A stretch of DNA of 64,000 bases, taken from NCBI GenBank assembly GCA_964016885.1, contig OZ024744.1, positions 64,480,001-64,544,000 on the forward strand, given 5' to 3'. The notes beneath the pieces are model-generated. The model was not told the origin of the DNA, made no database searches, and saw only the letters and a list, made by a program, of their open reading frames with translations. The translations under genes were made by a program, and so were the position numbers. The stretch comes from Eledone cirrhosa. Taxonomy: Eukaryota. Below are positions 1-64,000 of the stretch, one piece after another (position 1 is the stretch's first letter; every line of letters begins with the position of its first letter).

Positions 1-3000
1 GAGTTGTTGTTATCTTAAACTGAGAGAGAACTAGGTCAGGGTTGTTGTTATCTTAAACAGAGAGAAGACTAGGGTAGGGTTGTGGTCATCTTAAACTGAG
101 AGAGGACTAGGTTAGGGTTGTGGTCCTCTTAAACAGAGAGAGTACTAGGTTAGGGTAGTTGTCATCTTAAACTGAGAGGACTAGGTCAGAGTTGTTGTTA
201 TCTTAAACTGAGAGATAACTAGGTCAGGGTTCTTGCTATCTTAAACAGAGAGAGAACTAGGTCAGGGTTGTTGTTATCTTAAACAGAGAGAAGATAAGGG
301 TAGGGTTGTGGTCATCTTAAACTGAGAGAGGACTAGGTTAGGGTTGTGGTCCTCTTAAACAGAGAGAGGACTAGGTTAGGGTTGTTGTTATCTTAAACAT
401 AGAGAGGACTAGGTTAGGGTTGTTGTCATCTTAAACTAAGAGAGGACTAGGTTAGGGTAGTTGTTATGTTAAACTCAGAGAGAATTAGGTCAGGGTTGTT
501 GTTATCTTAAACAGAGAGAGAACTAGGTCAGGTTTGTTGTTATCTTAAACAGAGAGAGGAATAGGTTAGGGTTGGTGTTATCTTAAACACAGAGAGGACT
601 AGGTTAGGGTTGTTGTTATTTTAAACTGAGAGAGGAATAGGTTAGGGTTGGTGTCATCTTAAACAGAGAGAGAACTAGGTTAGTGTTGTTGTTATCTTAA
701 ACTGAGAGAGGACTAGTTTAGGGTTGTTGTTATCTTAAACTGAGAGGAAACTAGGTTACAGTTGTTGTCATCTTAAACAGAGAGAGGACTAGGTCAGGGT
801 TGTTGTCATCTTAAACAGAAAGAGGACTAGATTAGGGTTGTTGTCATCTTAAACTGCGAGAGGACTAGGTTAGGGTAAATGTTATCTTGAACTGAGAGAG
901 AACTAGGTCAGGGTTGTTGTTACCTTAAACTGAGAGAGGACTAGGTCAGAGTTGTTGCTATCTTAAACAGAGAGAGGACTAGGTTCGGGTTGTTGTCATC
1001 TTAAACTGAGAGAGGACTAGGTTAGGGTAATTGTTATCTTAAACTGAGAGAGAACTAGGTCAGGGTTGTTGTCATCTTAAACTGAGAGAGAACTAGGTCA
1101 GGGTTGTTGTCATCTTAAACTGAGAGGAAACTAGGTTTGGGTTGTTATCTTAAACAGAGAGAGGACTAGGTTAGGGTTGTTGTTATCTAAAACCGAGAGT
1201 GGACTAGGTTAGGGTAGTTGTCATCTTAAACTGAGAGAGGACTAGGTTAGGGTAATTGTTATTTTAAACTGAGAGGAGACTAGGTTAGGTTTGTTATCTT
1301 AAACTGAGAGAGGACTAGGTTAGAGTTGTTGTTATCTTAAACTTGGAAAAAAAACTAGGTCAGGGTTGTTGCTATCTTAAACACAAAGAGGACTAGGTTA
1401 GGGTTGTTATTTTAAACTGAAAGAGGACTAGATTAGGCTAATTGCTATCTTAAACAGAGAACTAGGTCAGGGTTGTGTTTATCTTACACTTAGAGATAAC
1501 TAGGTCAGGGAGTTGTTACCTTAAACTGAGAGAGGACTAGGTCAGGGTTGTTGTCATCTTAAACAGAGAGGACTAGGTCACGGTTGTTGTTATCTTAAAC
1601 AGAGAACTAGGTCAGGGTTATTATCATCTTAAACAGAGAGAGGACTAGCTTAGGGTAGTTGTTATCTTAAACTGAGAGAGGACTAGGTTAGGGTAGTTGT
1701 TATCTTAAACTGAGAGAGAACTAGGTCAGGGTTGTTGTTATCTTAAACTGAGAGAGTACTAGGTTAGGGTAGTTGTTATCTTAAACTGAGAGAGGACTAG
1801 GTTAGGGTAGTTGTTATCTTAAACTGAGAGAGGACTAGGTTAGGGTAGTTGTTACCTTAAACTGAGAGAGGACTAGGTTAGGGTTGTTGTTATCTTAAAC
1901 AGAGAGAGAGGACTAGGTTAGGGTAGTTGTCATCTTAAACAGAGAGGAGACTAGGTTAGGGTTGTTGTCATCTTAAACTGAGAGAGGACTAGGTCAGGGT
2001 TGTTGCTATCTTAAGCAGAGAGAGGACTAGGTTAGGGTTGTTGTTATTTTAAACAGTGAGAGGACTAGGTCAGGGTTTGTGTTATTTTAAACTGAGAGAG
2101 GAATAGGTTAGGGTTGGTGTTATTTTAAACTGACAGAGGAATAGGTTAGGGTTGGTGTTATCTTAAACAGAGAGAGGACTAGGTCAGGGTTGTTGCTATC
2201 TTAAACAGAGAGAGGACTAGGTCAGAGTTGATGTCATCTTAAACAGAGAGAGGACTAGGTCAGAGTTGATGTCATCTTAAACTGAGTGGAAACTAGGTTA
2301 GGGTTGTTCTCATCTTAAACTGAGAGAGGACTAGGTTAAGGTTGTTCTCATCTTAAACTGAGAGAGGACTAGGTTAGGGTTGTTATCTTAAACTGAGAGA
2401 GAACTAGGTCAGGGTTGTTGCTATCTTAAATAGAGAGAAAACTAGGTTAGGGTTATTGTTATTTTAAACAGAGACGAATAGGTTCGGGTTGGTTTTATCT
2501 TAAACAGAGAGGAATAGGTTAGGGTTGTTGTTATCTTAAACTGAGAGAACTAGGTCAGGGTTGTTGTCATTTTAAACTGAGAGATAACTAGGTCAGGGTT
2601 GTGGTCCTCTTAAACAGAGAGAGGACTAGTTCCGAGTTGTTGTCATCTTAAACAGAGAGAAGTAGGTGAGAGTTGTTGTTATCTTAAACTGAGAGAGAAC
2701 TAGGTCAGGGTTGTTGTTATCTTAAAGAGAGAAGACTAGGGTAGGGTTGTGGTCATCTTAAACTGAGAGAGGACTAGGTTAGGGTTGTGGTCCTCTTAAA
2801 CAGAGAGAGTACTAGGTTAGGGTAATTGTCATCTTAAACTGAGAGGACTAGGTCAGAGTTGTTGTTATCTTAAACTGAGAGATAACTAGGTCAGGGTTCT
2901 TGCTATCTTAAACAGAGAGAGAACTAGGTCAGGGTTGTTGTTATCTTAAACAGAGAGAAGATAAGGGTAGGGTTGTGGTCATCTTAAACTGAGAGAGGAC

Positions 3001-6000
3001 TAGGTTAGGGTTGTGGTCCTCATAAACAGAGAGAGGACTAGGTTAGGGTTGTTGTTATCTTAAACAGAGAGAGGACTAGGTTAGGGTTGTGGTCCTCTTA
3101 AACATAGAGAGGACTAGGTTAGGGTTGTTGTTATCTTAAACATAGAGGACTAGGTTAGGGTTGTTGTCATCTTAAACTAAGAGAGGACTAGGTTAGGGTA
3201 GTTGTTATGTTAAACTCAGAGAGAATTAGGTCAGGGTTGTTGTTATCTTAAACAGAGAGAGAACTAGGTCAGGTTTGTTGTTATCTTAAACAGAGAGAGG
3301 AATAGGTTAGGGTTGGTGTTATCTTAAACACAGAGAGGACTAGGTTAGGGTTGTTGTTATTTTAAACTGAGAGAGGAATAGGTTAGGGTTGGTGTCATCT
3401 TAAACAGAGAGAGAACTAGGTTAGTGTTGTTGTTATCTTAAACTGAGAGAGGACTAGTTTAGGGTTGTTGTTATCTTAAACTGAGAGGAAACTAGGTTAC
3501 AGTTGTTGTCATCTTAAACAGAGAGAGGACTAGGTCAGGGTTGTTGTCATCTTAAACAGAAAGAGGACTAGATTAGGGTTGTTGTCATCTTAAACTGCGA
3601 GAGGACTAGGTTAGGGTAAATGTTATCTTGAACTGAAAGAGAACTAGGTCAGGGTTGTTGTTACCTTAAACTGAGAGAGGACTAGGTCAGAGTTGTTGCT
3701 ATCTTAAACAGAGAGAGGACTAGGTTAGGGTAAATGTTATCTTGAACTGAAAGAGAACTAGGTCAGGGTTGTTGTTACCTTAAACTGAGAGAGGACTAGG
3801 TCAGAGTTGTTGCTATCTTAAACAGAGAGAGGACTAGGTTCGGGTTGTTGTCATCTTAAACTGAGAGAGGACTAGGTTAGGGTAATTGTTATCTTAAACT
3901 GAGAGAGAACTAGGTCAGGGTTGTTGTCATCTTAAACTGAGAGAGAACTAGGTCAGGGTTGTTGTCATCTTAAACTGAGAGGAAACTAGGTTTGGGTTGT
4001 TATCTTAAACAGAGAGAGGACTAGGTTAGGGTTGTTGTTATCTAAAACCGAGAGTGGACTAGGTTAGGGTAGTTGTCATCTTAAACTGAGAGAGGACTAG
4101 GTTAGGGTAATTGTTATTTTAAACTGAGAGGAGACTAGGTTAGGTTTGTTGTTACCTTAAACTGAGAGAGGACTAGGTTAGAGTTGTTGTTATCTTAAAC
4201 TTGGAAAAAAAACTAGGTCAGGGTTGTTGCTATCTTAAACACAAAGAGGACTAGGTTAGGGTTGTTATTTTAAACTGAAAGAGGACTAGGTTAGGCTAAT
4301 TGCTATCTTAAACAGAGAACTAGGTCAGGGTTGTGTTTATCTTACACTTAGAGATAACTAGGTCAGGGAGTTGTTACCTTAAACTGAGAGAGGACTAGGT
4401 CAGGGTTGTTGTCATCTTAAACAGAGAGGACTAGGTCACGGTTGTTGTTATCTTAAACAGAGAACTAGGTCAGGGTTATTATCATCTTAAACAGAGAGAG
4501 GACTAGCTTAGGGTAGTTGTTATCTTAAACTGAGAGAGGACTAGGTTAGGGTAGTTGTTATCTTAAACTGAGAGAGAACTAGGTCAGGGTTGTTGTTATC
4601 TTAAACTGAGAGAGTACTAGGTTAGGGTAGTTGTTATCTTAAACTGAGAGAGGACTAGGTTAGGGTAGTTGTTATCTTAAACTGAGAGAGGACTAGGTTA
4701 GGGTAGTTGTTACCTTAAACTGAGAGAGGACTAGGTTAGGGTTGTTGTTATCTTAAACAGAGAGAGAGGACTAGGTTAGGGTAGTTGTCATCTTAAACAG
4801 AGAGGAGACTAGGTTAGGGTTGTTGTCATCTTAAACTGAGAGAGGACTAGGTCAGGGTTGTTGCTATCTTAAGCAGAGAGAGGACTAGGTTAGGGTTGTT
4901 GTTATTTTAAACAGTGAGAGGACTAGGTCAGGGTTTGTGTTATTTTAAACTGAGAGAGGAATAGGTTAGGGTTGGTGTTATTTTAAACTGACAGAGGAAT
5001 AGGTTAGGGTTGGTGTTATCTTAAACAGAGAGAGGACTAGGTCAGGGTTGTTGCTATCTTAAACAGAGAGAGGACTAGGTCAGAGTTGATGTCATCTTAA
5101 ACAGAGAGAGGACTAGGTCAGAGTTGATGTCATCTTAAACTGAGTGGAAACTAGGTTAGGGTTGTTCTCATCTTAAACTGAGAGAGGACTAGGTTAGGGT
5201 TGTCCTCATCTTAAACTGAGAGAGGACTAGGTTAGGGTTGTTATCTTAAACTGAGAGAGAACTAGGTCAGGGTTGTTGCTATCTTAAATAGAGAGAAAAC
5301 TAGGTTAGGGTTATTGTTATTTTAAACAGAGACGAATAGGTTCGGGTTGGTTTTATCTTAAACAGAGAGGAATAGGTTAGGGTTGTTGTTATCTTAAACT
5401 GAGAGAACTAGGTCAGGGTTGTTGTCATTTTAAACTGAGAGATAACTAGGTCAGGGTTGTGGTCCTCTTAAGCAGAGAGAGGACTAGTTCCGAGTTGTTG
5501 TCATCTTAAACAGAGAGAAGTAGGTGAGAGTTGTTGTTATCTTAAACTGAGAGAGAACTAGGTCAGGGTTGTTGTTATCTTAAACAGAGAGAAGACTAGG
5601 GTAGGGTTGTGGTCATCTTAAACTGAGAGAGGACTAGGTTAGGGTTGTGGTCCTCTTAAACAGAGAGAGTACTAGGTTAGGGTAATTGTCATCTTAAACT
5701 GAGAGGACTAGGTCAGAGTTGTTGTTATCTTAAACTGAGAGATAACTAGGTCAGGGTTCTTGCTATCTTAAACAGAGAGAGAACTAGGTCAGGGTTGTTG
5801 TTATCTTAAACAGAGAGAAGATAAGGGTAGGGTTGTGGTCATCTTAAACTGAGAGAGGACTAGGTTAGGGTTGTGGTCCTCATAAACAGAGAGAGGACTA
5901 GGTTAGGGTTGTTGTTATCTTAAACAGAGAGAGGACTAGGTTAGGGTTGTGGTCCTCTTAAACATAGAGAGGACTAGGTTAGGGTTGTTGTTATCTTAAA

Positions 6001-9000
6001 CATAGAGGACTAGGTTAGGGTTGTTGTCATCTTAAACTAAGAGAGGACTAGGTTAGGGTAGTTGTTATGTTAAACTCAGAGAGAATTAGGTCAGGGTTGT
6101 TGTTATCTTAAACAGAGAGAGAACTAGGTCAGGTTTGTTGTTATCTTAAACAGAGAGAGGAATAGGTTAGGGTTGGTGTTATCTTAAACACAGAGAGGAC
6201 TAGGTTAGGGTTGTTGTTATTTTAAACTGAGAGAGGAATAGGTTAGGGTTGGTGTCATCTTAAACAGAGAGAGAACTAGGTTAGTGTTGTTGTTATCTTA
6301 AACTGAGAGAGGACTAGTTTAGGGTTGTTGTTATCTTAAACTGAGAGGAAACTAGGTTACAGTTGTTGTCATCTTAAACAGAGAGAGGACTAGGTCAGGG
6401 TTGTTGTCATCTTAAACAGAAAGAGGACTAGATTAGGGTTGTTGTCATCTTAAACTGCGAGAGGACTAGGTTAGGGTAAATGTTATCTTGAACTGAAAGA
6501 GAACTAGGTCAGGGTTGTTGTTACCTTAAACTGAGAGAGGACTAGGTCAGAGTTGTTGCTATCTTAAACAGAGAGAGGACTAGGTTAGGGTAAATGTTAT
6601 CTTGAACTGAAAGAGAACTAGGTCAGGGTTGTTGTTACCTTAAACTGAGAGAGGACTAGGTCAGAGTTGTTGCTATCTTAAACAGAGAGAGGACTAGGTT
6701 CGGGTTGTTGTCATCTTAAACTGAGAGAGGACTAGGTTAAGGTAATTGTTATCTTAAACTGAGAGAGAACTAGGTCAGGGTTGTTGTCATCTTAAACTGA
6801 GAGAGAACTAGGTCAGGGTTGTTGTCATCTTAAACTGAGAGAGAACTAGGTCAGGGTTGTTGTCATCTTAAACTGAGAGGAAACTAGGTTTGGGTTGTTA
6901 TCTTAAACAGAGAGAGGACTAGGTTAGGGTTGTTGTTATCTAAAACCGAGAGTGGACTAGGTTAGGGTAGTTGTCATCTTAAACTGAGAGAGGACTAGGT
7001 TAGGGTAATTGTTATTTTAAACTGAGAGGAGACTAGGTTAGGTTTGTTGTTACCTTAAACTGAGAGAGGACTAGGTTAGAGTTGTTGTTATCTTAAACTT
7101 GGAAAAAAAACTAGGTCAGGGTTGTTGCTATCTTAAACACAAAGAGGACTAGGTTAGGGTTGTTATTTTAAACTGAAAGAGGACTAGGTTAGGCTAATTG
7201 CTATCTTAAACAGAGAACTAGGTCAGGGTTGTGTTTATCTTACACTTAGAGATAACTAGGTCAGGGAGTTGTTACCTTAAACTGAGAGAGGACTAGGTCA
7301 GGGTTGTTGTCATCTTAAACAGAGAGGACTAGGTCACGGTTGTTGTTATCTTAAACAGAGAACTAGGTCAGGGTTATTATCATCTTAAACAGAGAGAGGA
7401 CTAGCTTAGGGTAGTTGTTATCTTAAACTGAGAGAGGACTAGGTTAGGGTAGTTGTTATCTTAAACTGAGAGAGAACTAGGTCAGGGTTGTTGTTATCTT
7501 AAACTGAGAGAGTACTAGGTTAGGGTAGTTGTTATCTTAAACTGAGAGAGGACTAGGTTAGGGTAGTTGTTATCTTAAACTGAGAGAGGACTAGGTTAGG
7601 GTAGTTGTTACCTTAAACTGAGAGAGGACTAGGTTAGGGTTGTTGTTATCTTAAACAGAGAGAGAGGACTAGGTTAGGGTAGTTGTCATCTTAAACAGAG
7701 AGGAGACTAGGTTAGGGTTGTTGTCATCTTAAACTGAGAGAGGACTAGGTCAGGGTTGTTGCTATCTTAAGCAGAGAGAGGACTAGGTTTGGGTTGTTGT
7801 TATTTTAAACAGTGAGAGGACTAGGTCAGGGTTTGTGTTATTTTAAACTGAGAGAGGAATAGGTTAGGGTTGGTGTTATTTTAAACTGACAGAGGAATAG
7901 GTTAGGGTTGGTGTTATCTTAAACAGAGAGAGGACTAGGTCAGGGTTGTTGCTATCTTAAACAGAGAGAGGACTAGGTCAGAGTTGATGTCATCTTAAAC
8001 AGAGAGAGGACTAGGTCAGAGTTGATGTCATCTTAAACTGAGTGGAAACTAGGTTAGGGTTGTTCTCATCTTAAACTGAGAGAGGACTAGGTTAAGGTTG
8101 TTCTCATCTTAAACTGAGAGAGGACTAGGTTAGGGTTGTTATCTTAAACTGAGAGAGAACTAGGTCAGGGTTGTTGCTATCTTAAATAGAGAGAAAACTA
8201 GGTTAGGGTTATTGTTATTTTAAACAGAGACGAATAGGTTCGGGTTGGTGTTATCTTAAACAGAGAGGAATAGGTTAGGGTTGTTGTTATCTTAAACTGA
8301 GAGAACTAGGTCAGGGTTGTTGTCATTTTAAACTGAGAGATAACTAGGTCAGGGTTGTGGTCCTCTTAAACAGAGAGAGGACTAGTTCCGAGTTGTTGTC
8401 ATCTTAAACAGAGAGAAGTAGGTGAGAGTTGTTGTTATCTTAAACTGAGAGAGAACTAGGTCAGGGTTGTTGTTATCTTAAACAGAGAGAAGACTAGGGT
8501 AGGGTTGTGGTCATCTTAAACTGAGAGAGGACTAGGTTAGGGTTGTGGTCCTCTTAAACAGAGAGAGTACTAGGTTAGGGTAGTTGTCATCTTAAACTGA
8601 GAGGACTAGGTCAGAGTTGTTGTTATCTTAAACTGAGAGATAACTAGGTCAGGGTTCTTGCTATCTTAAACAGAGAGAGAACTAGGTCAGGGTTGTTGTT
8701 ATCTTAAACAGAGAGAAGATAAGGGTAGGGTTGTGGTCATCTTAAACTGAGAGAGGACTAGGTTAGGGTTGTGGTCCTCATAAACAGAGAGAGGACTAGG
8801 TTAGGGTTGTTGTTATCTTAAACAGAGAGAGGACTAGGTTAGGGTTGTGGTCCTCTTAAACAGAGAGAGGACTAGGTTAGGGTTGTTGTTATCTTAAACA
8901 TAGAGGACTAGGTTAGGGTTGTTGTCATCTTAAACTAAGAGAGGACTAGGTTAGGGTAGTTGTTATGTTAAACTCAGAGAGAATTAGGTCAGGGTTGTTG

Positions 9001-12000
9001 TTATCTTAAACAGAGAGAGAACTAGGTCAGGTTTGTTGTTATCTTAAACAGAGAGAGGAATAGGTTAGGGTTGGTGTTATCTTAAACACAGAGGACTAGG
9101 TTAGGGTTGTTGTTATTTTAAACTGAGAGAGGAATAGGTTAGGGTTGGTGTCATCTTAAACAGAGAGAGAACTAGGTTAGTGTTGTTGTTATCTTAAACT
9201 GAGAGAGGACTAGTTTAGGGTTGTTGTTATCTTAAACTGAGAGGAAACTAGGTTACAGTTGTTGTCATCTTAAACAGAGAGAGGACTAGGTCAGGGTTGT
9301 TGTCATCTTAAACAGAAAGAGGACTAGATTAGGGTTGTTGTCATCTTAAACTGCGAGAGGACTAGGTTAGGGTAAATGTTATCTTGAACTGAAAGAGAAC
9401 TAGGTCAGGGTTGTTGTTACCTTAAACTGAGAGAGGACTAGGTCAGAGTTGTTGCTATCTTAAACAGAGAGAGGACTAGGTTCGGGTTGTTGTCATCTTA
9501 AACTGAGAGAGGACTAGGTTAGGGTAATTGTTATCTTAAACTGAGAGAGAACTAGGTCAGGGTTGTTGTCATCTTAAACTGAGAGAGAACTAGGTCAGGG
9601 TTGTTGTCATCTTAAACTGAGAGGAAACTAGGTTTGGGTTGTTATCTTAAACAGAGAGAGGACTAGGTTAGGGTTGTTGTTATCTAAAACCGAGAGTGGA
9701 CTAGGTTAGGGTAGTTGTCATCTTAAACTGAGAGAGGACTAGGTTAGGGTAATTGTTATTTTAAACTGAGAGGAGACTAGGTTAGGTTTGTTGTTATCTT
9801 AAACTGAGAGAGGACTAGGTTAGAGTTGTTGTTATCTTAAACTTGTAAAAAAAACTAGGTCAGGGTTGTTGCTATCTTAAACACAAAGAGGACTAGGTTA
9901 GGGTTGTTATTTTAAACTGAAAGAGGACTAGGTTAGGCTAATTGCTATCTTAAACAGAGAACTAGGTCAGGGTTGTGTTTATCTTACACTTAGAGATAAC
10001 TAGGTCAGGGTGTTGTTACCTTAAACTGAGAGAGGACTAGGTCAGGGTTGTTGTCATCTTAAACAGAGAGAGGACTAGGTCACGGTTGTTATCTTAAACA
10101 GAGAACTAGGTCAGGGTTATTATCATCTTAAACAGAGAGAGGACTAGCTTAGGGTAGTTGTTATCTTAAACTGAGAGAGGACTAGGTTAGGGTAGTTGTT
10201 ATCTTAAACTGAGAGAGGACTAGGTTAGGGTAGTTGTTATCTTAAACTGAGAGAGGACTAGGTTAGGGTAGTTGTTACCTTAAACTGAGAGAGGACTAGG
10301 TTAGGGTTGTTGTTATCTTAAACAGAGAGAGAGGACTAGGTTAGGGTAGTTGTCATCTTAAACAGAGAGGAGACTAGGTTAGGGTTGTTGTCATCTTAAA
10401 CTGAGAGAGGACTAGGTCAGGGTTGTTGCTATCTTAAGCAGAGAGAGGACTAGGTTAGGGTTGTTGTTATTTTAAACAGTGAGAGGACTAGGTCAGGGTT
10501 TGTGTTATTTTAAACTGAGAGAGGAATAGGTTAGGGTTGGTGTTATTTTAAACTGACAGAGGAATAGGTTAGGGTTGGTGTTATCTTAAACAGAGAGAGG
10601 ACTAGGTCAGGGTTGTTGCTATCTTAAACAGAGAGAGGACTAGGTCAGAGTTGATGTCATCTTAAACTGAGTGGAAACTAGGTTAGGGTTGTTCTCATCT
10701 TAAACTGAGAGAGGACTAGGTTAGGGTTGTTATCTTAAACTGAGAGAGAACTAGGTCAGGGTTGTTGCTATCTTAAATAGAGAGAAAACTAGGTTAGGGT
10801 TATTGTTATTTTAAACAGAGACGAATAGGTTCGGGTTGGTGTTATCTTAAACAGAGAGGAATAGGTTAGGGTTGTTGTTATCTTAAACTGAGAGAACTAG
10901 GTCAGGGTTGTTGTCATTTTAAACTGAGAGATAACTAGGTCAGGGTTGTGGTCCTCTTAAACAGAGAGAGGACTAGTTCCGGGTTGTTGTCATCTTAAAC
11001 AGAGAGAAGTAGGTGAGAGTTGTTGTTATCTTAAACTGAGAGAGAACTAGGTCAGGGTTGTTGTCATCTTAAACAGAGAGAAGTAGGTCAGGGTTGTTGT
11101 TATCTTAAACTGAGAGAGAACTAGGTCAGGGTTGTTGTCATCTTAAACAGAGAGAAGTAGGTCAGGGTTGTTGTTATCTTAAACTGAGAGAGAACTAGGT
11201 CAGGGTTGGTGCTATCTTAAACAGAGACAGGAATAGGTTAGGGTTGTTGTTATTTTAAACTGAGAGAGGAATAGGTTAGGGTTGGTATTACCTTAAACTG
11301 AGAGAGGACTAGGTCAGGGCTGTTGCTATCTTAAACAGAGAGAGGACTAGGGTTGTTGTTATCTTAAACAATGAGTGGACTAGGTTAGGGTTGTTATCTT
11401 AAACTGAGAGAGAACTAGGTCAGGGTTGTTGCTATCTTAAATAGAGAGAAAACTAGGTTAGGGTTATTGTTATTTTAAACAGAGACGAATAGGTTCGGGT
11501 TGGTGTTATCTTAAACAGAGAGGAATAGGTTAGGGTTGTTGTCATCTTAAACAGAGAGAGGACTAGGTTAGGGTTGTTGTTATCTTAAACTGAGACATGA
11601 CTAGGTTAGGGTTGTTGTCATCTTAAACTGAGAGAGAACTACGTCACGGTTGTTATCTTAAACTGAGAGAGAACTAGGTCAAGTTTGTTGTTATCTTAAA
11701 CAGCGATAGGACTAGGTCAGGGTTGATGTCATCTTGAACTGAGAGGAAACTAGGTTAGAGTAGTTGTCATCTTAAACAGAGAGGACTAGGTTAAGGTTGT
11801 TGTTATCTAAAACTGAGAGAGGACTAGGTTAGGGCAATTGTTATTTTAAACTGAGTGAAAACTAGGTCAGGGTTGTTGTTACCTTAAACTGAGAGAGAAC
11901 TATGTTAGGGTTGTTGTCATCTTAAACACAGGAGACTAGGTTAGGGTTGTTATCTTAAACTGAGAGAGGACTAGGTCAGGGTTGTTGTCATCTTAAACAG

Positions 12001-14964
12001 AGGACTAGGTTCAGGTTGTTGTCATCCTAAACTGCGAGAGGACTAGGTTAGGGTAATTGTTATCTTGAACTGAGAGAGAACTAGGTCAGGGTTGTTGTTG
12101 ACTTAAACTGAGAGAGGAGTAGGTCACGGTTGTTGCTATCTTAAACAGAGAGTGGACTAGGTCAGGGTTGTTGCTATCTTAAACAGAGAGAGGACTAGGT
12201 TAGGGTTGTTGTCATCTTAAACTGAGAGAGGACTAGGTTAGAGTTGTTATCTTAAACAGAGAGAGGACTAGGTCAGGGTTGTTGTCATCTTAAACAGAGA
12301 GAGTACTAGGTTAGGGTAGTTGTTATCTTAAACAGAGAGAAGACTAGGGTAGGGTTGTGGTCATCTTAAACTGAGAGAGGACTAGGTTAGGGTTGTGGTC
12401 CTCTTAAACAGAGAGAGGACTAGGTTAGGGTTGTTGTCATCTAAAACTGAGAGAGGAATAGATTAGGGTTGGTGTTATCTTAAACTGAGAGAGGACTAGG
12501 TCAGGGTTGTTGTTATCTTAAACAGAGAGAGGACTAGGTTAGGTTTGTTGTTATCTTAAACTGAGAGAGGAATAGGTCAGGGTTGTTGTTATCTTAAACT
12601 GAGAGAGGACTAGGTTAGAGTTGTTGTTATCTTAAACTGAGAAAAAAACTAGGTCAGGGTTGTTGCTATCTTAAACACAAAGAGGACTAGGTTAGGGTTG
12701 TTATTTTAAACTGAAAGAGGACTAGGTTAGGCTAATTGCTATCTTAAACAGAGAACTAGGTCAGGGTTGTGTTTATCTTACACTTAGAGATAACTAGGTC
12801 AGGGTGTTGTTACCTTAAACTGAGAGAGGACTAGGTCAGGGTTGTTGTCATCTTAAACAGAGAGAGGACTAGGTCACGATTGTTGTTATCTTAAACAGAG
12901 AACTAGGTCAGGGTTATTGTCATCTTAAACAGAGAGAGGACTAGGTTAGGGTAGTTGTTATCTTAAACTGAGAGAGGACTAGGTTAGGGTAGTTGTTATC
13001 TTAAACTGAGAGAGAACTAGGTCAGGGTTGTTGTTATCTTAAACTGAGAGACTACTAGGTTAGGGTAGTTGTTATCTTAAACTGAGAGAGGACTAGGTTA
13101 GGGTAGTTGTTATCTTAAACTGAGAGAGGACTAGGTTAGGGTAGTTGTTATCTTAAACTGAGAGAGGACTAGGTTAGGGTAGTTGTTACCTTAAACTGAG
13201 AGAGGACTAGGTTAGGGTTGTTGTTATCTTAAACAGAGAGAGGACTAGGTTAGGGTTGTTGTCATCTTAAACAGAGAGGAGACTAGGTCAGGGTTGTTGT
13301 CATCTTAAACTGAGAGAGGACTAGGTCAGGGTTGTTGCTATCTTAAGCAGAGAGAGGACTAGGTTAGGGTTGTTGTTATTTTAAACAGTGAGAGGACTAG
13401 GTTAGGGTTTGTGTTATTTTAAACTGAGACAGGAATAGGTTAGGGTTGGTGTTATTTTAAACTGACAGAGGAATAGGTTAGGGTTGGTGTTATCTTAAAC
13501 AGAGAGAGGACTAGGTCAGGGTTGTTGCTATCTTAAACAGAGAGAGGACTAGGTCAGAGTTAATGTCATCTTAAACTGAGTGGAAACTAGGTTAGGGTTG
13601 TTCTCATCTTAAACTGAGAGAGGACTAGGTTAGGGTTGTCCTCATCTTAAACTGAGAGAGGACTAGGTTAGGGTTGTTATCTTAAACTGAGAGAGAACTA
13701 GGTCAGGGTTGTTGCTATCTTAAATAGAGAGAAAACTAGGTTAGGGTTATTGTTATTTTAAACAGAGACGAATAGAGACTGGTTAGGGTAGTTGTTATCT
13801 TAAACTGAGAGAGGACTAGGTTAGGGTAGTTGTTATCTTAAACTGAGAGAGGACTAGGCTAGGGTAGTTGTTACCTTAAACTGAGAGAGGACTAGGTTAG
13901 GGTTGTTGTTATCTTAAACAGAGAGAGGACTAGGTTAGGGTAGTTGTCATCTTAAACAGAGAGGAGACTAGGTTAGGGTTGTTGTCATCTTAAACTGAGA
14001 GAGGACTAGGTCAGGGTTGTTGCTATCTTAAGCAGAGAGAGGACTAGGTCAGGGTTGTTATCTTAAACTGAGAGGGGACTAGGTCAGGGTTGTTATTATC
14101 TTAAACTGAGAGAGAACTAGGTCAGGGTTGTTGTTATCTTAAACTGAGAGAGAACTAGGTCAGGGTTGTTGCTATCTTAAACAGAGAGAGGACTAGGTTA
14201 GAGTTGTTGTCATCTTAAACAGAGAGAGGACTAGGTTAGGGTAGTTGTCATCTTAAACAGAGAGGAGACTAGGTTAGGGTTGTTGTCATCTTAAACTGAG
14301 AGAGGACTAGGTCAGGGTTGTTGCTATCTTAAGCAGAGAGAGGACTAGGTCAGGGTTGTTATCTTAAACTGAGAGGGGACTAGGTCAGGGTTGTTATTAT
14401 CTTAAACTGAGAGAGAACTAGGTCAGGGTTGTTGTTATCTTAAACTGAGAGAGAACTAGGTCAGGGTTGTTGCTATCTTAAACAGAGAGAGGACTAGGTT
14501 AGAGTTGTTGTCATCTTAAACAGAGAGAGGACTAGGTTAGGGTTGTTGTCATCTTAAACTGAGAGAGAACTAGGTCAGGGTTGTTGCTATCTTAAACAGA
14601 GAGAGGACTAGGTTAGAGTTGTCATCTTAAACAGAGAGGACTAGGTTAGGTTTGTTGTTATCTTAAACTGAGAGAGGAATAGGTCAGGGTTGTTGCTATC
14701 TTAAACAGAGAGAGGACTAGGTTAGAGTTGTTGTCATCTTAAACAGAGAGGACTAGGTTAGGTTTGTTGTTATCTTAAACTGAGAGAGGAATAGGTCAGG
14801 GTTGTTGTTATCTTAAACAGAGAGAGGACTAGGTTAGAGTTGTTGTCATCTTAAACAGAGAGGACTAGGTCAGGGTTGTTGTTATCTTAAACTGAGAGGG
14901 GACTAGGTTAGGTTTGTTGTTATCTTAAACTGAGAGAGCTTTGACTAGGTTAGGTTTGTTATCT
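1..14964. repeat. 38-bp satellite array with ~2.6-2.9 kb higher-order repeat; runs off the left edge
   Basis: Consensus GTTGTTGTTATCTTAAAC(T/A)GAGAGAGGACTAGGT(T/C)AGG, period 38 (e.g. 1801 vs 1839). Rare variant CTTG(G/T)AAAAAAAAC recurs at 1342, 4200, 7098 and 9842. Confidence 0.98.
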
Positions 14965-14967
14965 GAT

Positions 14968-15170
14968 AAATACGTAGAAGAGGAGATGAAGTATTGCTTT
15001 TTACAGTCAACATGAATATCTAAGGTTTATAGTGAATGGACTCTTAGTTGGAGGATATCCAAAAATAAACATTGGCTCCACATCAACAACAGACTCATCT
15101 CTATCTCTCCCAGTATGCAGAGAAGACAATTTCACTATGGCAAAGTTCAATGAGTACAAATAAAAGACAA
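14968..15170 (+). mobile_element. Decayed LINE apurinic-endonuclease (APE) domain remnant abutting the satellite
   Basis: Frameshifted translation VEEEMKYCFLQS / LRFIVNGLLVG / HINNRLISI-SLPVCREDNFTM resembles RTE APE motifs (EExGYTFFWS, GFxV, INDRLMxLRLP). Confidence 0.35.
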
Positions 15171-15303
15171 GTAATAAATGCACAAAACTGACCTAGATGA
15201 AAATTACATGGGTGGTGTCACTACTGACTATATACCATTTATGTTAACTCTCTACATTTTTATATGTGTATGTGAATGCATTATATATCTACCTATACAT
15301 ATA

Positions 15304-15358
15304 CATCATCATCATCATCATTTTACGTCCGCTTTTCCCTGCTTGCAAGGGTGGGACC
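15304..15358 (-). mobile_element. RTE-type LINE 3' tail fragment with (GAT)n tail
   Basis: Same terminus (GCAAGCAGGGAAAAGCGGACGTAAAATGATGATG) as copies at 41603 and 56270. Confidence 0.7.
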
Positions 15359-15549
15359 CTTATATACATATATAATAAACTGTCGGGACCCAACAGCTGA
15401 GCTCTTCCCATTGTAACAGCTCTTGCATATATAATATCGTCATACTCTACTATCCCAAGTATCGAGTACTCTGTATATATATATATATACTTCCCATAAG
15501 CAAAAATAAAATCAGATAATTTTTCAACAGACCTCTTTCTAAATATCAA

Positions 15550-16095
15550 CATCATCATCATCACCATCGTTTAACGTTCATCTTCCACGCTAGCATGGGT
15601 TTGGACAGGAATTGCCCCACTTGAGGCAAGATTGGCTGTCTTGCTTAGGACTGTCTGGCAGGTTTTCTACCGCTGGATGCCCTTCCTAACACCAACCACG
15701 TTTACAGTGTGGACTGGGAGGTTTTTACCGTGTTACATACATGGCTACATTACAGCATGGACTGTGTGTTTTTTTGTCGTGACACCTACACAACCTCATT
15801 TGTTTAGGACTAGATGTTGTCGTACCAACATAACTTTACAGAGAAAGGGGTGGGGGAGTTGGGGGAGTGGGATGGGGGTGTATATTTGGTTAGGAGGTTC
15901 CTACTGACTGTAGGTTTCGCTTTGAACTCAGACAAGGCGGGTCTTTTGTATTACTGTGTAGCGCCAAAGATCTCGGTCCAGTGACATTGTCTTAGAGAGG
16001 TGTAAGTGTGTGAGGTTGGAATTTATCAAGTCGTCCCAGGTTTTTCTGGGTCTGCCTACTCCGTAGATACCGTCTATTTTGATCGCCCTGCACAT
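15550..16095 (-). mobile_element. 5'-truncated RTE LINE (family A): end of ORF plus 3'UTR
   Basis: Encodes CRAIKIDG..GVGRPRKTWDDLINSNLTHLHLSKTMSLDRDLWRY; matches 46870-47447; (GAT)n tail. Confidence 0.9.
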
Positions 16096-16559
16096 CTATC
16101 TATATATATGAAAGAGTCAGGACCCAGACAGGTGAGCTTTTGCCGTTTCAACAGCATATATATATATATATATAATAGTAATGAGTAAAATCGAAGTTGC
16201 AGCTGCAAGTAGCAGACTAGCCTTGATCATCTAAGGTTGCCATGAACCACGCGATGATGAGTGAACACAAGAAGTTAGGTAATAGTGACATAATGAATAA
16301 TGTGACCAGAGGCATGTTGCCATGTTAATACTACAACAACGAAGATACAAACAATATATATCATCCTGGTGTATTTTGTATATAAGCTTTTTGCTTTGTC
16401 AGGCAAGAGGGTGAGTGAATAGGAACATATAAAATTAAAAAAGATATCAAAATATAAATAGATAAATATAAAAAAAAAATGGGAATGTAGATATTGTAAT
16501 GTGTTGCCACCATTGGCTATGTTGATGAACAGGGGAAAGTGACGAAGAGGTAAGCTGTT

Positions 16560-16785
16560 TTAACCCCTTAGCATTTACATTACACTATATCTACTATTGT
16601 ATTTCTGTGGTAAAGGCTTTATTTTATATAATTATCTCACATAATATCGAATCTATGAGATTTTGATATTTATTTTGAGAACAATATCTGAACATCAGTA
16701 TGAGTGGTTGGTTATGGCTGGTTTGAACAGAAAGAGGTGAGAGAATTCTGGCTGGATATGGTTGGTTTAAATGCTAAGAGGTTAA
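16560..16785 (+). mobile_element. piggyBac-type MITE (~220 bp)
   Basis: TTAA at both ends, TIR CCC(T/C)TTAGCATTTA...TAAATGCTAAGAGG, no ORF; several further copies in the window. Confidence 0.8.
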
Positions 16786-16924
16786 GGCAATGTGCTAATG
16801 TAGAAAACATAATAAAAGCATCAGTATATAACAAGAAGCATATTAAAGCCATCATCTTTGTTAAAGTAGAGGTTTACCTAGGGCTGGAGGGTATGACAAA
16901 CTTCACTTTCCCCTATCAGTAACA

Positions 16925-17285
16925 TCACCTTCACCAACATCCCGGCTTTCGTTTCCTCCTCCATCATTTTTAGACATGTCTCTGTTCCACACTCATTTCC
17001 ATCATTCTTCTCACCCATTTTCATCCTTTTTCAACACATGACCCAGCCATCTCATTCCATTTCTCTTCTCAACATTCATTACTGATTCTATTTCAATCAT
17101 TCTTTGCTAGTCACTGTTTTGCTTCCCTCCGTCCCCTCTCTCTGTCTCTGTGTCTCCCAGTGATACTCCACTCATCCACTGGACAATTCTCATTTCCGTT
17201 CTTTTTCAACCCTCTTTGTTGCTCCACATTCATCAAACATGTCTCACTCCCATAAATCATGGCATTTCTCACACATGCAGAACGC
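16925..17285 (-). mobile_element. Decayed RTE reverse-transcriptase C-terminal fragment
   Basis: SACVRNAMIYGSETC...EMRIVQWMSGVSL matches the RTE motif VRPxMLYGSETW...EMRMLRWMxGV; frameshifted. Confidence 0.75.
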
Positions 17286-17807
17286 AAACCCGGCAGTAGT
17301 GTATTCATATAAATAAACAGTAGTTGTATGGCTTAATATTTGTAAAGCATTGTGCCCAACAGGTGAAAATAAAGTCGAAAATCAAGAAAGGATACAGATT
17401 GTTGTGAAAGATAATTGTTTGCTCTCAATTAATAGATGAATGAGAGAGTAGTAGTATCATTTTTCACTATTCACATAACACATCCATTTCTGCATTCATA
17501 CAGACATGTACCTATTTAAGTAGCTGCTTTTGCATGTCGATATATTCACGTTTTTCTATTAAAAAATATGTATACACACACAATGAAAAACTGAAACTTG
17601 TTCAAATGCAGGTCTTTAATAGAAGATTGTGTATTTAAAAAAAAAAACATAAAAGAATAATATAGGTTACATTAACTCTTAACATCCTTATAATAATTTA
17701 ACAGAAAATATCTAAAAACAGGTCTGTTAATTCTAATGATAATATTTTTACTAGTGGACAGATCATTGTGAAAATTTGTAGTAAAGATTTTAATTTTTAA
17801 TGTGATG

Positions 17808-18070
17808 CTCAGATACTATGGACATGTGGTTAGAATGTCTCAGGAAAGAATCACTGGACATATTTTACAGACAAACCCAACCAGCAGGAGACCCAGGGGT
17901 AGACTCTGAGCAAGATGGTTGGATACCATCCATGAGCTTGGCTGGTCATGCTTGAGGATCCAGCTGGTTCAGCTGGAGATGGTTGCTTCTGACAGAACCC
18001 ACTGGAAGGAGTGTTTGAGGACTCTGCCTCCATGACCCTCTCAGGAGGAGGAGGTGGAGGGAGAGAAGAA
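17808..18070 (+). mobile_element. RTE-like LINE 3' end, family B ((GAA)n tail)
   Basis: RYYGHVVRMSQERITGHILQTNPTSRRPRGR; homologous to copies at 19734, 30876, 41990 and 48218. Confidence 0.85.
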
Positions 18071-18239
18071 TGTGATGCGGCCATAGTGCATTTTTTTTTA
18101 CATTTCAGGAATATCTTGTTAATGTGGTTTAGTGCAATACATGATATAAGAGTTAGACTGGGTACAAGATGAATAAACGAAAAAATAATAATTGGTAATA
18201 ACTGATGAAATGCTGAAAGTTCATATATGTATGATCAAA

Positions 18240-18521
18240 ATAAGGGTTCGGTGCATACAACAGAACTGTGGCTATGCTGTAAGGAGGGTTCGGCACAGCC
18301 AACTGGCCTGTTCCTCCTCATTTAGCAGTGCCATCCAAAACTATGGTACCACTGTGAGATCGGTTCAGAGCGGCCAACTGGCATGTCCCTACTCATAACG
18401 GCGCCATCCAGTTCCACACTGTAAAATTCCCGGCCAGTTCTGGCCAGACTTATCTCCCAACATGGATGACCTTTTAACCCATACAAGTATGGAAAAATGG
18501 ATGCTAAATAGTGATGATGAT
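18240..18521 (+). mobile_element. Diverged RTE 3'UTR remnant with short internal duplication
   Basis: Ends AACCCATACAAGTATGGAAAAATGGATG...(GAT)n like the other RTE tails; GCCAACTGGC..GCCATCCA occurs twice. Confidence 0.55.
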
Positions 18522-18531
18522 CATATATATA

Positions 18532-18578
<47 letters not shown>

Positions 18579-18579
18579 C

Positions 18580-19195
18580 GACTTTATAGTTCGAGCTAGA
18601 AGAACTCAGCGACAGAGGACAACCCGAAGAAGAAGAGTATGGAAGTTATAGGACCCATCAGCCAGTATCAAATTTAGAGGTATGTTGCTTGAGGCTTTCG
18701 ACAGTAAGGAAGAGCAAATAGAGATATGCAATAATATAGAGAAGCAGTGGGAGTTCCTGAAAGGCCACAGACAAAATCTGTGGTTGGAACAGGTCTCTAG
18801 GGAGAAGGAAAGTGATTTGGTGGTGGAATAGTATGGTAGATCAGACAATTAAAGCCAAAAGACAGGCATGGAACGAGTAGCAGAATGGAGTAAGTAGAGA
18901 AGTCTAGCAGGTACCTAGGAGAGAAGCTAGGTGACAGAAAATAAAAAATATAAGCATGTTTTGCAACAGAAGGACCACAGGCGCAACATGTTCGGGATAG
19001 CAAGGCAGTGTGTGAAGGATAATTGTTATGTTGATGAGAAGTGTGTCCAAGATAATAATGGTGTATTTACCCCCACTGATGCTAAAAAGAAGGTAGCATG
19101 GAAATGTTACTATGAAATATTACTGAATGATGAAAATGCATGGGAAGATAGTTTTCTCCAAGTTGACCCAACAGAGGAACCGACTGTATAAGCCA
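18580..19195 (+). mobile_element. Decayed RTE endonuclease-RT linker fragment
   Basis: Frames give IWWWNSMVDQTIKAKRQAW and TDAKKKVAWKCYYEILLNDENAWEDS, typical of the RTE inter-domain region; stops and frameshifts. Confidence 0.75.
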
Positions 19196-19733
19196 GCACT
19201 GTATAAATGAACACTTTTAATGTTGACGTCAGCCAGGTCAATGTCTCAACTGAAACTCAAATAATTAGCCTAGGTAAAGTTGAATGCATTGCACTACTAC
19301 CCCAAATTATTGAAGCTCTCCATTCAACAGTAAGGCTGTTAAAGGGAGATAAGTAGTAGTTGGTTGGTAACCATGAAGAGAACGTTTTATGGTGAAATAT
19401 ATAAGGTCACTTGATTGAGGAGGTAATATATCAGATGGGTCTAAGATAGAGTAAATAAATACTGTAAAGGAGTGATCAGGGCATGGTGGATCAAGAAAAA
19501 CATACAACAAAAAACAAAATGCAAAAAATAAATTAAATACAGATAAGACAGGGCTAAGTAGAAAAGGCATCAATGTTGACAGAAAGGGTTAAATTATTAA
19601 ATCCAAGAATTCTGTGCAGTATTGATTGATGAGTGTCAGTAGTTTCATAATGGCTTAAACTAGGGTTAGGGTTAGGCAATAACAGTAACTAGCATTAAAC
19701 TACAAAGAACCACTGTAATCCTATTAGGTAAAC

Positions 19734-20086
19734 CTTCTTCTTCGCCTACTTATTCCTGAGAGGGTCGTGGGGGCAGAGTCCTCAAACACTCCTTCCAGCA
19801 GGCCCTGTCAGAACTAACCGCCTCCAATTGATCCAGCTGGATCACCAAGTGAGACCAGCCAAGCTCATGGATGTTATCCAACCATCTTGCTCAGGGTCTA
19901 CCCCTGGGTCTCGTGTAGGTTGGTTTTGCCCGTAAAATCTGTCCAGCAATTCTTTCTTGAGTCATTCTAACCACATGCCCATAGTATCGGAGCTGTGATC
20001 TGTCAATTCGTAGAAGTAGCGGCTCTATCTGGAGTGACTCTCTGATCTCTGAGTTACACACTTTATCGAGTAACATTACTCCAGTA
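19734..20086 (-). mobile_element. RTE-like LINE 3' end, family B
   Basis: LLDKVCNSEIRESLQIEPLLLRIDRSQLRYYGHVVRMTQERIAGQILRAKPT..RPRGRP; (GAA)n tail at 19734. Confidence 0.9.
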
Positions 20087-20371
20087 AGTAACATTACCAT
20101 ATTTCTAAAGAAATACAGCGGAGTAACTGAGTCAGTGACCAGGTCACAAACCGAACAGTGTGAACATTTTAACACTAGGTAATAAATGATATATATAAAG
20201 TAAAGTTAAGTTTTTGTGTGTTTTTTAAATAGCTAAATTGACTCTTTCACACAGTAATTGTTTTAGTTTCAACATATGATCTCAGATTAAGTCACTCACT
20301 AGGCTAGAGCAACATCACCTATGATTTTTAATTAATTTTGGAAATAATCAACCATTTGAAGGGATCAAGTT

Positions 20372-20525
20372 TTGCAACATAGTGTTAAGTCCCTTTATGT
20401 TCTGAGTTCAAATCCCGTCGAAGTTACTTTGCCTATCATCCTTATCATCATGCACTGAGGTCATTTAATTGATTTTCCTCTCTCTGAAATTGCTGGCTTT
20501 GTGCATAAATCAGAAACCATTATTA
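20372..20525 (+). mobile_element. Decayed tRNA-derived SINE (main family)
   Basis: TTCTGAGTTCAAATCCCG B-box, TTTGCCTATCATCCTT core, ATTGCTGGC..AGAAACCATTATTA tail. Confidence 0.65.
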
Positions 20526-20789
20526 AGCTGGTGTGAGATATTCTTTAACATTATTTTTTTTAAATATATATATTATATATAAACAGTTTAAAACAAGAAG
20601 TTTGTCATAGAATTGAGGGTAGATTTAGGGTGGTTTAGTATCAAAAGGGTTAAACTACAAAATGGCAGTGCTGACAGTATATGACAGCATCAGATCTAAT
20701 ACCTTGTTGGAAATGATTAGCAAGCAGACTTAATGGAAAGATGGAGGTGGTGGTGGTGGTGGGTTAGTTTTGAGTAAGACATGTTGAAA

Positions 20790-21205
20790 GAAAATAAAAA
20801 GTAATTCCATATATATAAACCTTGTTGGCTAAAGGTGAGGACAATATAAATATTATTAATAGTAGAAAGGGGTAAGGTGGGTGAAGTCTGATATAATCAA
20901 GACAGAGCTAGAGAGATAATGGCAGGGGGGCAAGTAGTCAGAAGACATGGGAGGGATGATAGGGTGGGGCTGGAATCCAAAGCAAGCATGTGACATATAA
21001 ACAGGCAGAGAATAAATAAGGTGTGTGCTCAAATGGTGAATGAGCGCAATGGGGATAAACATGCAGTGTGCACACATGCACGAATGTGGTCTGTATCTCT
21101 GTGTATTCTACATGCTTGTACCAGTTCTATTTCTTCCTTCACTGCTCTTGTTATGTATGGCTTATCATTTCTACAGTTAAATGTATGACCATAACCACTC
21201 ATATA
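20790..21205 (-). mobile_element. Penelope-like element remnant (end of GIY-YIG endonuclease plus 3' region)
   Basis: GYGHTFN...YITRAVKEEIELVQACRIHRDTDH resembles the Penelope motif GHxF..KRxxKEAIEI..NRDxG; adjacent to (TA)n. Confidence 0.45.
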
Positions 21206-21236
<31 letters not shown>

Positions 21237-21462
21237 ATAGAAAAAACTGACGAGCTGGTCAATACTGGAGTCAGGTCCATAACTTCTATGAGTTACCTGC
21301 GAAGTGTGTAACAAGTTGATACTAAAAAAATATTTTTCATATGTAAACAATGTTTTAAAATTTATATTAATTACACTCTGCCTGTGCATAGAGAGGTTGA
21401 TTTGGTACCAATACCAGTAATTCCCTGTACTACCCACAATATATATATATATATATATATAT

Positions 21463-21630
21463 AACCCATGCTAGCATGGAAGAACGGACGTAAAACGGTG
21501 ATGATGATGATATATATATCATCATCATCATTGTTTAACGTCCATCTTCCACATTAGCATGGGCTAGACAGGTTTGTCCCATTTAGAGGCAAGTTGGGTC
21601 GGGTAACCGTGTCTTGCTCATATAGGACTG
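21463..21630. mobile_element. Two RTE 3' tails in tail-to-tail inverted orientation around a short (TA)n
   Basis: AACCCATGCTAGCATGGAAGAACGGACG..(GAT)n TATATATA (CAT)n..CGTCCATCTTCCACATTAGCATGGG. Confidence 0.8.
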
Positions 21631-21861
21631 TATGTATACATATATATATATATTGGGGATTGTCTCTCCGTTGACCAGACTGCTGGTCTCTGTCCTCTGG
21701 GGCATTTTTGCCAATCGCTGTCTTTCACAGCATTTAGCTGTTTTAAATTCTGTTCTAGCAATGAGTTTTCTCATTTTTATATGTATTCAAATACACTCTT
21801 GCTTCGTCTCGATCAGAGGCATTGTTTTTCCATTTTATATATATTGTATATATATATATAT

Positions 21862-22035
21862 ATAAGTTTATCTCGAGTTCAATTGGGGGTAACCACAGTA
21901 AGTAGGGTACTCAATACATAGCAGAGTATAAATATTTAATATAGAAATGGCTTCTACAAGACTAAAACCGTTTCATTCAGGAGAAATCATCAGGATTCTC
22001 CCAAATGAAACAATTCTAGTCCTGTAGAAGCCATT

Positions 22036-22044
<9 letters not shown>
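21862..22044. mobile_element. Penelope-like terminal fragment with ~50-bp inverted repeat and hammerhead remnant
   Basis: Arms 21937-21985 and ~21996-22044; minus strand CTGATGA(21993-21987)..GAAAC; 21870-21945 is homologous to the reverse complement of 62085-62155. Confidence 0.55.
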
Positions 22045-22066
<22 letters not shown>

Positions 22067-22304
22067 CATATACATATGAATGATAAATATATACAAACAC
22101 GTATGCACGCACGGTCACACACACACATATATAGATATATGCATGCATGGTCCAGTAACTCATGTGGTAGTCATAGGGGCGCCATATTGACATACAACCT
22201 TTCTTGGGTATTTTTAACCTGGCGGAACCCAATCCTCTCCAGGTTTGAATACAGAGGAAAATAGAGAGTAAGAGAATGGAAGTGAGAAAGAGATATAGAG
22301 GAAG

Positions 22305-22436
22305 AATTGACACCAGTATTCGACTGGTACTTTTTAATTGACCAAAAATGGATGAAAGCCAACGTTGACCATGGCAGGATTTGAACTTAGAGAACATTCT
22401 GTCTGATGTTCTAACAACTCTGCCGATTCACTGCCA
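22305..22436 (-). mobile_element. Decayed tRNA-derived SINE (main family)
   Basis: CTGGTACTTTT..GGATGAAAG..GGATTTGAACT..CTGCCA, the reverse complement of the family consensus. Confidence 0.65.
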
Positions 22437-22437
22437 T

Positions 22438-22471
<34 letters not shown>

Positions 22472-22534
22472 GTGCATATGTATGTAAACAGTACAGTATA
22501 TGGAAGGAATATATTTGAAATTGCAGGAAGAGGG

Positions 22535-22570
22535 TCTTAACGTTTCGGATGTTAGTCCTTCATCAGAAGA
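22535..22570 (-). ncRNA. Minimal type I hammerhead ribozyme fold
   Basis: Minus strand UCUU-CUGAUGA-A-GGA(CUAACA)UCC-GAAAC-GUU-AAGA: core, helix II, palindromic AACGUU helix III, and helix I UCUU/AAGA. Confidence 0.6.
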
Positions 22571-23559
22571 AAGAATGAGAAATTAGAAAGATTGAGGGGA
22601 CGGGCAGGGTGGAATGGGAAAAAATATTTTTAGAGAAAAATAACAGGTCCATTCATATTGCCATCTCTTGGAAAGCTGTTGTGTTTAGCCAAAAATTTGT
22701 TTTGGTAAAAGCAAGAGAAAGTTCTCTACATTCGTAGTTACAATGGAGATTCAGTATAAGAATAACATTAAGAAAGATGCTGTGATTACATAAAGCGTTT
22801 ATATATATTTTGTGAGCTATTTCCAGCTTTCTTTCTACCTCAGAGATAGTTGTTAATGTTTATACTGAATTCATTTGAAGCTAAACCACATGGATTTCAT
22901 AAAATTATATGTTCTTTTAAGCTGCATTATTAGTTCAGTGTAAGACACTCTTTTCCAACCCATAATTCATTTGAATTTTTCTTGAAATAGCTATAAATTA
23001 AGTATATCTTAAGGCTTGTTTCTCTGATGAGTCATGAGAGTGTTAATTAGACTAATTAACTATGTTAATTAGTCTCATTTCTTGATTATGATGACATTGC
23101 GATCTGAACAAAATGTAAGCAAAATTATATTTTCCATAAATATATTTTTTGCTTGTTATGTTCTTTATTTTAATATACTATATAATTATACCTAAATATA
23201 ATTTTGTATAAATGATGCTCTGCAAAATGTAGATTTTAGCCCATATAAAGCATATTGAGGCTGTTTGTGGTGTAACATGATTGAAATAATTTTAAGTGTA
23301 ATCTACTTTTAAAATATATATACACACAAACATATATATATATTCATGTAGATGTTTGTATGTGTTTGCATATATACATTTCACCATCACTTTTAAGTCC
23401 ACTTCTTCATGCTTGAGTACAAGTGCTGCAGCACTAAAAGTAAATGTGGTATAAGATCAGTGACTACAAGGAGGGGAGAATTCCTTTTAGCCAGCATTGG
23501 ACAAGACAACCTAAAGCGTTAGAGTGCAAAGCTCTCAGTACACTGCCCCCCACCCCCTC

Positions 23560-24070
23560 ATAAAGAGATGGATATACAGACTGAAACATTATACAATAGA
23601 GAGGACCCTCTGGACCAGTTGAGTAACTAACAACCTTCCATTGTTGGTGCTATGTTAAAATGTACCCATTACAATCTGTAAAGTGATTGGTAATTGGTAA
23701 TTGAACAGAGATAATACATATAGGGTAGAAAGGTTGGATGAGCAAATGGCAACATCTCTAGTGATAGTGACAGGGTAAAATGCACCTGATAAACCCTAGA
23801 ACGTGCTTGGCAAACAAATAGAGACAATATTGGGTAGCGAGGACACTTCAGTTCTAGTTGAGCATATGACAACTTTTCTAGTGATGGTGCCACGATAAAA
23901 TACATCCAATACACTCTGTAAAGTGGTTGCCATTAGGAAGGGCATCCATAGAAATATGGAACATATGAGCAAGATGAAACCTTTCCAACCTATCAAAGTT
24001 TCAAACTGTAACAACTTATTCAACCCATAACAGCACAGAAGGTGGAAATAAAATGATGATGATGATAATG
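23560..24070 (+). mobile_element. Old RTE-type 3'UTR with reiterated ACACTCTGTAAAGTGGTTG motifs
   Basis: CTCTGTAAAGTGGTTGCCATTAGGAAGGGCATCC and (GAT)n tail; similar remnants at 30080-30345, 32105-32337 and 44240-44685. Confidence 0.55.
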
Positions 24071-24189
24071 GTGATGGAATATATGGATGATATTCATCAA
24101 ACTGCTATTCTATAGGACATATTGTTTATGTGGGACATAATGTCAACACTAGCTTTCTATAAACTGTGTTGATTATGTGGAAACTGGTA

Positions 24190-24345
24190 CATACACATAA
24201 GCTTAACTCCAGTTTCCTTCAACAAAATTTATTCATAAGGCATTAGTTAGCTAGAGACTATCGTTAGACACTTGTCCGAGCTGCCACTCAGTGAGACTAA
24301 ACCCAAAACCACATGGTACTGAAGTGAACTTTTTAACCACACAGC
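24190..24345 (-). mobile_element. Decayed second tRNA-derived SINE family
   Basis: Reverse complement GTGTGGTTAAAAAGTT..CCATGTGG..GGGTTTAGTCTCACTG..GGACAAGTGTC..GGAAACTG resembles a recalled common octopus SINE. Confidence 0.45.
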
Positions 24346-24361
24346 ATCTATCATTATCATG

Positions 24362-24545
24362 TTGGCGGTATCGGTAGAGGGTCGGACGCCATGCTTTGAA
24401 GCATAGAGTTACCTCCCTTTATGATCTGAGTTCAAATCCCGCCGAGGTTAACTTTGCCTTTCATCCTTCCAGGGTCGATAAAATAAAGTACCAGTAATAC
24501 ACTGGGATAATTGCTGGCCTTGTGCCAAAAGTAGAAACAATTATC
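24362..24545 (+). mobile_element. tRNA-derived SINE (main family, ~190 bp)
   Basis: A-box-like TGGCGGTATCGG, B-box GAGTTCAAATCC, core GCCTTTCATCCTT..GGGTCGATAAAATAAAGTACCAG, tail AGAAACAATTAT. Confidence 0.9.
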
Positions 24546-25423
24546 ATTTTATATTCGATTTCTATGTTGATGTGTGTTAGATCAACACACACTAGAATTT
24601 CTCTCCTGGGATCCAGGTCTATTTAAAACATTTCAGATTTCCAAGGAAATACTTCTTGGCACAGGAAATCCCTGGATATTTTAAATATGTTATTTACATT
24701 TATATTCAGTTAAGACTAAAAAATCTTTATAATGTTATTTTAACTTATCAAGAATACATATGTGTTTGTTAGTTTTGAGTGTGTTTATTTTTGTCTTAAA
24801 ACCTTTCGTTTCCATATTTCTAATGAAAAACACTGCCCAATGTGTTTCAATTAATTTTCAAAATATTAAAGATATGATGGAATCCAATAAAAATTCCTTA
24901 GATAAAATAATGATGAGAGGTTTTAATATAAGTATGAATCTATATATAAATTTGAGCAACTTCCATCTGCCACACAATATGTGTGTTTGTGTGAATGTAT
25001 GTGTGTGTAAAAGGAAGGAAGGTGATGGTGTAAAAACTATAACAAAACAGCGACTGGCGTTCCATTTGCTACGCTGTGTGTGAGTGTATGTGTGTGTGTT
25101 TCTTTAAGTGTATGTTTATGTGAATGTATGTACGTGCGCGTCTGCGTTTATATTTATACTCTCATACATATAAATGTATGCATATGTACACACATAAACA
25201 CATACATGTCAGTGTGTTGAAAAAAACCCTAGTACTTTAAAATGTAGAGTTTTGTATCCTAAAACCAAATGTGGATTCAAGCAGGTTGGCATCAAAAGGG
25301 CTAAATGTATTTGTCCTTATACTGCCACTACTGTCTAGTTTCAACCAATCACAGTACTCACTAGCTGACTTGTTTGTATCTTGCTCCTTGTGCTGAGCAT
25401 CTTTGTAATCTTATACAATGACT

Positions 25424-25626
25424 TTAACCCTTTAACATTTACATTACTCTATATATATACTATTATATTTTCATGGTAAACACTTTACCTCACATAATAT
25501 CGCAGCTACAAGATTTTGATGTTATTTATTTTGAGAACAATACCTTAACATAAGTATGAGCAGCCGGTTATGGCCGGTTTGAACAGAAAGAGGAGAGAAA
25601 ATTCTGGCTGGATATGGCCGATTTAA
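25424..25626 (+). mobile_element. piggyBac-type MITE, right end eroded
   Basis: TTAACCCTTTAACATTTACATT.. colinear with the 16560 copy. Confidence 0.75.
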
Positions 25627-26127
25627 TTCACTATATAATAATCACCAATGTAAAGCTACATACATAAATAAATAAATACATATATTCGTAAATACACAAG
25701 CACATATATACAAACACACACACACACACACATAGGTACGCCAAGTGTATTCCAGTTTTTAGAATAGGTACACTGAATCCCTGCATGTCATAAGAGATGA
25801 ATAAAAAGTTGGTGTCAGGGTGGGGTGGACAGTCAGCTGTAAAAAATTGCCTCAGCCCATGCCATCCAACCCATGCTAGCAGTAAGCAAGCAGTGAAATC
25901 AAACTAATAAAGAACATAGATTATGATGAGATTCACCATGGCTACACAGGAGTCAATCAAAAGAGCAATTATTGCAGATCACAGAACTAACAAAAAGAAA
26001 TTGCAAAACAGAATCATGATCTGTACCAATTCTACAAAAGGGCAAGAGATGATCCCCAGATTGTGTGTATTAGACCTCTATCGACTCCGACCGTGAATGA
26101 CTATTTACATAGACAAAGCAATGCATA

Positions 26128-26532
26128 AATTGACCCCAGTTACTGGTACTATATTTTATCGACTCCGAGAGCAGTGGATTTGCAGAATTGGAAAAGTGTC
26201 AGACAATATGCTTTGCAGCATAGAAGTTTACTCTGCCTTTCATCCTTGTGAGATCGATAAAATAAAGTACCAGTAATGCACTGGGGTTGATTTAATCGAC
26301 TTCCCCCTCCCCTCCAAATTGTTGGTCTTGTGCCAAAATCAGAAGCCATTATTCGCAGTATCGGTAGAGGGTCGGACGCCATGCTTTGACGCATAGAATT
26401 ACGGCCCTTGCCATTCTGAGTTCAAATCCCGCCGAGGTTAAACTTTACCTTTCATCCTTACGGGGTCAATAAAATAAAGTACCAGTAATGTACTGGGTAA
26501 TTGCCTTGTGCCAAAAAGTAGAAACAATTATT
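26128..26532 (+). mobile_element. Head-to-tail cluster of main-family SINE pieces
   Basis: Copies at ~26172-26352 and 26355-26532, preceded by a short inverted fragment at 26128-26170. Confidence 0.8.
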
Positions 26533-26737
26533 TACATAGACAAAGTGATATATAAAGGAACAATTATGACATCAGTTGATAAGGAAAACTTATTGTTTTG
26601 ATATCAGCTGCGATCAATCGAGCTGTTAAAGAACACCTAACACAAATTGGAGTTCCTAACTTCTGGACTTTGAATATTTTACCGAATTGTGTCGCAATAA
26701 CCATTCACCAACAGATGAGAATAACAGATTGATTGCA

Positions 26738-27235
26738 TCATCTTTACGTCCATTTTTCCATATTAGCATGGGTTAGACGAGTTGTTCTATTGTGGGCAAT
26801 GTTAATCAGGTGATCATGTCTTGCTCATACAGAACCGATTCTGGCTTGGTTTCTACAGCTGGATGCCCTTCCTAACACCAACCTCTTTTATAGTGTGTAC
26901 TGGGTGCTTTTTGTCGTGACATCTAAACGACCGCTTTACAATGTGGACTAGGTGCTTTTTTGTCGTAATATCTCCACGACCACTTTACAGTGTTTCGATA
27001 TATCCTCATAAGAGATGTATAGAAGGGTGGGAAGGAGTGGTGCATACTGTATATATGCTTCAGCTTTGGCCTGTGCCTGTGGGAAGTTGGGTCTTCTGTA
27101 TTACTGCATAACGCCAGAGATCTCAGTCCTGTGTCATCGCCTTGAAAGGTGCAATTGGGCAAAGTCGGCTTTTATCACTTCATCCCAAGTCTTCCTAAGT
27201 CTCCCCACTCCAAGGCTTCTATCGACTTTGAACAT
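26738..27235 (-). mobile_element. 5'-truncated RTE LINE (family C)
   Basis: GVGRLRKTWDEVIKADFAQLHLS; 3'UTR colinear with 42480-42938. Confidence 0.85.
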
Positions 27236-27885
27236 CAGAAACACATAACTGAAATGGATCACAAATCCTTTAAATGATATTTGACTACATGTGGAAAACC
27301 CTCAGACAGCTGGATACTATCACGAGTTGCAAAGCAAGTAATAAAATCCTGAATCACCAGCTGTGATTGTATGATAGAAATTATTCAAATCATATGAGAA
27401 TTCCTGATGAAAGACACTCACAAGTAAACTGATTGTTCGCAAATATGAACTTCAAGCAGTAAATGAAAATCTTTGTTACCATATGAAGATAAGAAAGTAG
27501 AAGAATGTAAGACTACCAACTGAATGTTTACATGAAATCCACAAGTTGTATATTACAATATGAAAGGCCATATCATCAAGGTTGTAAAAACTCCTTCCTA
27601 AGGTGACTTGGATTCATTCTAAGGAGGATTTGGAATGTAAACAAACAACACAATTGCAATGCAGTACGGTTAAATGAGCTCTGAAGTGAGTATTGTACGA
27701 ATGTCTCTCCCCCAAAACATATAACAACAATAGTGAAACACTTCAGATTATTTTTGCAAAAATTACTGAATGGAAAAAAAAAAAAAATAAAAAAATTACC
27801 TAGGAGAGACTTGATAGTCTTATTGCTATAAGAAGCTTATGTTTTATAGAGAGGCTCTTGTTGACATATTACAAAAAAACAAAAC

Positions 27886-28216
27886 AAATAATTGTTTCTA
27901 CTTTTGGCACAAGGCCAGCAATTAAATCAGTGTATTACTGGTACTTTATTTTATCGACCCCGTAAGGATGAAAGGCAAAGTTAACCTCGGTGGGATTTGA
28001 TCTCAGAATGGCAAGGGCCGTAACTCTATGCATCAAAGCATGGTGTCCGCTCCTCTACCGATACTGCCAATCCACTGCCCTAACAAAACAACAAAACAAC
28101 AAAACAAATAATTGTTTCTACTTTTGGCACAAGGCCAGCAATTACTCAGTGCATTACTGGTACTTTATTTTATCGACCCCGTAAGGATGAAAGGCAAAGT
28201 TAACCTTGGCGAGATT
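27886..28216 (-). mobile_element. Two tandem main-family SINEs (one full, one 5'-truncated)
   Basis: AATTGTTTCTACTTTTGGCACAAGGCC at 27890 and 28111, each preceded by an A/C-rich run. Confidence 0.9.
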
Positions 28217-28471
28217 AAACAAATAATGAATGCTTAACTTTGTATACCAGACTGGCTGGCAAGTAGCACAGACAACTGGTGCTTTTAGATCAAAGAAACA
28301 CATATGGTCAAGAACTACAGTTTCATAGCAGTCCTAAACATTGTTAAGTATAAATTATACATAAGTTGTTTGAATATGTTTCTACAAACCACTGCCACAC
28401 AAAGTAGTGAAAGATGAGAAAGAGATCCACATGGGGTGGGGTGGGGGGCTGTGATGAACAATCTCTCATCA

Positions 28472-29457
28472 TTAACCCTTTAGCATTTAAACAAGTCATA
28501 TCTGGCCAGTCACCTCTTTCTGCTCAAACTGGCTGTAACTGGCTGTAACTGGCTACTTATACTGATGTTAAGGTATTGTTCTCAAAATAACATAGATTCG
28601 ATATTATGTGAGGTAAAGCCTTTAGCATGAAAATACGATAGTAATTATAGAGTAATCATCATCATCATCATCATCATCATCGTTTAACGTCCGTGTTCCA
28701 TGCTTGCATGGATTTGGACGGGAGTTTTCCCACTTGAGGCAAGAGTGGTTGTCTTGCTCGCATAGGACTGTCTGGCGGGTTTTCTACAGTTGGATGCCCT
28801 TCCTAACACCAACCACATTTACAGTGTGGGGCTGGGAGGTTTTTACTGTGTTGCCTACATGGCCACATTACAGCGTGGACTGTCAGGCAGGTTTTCTACA
28901 GCTGGATGCCCTTCCTAACACCAACCCATTTACAGTGTGGGACTGGGACGTTTTTACCGTGTTGCCTACACGGTCACATTACAGCGTGGACTGTGTGTTT
29001 TTTTTTCGTGACACCTACACGGTCTCATTTGTTTCGGCCTGGATTTTGTGGCACCAACATAACTTTACATTGAAAGGGGCGGTGGGACGGGGGTGTATTT
29101 TGTTAGAGATGCCTACTGACTGTAGTAGGTTTTACTTAGTATTTAGGTAACGCGGGTCTTCTCTGTTACTGAGTACCGCCAAAGGTCTCGGTCCAGTGAC
29201 ATTGTCTTGGAGAGGTGTAAGTGTGTGAGGTCGGAATTTATCAGCTCGTCCCAGGTTTTTCTGGGTCTGCCTATTCCGTGGCTACCATCTATCTTTATTG
29301 CCCTGCACTTTGTTATACAGCTGTCGTCTTTCATGCGCATCACGTGACCATACCAACGTAGCCTTCTCTCGAGTAAACAACATCTGATCCCTCTTATTTC
29401 TAATTTTTTCCTTAGTTCGTTTATGCTTTGCCGTTAATGTAAATGCTAATGGGTTAA
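28472..29457 (-). mobile_element. piggyBac-type MITE split by an RTE insertion
   Basis: TTAACCCTTTAGCATTTA at 28472; MITE resumes TAATGTAAATGCTAATGGGTTAA at 29435-29457. Confidence 0.8.
28657..29435 (-). mobile_element. 5'-truncated RTE LINE (family A) nested in the MITE
   Basis: RRLRWYGHVMRMKDDSCITKCRAIKIDGSHGIGRPRKTWDELINSDL; duplicated 3'UTR segment; (GAT)n tail. Confidence 0.92.
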
Positions 29458-29739
29458 TGATGTCCTCAAAGAAGCACCACTGCAATTTACTCATCAGTGT
29501 GTGAATCATATCACCCACATCATCAACAACTGACCAAAAATGTTTGTATGGTATTACTACCTTCCCACGAGACTTGACATAGTCATAAAAAAATATTTTC
29601 TTTATATAGCATATCAGAAGTTAGTTCTTGTGTTTCAGCCCTAAATATTTCATAATTTTGTGAGTATCTATTAAGTAATTTTGCTCTAGAATACATGACA
29701 AAGATCTCACAGAGTGTACATGTACTTTATTATTTTTTA

Positions 29740-29835
29740 TAACTTTGCCTTTCATCCTTACGGGGTCGATAAAATAAAGTACCAGTAATACACTGATTAT
29801 TTGCTGGCCTTGTGCCAAAAGTAGAAACAATTATT
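29740..29835 (+). mobile_element. 3' half of a main-family SINE
   Basis: AACTTTGCCTTTCATCCTTACGGGGTCGATAAAATAAAGTACCAG..GTAGAAACAATTATT. Confidence 0.85.
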
Positions 29836-29836
29836 T

Positions 29837-29839
<3 letters not shown>

Positions 29840-29891
<52 letters not shown>

Positions 29892-29981
29892 GCACATGGG
29901 TGAGTGGTTAAGGAGTTCACTTTATGATCATGTGTTTCTTGGTTCAATCAACTGTCTTACACACACACACACACACACGCA

Positions 29982-30013
<32 letters not shown>

Positions 30014-30018
30014 CACAC
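29840..30018. repeat. (GA)n, then a SINE head fragment, then (CA)n/(CACG)n microsatellites
   Basis: Directly visible. Confidence 0.9.
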
Positions 30019-30699
30019 GTAGATATACCCCACTTAGTTTTGCAAAATTCAAAGCAAATTCACTAGTATTTATGCCACGATAGAATGCACCTTACACACT
30101 GTAAAATGGATGCAATTCGAACAGAGACAATGCAGGGTCGAGAGGACCCCTTTAACCTTGCTGACAATATAACAACCTTTCTAATTTTGGAGTCATGATA
30201 ACACGGACCCAATATACTCTGTGTAAAGTGGTTGACATTAGAAGCTATCCCAAAAATGGAACATAAGCAAGATGTGATTCTGCAACTTATCTTGGACCAT
30301 GAAAACTTGTCTAACCCATGCCAGCATGGAAAATGGGCATAACATAATAATACATACCTATCTACATAGGTATGCAGACACACATATATGCATAGTAATA
30401 TATATTGATGTATACACACAAACACACAGTCCCACACACACAAAGAGAATGGATAGAATAGAATGAGGAGTAAAACAGAAAGATATATAATAGAATGCAC
30501 TCAGAATGTCAGATAAGATAGACAAACATGTTGAGAAATTTCTCTTGGGGTTGTTTGACCTGCAAACAGTATATGTCTATGTGAGTACATTATTATACAT
30601 AAATATGCATATTTAATTAAAGTGATCTAGCCATGACCAGCTTGTTTGTTCGGTTTTTGTTAGCTATATCGGTTTGTTACATTTTCCAGAATGATCTCT

Positions 30700-31220
30700 T
30701 TAACTATTTAGCATTTAAACCGGCTGGATCTGACCAGAATTCTCTCATCTCTTTCTGTTCAAACTGGCTGTAACCAGCCACTCATACTGACATTAAGGTA
30801 TTGTTCTTAAAATAAATAATATCAAAATCTCATAGATTCGATATTATTTGAGATAATTATGCGAGGTAAAGGCTCCTTTTCTTCGCACACTTATTCCTGA
30901 GAGAGTTGTGGGAGCAGAGTCCTCTAACACTCCCTCTAATTGGTCCTGTCAGAAGCAACCGTCTCCAACTGATCCAGCTGGATCCCCAAGCAAGACCAGT
31001 TTTGCCCATAAAATCTGTCCAGCGATTCTTTCCTGAGACATTCTAACAACATGCCCACAGTATCGGAGCTGTGATCTTTGAGCAACGCACTTTATCAAGT
31101 AATGTTACTCCAAAGACCCTTCGGAGGAACTCCATTTTGGTCGCTTGTATTCACAATCGTAAAGCCCTTACCGTGAAAATATAATATTAAATATAGAGTA
31201 ATACAAATGCTAAAGGGTAA
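30700..31220 (-). mobile_element. piggyBac-type MITE split by a family-B RTE fragment (~30876-31158, minus)
   Basis: MITE halves at 30700-30873 and 31159-31220; candidate TSD GTAAAGGC (30866) / GTAAAGCC (31159). Confidence 0.8.
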
Positions 31221-32643
31221 CTCTTAACATTCTGTACCACATGAAAATGCAGCGAAAGGACATTGTTGAAAAGTGCAAAACAGCTTTAATGTACGAGGGA
31301 CAACTTTAATTATTATGTAATATATCAACAACCATTGACATGGAACATTCGTTTTAGCATAATTAATTGACTTTAATGTCTTTAATCTAATACTACAAAT
31401 GTTTACAAGATTCTATCCTCAATAAAGATACCTGCTTATTATAGGGTGTTAAGATGGTAAGGTGAGATTTTGTTTGCTATTCCTATTAATTTTAGCAAGA
31501 ATATTACATACATATACATTAAATATATGTGTTGCTGTTCTTTGCCATTGTATTGTGACATTTGTAAAGAAATATCTTTTTTTTTTCTCTGCTGACACAC
31601 AAAAAAATAACATGCACTAAATAATAATCATAAATAAAACTTAATGACAAATGCCAAATCATCTACCATTAACACCTAACGTTCTGTACCACATGAATTT
31701 ACACTAACATGATATTCTTGAAGAAAAGTATAAAACAGAATTATGATTTTTGACTGCATGATATGAAAAATTAAAATCTTTACTCAAATACAGCAATTTG
31801 TCACAATTTTCTGTCCAACAGTGAAGATACTATAAAGGTAAAGACCCCCTTCGATCACGAATGACCTTGGGATTTGCACCTAGAAATGTTCCCCCTCTGG
31901 GACACAAGTCTGGATAAGGTTGTAGTAAAGATATTATAAACATTTGAATTAACAAACTGACTTTTAGATATTTTCTGCTAAATCATTAGAGGATGTTTTA
32001 AGAGTTAAGATGGGATGTTCATGCTTTGTGTTAGTTAGTCTAGATTAAAGGATCTCTAACTTTTGGGGCCATGTAATACCCTCAAACCCCCCCCCCCCCA
32101 TAGGACCCAGCCCACACTGTAAAGTGGTGCTGGTCTTGGTTGGGGATGCAGCTGGATCAGTTGGTGTGTAAAAAGCACCTAGTACACACTGAAGGACATC
32201 CAGTCGTAAAAATCCAACCAGTAACAGTTCTATATGAGCAAGACATGGTCACCTGACTCAACTTGCCTCAAATGGGGCAACCCGTCTAACCCATATTAGT
32301 GCGTAAAATGATGATGATGATGATGATGATGATGATGGTGGTTGAGAGTGGTGTTCATAGTATGTGTTCATACTGCTAGTCACTACTATAATTTTCTGTT
32401 TAAGTTGTTCTTTGATTGAAGGTTATCTTCTATCTTCTGTAGTTCATACTTTTCTTTTACTTTCTTTCCCTTTCTCTTTTCTACATCCTTGTTCTTACCC
32501 AGTTCCTCCATGACCATTATTTCTGCTTTTCCAAAATATCCTGTTAATGCAATCTCATGTGGTATTGGGACATTACCAGTTAATCATAGGTCAGATGGAA
32601 TAATTTTCTTAAGTAATGGTCAGATAGTAACAATAATAGTAAT

Positions 32644-35600
32644 GGTTGTAGCTGTATTGGTAGTGGTGGTAGTTGTAGTTGTATTGGTAGTGGTGGTAGT
32701 TGCAGTTGTATTGGTAGTGGTGGTAGTTGTAGTTGTATTGGTAGTGGTGGTAGTTGTAGTTGTATTGGTAGTGGTGGTAGTTGTAGTTGTATTGGTAGTG
32801 GTGGTAGTTGTAGTTGTATTGGTAGTGGTGGTAGTTGTAGTTGTATTGGTAGTGGTGGTAGTTGTAGTTGTATTGGTAGTGGTGGTAGTTGTAGTTGTAT
32901 TGGTAGTGGTGGTAGTTGTAGTTGTATTGGTAGTGGTGGTAGTTGTAGTTGTATTGGTAGTGGTGGTAGTTGTAGTTGTATTGGTAGTGGTGGTAGTTGT
33001 AGTTGTATTGGTAGTTGTAGTTGTATTGGTAGTGGTGGTAGTTGTAGTTGTATTGGTAGTGGTGGAAGTTGTAGTTGTATTGGTAGTGGTGGTAGTTGTA
33101 GTTGTATTGGTATTGGTGGTAGTTGTAGTTGTATTGGTAGTGGTGGAAGTTGTAGTTGTATTGGTAGTGGTGGAAGTTGTAGTTGTATTGGTAGTGGTGG
33201 AAGTTGTAGTTGTATTGGTAGTGGTGGTAGTTGTAGTTGTATTGGTAGTGGTGGTAGTTGTAGTTGTATTGGTAGTGGTGGTAGTTGTAGTTGTATTGGT
33301 AGTGGTGGTAGTTGTAGTTGTATTGGTAGTGGTGGTAGTTGTAGTTGTATTGGTAGTGGTGGAAGTTGTAGTTGTATTGGTAGTGGTGGTAGTTGTAGTT
33401 GTATTGGTATTGGTGGTAGTTGTAGTTGTATTGGTATTGGTGGTAGTTGTAGTTGTATTGGTAGTGGTGGAAGTTGTAGTTGTATTGGTAGTGGTGGTAG
33501 TTGTAGTTGTATTGGTAGTGGTGGTAGTTGTAGCTGTATTGGTAGTGGTGGTAGTTGTAGTTGTATTGGTAGTGGTGGTAGTTGTAGCTGTATTGGTAGT
33601 GGTGGTAGTTGTAGTTGTATTGGTAGTGGTGGTAGTTGTAGTTGTATTGGTAGTGGTGGTAGTTGTAGTTGTATTGGTAGTGGTGGTAGTTGTAGTTGTA
33701 TTGGTAGTGGTGGTAGTTGTAGTTGTATTGGTAGTGGTGGAAGTTGTAGTTGTATTGGTAGTGGTGGTAGTTGTAGTTGTATTGGTAGTGGTGGTAGTTG
33801 TAGTTGTATTGGTAGTGGTGGTAGTTGTAGTTGTATTGGTAGTGGTGGTAGTTGTAGTTGTATTGGTAGTGGTGGTAGTTGTAGTTGTATTGGTAGTGGT
33901 GGTAGTTGTAGTTGTATTGGTAGTGGTGGTAGTTGTAGTTGTATTGGTAGTGGTGGAAGTTGTAGTTGTATTGGTAGTGGTGGTAGTTGTAGTTGTATTG
34001 GTAGTGGTGGTAGTTGTAGTTGTATTGGTAGTGGTGGAAGTTGTAGTTGTATTGGTAGTGGTGGTAGTTGTAGCTGTATTGGTAGTGGTGGTAGTTGTAG
34101 TTGTATTGGTAGTGGTGGAAGTTGTAGTTGTATTGGTAGTGGTGGAAGTTGTAGTTGTATTGGTAGTGGTGGTAGTTGTAGTTGTATTGGTAGTGGTGGT
34201 AGTTGTAGTTGTATTGGTAGTGGTGGAAGTTGTAGTTGTATTGGTAGTGGTGGTAGTTGTAGCTGTATTGGTAGTGGTGGTAGTTGTAGTTGTATTGGTA
34301 GTGGTGGAAGTTGTAGTTGTATTGGTAGTGGTGGTAGTTGTAGTTGTATTGGTAGTGGTGGTAGTTGTAGTTGTATTGGTAGTGGTGGTAGTTGTAGTTG
34401 TATTGGTAGTGGTGGTAGTTGTAGTTGTATTGGTAGTGGTGGTAGTTGTAGTTGTATTGGTAGTGGTGGTAGTTGTAGTTGTATTGGTAGTGGTGGAAGT
34501 TGTAGTTGTATTGGTAGTGGTGGTAGTTGTAGTTGTATTGGTAGTGGTGGTAGTTGTAGCTGTATTGGTAGTGGTGGTAGTTGTAGCTGTATTGGTAGTG
34601 GTGGTAGTTGTAGTTGTATTGGTAGTGGTGGTAGTTGTAGTTGTATTGGTAGTGGTGGTAGTTGTATTGGTAGAAGTTGTATTGGTAGTGGTGGTAGTTG
34701 TAGTTGTATTGGTAGTGGTGGTAGTTGTAGTTGTATTGGTAGTGGTGGTAGTTGTAGTTGTATTGGTAGTGGTGGAAGTTGTAGTTGTATTGGTATTGGT
34801 GGTAGTTGTAGTTGTATTGGTAGTGGTGGAAGTTGTAGTTGTATTGGTAGTGGTGGTAGTTGTAGTTGTATTGGTAGTGGTGGAAGTTGTAGTTGTATTG
34901 GTAGTGGTGGTAGTTGTAGCTGTATTGGTAGTGGTGGTAGTTGTAGTTGTATTGGTAGTGGTGGAAGTTGTAGCTGTATTGGTAGTGGTGGTAGTTGTAG
35001 TTGTATTGGTAGTGGTGGAAGTTGTAGTTGTATTGGTAGTGGTGGTAGTTGTAGTTGTATTGGTAGTGGTGGTAGTTGTAGTTGTATTGGTAGTGGTGGT
35101 AGTTGTAGTTGTATTGGTAGTGGTGGTAGTTGTAGTTGTATTGGTAGTGGTGGTAGTTGTAGTTGTATTGGTAGTGGTGGAAGTTGTAGTTGTATTGGTA
35201 GTGGTGGTAGTTGTAGTTGTATTGGTAGTGGTGGAAGTTGTAGTTGTATTGGTAGTGGTGGTAGTTGTAGTTGTATTGGTAGTGGTGGTAGTTGTAGTTG
35301 TATTGGTATTGGTGGTAGTTGTAGTTGTATTGGTATTGGTGGTAGTTGTAGTTGTATTGGTATTGGTGGTAGTTGTAGTTGTATTGGTAGTGGTGGTAGT
35401 TGTAGTTGTATTGGTAGTGGTGGTAGTTGTAGTTGTATTGGTAGTGGTGGTAGTTGTAGTTGTATTGGTAGTGGTGGTAGTTGTAGTTGTATTGGTAGTG
35501 GTCATAGATAGTTGTATTGGTAGTGGTGGTAGTTGTATTGGTAGTGGTGGTAGTTGTAGTTGTATTGGTAGTGGTGGTAGTTGTATTGGTAGAAGTTGTA

Positions 35601-36204
35601 TTGGTAGTGGTGGTAGTTGTAGTTGTATTGGTAGTGGTGGTAGTTGTATTGGTAGAAGTTGTATTGGTAGTGGTGGTAGTTGTAGTTGTATTGGTAGTGG
35701 TGGTAGTTGTAGTTGTATTGGTAGTGGTGGTAGTTGTAGTTGTATTGGTATTGGTGGTAGTTGTAGTTGTATTGGTAGTGGTGGTAGTTGTAGTTGTATT
35801 GGTAGTGGTGGTAGTTGTAGTTGTATTGGTAGTGGTGGTAGTTGTAGTTGTATTGGTAGTGGTCATAGATAGTTGTATTAGTAATAGTGGTAGTAGTTGT
35901 ATTGGTAGTGGTGGTAGTTGTATTGGTAGTGGTCATAGATAGTTGTATTAGTAATAGTGGTGGTAGTGGTAGTTGTTGTGTTGGTAGTAGTTGTATTGGT
36001 AGTGGTCATAGATAGTTGTATTAGTAATAGTGGTAGTAGTTGTATTGGTAGTGGTCATAGATAGTTGTATTAGTAATAGTAATAGTGGTAGTAGTTATAT
36101 TGGTAGTGGTGGTAGTTATATTGGTAGTGGTGGTAGTTGTATTGGTAGTGGTCATAGATAGTTGTATTAGTAATAGTGGTAGTTGTATTGGTAGTGGTAG
36201 TTGT
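32644..36204. repeat. 27-bp minisatellite (TGTATTGGTAGTGGTGGTAGTTGTAGT)n, ~3.5 kb, degenerating on the right
   Basis: Very homogeneous 27-bp period to ~35870 with few point variants and 3n indels; GGTCATAGATAG interruptions from 35500 onward. Confidence 0.98.
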
Positions 36205-36404
36205 AATAATAATAATTGTTTCTACTTTAGGCACAAGGCCAGTAATTATCCCAGTGTATTACTGGTACTTTATTTTATCGACCCCGTAAGGATGAAAGGC
36301 AAAGTTAACCTCGGCGGGATTTGAACTCAGAATGGCAAGGGCCGTAACTCTATGCGTCAAAGCATGGCGTCCGACCCTCTACCGATACTGCCAATCCACC
36401 GCCC
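36205..36404 (-). mobile_element. Full-length, young main-family SINE bounding the minisatellite
   Basis: Complete head GGGCGGTGGATTGGCAGTATCGG through an (ATT)n tail abutting the repeat. Confidence 0.92.
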
Positions 36405-36871
36405 TTTGTTGTAATAATAATAATAATGCTTTCGTTATTAACCACAAGAGTTGACACAAAGTAAGACATTAAGGACAACACAGGACGGTACAAATGGGCA
36501 TTTTTGCGTGTAAAAAAATACCCCAAAAAACAGAGGATGTAACCAAAAAAAGGAAACAATGAAAAATTCCCCAATGGGGGGGGAGAGAGAGACTTCCAAG
36601 AGTCAATAATAATAATAGTGTCGTTAGTGGTGGCAGTGGTGGTGGTAGTAGTAGTAGTAACAGCAGCAGCAGTAAGGAAGTATTTTATGAGAAAAAAGGT
36701 AAATCTTTCTATACTCTATATTTTTTGTTCTCTTGTAACAAAATTATGTCACAAATAAATAAATAAATAAATAAATATACAGGTGGAATAATTTTATTCC
36801 AATGACAATCTCTTATCTTGGACTTAGCACATTTACATTTCTTAGCAAGACAGAAAACATGACAAGCTTGG

Positions 36872-37086
36872 TACTCTTTAGCATTTAAACAGGCTGTATC
36901 TGGCCAAAATTCTCTCACCTCCTTTGTTCAAACCGGCTATAACCAGCTGCTCATACTTATGTTAAGGTATTGTTCTCACAATAAATACTATCAAAATCTC
37001 CTAAATTTGATATTATGTGAGGTAAAGCCTTTTCCATGAACATACAATAGTATATATAGAGAGAAATGTGAATGCTGAAGGGTTAA
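36872..37086 (-). mobile_element. piggyBac-type MITE
   Basis: CTTTAGCATTTAAAC...AATGCTGAAGGGTTAA. Confidence 0.8.
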
Positions 37087-37094
37087 AAATGTAA

Positions 37095-37745
37095 GGGGTA
37101 ACATCATGTCAAAAGTATGAGACTTCGATACTGAAATCTAATGATACAGTATCACCTAATAAATACAAGGGAGTGTAACAAGAACTTGGAAAGGAATGGA
37201 TGGATAAACTATTGCATGATCAGTACACTAGAGATAAAGTTGGCATTGATTGGAAAAAGAGCTGGTTGTGGCTTTAAAATGGTGATCTGAATGGATGCAT
37301 TGAAGCTCAGGTGTGCAGCGCCCAGGAGCAGACCCTTTGAACTAACTACATTAAACATCATTTTGACAAAACAATAAAAAATCCCCATTTATGTGTGGAA
37401 CAGGCGAAATGGTCAGCCATATTGTAATCGAATGTGTTAAGTTGGCACAGTGAGAGTATAAAAGACAACATGACAGTGTTGCCAGATATATCGATTGGAT
37501 GATATCTGAGAAATGTGGGTTTGTCAAAGCAACTAAATGAATATGAGCAGAGACCAGAAATGGTGTTAGAGAAGGATGAATTTAAGATTTTGTGCAACTT
37601 TACCATTCAATGTGATAGAATGATTGAGGCAAGCAGACCAGACATTGAAGTTGTGAACAAGAAGAAAAAGTGGCCAAAATAATTGATATATCTGCTCCAG
37701 GAGATAGTAGAGAGAAGGACAAAGAACATGAAAAGAAGTTGTTTG
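37095..37745 (+). mobile_element. Decayed R4/Dong-like non-LTR element: zinc knuckle plus restriction-like endonuclease region
   Basis: KSWLWL..AQEQTL.TNYIKH..HIVIEC.KLAQ.EYKRQHD.VA..FTIQCDRMIEASRPDI; many stops. Confidence 0.8.
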
Positions 37746-37818
37746 TGTCACTAAAAACGTGTTTATGTGTGAGAGAAAGAGGGGGGAGGGTAGCATGAAA
37801 AAGAAACTGGGATGGACC

Positions 37819-37849
<31 letters not shown>

Positions 37850-37859
37850 AACTGGGATG

Positions 37860-37921
<62 letters not shown>

Positions 37922-37965
37922 AATATATGTATGTGTGCATATGAAGATAGATTATGTAAAAGATA

Positions 37966-38576
37966 TTAACCCTTTAGCATTTAAACCAGCCGTATCCGGC
38001 CAGAATTCTCTCATCACTTTCTGTTCAAACCAGCAGTAACTGGCTGCTCATACTGATGTTAGGGTATTGTTTTAAAAAAAAATAACATCAAAATCTTGTA
38101 GATTCGATATTATGTGAGATACGGCGATGACACATGACCGAGACCTCTGGCGTCACGCAGTAATACAGAAGACCCGACTTCCCACGGGTACAAGCCGAAG
38201 TTGAAGCATATAGACAATATGCCACCCATCCCTCCCACTGCAAAGTGGTTGTGGAGGAGCCACGGCAAAAAAGCACCCAGCACTCACTGTAAAGTGGACG
38301 TGTAGGCACCACGGAAAGAAGCACTCAGCACTCACAGTAAATGAGGTTGGTGTTAGGAAGGGCATCCAGCTGTAGAAATCAAGCCAAAATCAGTTGCTGT
38401 ATGAGCAAGACAGGGTCACCCGACCTGGCATTGCCCACAACAGGACAACCCATCTAACCCATGCTAGTGTGAAAGAACAGAAGAAAAACGGTGATGATGA
38501 TGAATTATGAAAGATAAAGCCTTTACCATGAAAATACAATAGTATACATAGAGTAATGAAAATGCTAAAGGGTTAA
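37966..38576 (-). mobile_element. piggyBac-type MITE split by a family-C RTE fragment (38122-38503, plus)
   Basis: Intact TTAACCCTTTAGCATTT...AAATGCTAAAGGGTTAA ends; candidate 13-bp TSD ATTATGTGAGATA (38109) / ATTATGAAAGATA (38504). Confidence 0.88.
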
Positions 38577-39103
38577 CTTCAGAGATCACCCAAAACCTGG
38601 CGTTTTCAATGTGATATGGCCCTAATAAGCAAGACAAACCCATATATAGCTAGCTATTGTAATGTTTAGTTTTTAAAAACGTATTGTATTCTCAGGATAT
38701 CTTATTTTTTTTATAAATGAATTTTACTTTATTCAATTCTGCCTACTGTACTTCATTATTCCAGTTAATTGAGTTCAATGTGTGTACATGCCTTTACAAA
38801 TACTGACACAATACACCTTTATTTAGCGGATTTTCTTTTTCTTTTCTTTTTTTCTTTTTTATACAGGGTGGTTAAATAATATGGAGTCTTTTTTTAATCT
38901 TATCCTTTATGTTTATTGTGAAGTTTTCTTTTTAATCTGCCTTACACTTCTTTGCCTTATTCTTTCTCTCATTTTTTTTTTTTTTTTTGCTGTTTTGATT
39001 TAGCTTTACAAACCAGTGATTTTTCATATCAGCATAGGATCTGTCACGGTGTAATTTACTATCGACAACCAGACTTTTACAATAACATGACATAAAGCTA
39101 TTG

Positions 39104-39158
<55 letters not shown>

Positions 39159-39160
<2 letters not shown>

Positions 39161-39735
39161 GGCAAAGCATAAATGAACTAAGTGAGAAATTAGGAATAAG
39201 AGGGATCAGATGCTGTTTACTCAAGAGAAGACTACGTTGGTATGATCACGTGATGTGCATGAAAGACGACAGCTGTATAAAAAAAAGTGTAGGGCGATCA
39301 AAATTGATGGAAGTTACGGAGTAGGTAGACCCAGAAAAACCTGGGACGATTTGATAAATTCCGACCTTACACACTTGCACCTCTCTAAGACAATGACACT
39401 GGCGACCTCACACACTTGCACCTCTCTAAGACAATGTCACTGGATCGAGATCTTTGGCACTACGCAGTAATACAGAAGACCTGCCTTGCTTATGTACATA
39501 GCGAAACCTACAGTCAGTAGGCACCTCTTAACCAAATATACACCCCAATCCACTACCACTCCCACCAACACAGCCCTCTCTCTGTAAAGTTATGTAGGTA
39601 CCACTACATCCAGTCCAAAATAAATGAGGTCGTGTAGGTGTTACGACAAAAAAACACACAGTCCACACTGTAATGTGGCCGTGTAGGTAACACGATAAAA
39701 ACCTCCCAGTCCACACTGTAAATATGGTTGGTGAG
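39159..39735 (+). mobile_element. RTE family A fragment directly after (TA)n, with a ~40-bp internal duplication
   Basis: Starts ACGGCAAAGCATAAATGAAC (equals 46751); CGACCT(T/C)ACACACTTGCACCTCTCTAAGACAATG is duplicated at 39362 and 39403. Confidence 0.9.
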
Positions 39736-39962
39736 AGCAGTTACTCTAAATAAAAAAGAAAACTGATACAGAACAGAGAAGATCTTTACATCCGAACAAA
39801 ACAATCTCTCTGGTGCAGGTGGCACAATAAAATGTACCTAGTCCATGTTGTATAGTAGTTTGTCATAGGAAAGGCTTCCAGTCCTCACTGGCAATAAAAA
39901 GACACAACTAGTACTATTAACAGTATTAAAAATAATTAAATATATAGAGCTAACATTAACCA

Positions 39963-40166
39963 CCAGACCTGACAACTTTCCCCCGTCCAACAGGGAGATC
40001 TCCCACTCATTTTGGGGTAGGTGAGAGATGTCTTCTCTTGTGAAAAATAGGTATAGCTTTCATTACGTAAAATCTCCCCATTGTGCCTCATTTCTCCTCG
40101 TTCTGGAGCACTTTTTTTTTTTTCAAAGTACTCCCTGTTTGGGTTTATAGAGGTTGGCATGTCTGG
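39963..40166. mobile_element. MITE with 14-bp imperfect TIRs and ACCA flanking duplication
   Basis: ACCA|CCAGACCTGACAAC ... GTTGGCATGTCTGG|ACCA; superfamily not assigned. Confidence 0.55.
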
Positions 40167-40425
40167 ACCATGTTAGTGCTGTGCATGATGGGGTGGCTAG
40201 CCTAACCAAGTGATGATACATACACACACACACAAACACACATACATATTTATACATTATATATAGATATATATATATTCATGCATACATATACGGGGTG
40301 TTCAAAAAGTCTGACTCCGTAAGCAAAACAGTATTTAAAAGTTTTATCCAACAAATGCTAAAAGTTGATGGCTTCAGACTTCCTGACACATCTATTCACT
40401 GAATATAGGAATGTTGGACAATGTC

Positions 40426-40625
40426 TTAACATTTTGGCATATACATTACACTATATTTACTATCATATTTTCATGGTAAAGGCGTTACCTCACATAATAT
40501 CGACTATGCGATTTTGATATTATTTATTTTGAGAACAATACTTTAACATCAGAATGAGCGGCCAGTTAAGCTGGTTTGGACAGAATTCTGGCCGGATACA
40601 GTTGGTTTAAATTCTAAAGGGCTAA
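40426..40625 (+). mobile_element. piggyBac-type MITE (diverged)
   Basis: Colinear with the 16560 copy; ends TAAATTCTAAAGGGCTAA. Confidence 0.75.
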
Positions 40626-40720
40626 TGTAAAACTGATGTTACATGTAAAGATGAATTACATATATGATGGTACCACAATGAAAAGCAGTGTCGGTTGTGA
40701 TAAAACACTCAGTTCATGCA

Positions 40721-41008
40721 GTAAAGTAGCTGGCATTAAGAGAGGCATCTAGCCATAGAAACCATGCTCCCACTACATTCTGTAAAGTAGCTGGTATTAA
40801 GAGAGGCATCTAGCTGTAGAAACCATGCTCCCACTACATTCTGTAAAGTAGCTGGTATTAAGAGAGGCATCTAGCCATAGAAACCATGCTCCCACTACAT
40901 TCTGTAAAGTAGCTGGTATTAAGAGAGGCATCTAGCTGTAGAAACCATGCCCCCACTACATTCTGTAAAGTAGCTGGTATTAAGAGAGGCATCTAGCTGT
41001 AGAAACCA
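40721..41008. repeat. 61-bp tandem repeat, ~4.7 copies
   Basis: GTAAAGTAGCTGGTATTAAGAGAGGCATCTAGC(CA/TG)TAGAAACCATGCTCCCACTACATTCT; derived from the RTE 3'UTR motif. Confidence 0.95.
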
Positions 41009-41154
41009 GCCCAAATCAAAGCATTCGAACAGGATCGTGTCACCTGATTTGTCTGGTCTCAGCACATGACAGCCATCTCACATGAAAGCATAGAAAATAG
41101 ATGTTAAACGATGACCATGATGAAAATATCTAGGTGATCTGACTTTTGTAACAC

Positions 41155-41190
<36 letters not shown>

Positions 41191-41272
41191 CACACACATA
41201 TATATATATACATATATGTACACATATATATACATATATATGCACATATATACACACACACACCCACACGTG

Positions 41273-41314
<42 letters not shown>

Positions 41315-41602
41315 AACAAACACATACATACGTATGTGGAAATTCTTAACTAGTCTTTTGTTTGGTATTGATATAGAAGTCTATATCTACCGAATAGAGA
41401 GTATGGGGTACCAACTACTAATGAAACACTAATCGAGGAGATAAAGACAGTGAAATACTATACTGTAAGGAATATCTGGATGATCTTAAATGTCAGCAAA
41501 GTAAAACTGGAGAGTGTGACCATTTAAAGGAGGTGCAGTAGATCTGGTTTCTGATTTTAATCAGAACAAGTGACCTTATAGAAGACCTCTTATTGACTAA
41601 TA

Positions 41603-41790
41603 TCATCATCATCATTTTACGTCCGCTTTCTCCTGCTTGCAAGGGTGGGACGGGTCCTATTCAACACAGCATCTCTCCACATGTCACAGTCCTTCGTCAT
41701 CTCCACCGTGAGCTTCAGCAATCTGAGGTCTGCTCTCACCACCTCCACCCATGTTTTTCGTGGTCTACCTCTACCACGTCTTCCTTCAAG
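41603..41790 (-). mobile_element. RTE LINE 3' end, family D (very short UTR)
   Basis: LEGRRGRGRPRKTWVEVVRADLRLLKLTVEMTKDCDMWRDAV then (GAT)n. Confidence 0.85.
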
Positions 41791-41989
41791 ACACCCTGTA
41801 TATAATATACCCTTAGCTGTGTTGGATCAGAGCTTTGTTACAGAGCTCAAGCAAAAGGACCTGCCTGAAATGTTTTGAGTTCACTTCTTACAGCACATCA
41901 TCCTATTCTCTTTGTCAACTTATTGTTCCTAAGGGATAGCGCAGTTTGATCAACTGATCAGTTGATATTTAAAGTATATATCACAGCTC

Positions 41990-42238
41990 TGATATTATGG
42001 GCATGTGGATAGAATGACTCAGGAAAGAATCACTGGACATATTTTACAGGCAAAACCAAGGAAGGAGACCAAGAGGTAGACTCCAAGCAAACAAGCAGAA
42101 TGGTTGGATAACATTCATGAACTTGACTTGTCTCGCTTGATCAGTTGGAGACGGTTGCTTCTAACAGGATCCGCTGGAAGGAGTGTTTGAGGACTCTGCC
42201 CCCACGACCCTCTCAGGAATAAGAGTGCAAAGAAGAAG
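41990..42238 (+). mobile_element. RTE-like 3' end, family B
   Basis: YYGHVDRMTQERITGHILQAKPRRRPRGR; GAAGAAG-type tail. Confidence 0.85.
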
Positions 42239-42337
42239 TTGATATTTAAAGTATTACCTAACAAAAGTTTCTAAAATAAAATGATGATGAAAGGTTTTAA
42301 TATAAGGATAAACATTTTACAATGGGCAGTTTTATAT

Positions 42338-42938
42338 CATAAATGAATTGAGAGAGAGACTGAGCATAAGAGGAATCAAATGCTGCGTGCAGGAGAGGCG
42401 GTTACGCTGGTATGGACATGTGATGCGTATGAAGGATGACAGCTGCATAAAAAGGTGCAGAGCACTAGAAGTTGATGGAAACCGCGGAGTGGGGAGACCC
42501 AAGATGACTTGGGATGAGGTGATAAAAGCCGACCTTACCCAACTACACCTCTCAAAGTCAATGACACACGACCGTGACTTCTGGCGTCACGCAGTAATAC
42601 AGGGTACCCGACCTCCCATGGGTACATGCTGAAGCATATAAACAATATGCCCCCCCCCCCACCGCAAGGTGGTCGTGGAGGTGCCACGGCAAAAAAGCAC
42701 CCAGCCCACACTGTAAAGTGGACGTGTAGGCGCCACGAAAAAGCACCCAGCACTCACTGTAAATGAGGTTGGTGTTAGGAAGGGCATCCAGCTGTAGAAA
42801 TCAAGCCAGATCAGTTCCTGTATGAGCAAGGCATGGTCAGCCGACCAGACACTGCCCACAACAGGACAACCCGTCTAACCCATGCTAGCGTGGAAGAACG
42901 GACGTAAAACGGTGATGATGATGATGATGATGATGATG
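42338..42938 (+). mobile_element. 5'-truncated RTE LINE (family C)
   Basis: ERRLRWYGHVMRMKDDSCIKRCRALEVDGNRGVGRPKMTWDEVIKADL (ORF 42348-42632), 3'UTR and (GAT)n tail. Confidence 0.92.
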
Positions 42939-43249
42939 AATCTAAGATGGTTTCTGTTGGTTTCTTATCAAAAGGTTCAAATCAAGCTTTCCAAACCTGG
43001 AATACATTTCTCTTGTTTGGTTTCTAGAACCAGTATACACTTATCATTTGTTGGTTTGTTGTTCATATTGACTGAGCATGTTTGGTTCGAGTACTGATAT
43101 TTGATCATCGTTGATTGTTTGTTTATAAGTGAAATAATGTCCAAACTAATATATTAAAAGACTCCCTTTCTCAGCTGCTGTAGCATGGTGAACTCAAATT
43201 ATGGTAAATTTACCTTTAAAAAGTTGCCATATAATAAACAGTACAGGAG

Positions 43250-43405
43250 AGTTCTAGCAGTGTTGTTAGAATGTCAGGTAGAATACTTTGTCATATTCAT
43301 TCTGGTTTTCTGTAGTCTTAGTTGAAATACCACCAAGGTCAACTAACTTTGTCTTTCGTGCTTTCGAGATCGATAAATAAAGTACCAGTTCAATACTGTA
43401 GTTGA
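43250..43405 (+). mobile_element. Decayed main-family SINE
   Basis: CTTTGTCTTTCGTGCTTTCGAGATCGATAAATAAAGTACCAG core. Confidence 0.6.
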
Positions 43406-43449
43406 TTCTTCCATCATCATCTCTCTCTCTCCTTTTTTCAAGAAATAGG

Positions 43450-43850
43450 CTGTGTTCAGCCTGGAGATGAGATTGAGCTCCACCAGGTTTAAATACATAC
43501 CTAAGACATGTTGTATATCATTACAGTGCTCTTACAACACCAACAGGCGTTAAGAGCTTCAAGGATCTAAGAATAGTCAGCAAACCCAGGCACTGTTTAT
43601 GGACTCATTCTTTTTACGATTTCGAACATTTATTGAAACTTACAGAGATTCATTTTATACACACACACATGCTTGTTCTATGTAGAATATATTAATTTCC
43701 ATATTACAGTTATTGAAGTTGAATGTTCTTAATTCAACCCATCCACACTACATTCCTAGCTATGACTAGAGTATACCTGCTGCTAAGAGAGTTAGAGCCT
43801 GGAATGGCCTTCCAACATCATCACAACCCAAAATAATCAGTGCCTTTCCT
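43450..43850 (+). mobile_element. Possible decayed CR1/L2-like LINE 3' remnant
   Basis: AVFSLEMR (43450) and RVRAWNGLP (43790) resemble CR1 C-terminal motifs LFSLExRR and RxxxxWNxLP. Confidence 0.3.
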
Positions 43851-45131
43851 GTCATCATTATCATCACTTTTGTTGACAGCAGATAATATCTTGTAGCTCA
43901 ACCCTGTTAGCATATGGAAATGACATTGAATGGCTATAAACAAAATTACATCATCAAAATTCACTCAATTGTCTTCACTCCTGAAATGATTTAGCAAATA
44001 ATATCTTTAAAAAGTTTGTTAATCCAAATATTCATAGTATCATTACCGGTGGACAGAAAACTTTTGTGAAAATTTACAGTATTAGAGTAAAGCTTTTAAT
44101 TTGTAATGTGCTATAGACATAGTGCTGTTTTGTATTTTTCAAGAATGTTGCCAATATGGTTTTAGGTCCACTTGATTAAAAAGTTTTCTTTACCGTTCAT
44201 CACATCAACTCATTAGCTCGCCACTTTACAGAGTTTACAGGTTTGCATTTTATGGTGCCACAATAAAATACATTCATACCCTCTATGATGTGGTTGTCGA
44301 TCAAAGTGAGACAACATAGAATAGAGAGATCCCTTTCACCATTCAGGAGGTAATGCAACTGTTTTAATGGTGATGCCACAATGAAATACATCCAGTACAC
44401 TCTGTAAAGAGCTTGGTGATCAAATGGAGATAGCATCAAGTAGAGAAAGCTTTTTGAGCTTATTAAGGATATGACAATTTCTCTAGTGTTGGGAGTCATG
44501 AAGAAATGCACAAAGTACACTCTGTAATATCGTTGGTGGAGCTGTAGAAACCATGCCAAAAATGGAATGGGTGAGCCATCTAGGAGGACATTAAACTTGA
44601 ATAATAACTCACTCAAATCCCAACAACACATCCATGCCATACAAACTTGGGAAACGGATGTATGATGATGATGATGATGTTGATGGTGGTGAAGCTAGAT
44701 AATCAGAAATATATAGTAAAAGTATGTATTTAGTTATGTGCGGGTGTAATAACATCTAACCATTGCTGACATAGTTTCATCATTGTTTAACGTTGGCTTT
44801 CCCTGCTTGTTGTTGGAAAATGGTATCATGTTAAGGGTTTAGAAATACAGAGTACAATTTTATATATGCCTATATATGTGTCAGTAGTAGAGTTTTCACC
44901 TTACTATACTCACATTCATATTAATCTCTATGATAGGTGGAAGTAGAGCAGTAGATTAATTAACCTCGGTACCTGGGTGTGGTGTAGTTTGAAGGATGAG
45001 AGGCAAAGTTAACTGTAGCAGGAATTGAACTGCTGTCCTATGAAATCTGCCAAAACCAATGCAAATAATATGCAATTGAGTAAGTATTCCCTCCTCTGAA
45101 ATGTTTCCTACACTAAAGACTACATTTTTCA

Positions 45132-45453
45132 GAATAAGAAGGCACTCCATCGGTTACATCGATGAGTGTTCCAGTTGAGCCGTTCAACGGAAAAGCCTGC
45201 TCATCAAATTAACGTGTAAGTGGCTGAGCATTCCACAGACATGCATACCCTTAACGTAGTTCTCAGAGAGATTCAATGAGACACAGAATGTGGCACAGCT
45301 GGTCATTCGAACTACTATTTTTTGTCAGCTGAGTGAACTGAAGCAAAGTGAGGTAAAGTGTCTTGCTGAAGGACACAACATGCCACTGGGAATCAAACTC
45401 ATGACCTTACAATTGTAAGCCGAATACCCTAACCACAAAGACACGCATCTTCA
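45132..45453 (-). mobile_element. tRNA-derived SINE with GTGTCCTT(G/C)AGCAAGACACTT core and cephalopod-type 3' body
   Basis: Reverse complement: tRNA-like head, V/CORE-like core, then CACGTTAATTTGATGAGCAGGC..CAACTGGAAC..GTAACCGATGGAGTGCC. Family assignment is from memory. Confidence 0.65.
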
Positions 45454-45751
45454 CACTACATTTATTAATGAAATACATAAATACAGAACTCTGAACATGT
45501 AATATATATATTATATATAACTTTTGTTATCGTAATTACAATGACGGAGGTTTGATGAGCTTTTGACCCCATGAGCTGATCAATCGCAAAACGCATATCA
45601 CGCCTGAATAAATGTAATAAAAAGTTGACACCTCATCCATATTATTATTATTAGCGAGACACGGTCACCCAATCAATCTTGCCACAAGTGGGACAATTCC
45701 TGTCTTACCCATGCTAGCATGGAAGATAGATGTTAAGCGACGATGATGATG

Positions 45752-45792
<41 letters not shown>

Positions 45793-45853
45793 ATATTTGG
45801 GGAGGGTCATATTGTAATAATATTGCCAGAAATAATAATAACGATTTCATATA

Positions 45854-45935
45854 AAAAACCTTGCAAAACAAATTCATCGCCATATATATATATATATATA
45901 TATATACGGCGATGAATTTGTTTTGCAAGGTTTTT
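45854..45935. repeat. 28-bp inverted repeat centred on (TA)n
   Basis: AAAAACCTTGCAAAACAAATTCATCGCC-(AT)n-GGCGATGAATTTGTTTTGCAAGGTTTTT. Confidence 0.92.
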
Positions 45936-46169
45936 GATATACATCTGAAATTATATATATATATAAGTTGGTTTTCTCGTTGCTTTGGTCCTTGCGGCTG
46001 GTTCAGCGGTTGCAGTCTTCAATTTGTCAAGCTGTCTAAACGTATGTTATTACTCTAAGGTGAAGCTACCCTATTGAGTGCTTAGCTGCACATTCCGGAT
46101 TGCATTCGTTAGCTTGGCCGTGGCCAGAGCTTCGATTCTACCGAACTTCTATTTGTATATATATATATA

Positions 46170-47447
46170 TGGAAGCATGGCCTAGAATCAAAAGGCCTTA
46201 AAATTAACCTGTCTAAGATTAAAGTTCTAGTTTGTAGAAAGGAAAATAGGGCACAGGTGCCCTCAGGAAAATGGCCATGCTCAGTATGTAGGAAAGGAGT
46301 AGGCAGAAATTCAATTTCATGTCCCAAATGCAAAGTATGGGTGCATAAAAGATGTAGTGGGATCACAGGTAAACTATCTAAGAACGTAGACTTTATATGT
46401 GGCCGATGCTCAGGTGCAATAAGTAGCAAGTGTCCACAGGATACTAGCTCCTTCTATTGCAATAGTAGACACTTTCCATTACCTGGGTGACGAAATCAGC
46501 AGTGGTGGAGGGTGCTCTGAAAGTACAGTAGCCAGAGTCAAAACGGGATGGAAAAGTTCAGAGAGCTTATACCGCTGTTGGCCACAAAAGGTTTCTCTCT
46601 AAAAATGAAAGGCAGGCTGTATGATGCCTGCATACGAACAGTAATGCTACATGGCAGTGAGACATGGGCATTACGTGCAGAGGACCTGCATAGACTGGAA
46701 AGGAATGAAGCATGCATGCTCCGTTGGATGTGTAATAGTAATATACGTGAACGGCAAAGCATAAATGAACTAAGTGAGAAATTAGGAATAAGAGGGATCA
46801 GATGCTGTTTACTTGAGAGAAGACTACGTTGGTATGGCCACGTGATGCGCATGAAAGACGACAGCTGTATAAAAAAGTGCAGGGCGATCAAAATTGATGG
46901 TAGTTACGGAGTAGGTAGCCCAGAAAAACCTGGGATGATCTGATAAATTCCGACCTTACACACTTGCACCTCTCTAAAACAATGTCACTGGACCGGGATC
47001 TTTGGCGCTACGCAGTAATACAGAAGACCCGCCTTGCCTATGTACAAAGCGAAACCTACAGTCAGTAGGCACCTCTTAACCAAATATACACCCCAATCCA
47101 CTACCCCTACCCTATCCTCCCACTCTCTCTCTATAAAGTTGATACCACAACATCCAGTCCAAATAAATGAGATAAATGAGATCGAGGTCGAGATCGTGTA
47201 GGTGTCACGAGGAAAAAACACAGTCCATGCTGTAATGTGGCCGTGTAGGTAACACGGTAAAAAGTTCCCAGTCCCACACTGTAAATGTGGTTGGTGTTAG
47301 GAAGGGCACCCAGCCGTAGAAAACCTGCCAGATAGTCCTATATGAGTGAGACATGGTCACCCGACCAACCTTGCCTCAAGTGGGACAACCCCCGTCTAAC
47401 TCATGCTAGCTTGGAAAATGGACGTTAAACGAAGATGATGATGATGA
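46170..47447 (+). mobile_element. Longest RTE LINE copy (family A), 5'-truncated and frameshifted
   Basis: WKHGLESKGLKINLSKIKVL..CSVC..CPKC..HKRC..CGRC..FHYLGDEI..LYDACIRTVMLHGSETW..RRLRWYGHVMRM; 3'UTR; (GAT)n tail; follows (TA)n. Confidence 0.95.
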
Positions 47448-47599
47448 TATAAATATATATATATAATCAAAACTTATTCATAACATCTGTGTCTGATGAA
47501 CGATCCAGACGTATATTAATATTTTCTAGGACCCAGAAACCTTTGGTAATGGAGTAGTTATAGTGTTGTTCACTTTCTAATTATATATATATCGACAGT

Positions 47600-47733
47600 C
47601 GATCGTCAAGATCCCAGGCCTCATTTGTTCAACAAGTGGGGTGGGGCTCGTCAAATCGGACCGAGGAAACAATGTTTCCATTGGTCTTTCTAATTGCTAA
47701 TACTATCTGTCGGTCACAAATCCAGGCAGAAGA
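47600..47733 (+). mobile_element. Dispersed repeat (probable LINE 3' end); inverted copy at 54962-55095
   Basis: AAGATCCCAGGCCTCATT..GTCAAATCGGA..GAAACAATGTTTC..GGCAGAAG matches the reverse complement of 54962-55090. Confidence 0.6.
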
Positions 47734-47989
47734 ATATATATATTATACATCTTGTCCATTGAAACACTGTTCTGATACATATATAATATTTACAAACATA
47801 CTTTTATATATATATATATATACTGAAACATTAGAGACACATACACTTATGACCATATAAATGTAAACTCACAATATTACATATGCATATTTATTACATA
47901 CATGTGTTTCATTTAATTTGTATCAAATAAAAATCTCTTACATTTGAAAAACAATGTTATTGTTGTCTGCTACAAAAGAGTAAAATATT

Positions 47990-48701
47990 CCAGAAATCTG
48001 TTCAAATTTTATATAACAGATGAAATGGTAAAAAAAAAAATCATTATGTAATGGAGTTATGAAACAAAAACTATACAGTTGTCTCCTGGTTTTTGCAGGG
48101 GTTATGTTCCTAGAGCACCCGCGAAGAGTGAAAAACCATGAATAACAAAAATGTCTATAAACGTCAAAACAATGTAAAATATAGGCTGGCAAATATGGTA
48201 TATATAAAATATCTCAAGAAACAATTGCTAGACAGATTTTATGGGCAAAACCAACCGAGGGGTAGACCCCCAAGCAAGATGATTGGATAACATCCATGAG
48301 CTTGGCTGGTCTCACTAGGGGATCCAGCCGGATTAGTTGGAGATGGCTGTTTCTAAAAGGACCTGTTGGAAAGTGTTTGAAGACTCTTCCCCCACGACCC
48401 TCACAGGATTAAGTGGACAGAGAAGAAGAAAATATTAAAACTTCATAAATATCTACAAAACCATGTCACCTAAACAATGTGTTGATTAGCTGCTTTGGTT
48501 TATACATGGGGCATGGATTTTTGCCCATTTCTAAGGCAGAATAGGGTGGGTGGGGGATGCCAGCTTATTTTCAAATCAGCTTATAGACGAACATAAAAGT
48601 AGACACTGTAGATACTTTAAAAATAAAATTTAATTATCAAAATTTTTAACTTACAAGGCATCTCCAGGAATGTAACCTTTTCTACGTAGAGGATTGCCTG
48701 T
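47990..48701. mobile_element. Nest of Tc1/pogo(Tigger)-like DNA-transposon remnants plus a family-B RTE fragment (48218-48430)
   Basis: TACAGTTGTCTCC..GCAGGGGTTATGTTCC (48074) and GGAATGTAACC..GCCTGTA (48701) resemble Tigger TIRs; 48020-48070 and 48430-48600 match 54190-54440 inverted. Confidence 0.45.
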
Positions 48702-49242
48702 AATAGAAAACATATATGAAATATAGGTTAAAATATTTAACTAATTAAATAGAAATAATTTAGTAATATAATATTAACATTAATAACAATAATGATAATG
48801 ATACAATAATGATTATGATAGTGATAATATTGGTGATAATAAAAAGAAGCAATATAATAATGGTTTCTGATTTAGGCACAAAGCCAACAATTATGGAAAA
48901 TCCATATCCTCAAACTGTTTTCGACTTGTCTATCATACAGCATCTTTCACTCTATCCATCAAATAGAGGAAATATCGCTACCATCCCTACCAAAGGAAGG
49001 TGGCAGTTACAATATTCACTACAAACTCAGCTGATAACTGGATCTGCCATTCATATGATAGCAACTGTTCGAAATATGCAATGCATGGACGTTTGGCACT
49101 AACATTTATGATGGTTTCATTGCCCTGCATGCAACTTCAACAAGTTTAGTTGTAATGTAAGCACTTCCATGTCAAAGAGTTTTGGAAGTTGTTCATAATC
49201 TCTCACCTGAAAGTCCCCAAAAGAATTTCTTCAGCCACAAGA

Positions 49243-49455
49243 ATGGTTTCTGATTTAGGCCCAAGTGCAGCAATTTTAGGGGAGGGAAAAGTCGATTAAA
49301 TCGACCCGTGTATTACTGGTGCTTTATTTTATTGACCCCGTAAGGATGACAGGCAAAGCTAACCTAGGCTGGATTTGAACTCAGAACGTAAAGGGCCGTA
49401 ACTCTATGCTACGAAGCATAGAGTTCGACGCTCTCTACCAATAGTGCCAATAATA
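49243..49455 (-). mobile_element. Main-family SINE, long subtype
   Basis: Contains the GGGGAGGGAAAAGTCGATTAAATCGACCC insert. Confidence 0.85.
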
Positions 49456-49929
49456 ATGATAAATACTATAGGCACAAGGACAGCAATTTGGGGACTTTGT
49501 CGGATGCTCTATCGATGATATTAATAACTAAACTGCTGGACATCAACATTACTTATGTTTCATCTGGGAGAGGGAGGTAAGTTTTTGTCCTATTTTGCAT
49601 ATTTAAAACAACCACGATTGGTCAAAAATAACATCATTGGCTTCAATAACGGACCAGGAAAACACTGGAAAAGCCACATATATTTTTCACATGGAACAGA
49701 CTCTTGGTGACCATACCAAAGTTTATCTTTTCCTAACTTCCCGAAAAATTTCAAAATGGCCAGTGTAAATTTTAAGGCGAAAATGAAAATAGTATTTGAA
49801 GTTATTCAATTTATTTGTATACTGATAATGAGTGCGTCTGTGAAACATATATATATATACACCAGGTCCGAACACAAAGGAACCAAACTCCCACTGTCAC
49901 TGCTTCCGTCTCTCTCGCTATTGTGCGAA

Positions 49930-50175
49930 AATGGGCGCTCACGAGCCGGCTGCCCCGCGACCCCAGCGGACGGAATAGAGAAGGCGTTTTTCTGGAGGAT
50001 GGTGAGGGAGACACACTGGAAGAGCAGCCATTCCAGCTTGCGAGGTTCACACCTGCGGGTGGCCAACTATGTGCTGATGGTGGTGTGTAGGGAGGTGGCC
50101 CCTAGGGCCAAGGATACCAGAACAGAAGTCTCTCTCTACTGTTACGAGCTCGAGCGCAAACCTGTCGGAGTGCGA
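49930..50175 (-). mobile_element. CRE-like non-LTR element C-terminal remnant
   Basis: GILGPRAT..RRCEPRKLEWLLFQCVSLTILQKNAFSI; homologous to 57615-57880. Confidence 0.65.
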
Positions 50176-50279
50176 CCGATATTTGGAGAGGTTAGATGTG
50201 AACATGTCTACTGGATGGATGCTAGTAGCAATAACAACAGGTTGAAATTAGCCATATGGATACAGAAGAACAAGAGAAC

Positions 50280-50654
50280 AGACAAAAAACAAACACACAA
50301 CACAACACAACACAACACAACACAACACAACACCCTGTTGTTATGGCTACAAAACTTAACCGAGACAAAACACAACACCCACGCGTCTATTACCACTACT
50401 GCCACTAACTCCGTCGACACCAACAACAACAACACTATCACCACCACTGCAGCACCAACAAAAATAAATAAACAAAAATGTTAAAAGCACGTGGAGAAAC
50501 TGTTGCTACTTTTACTAGCAATGCAATGATAAATCGAGTAGCAACAACTCCACAGCTACCACCAGTACCACCACCAGTACAACAACAAAAGAAAACATTA
50601 CAAGGACAGTAGTACCATCTATGATAATGACCTGTAACAAAATAAAAGTTACAA

Positions 50655-50689
<35 letters not shown>

Positions 50690-50700
50690 ACAACAACAAT
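50280..50700. repeat. Low-complexity (ACAAC)n, (AAC)n, (ACC)n and (GCAACA)n tract
   Basis: Directly visible; it generates the poly-Cys and Val-Ala ORFs. Confidence 0.85.
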
Positions 50701-51243
50701 TATTTCTACTTTTGGCACAAGGCCGGTAATTATCCCAGTGCATTACTGGTACTTTATTTTATCGACTCCGTAAGGATGAAAGGCAAAGTTAACCTAGGCG
50801 GGATTTGAACTCAGAATGGCAAGGGCCGTAACTCTATGCGTCAAAGCATGGCGTCCGACCGTCTACCGATACTGCCAATCCACCAATAATAATTGTTTCT
50901 ACTAGAGGCACAAGGCCAGCAATTTCGGGGAAGGAGAAAGTCGGTTAAATTGATTCCAGTACATTACTGGTACTTTGTTTTATCGATCCCGTAAGGATGA
51001 AAGGCAAAATTAACTTCAGCGGGATTTGAACTCAGAACGTAAAGGGCCGTAACACTATGCCGTAAAGCATGGTATCCGACGCTCTACCGATATTGCCAAT
51101 AATAATTGTTTCTACTTTTGGCACAAGGCCAGCAATTATCCCAGTGTATTACTGGTACTTTATTTTATCTACTCCGTAAGGATGAAAGGCAAAGCTAACC
51201 TTGGCGGGATTTGAACTCAGAACGCAAAGGATCGTAACTATGC
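50698..51243 (-). mobile_element. Three head-to-tail main-family SINEs (short, long, short/truncated)
   Basis: Tails ATT(A/G)TTTCTAC at ~50699, 50892 and 51105. Confidence 0.92.
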
Positions 51244-51299
51244 CGCTGGATATGAGAGTGTCTGAAATGTACTCAATTACCAGACAATGTAATTAGGTT

Positions 51300-52530
51300 T
51301 ATAGAAAGATGACCAGCTGGAAAACAGTTAATTCCTGTGGTGGAACAGGTTCTGTTAACATACAAAAGGGTATATTTCAGGGAGACAACAGTTGGACACC
51401 ACTCTTATTTGTCACCTGCATGACCTCGCCTGACCCAAGTTCTTAGAATAGTGAAAATGGGATATGTGGTAGACGGTATTAAGATCAAACATCTGTTATT
51501 CCAGGAGGATTTAAAGTTATTTGCGGGAAAAGAGGATGAAATTGACAGCTTAACATCTACTGTAAACATGTTTAGTTAGAATATTGGGATGGTGTTTGGA
51601 ATTTTTAAAAGTGGTGTTGTAACCCTGAAACCCTAACAAAGAGTAGAAGGATTGAGCTTCCAAATGGCCAAACTTTTAAGAAATGGGAGAAGAACGATAC
51701 AAGTATTTGGGAGTCTATGAGTTGGATAAGATCAAAGAGAAAGAAATGAAGGAGGTCTTCCAAAAAGAATACCTCAGGTAGGTTAATTGAATGGAAGGAA
51801 TAAAATCAAGGCAACGAATACCTGGGTTGTATCTATCTCATGTGCTATGAAGCAGAAGTTATTAAATGAAGGAAAGGTGGATTGGAAAGTATTGATAGGA
51901 AAACTAGGAAATTAATGACAGTACATAAAGAATTCCATCCAAAGAGGTAGAAGACTAATAAGTTGTGAACATTGTGTCAAAAACGAAGTATGAGACCTTG
52001 ACACATGGAAATCTGCTGAATCTGTACCACCTAATAAATACAAGGGAGTGTAAAAAGAACTTGAAAAGGAATGGAAGGATAAACTATTGCATGATCAGTA
52101 CACTAGAGATAAAGTAGGCACTGATTGGGAAAAGAGCTGGTTGTGGCTTTAAAATGGTGATCTGAATGGATGCATTGAAGCTCAGGTGTGCAGCGCCCAG
52201 GAGCAGACCCTTTGAACTAACTACATTAAACATCATTTTGACAAAACAATAAAAATCATCATTATGTGTGGAACAGGAGAAATGGTCAGCCATATTGTAA
52301 TCGAATGTGTTAAGTTGGCACAGTGAGAGTATAAAAGACAACATGACAGTGTTGCCAGATATATCGATTGGATGATATCTGAGAAATGTGGGTTTGTCAG
52401 AGCAACTAAATGAATATGAGCAGAGACCAGAAATGGTGTTAGAGAAGGATGAATTTAAGCTTTTCTAAGAGTTCACCATTCATTGTGATAGATTAAGGCA
52501 AGAAGACCAAACATTTTAGTTGTAAACAAA
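51300..52530 (+). mobile_element. Decayed R4/Dong-like element: RT domain to endonuclease
   Basis: HLLFQEDLKLFAG (degenerate YMDDLKL), YKYLGV, LNGRNKIKATNTW, IDRKTRKLMT, AQEQTL, EYKRQHD. Confidence 0.85.
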
Positions 52531-52544
52531 ACAAAACAAAAAAA

Positions 52545-53502
52545 AATTGGACCGAAGAAGAAATAGAGAAGTTGGTTAGGCTAACACATAAAAAAATGGT
52601 TGACACGGTGCCTTAAACCCAAAGAGAAATGTCGTAAGGTTATGTACACCGCGGAATGTAGGAGGTTGAGGTTGAGGACTTTTAAGACTGCATGGCTAAT
52701 GAATGCAAGTCCTTAGAGTCGTATGTAGACAGTAGTAAAAAATAACTTTTAAGGTGTTGCCAATAGCAGCGGCCTATGCATTGAAACAACTGAAAGTAAA
52801 GAAAATTACTAACAGAAACTGCTGGCTGAGAAACTGAGTTGAAGGAAGAGTGTGGAATTACTTTGAAAGAAGTAAAAGTAGGATTCATGGGTTGAGAAAA
52901 GGTGATCTTAAGGAAAGACAGAAAGTTTACTAATAGCTGCTCAACATCAAACACTAAACACAAACACGATAAGGAATATATATAACCCAGATGAAACGAA
53001 TAAGTGTAGGTTATGAGGAAAGAAAGTGGAAAGTGTGATATACATCGTGAGTGTCTATGTCATGCTTGCACAGAAGGAGTATAAAAGGCGTCATGATAAA
53101 GTGTGCTTACACCTCCATTGGTCTTTATGCAAGAAGTATGGGGTTGCAACCACTAAGAAATGGTATCAGCATAAACTAGAGAAGGTCCGAGAAAATCAAA
53201 ATGTGAAACACTTGTGGGACTTTACAATCCAGACATTGCTAGACATAACTTTGGTGGAGGAAGGTATTGAAAAGGAGGTGTTTGTTGATAAATGTAGCTT
53301 GCCTAAAGAAAACGAGAAAATCGTAAAGTATACAGGCTTGAGAGTAGATGTCTAGAGATTGTGGAATATGAAAACAAGGGTGGTACAATAGTGATTGGAG
53401 CACTTGGGTCAATGACAGAAACCCTCCAGAAAAACCTAAATAGAATTGGAACCAGTCCCTGCATTACGACATTTCAGAAAACAACACTTTTGGGAACAGC
53501 AC
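52545..53502 (+). mobile_element. Second R4/Dong-like fragment reaching the ORF end
   Basis: LAQKEYKRRHDKVCLHLHWSLCKKY..LWDFTIQT..KENEKIVKY..IVIGALGS..FQKTTLLGTA. Confidence 0.85.
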
Positions 53503-53574
53503 CCCCTCACGCACACAAACCTATTCACAAATACACACACACAAATATGTTCACACACACTTATCCAATATGTA

Positions 53575-54185
53575 AATCTCTACATTTTTTATACTGCAGA
53601 AAAGGAGTAGACATAAACTCTATACAATGTACACAATGCAAATATTGTATACGCAAGAGGTGTAATGCGGTAGCAGGCTGACTAACAGGAAAGGAAGACT
53701 TGGTATGTACTAGATGCACAGGGAAGAGCGTGAGTGATATAAACCTTTTTTTCCAAATGCATCGAGGATCTGTCATCTGATGGTCCTTATAGAAACTAGG
53801 TGTAGAAGAATGGCTTGCAAGAGTAGTGTAAGCTATGCACAGAAGAGCTGTCAGTAAAGTGAGAGCAAGTTGTGACTTTAGCGAGGAATTCAAAGTACAG
53901 GTGGGAATGCATCAGGACACGGTTCTGAGCCCATTATAGTCCTTCAGGCCATAACAGAACAGTTTAAGACTAAGGGGATTCCTTTATGATGATCTGCTTC
54001 TTATATAGCTGAATCTGTGGAAGAGCTAGAGAATAAATCTCGATTATGGAAACAGAACCTAGAATAAAAAGGATTCTGAAAGTAAATTTAGCAAAAACTA
54101 AAGTGTTAAGAAATAAATAAGAAAGAAAATAAGTCTCCGATTCCATCAGGGAAGTGTCCTTGCTCAATATGCAGAAAAGGAGTAT
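53575..54185 (+). mobile_element. Two RTE RT fragments in non-colinear order
   Basis: CRKGVDINSIQCTQC..RKRC..CTRC precedes KLGVEEWL..FKVQVGMHQDTVLSP..VNLAKTKVL, the reverse of their order in an intact element. Confidence 0.8.
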
Positions 54186-54849
54186 CATATAAACTTGAAT
54201 TGAATATAAGTCCCCACCCTATTTTATGTCTGAGAAATGGGCAAAAATCCAAACCCAGTTTATAAGCCGAAGCAGCTAATTAACACATTATTATTAGATG
54301 GAATAGCTTTGAAATTCTCATGAGTATAAAATATCTTTATGAAGTTTTACTATTTTGATATTTAAAATGTTTTAAATGTCGTTTAGAGTATAGTTTGTTT
54401 TACAACTCCATTACGTAATGATTTTTACCATTTCATCCATTTTATAGTTTCAACTAGTTACTCAAATTTTTGTTTACTTCCGACCACTCACATGCTGGGA
54501 GTATTTGAAAGCATGAGATTGAATAAGAGAATTGTGTATAGTGTAGAAGAGGGAGGGGAAGGATTGACAGAAGTGAAAGAGAAAAAACAGAGAGAGAGCA
54601 ATAAAACAAGTCAGAAGTAAGATTTCAATCTTACGTAATATTGAAAGAATAAGTATTAAATCAAAGAAAAACAGTCGGCATGTGTGTGTGTGTGTATGGG
54701 ATATCTATATATTAAAACGCTCAAATAAACATTTGTTGAAAACATTTGTATAAATAACACTAATGACGATGTGGTAAAAAAAAACAAAAAACTGTTTCAC
54801 TGTAAAATAAATCATTCAGAATATTTTTGCACCTTATTTAGATGACATG

Positions 54850-54963
54850 GGCGTGGCTTAATGGTTAGAGAGTTGGGTTTGCAATCGTGAGGTTGTGAGT
54901 TCAATTCTCGGACCTAGTGATACGTTGTGTCCTTGAGCAAGACACTTTATTTCGCGTTGCTCC
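54850..54963 (+). mobile_element. tRNA-derived SINE head with GTGTCCTTGAGCAAGACACTTT core, interrupted
   Basis: A-box TGGCTTAATGG, B-box GAGTTCAATTC; related copy at 56008-56118. Confidence 0.75.
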
Positions 54964-55229
54964 TTCTGCCAGAAGTTGCGACCGGTTGATAGTATCAGCA
55001 ATGGAAAGACTAATAGAAACATTGTTTCTTTGATCCGATTTGACGAGGTCCACCACACTTGGCAAGCGAATGAGGTCTGGGATCTTGCTGACCGATGAGA
55101 GTGAGAGCAATTTAGAAAGAATTTAAAGTTGGTGAAAATCTTGCAACATATGACCTCGAATATAATCTGATGCCTCATTTTACCATTGATTCTTTTGTAA
55201 GTAGAAACTCTATACATGTACGCAATGCA

Positions 55230-55795
55230 AATCTAACAGGAAATGAAGAAGACTTTTATATGTAATAGATGTATGTTACCTTTTTCAATCCCAGGTAGGG
55301 TTCACGGAAATGGTTGATTGATAGCTTTTGCTACCTAGGTGATATAATTAGCAGTGGAAGGAGCTCTGAGAGCATAGTAAGTACAATAAGAACAGGATAG
55401 CCCCCTGCTGACAACAAACATTTTCTTACTTCTGTGTGTGAAGTGCAATGCTGCATGGTAGTGGGATATGAACAATGAATGCTGAAGACATGTGAAGGTT
55501 GGAGGGAAAGGAAACTAGCATGCTTTGATGGATGTGCAATATTAATGTGCGTGAATGACAAAGCACAGATGAACTGAGAGAAAAACTGGGTACAAAGGTT
55601 GTAATGTGCAAGAACGAAGATTGTGCTGGTATGGACATGTGATGCATATGGACAATTATTGTTTGGTGAAGAAGTTCCAGAAAATCCCAGTAGTAGGAAG
55701 TCGTGAGAGCTGATCTCAAATTGCCGAAGCTAAGGATCGTGTCAAGTGGGGAACGATTGCAAGCATTCAAAGGTAGATGTAAAATGATGATGACG
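55230..55795 (+). mobile_element. Decayed RTE RT C-terminal fragment
   Basis: FCYLGDIISSG..SAMLHGS..WMCNINVRE.QSTDELREKLG..WYGHVMHM; (GAT)n tail. Confidence 0.8.
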
Positions 55796-55874
55796 ATATA
55801 CCATTGTCATACTCAGACATCAGAATTCTATTCATATTTTGCATATTTATCATATGTATGTATATACATTTTTT

Positions 55875-55923
<49 letters not shown>

Positions 55924-56007
55924 TATGTGTGTGTGAATTTATGTATTTTTTGTGGAATTCAAAAAGCAGTAATACCATCAACACCACTAACAACAATATA
56001 CAACAGC

Positions 56008-56305
56008 AAGCATTGGGCTTGCAATCGAAAGGTTGTGAGTTCAATTCTCAGACCGGGTGTGTGTTGAGCAAGACACTTTATTTCACATTGCTCCAGTTTA
56101 CTCAGCTGTAGAAATGAGATGATAGGGACTGGGGTCCCTATCATTCCACTGCAGAGTGGTCGTGGAGGTGCCACGGCAAAAAAGCACCCAGCACTCACTG
56201 TAAATGGGGTTGGTGTTAGGAAGGGCATCCAGCTGTAGAAATCAAGCCAGAATCAGTTCCCGTCCCACCCTTGCAAGCAGGGAAAGGCGGATGTAAAATG
56301 TAAAA
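56008..56305 (+). mobile_element. SINE head joined to an RTE family C 3'UTR and a family D tail
   Basis: 56008-56118 tRNA head/core; 56145-56258 matches the 38233-38395 UTR; 56259-56305 matches the 41603 tail. Confidence 0.7.
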
Positions 56306-56648
56306 TGAAACACCAATAACAACAACACCCAACAACAACATTATCAATATCAACACCAACACCAACATGGACATCACTAACATCAGTACCAACAACCCCA
56401 ACAACACCAATACCAACAATGAAAACAACCCCAACAATACCGGCATCACCAATACTAACAATACTAACAATGATAACAATTCTGTCACACTAAGCACAAT
56501 ACCTATAAAATATAAAAAAGTCATCCCTACACTTGACTGGCCAGCCCCTCCTCCTTGGTGTCATTGCTGTCATCTTTACCCCTTCAACACACCCCTTTCT
56601 TTTATCACCATTAGCTCTTTTTCAAATTCAATAAAACTAACTTTTTAA

Positions 56649-57062
56649 GGGCGGTGGTTTGCAGTATCGGTAGAGCATCGGACAACGATTTATGGCACAG
56701 GGTTATGTCCCTTTACAATCTCAGTTCAAATCCTACCGGGGTTAGCTTTTCCTTTCATCATTAGGGGGGGGGGTCCATTTAATCGGCTTTCCCCTCCCGC
56801 AAAATTGTGGACAATGTGCCTAAACTTTTTCAACTGAATGTTTATCTACAGAACTTGTCCCCACCCCTCTACATTTCCTTTTACCATTTTTTTTTTTGGA
56901 TTTTCTTGATTTTATGTTAAAATTTCAAATTAGCAGTTTCAGTAAAGCGACGCACAAGCTTTGCTACATGTAGTTACCTCCCCTTACATTCCGAGTTCAA
57001 ATCCCAGCGAAGTTAGCTTTTCCTTTCGTCCTTACAGGGCCGATAATATAAAGTAGCAGTAA
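56649..57062 (+). mobile_element. Two diverged main-family SINE copies (56649-56825, 56965-57062)
   Basis: GGGCGGTGGTTTGCAGTATCGGTAGAG head; B-boxes AGTTCAAATCC; followed by a MITE fragment at 57063-57120. Confidence 0.7.
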
Positions 57063-57614
57063 AGCATTTAAACCGGCCATATCCTGCCAGAATTCTCTCA
57101 CTTCTTTCTGTTCAAACCAGTGTTTTTAGTGACAACACATATTATTCAAAAAGTTTTGTCTATTAAATTAGAGAAGAGCCAGTCGTTCTGCATGTCTTAA
57201 ATAACCAGTATTTATGAAAAGCTGTGAAAAAGTGATGGTGATGATTTCGTTATTGGTCACAAGGGCCTGCATACAGGGAACAATACAATAAGACAGGGAC
57301 AGTAGGGGGTTTACAATGAAATCGAGTAAAAACAAATTTACAAAAACATTAAAAGCTACAATAAAAATCCCTCAGTAGGGTGGGGGGGGGAGGGAAGAAC
57401 CGAGGGGCGACTCAGGTACCTGATTTAGGCAGGAAGCCAACAATTTTGGGTGAGGGTAAAGTCAATTAAATTGATCCTAGTGCATTATTGGTAATTTATT
57501 TTATCCAACCCCGTAAAAGAGAAGGGGGAGGACGGAAAAAGAAAGAGTTAGTATGGACAATAGCCACAATAGATCTTCAGCAGAAATTATTATATAGTTA
57601 CAGTAAAGTCTACA

Positions 57615-57880
57615 GAGTTGAAGCCATGACTTTCATGTCTAAACTCTCCAAATACCGGCCGCTGTCCGACAGGTTTGCGGTCGTACCCTTGGCAGTGGAG
57701 ACTTCTGGTGTCCTCGGCCCTAGGGCTACCTACCTACTCACCACCATAGGCGCTGAGCTGGACAGCCGCAGGTGTGAGCCTCGCGAGTTGGAATGGCTCT
57801 TCCAGCGCATCTCCCTTACCATCCTCCGGGAAAACACCTTCTCCATTCTGTCCACTGGGGCTGTGTGGAGGCCATCAATA
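57615..57880 (+). mobile_element. CRE-like non-LTR element, restriction-like endonuclease C-terminus
   Basis: KLSKY..RFAVVPLAVETSGVLGPRA..WLFQRISLTILREN matches the CRE-clade pattern KxxKY..FxPxAVETxGxxG..LFQRISxxIxRGN. Confidence 0.7.
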
Positions 57881-58099
57881 TGATTACTTAATCCTATCGT
57901 TAACATATAGAAATTACGATATATTCCTAGATTGAGCTCTTTACATGGACACTTCTTCAGTCATACCAAGATGTGGGGGGGGGGGGGGGGGGGTACAAAA
58001 GTGCCATGTGTATGATGGTGTGTGTGTGTGTGTCCGGGCACGCGTGGTTTGTCATTTTTTGTTACTTATTTTTGGTGCAAACCTTGTTTTCTCTAATAG

Positions 58100-58350
58100 A
58101 AATAGATCGATAGACAGGCATACAGATGGCTGATAGATAGATGATAGACAAACAGACTGATATAGATAGACAGACAGCGGTGACAGATCGGTAGATGAAA
58201 AATAGGTTGATAGAATGAGAGGGAGAGAATTTTTTTTTAATTTTGACACTATCTATCTATCTATCTATCTATGTATCTATGTATCTATGTATCTATGTAT
58301 CTATGTATGTATGTATGTATGTATGTATGCATGCATGCGTGCGTGCGTGT
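58100..58350. repeat. Compound tetranucleotide microsatellites (GATA/GACA, then CTAT>GTAT>GCAT>GCGT)
   Basis: Directly visible. Confidence 0.9.
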
Positions 58351-58587
58351 TCATTTTAAATATACATTTATTAAAATGTACACAAATCCACTAGCATACA
58401 TAAATATACATATATATATATAACACATACAACTTTCTAATTACCATATTTCTCACCATGATATACTCTCACCAACCACACAACTCTGATGCAACATATA
58501 GTTCGCAAAATCTCTTATAATTATAAAAATCTTGTTCCATTCCTTTGATTTTTTTTTTTTCACCCTAGATAGTGGTGGTCCTTATTT

Positions 58588-59205
58588 GGGTGGTTGCATT
58601 GGCAGTATCGGTCGGACATAATGCTTCGCCGCATAGAGTTACGACCATTTACGTTCTGAGTTCAAATCCCGCCGAGGTTAGCTTTACCTCTCATCCTTAC
58701 GGAGTCGACAAAATAAAGTACCAGTAGCGCACTGGGGTCGATTTAATCGACTTTCTCCCCTCCCCCCAAATTGCTGGCATCGTGCCTTTAATAGAAGTCA
58801 TTATTAATAAGGGCGGTAGATTGGCAGTATCGGTAGAGAGTCGGACGCCATGCTTTCCAGCATAGTTACGTCCCTTTACGATCTGAGTTCAAATCCCGCC
58901 GAGGTTGACTTTGCCTTTCATCCTTACACGGGAGTCGATAAAATAAAGTGCCAGTAATGCACTGGGTAATTGCTGGCCTTGTGCCTAAAGTAGAAACAAT
59001 TATTAATATTGGTGGATTGGCAATATCGATAGAGGGTCTGACGCCATGCTTTGCAGCATAGAGTTACGGTCCTTTATGGTCTGAGTTCAAATCCCGCCGA
59101 GGTCAACTTTGCCTTTCATCCTTACACGGGCGTCGATAAAATAAAGTACCAGTAATACACTGGCATAATTGCTGGCCTTGAGCCAAAAGTAGAAACAATT
59201 ATTAA
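58588..59205 (+). mobile_element. Three head-to-tail main-family SINEs (long, short, short)
   Basis: Heads TTGGCA(G/A)TATCG at ~58599, 58821 and 59018, separated by ATTATTAATA tails. Confidence 0.92.
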
Positions 59206-59734
59206 TATTCCTTACCAACAATTAACCCTCTCTACCCTGTTCTCCATATAAAACTATCATGTTACCTTCCTGAAATTACTGTCAATATGTAACTTTGCTT
59301 CGAACATAATTGTTGTATGTGTTTGTATATGTATATTAAAAATATTCAAAACAAATACATCGCCGTTATACCACAGCCTCCACTTACCTGCCACCACTAT
59401 CACCCTAATCAGAACCTCCCGACAAAATACTACTGGCAACACCCCCATCGCCCAACAGAATACCAGCATCACCTCCACCAAACAATAATACCACTGCAAC
59501 AAACACCTAACAGAATACCACTACTACCACCATCATCACAACTATAAAATATACTACGGTCGGTATTGCAATCATAACCCCCCACCCCCACCAACACCAA
59601 TCATTATCACATCTATCCAACAAAATAACATCACCACTATCACAACCATCCATTAGAATACCACCCTCAACACCCACCTCATATCTAACCCCTTTATCTA
59701 TTTTGTGCACCTTGATAATTTATTTTATTTTAAC

Positions 59735-60369
59735 ATATAAATTTGTGATATTCATAATTTTTAATCGTTTTTCTTTTCCTTTTGTGAAAGTTTCATGATT
59801 TTCAAAAGTTAAGAAATATTGAGTTTAATGCAAAAGAAAAAAAAAAAAAGCTGATTGCTATGTTTGAAGTACAATTTGATAGGTGGAGGGGATCACGTGA
59901 TTAGGCATTGAATGTTGTGCTAATTTCGCGCCAAAAATACGGGAGTGTCATGGTTCTTTCAGTTTTATGCAGAAGGGTGGCTCAAATTGTTTATCTGCTT
60001 AAAAAGTAATCTGTTAGGCTGAGGATGATCACGTGATATGGTGGTCTTTTCATGTTAAAAATAAAAATGGAGTGTCATGGTTTAGTGAATATGGACAGTG
60101 GCAATTCATATTTATTTTTCGTATGTTATGTAGTCAATTCAATACCTAATCACGTGATCTTGTTCAACCTTTCAAATTGCACTTCAAACATATAGCAATT
60201 TGAGTCACATTTTTGGCATAAAACTGAAAGAAATTCCCAACACCAGTTAGATGCGGGTTACACGTCGGCATAGCAACACATCTCTCAATCTCTTTTAACG
60301 TTTGAAAATCATGAAACTTGTGAAACCGACACAATTTATAAATTGTTGTAAATAAACCTTGCATGTTTA

Positions 60370-60437
<68 letters not shown>

Positions 60438-60518
60438 GTCTGTGTATGAAGTTAAACATGAAAGGTTTATTTACAACAATTTATAAATTGTGTCGGTTTT
60501 ACAAGTTTCATGATTTTC

Positions 60519-60519
<1 letters not shown>
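59735..60519. mobile_element. Foldback-like element with imperfect long inverted arms, three ATCACGTGAT sites and a secondary inverted duplication around (TA)n
   Basis: 59790-59912 is approximately the reverse complement of 60137-60317; 60303-60373 is nearly the exact reverse complement of 60449-60519. Confidence 0.65.
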
Positions 60520-60555
<36 letters not shown>

Positions 60556-61150
60556 TTCTTTCCATGTCGACAAAAAAGTACCTGTTCGCCGTAAACCCCT
60601 GACCCCACCAGGAGTTATAAGACTATCATACCATATATATACACAGACGTGTGTGTGTGTGTGTGCGCGCGCATCTTTCATCATTGACACTCAACACGTA
60701 CTGGCATAAAATAGACTATATAGGATTTTGTTCGAAGATCATTTGCATGTAGCAAATAAAAAAAAACATTCAGTGGTAATGGTAATTTGCATATAGTTCG
60801 GATTTCGATTGTTATATTTAACTGGCAGTAGCACTAAGACAGCGCTTAAGCAGAATAAAGGTGTATATGAAGACATATATAATACGTTCACAGGAGCAAC
60901 CAGACTGCTGAAGAAAAATATTTTTCCTGTAACGAAACGAAACATTATATATATATAATTGTGTGTGTGTTAGGTAATTCCAAAGGAAATATATATATAT
61001 ATATATATATATATATCCAAGGAGTGTAACTTGGAGTTACTGTAGGTTCACCCGGGTTGAGCACTCGATGTTTAGGTTCACTTCTGTGTCGAGGTGTAGA
61101 GCTAGACAGAGTGTATTATAGTAAAATACTATACGTACACACACACACAC

Positions 61151-61185
<35 letters not shown>

Positions 61186-61600
61186 TTTAGTGATAAGACA
61201 GAAGACAACCAATGAGCGGGAATTGTCCTAGTGTTTGTGATTCCGTGTTTTCGCCCACGTTTTTTAAAATAATATTTATTGGTAACCACACAGCCTCATT
61301 TTTTACTTTTTATATACACACACGCACATTTCGTTTTTGTATTTGTATTTGTTTTTTGCAAGATTTCTTATCTGAAAACGTGTGTTGAAACAGATATTAT
61401 TATACACAGACACACACATACATATGTATCGTGGTTGTTGTTAGGAAGGGCATCGAACTATAGAAAGTAAGCCAAAATACAGGTCCGTATCAGCACTGTC
61501 TTGTTTCATAACGCGACAACCAGTCTAACCCATACAAGCATAGAAAAATAGACGTTAAACAATGTTGATGATATATATATATATATATATATACGATATA

Positions 61601-61931
61601 TTAACAAATGGAAACTATATTTATTTCATTATACATATTTCAAGGACACCAAGTCAAATTATGGTGCGCTTTCATCAGATAAAATATAATATAGATCAGT
61701 TTTATAAATAAATATTGACATACCCTTAAAGAATGCGACCATTTCTATTGGAAGCTCCCGGAGCTTCCAACAGAAATGGTCGCATTCTTTAAGGGTATGT
61801 CAATATTTATTTATAAAACTGATCTATATTATATTTTATCTGATGAAAGCGCACCATAATTTGACTTGGTGTCCTTGAAATGTGTATAATGAAATAAATA
61901 TGGTTTTATAAATATAGTTTCCATTTGTTAA
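61601..61931. repeat. Near-perfect ~160-bp-arm palindrome with 1-nt loop (centre 61759)
   Basis: ..GGAAGCTCC-C-GGAGCTTCC..; two mismatches and one 14-nt indel. Confidence 0.97.
61832..61896 (+). ncRNA. Type I hammerhead ribozyme fold; mirror copy on the minus strand at 61622-61686
   Basis: TATTTTAT-CTGATGA-AAGCGCACCA(loop)TGGTGTCCTT-GAAA-T(G/A)TGTATA-ATGAAATA: helices I and II pair, helix III is short and self-complementary. Confidence 0.6.
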
Positions 61932-62015
61932 ATTATTGGAGTAAAAATACGATATATTGAGTGCTTTATATCAGTTATAAAAATATTTGCTTGTTGTATC
62001 CCAACAATAACTTCT

Positions 62016-62053
<38 letters not shown>

Positions 62054-62057
62054 TTAT

Positions 62058-62285
<228 letters not shown>

Positions 62286-62376
62286 GAGTTAAACAAGATT
62301 CAATGAGTATATTAAAGAATGAGTTTTACAGTAGATTGGAAGCACTCAACGGTAAAAAATTTTTCCAGAGTTATTA

Positions 62377-62639
62377 ATATTAAAATACAAATATTAATAA
62401 AATAGATGTTCTTTTGATCAATTACATTTTATTATACATATTTCGGATGTACAACAGTACGTCCTCATCAGACAAAGTATAATGCCTTGATTAAATCTTA
62501 ACCATTTAACATCTCAGGGTATGTCATGTATCATTATATTTTGTCTGATGAGGACGTACTGTTGTACATCCGAAATATGTATAATAAAATGTAATTCATC
62601 AAAAGAACATCTATTTTATTAATATTTGTATTTTAATAT
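62377..62639. repeat. Inverted repeat with ~108-bp arms and a 47-nt spacer
   Basis: 62377-62484 vs 62532-62639, about two mismatches. Confidence 0.96.
62533..62595 (+). ncRNA. Type I hammerhead ribozyme fold; mirror copy on the minus strand at 62421-62483
   Basis: ATTATATTTTGT-CTGATGA-GGACGTAC(TGTT)GTACATCC-GAAA-TATGTATA-ATAAAATGTAAT: canonical G10.1-C11.1, 12-bp helix I with G.U pairs, putative AUA cleavage triplet at 62581-62583. Confidence 0.72.
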
Positions 62640-62749
62640 ATATATATATATATTGGAAAATGTACGAGATCCTTGATACAGTTAAGTATGTTTGAAAAAA
62701 AGGAAAAGAATGACATCATTTGTTCTAAATAATTTGATTTAATTTTATA

Positions 62750-63680
<931 letters not shown>

Positions 63681-64000
63681 TAATGGCCGTGAAATGATAG
63701 TGTGTATGATGTATACTACACAAATGTTATCAACATACATACATAACATACACACCTATAACTCAGACACAGGCACACATATAATCTCCCTCCAATTTCT
63801 CCCTCCCCCTCTTTATCTCTCTTTCTTCACACTAGCCCCTTCTTTTTCACTCTCTATCTTTCTCCCTCCCTCTTTGTTTCTCCCTTTCTCTCTACCCCAT
63901 CTTTGTCATTTCTGCCCCCCCCCCCTACTTTGTCACTCTTTCTCACTCCCCCTATTTGTCACCCCCTATCTCACTCACTCACTCCCCCCCCCTCTCAATT

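What the first reader, a model, noticed from the sequence alone, without database searches (positions are those of the whole stretch)
61601..61931. 331-bp near-perfect palindrome containing two divergent hammerhead ribozymes
Seen: ~160-bp arms with a 1-nt loop; CTGATGA at 61840 (plus) and 61678-61672 (minus), each with a pairing helix II, GAAA, a short T(A/G)TGTATA helix III and an 8-bp helix I; (TA)n on both sides. A transcript from either strand would be a rod-like dsRNA with a sense ribozyme paired to its antisense. Known: Penelope-like elements carry minimal hammerheads in pseudo-LTRs and can form inverted termini; rod-like RNAs with ribozymes in both polarities typify viroid-like replicons; long hairpins are ADAR and Dicer substrates. 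Inference: most simply a Penelope-derived non-autonomous palindrome formed by fold-back, possibly mobile as a unit. Spacerless palindromes are unstable, so it is either young or an artefact.
Basis: partly seen in the sequence, partly recalled or inferred. Interest (0 to 1): 0.75.

Follow-up and report, generated by a model that had tools for sequence, protein, structure and literature searches.

The report
Back-to-back Penelope retroelement ends, octopus
The mirror-image stretch with a hammerhead ribozyme motif on each strand is real, but it is one of many similar stubs of a Penelope-type jumping gene, likely built during insertion by copying the element's RNA twice, and its ribozymes are predicted to be shut off by pairing between the arms.

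Summary
The palindrome and both hammerhead motifs are real, and artefact is unlikely. It is the insertion stub of an abundant Penelope-like retroelement whose ORF has Hydra-clade motifs. In 88 position-ordered insertions, 51 have an inverted arm. Its outer end lies at a fixed site ~88 nt short of the tail end in 49 of 51, while the inner ends vary. Either arm can carry sequence the other lacks, up to kilobases of ORF. That argues against simple fold-back and against movement as a unit. Likeliest mechanism (inferred): both cut strands of a (TA)n target prime reverse transcription at two fixed sites of one RNA, and the two cDNAs are joined by microhomology. Inner ends pile up at one site, likely the RNA's 5' end; none pile up at the ribozyme cut. 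The architecture, and opposite-strand hammerhead pairs, are published (PMC4209133, PMC8557442, PMC3846280). This scan found the same kind of stub on other DNA, this genome included. Ordinary kind; modest mechanistic value.

The parts
61592..61758 (-). Short arm: inverted copy of the element's 5' leader/pLTR, from about +5 to the fixed inner start site (+188-190); 14-bp deletion after 61616
61756..61762 (.). Junction TCCCGGA with unpaired C at 61759; likely microhomology join of two cDNA 3' ends (inferred)
61760..62018 (+). Long arm: same leader/pLTR in sense orientation, running through the tail to the second fixed end (+277)
61931..62018 (+). One-sided tail (about 88 nt in sister copies); 61931-61956 is inverted in this copy
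61832..61896 (+). Type I hammerhead motif: helix I 61832-39/61889-96, CTGATGA 61840-46, helix II 61847-76, GAAA 61877-80, TGTGTA (A>G variant of the family's TATGTA), predicted cut after 61888
61622..61686 (-). Mirror hammerhead motif, family-typical TATGTA helix III, predicted cut after 61630 on the minus strand
61571..61593 (.). (TA)n target, left part
62019..62049 (.). (CA)/(TA)n target, right part
62281..62640 (-). Second insertion of the same build from another family: tail 62281-62376, palindrome 62377-62639, hammerhead motifs at 62545 (+) and 62471 (-)

Best explanation
The palindrome is a short insertion of a Penelope-like retrotransposon with Hydra-clade motifs, made of two head-to-head copies of the element's 5' leader, and it was likely built at this site when both cut strands of a (TA)n repeat primed reverse transcription on the element's RNA. 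Shown: parent element with RT and C-terminal endonuclease motifs; two fixed outer ends about 88 nt apart, nearly always one of each per insertion; variable inner ends that pile up at +1 to +12; the two arms of a locus share SNP haplotypes; either arm can be the longer. Inferred: the two ends are two RT start sites; both cDNAs usually come from one RNA molecule or one source copy; the pile-up site is the transcription start; the cDNA 3' ends anneal at CCGG/TCCCGGA. The ribozymes are passengers: the template was uncut when copied, and in a read-through transcript the arms are predicted to pair with each other instead of folding a hammerhead.
For: Parent: longer copies continue from the arm into a 3' UTR and an ORF with YRDD, and form partial tandems where arm plus tail lead into the ATG (L120, L121). 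The predicted structure's top hits are telomerase RTs. Ends: 45 of 45 compact palindromes have one tailed and one tail-less arm. In 88 position-ordered insertions the inverted arm ends at 183-195 in 49 of 51, and 86 of 88 tails are followed by TA/CA repeats. Independence of arms: tail-less arm reaches further in for 26 of 42, tailed arm for 8, equal for 8; no overlap in L198, L252; ORF on the tailed arm in 4 and on the tail-less arm in 7 of 11 clean two-ended long insertions among 32 loci (my count). Same source: arm divergence 1.6% within loci against 2.8% between, 0 of 5000 permutations; 12 private variants mirrored. Inner stop: 22 of 42 and 15 of 47 ends in +1..12, p<1e-7 each against uniform. 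Hairpin: helix I and II pairing probability below 1e-23 in the whole palindrome, against 0.44 and 0.93 in the sense arm alone. Literature: two RT start sites define the tail, both strands are extended, protein predicted dimeric, uncut RNA is the main substrate (PMC11167929).
Against: No biochemistry and no RNA data here. Two tail/tail cases among 51 (L205, L189) and one possible short/short case (L123). Later deletions from a once-complete palindrome could mimic unequal arms in single cases. A few loci carry a shared haplotype on one arm only (L130, L140), which needs two templates or conversion. The pile-up of tailed-arm ends near the second start site (12 of 45), expected if both RTs share one RNA, is not significant after scan correction (p 0.083). 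The +1 stop could be an RT pause or a favoured joining site rather than the RNA end. The +1..12 window was chosen after seeing an earlier sample. Pfam finds no domain in the ORF, and the Hydra assignment rests on motifs, not on a tree.
Confidence: 0.72

Rival explanations
1. Same parent element, but the inverted arm arises by self-priming (snap-back of cDNA or of an antisense RNA), with endonuclease trimming giving the fixed short end and later deletion giving unequal arms.
For: Arms share haplotypes and private variants. Self-priming was proposed for Penelope palindromes in PMC3846280, and endonuclease resolution for the tail in PMC8557442.
Against: The tail-less arm often holds sequence absent from the tailed arm, up to kilobases, and the tailed arm always holds the tail. 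Centres with 0 or 1 unpaired base are common, easier by annealing of two ends than by a loop (inference).
Confidence: 0.18
2. The whole palindrome is a non-autonomous element that moves as a unit (MITE-like or retrozyme-like).
For: About 200 loci share this central pattern (202 forward, 204 reverse matches); 40 of 40 scored hits to the window copy cover nearly the whole palindrome (selected for likeness).
Against: Only 9 of 88 unselected insertions have both arms ending in +1..12. The window's 23-nt centre occurs on at least three SNP backgrounds and in both spellings relative to the tail. Ends are asymmetric and match the parent's ends.
Confidence: 0.05
3. The locus makes a functional rod-like or circular RNA with ribozymes in both polarities, or a host-used dsRNA (editing, small RNA).
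For: Motifs intact and covarying across families; a read-through transcript would fold a ~150-bp duplex, -242.6 kcal/mol.
Against: Covariation is explained by the parent elements. Each strand has only one sense ribozyme, predicted unfolded in the duplex. The + arm has lost the family helix III base, and arms gather private mutations independently (64 single-arm private variants).
Confidence: 0.04
4. Assembly or fold-back read artefact.
For: Spacerless palindromes can be artefacts (general knowledge).
Against: Flanks differ on the two sides, arms differ by substitutions, a deletion and an inversion, and the same build recurs on many contigs and in several families.
Confidence: 0.01

Closest known systems
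Insertion units of endonuclease-positive Penelope-like elements with an inverted 5'-truncated pLTR and a one-sided tail (PMC8557442; PMC3846280)
   Same: Head-to-head arms, tail at one end only, partial tandems, (TA)n targets.
   Different: Tail about 88 nt rather than 30-40; both arms cut down to the leader, no ORF left.
Hydra clade of Penelope-like elements, including Hydra-1_Obim (PMC8557442)
   Same: RWR, DKT, YRDD, CxCX5C linker, no CCHH, CxxC and CxH, hammerhead, (TA)n.
   Different: Monomer 4.2 kb with a long low-complexity 3' UTR (described Hydra mostly under 3 kb); by eye a different family from Hydra-1_Obim; not placed on a tree.
Minimal type I hammerheads of metazoan Penelope-like elements, including opposite-strand pairs 100-700 bp apart in Schistosoma mansoni (PMC4209133)
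   Same: Core, long helix II, short palindromic helix III suited to dimers, two motifs on opposite strands (162 bp apart here).
   Different: This family has A-U where G10.1-C11.1 is usual; cleavage untested.
Anolis Poseidon PAc in vitro (PMC11167929)
   Same: Two internal start sites bracket the tail; AT-rich target; both strands extended; uncut RNA used.
   Different: Here read from genomic ends only; the sites lie upstream of the ATG, not inside the ORF; one of each end per insertion is not shown in the parts of that paper I read.
LINE-1 twin priming (recalled, not read here)
   Same: Second target strand primes a second cDNA, giving an inversion joined by microhomology.
   Different: In LINE-1 the second site is variable and the two cDNAs copy different parts; here both sites are fixed and the cDNAs overlap, giving a palindrome.

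Membership tests
EN+ Penelope-like element insertion | Linked to a telomerase-like RT plus GIY-YIG-type ORF | tested here: met
   Arm continuous with UTR and ORF in L085, L120, L121, L128; top fold hits TERT; endonuclease read from motifs only, Pfam blank
EN+ Penelope-like element insertion | Partial tandem forming pLTRs | tested here: met
   L120, L121, L169
EN+ Penelope-like element insertion | Inverted 5'-truncated copy and tail at one end | tested here: met
   45 of 45; 49 of 51
EN+ Penelope-like element insertion | Target-site duplication | tested here: inconclusive
   Both ends fall in TA repeats, so a duplication cannot be told apart
Hydra clade | RWK-like, DKT, CxCX5C linker, CxxC and CxH, no CCHH | tested here: met
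   RWR, DKT and CNCKNKSNC, CDLC and CKH; criteria
Hydra clade | Insertion into (TA)n and hammerhead present | tested here: met
   86 of 88
Hydra clade | Generally short (<3 kb) | tested here: not met
   Monomer 4226 bp in L120; a tendency in the paper, not a strict criterion
Hydra clade | Phylogenetic placement of the RT | not tested
   Reference proteins seen only as supplement text
Type I hammerhead ribozyme | Conserved core with helices I-III that covary | tested here: met
   15 motifs: core invariant; 93% of cells paired, 15 of 20 pairs with double changes, slid controls 33-56% (structure drawn from the window copy, one row misaligned)
Type I hammerhead ribozyme | G10.1-C11.1 pair | tested here: not met
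   A-U in this family; G-C in the second family
Type I hammerhead ribozyme | Self-cleavage | not testable with these tools
   No pile-up of ends at the cut site: 2 vs 2.4 and 2 vs 2.1 expected
Non-LTR retrozyme | Head-to-tail tandem units, each with a same-strand hammerhead | tested here: not met
   Arms are head-to-head; definition from bioRxiv 2026.07.22.740005
MITE or foldback DNA transposon | Symmetric terminal inverted repeats and a constant interior | tested here: not met
   Asymmetric ends, variable centre
Viroid-like RNA | Circular RNA replicating with active ribozymes in both polarities | not testable with these tools
   No RNA holder listed; hammerhead fold predicted absent in the duplex

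The most novel reading that the evidence does not exclude
These stubs are a genomic record of double priming on one RNA: a dimeric Penelope protein starts two cDNAs at fixed sites about 88 nt apart, one from each target strand; when it loads on the mRNA's 5' leader instead of the 3' pLTR, both run off the RNA's 5' end and anneal there. This would explain the tail, the inverted pLTR and roughly a thousand two-hammerhead palindromes in one genome, and would map the transcription start from DNA alone.
Probability: 0.45. Interest if true: 0.5.

Novelty: new member of a known kind. Interest (0 to 1): 0.3.

Why it matters
As an object it is an ordinary Penelope insertion and removes a false lead on viroid-like RNA devices. 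The family is useful because how Penelope elements make inverted ends and tails is called undefined in PMC8557442. The end statistics give sharp predictions for an in vitro system: one cDNA from each start site per event, shared template, joining at the RNA 5' end. Many long perfect hairpins could also feed RNA editing in a cephalopod, which was not tested.

Tried and rejected
Rfam: no hammerhead family at E<=10 on 4 kb or on 131 bp. Pfam and PDB sequence search: nothing useful for the ORF. Protein atlas gave no result. My first clade guess, Neptune, was dropped after checking motifs. A tail-only DNA search returned nothing; a 20-mer pattern was used instead. No RNA holder listed, so expression, editing, splicing and cleavage are open. 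Contigs of five runs of unrecorded kind show both fixed ends followed by TA runs and no GT..AG joint, and no contig spans the palindrome; not counted as support, since a run may be the assembly's source. Collision of the two RTs near +170-193: suggestive, not significant. One search had wrong helix II indices and a faulty descriptor; one search replaces those parts. One search crashed after printing; one search repeats it. An octamer-like motif upstream of +1 is not kept across subfamilies. No age in years is given, for lack of a rate.

Full report
Observation. The palindrome is centred on 61759; ungapped arms 61612-61758 and 61760-61906 pair at 144 of 147 positions, and pairing extends to 61601/61931 across a 14-nt bulge. 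Hammerhead motifs start at 61840 (+) and 61678 (-). A descriptor needing the core, helix I and helix II finds four sites in the window, these two and a second palindrome at 62471/62545, against none in 200 shuffles. Rfam has no matching family. This copy has a 14-bp deletion in the left arm and a 26-bp inversion at 61931-61956.

A dispersed family. The window lies in a 3.0-Gb genome. The best protein relatives with names are from Argonauta hians and Octopus bimaculoides, so the host is likely an octopod (inference). The palindrome drew 1013 candidates, of which 40 were scored, all covering nearly the whole query on many contigs. A 20-mer from the tail has 4428 exact matches, shared by several subfamilies. 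The neighbouring palindrome belongs to another family with the same build. Different flanks, fixed ends and arm-specific mutations rule out a read artefact for the family; no long read over this locus was available.

Parent element. Longer copies continue from the arm into a low-complexity 3' UTR and an ORF. L120 and L121 are partial tandems in which arm and tail lead into the ATG, so the arm is the 5' leader and pLTR. The ORF has RWR, DKT, YRDD, a CxCX5C linker, one cysteine between the GIY and YIG positions, CxxC and CxH. These are the Hydra-clade features of PMC8557442 (passages; supplement hits). A model with mean pLDDT 85 has telomerase RTs as top fold hits. Pfam was blank. I built no tree; the monomer (4.2 kb) is longer than typical Hydra elements.

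Ends. I examined 37 of the 40 loci plus 8 compact palindromes: all 45 have one tailed and one tail-less arm. For an unselected sample I fetched 90 loci from the first 100 tail matches on contig C1; three matches fetched without upstream sequence and two duplicate views were dropped, leaving 88 insertions. Of these, 43 have an adjacent inverted arm and 8 one within 1.4 kb; 37 show none in that range. The inverted arm ends at 183-195 in 49 of 51 and at the tail end in 2. TA or CA repeats follow 86 of 88 tails. Both arms hold the hammerhead in 22 of 88, which scales roughly to a thousand loci (extrapolation from one contig).

Two cDNAs rather than fold-back. The tail-less arm reaches further into the element in 26 of 42, the tailed arm in 8, equal in 8. 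In L198 and L252 the arms do not overlap. Among 32 long loci, 11 are clean two-ended insertions: the ORF is on the tailed arm in 4 and on the tail-less arm in 7; L123 may have two short ends; the rest are complex or one-ended (my count). Neither arm can then be a simple copy of the other, though later deletion can explain single cases. Yet arms share a source: divergence 1.6% within loci against 2.8% between (0 of 5000 permutations), with 12 private and 43 shared variants mirrored, and 64 private and 49 shared variants on one arm only; 2.1% against 6.3% in 21 unselected loci. L130 and L140 carry a haplotype on one arm only, which goes against a strict single template.

Where the arms stop. Inner ends pile up at +1..+12 from the A of ACTATCC: 22 of 42 tail-less and 15 of 47 tailed arms ending between -20 and 175. 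This motif and a TATA-like stretch upstream are kept across subfamilies. I read this as the RNA's 5' end (inference; an RT pause is possible). About 200 loci have a centre like the window's. The 23-nt centre occurs on at least three SNP backgrounds and as CCCGG or CCGGG relative to the tail, as expected if two cDNA ends anneal over TCCCGGA with a central mismatch, and not if one palindrome spread as a unit. No excess of ends lies at the ribozyme cut (2 against 2.4; 2 against 2.1). A pile-up of tailed-arm ends near the second start site fails a scan correction (p 0.083).

The ribozymes. Fifteen motifs from several families keep the core and covary in helices I, II and the palindromic helix III, so the parents' hammerheads are likely under selection. 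In the palindrome they are predicted to be off: helix probabilities fall below 1e-23, from 0.44 and 0.93 in the sense arm alone. No RNA run was listed.

Comparison with what is known. PMC4209133 (parts 1-2 of 4 read) reports minimal hammerheads in pLTRs and pairs 100-700 bp apart on opposite strands. PMC3846280 (passages) describes inverted pLTRs, a one-sided tail and palindromes at the junction, and proposes self-priming. PMC11167929 (parts 1-2 of 4) shows two RT start sites bracketing the tail, extension of both strands and use of uncut RNA. bioRxiv 2026.07.22.740005 (part 1 of 5; supplements closed) defines retrozymes as tandem, which this is not. Six searches (listings only, apart from the papers above) showed no paper stating double priming on one RNA for Penelope elements; most subscription papers are outside the library. 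LINE-1 twin priming is recalled, not read. Earlier notes of this scan reach the same reading in other octopus genomes and in this one; they are unchecked and not counted as support.

Verdict. Real, Penelope-derived, a known architecture; new family member. Confidence in Penelope origin is very high, in the double-priming mechanism about 0.7. Interest 0.3.

Noticed in passing
window 62281-62640: Second tail-plus-palindrome insertion with two hammerhead motifs, from a different dispersed family (63 candidates, 40 scored); its inner ends also seem to cluster at one site.
   Followed up: partly
window 61795-61803 and 62518-62526; L057: GG|GTATGTCA, resembling a splice donor, stands shortly upstream of the hammerhead in several families; Hydra-1_Obim also begins with GGGTATG. 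No splice joint seen in contigs of unknown kind.
   Followed up: partly
window 60305-60510: Another inverted repeat of about 70 bp on either side of a (TA)n run, without hammerhead; family not identified.
   Followed up: no
window 3-14960: Satellite of period 38, about 398 copies, containing GGTTAGG, with strong GC skew.
   Followed up: no
window 32600-36000: Long G-rich low-complexity tandem array giving spurious open frames.
   Followed up: no
window 58637-59209: Three copies of a roughly 200-bp direct repeat.
   Followed up: no
window 61520-61571 and 63298-63345: 3' end of a common repeat ending in (GAT)n directly before the TA run that received the insertion; seen beside other copies too (L066, L255).
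   Followed up: no
L211 (G000:C1:56024450-56025900): Two identical tail-plus-palindrome units in mirror image, 1.2 kb across: a palindrome of palindromes or an assembly error.
   Followed up: no
L002, L068, L085, L061, L077: Opposite-strand hammerhead pairs of at least four other families turn up by chance in flanking DNA.
   Followed up: partly
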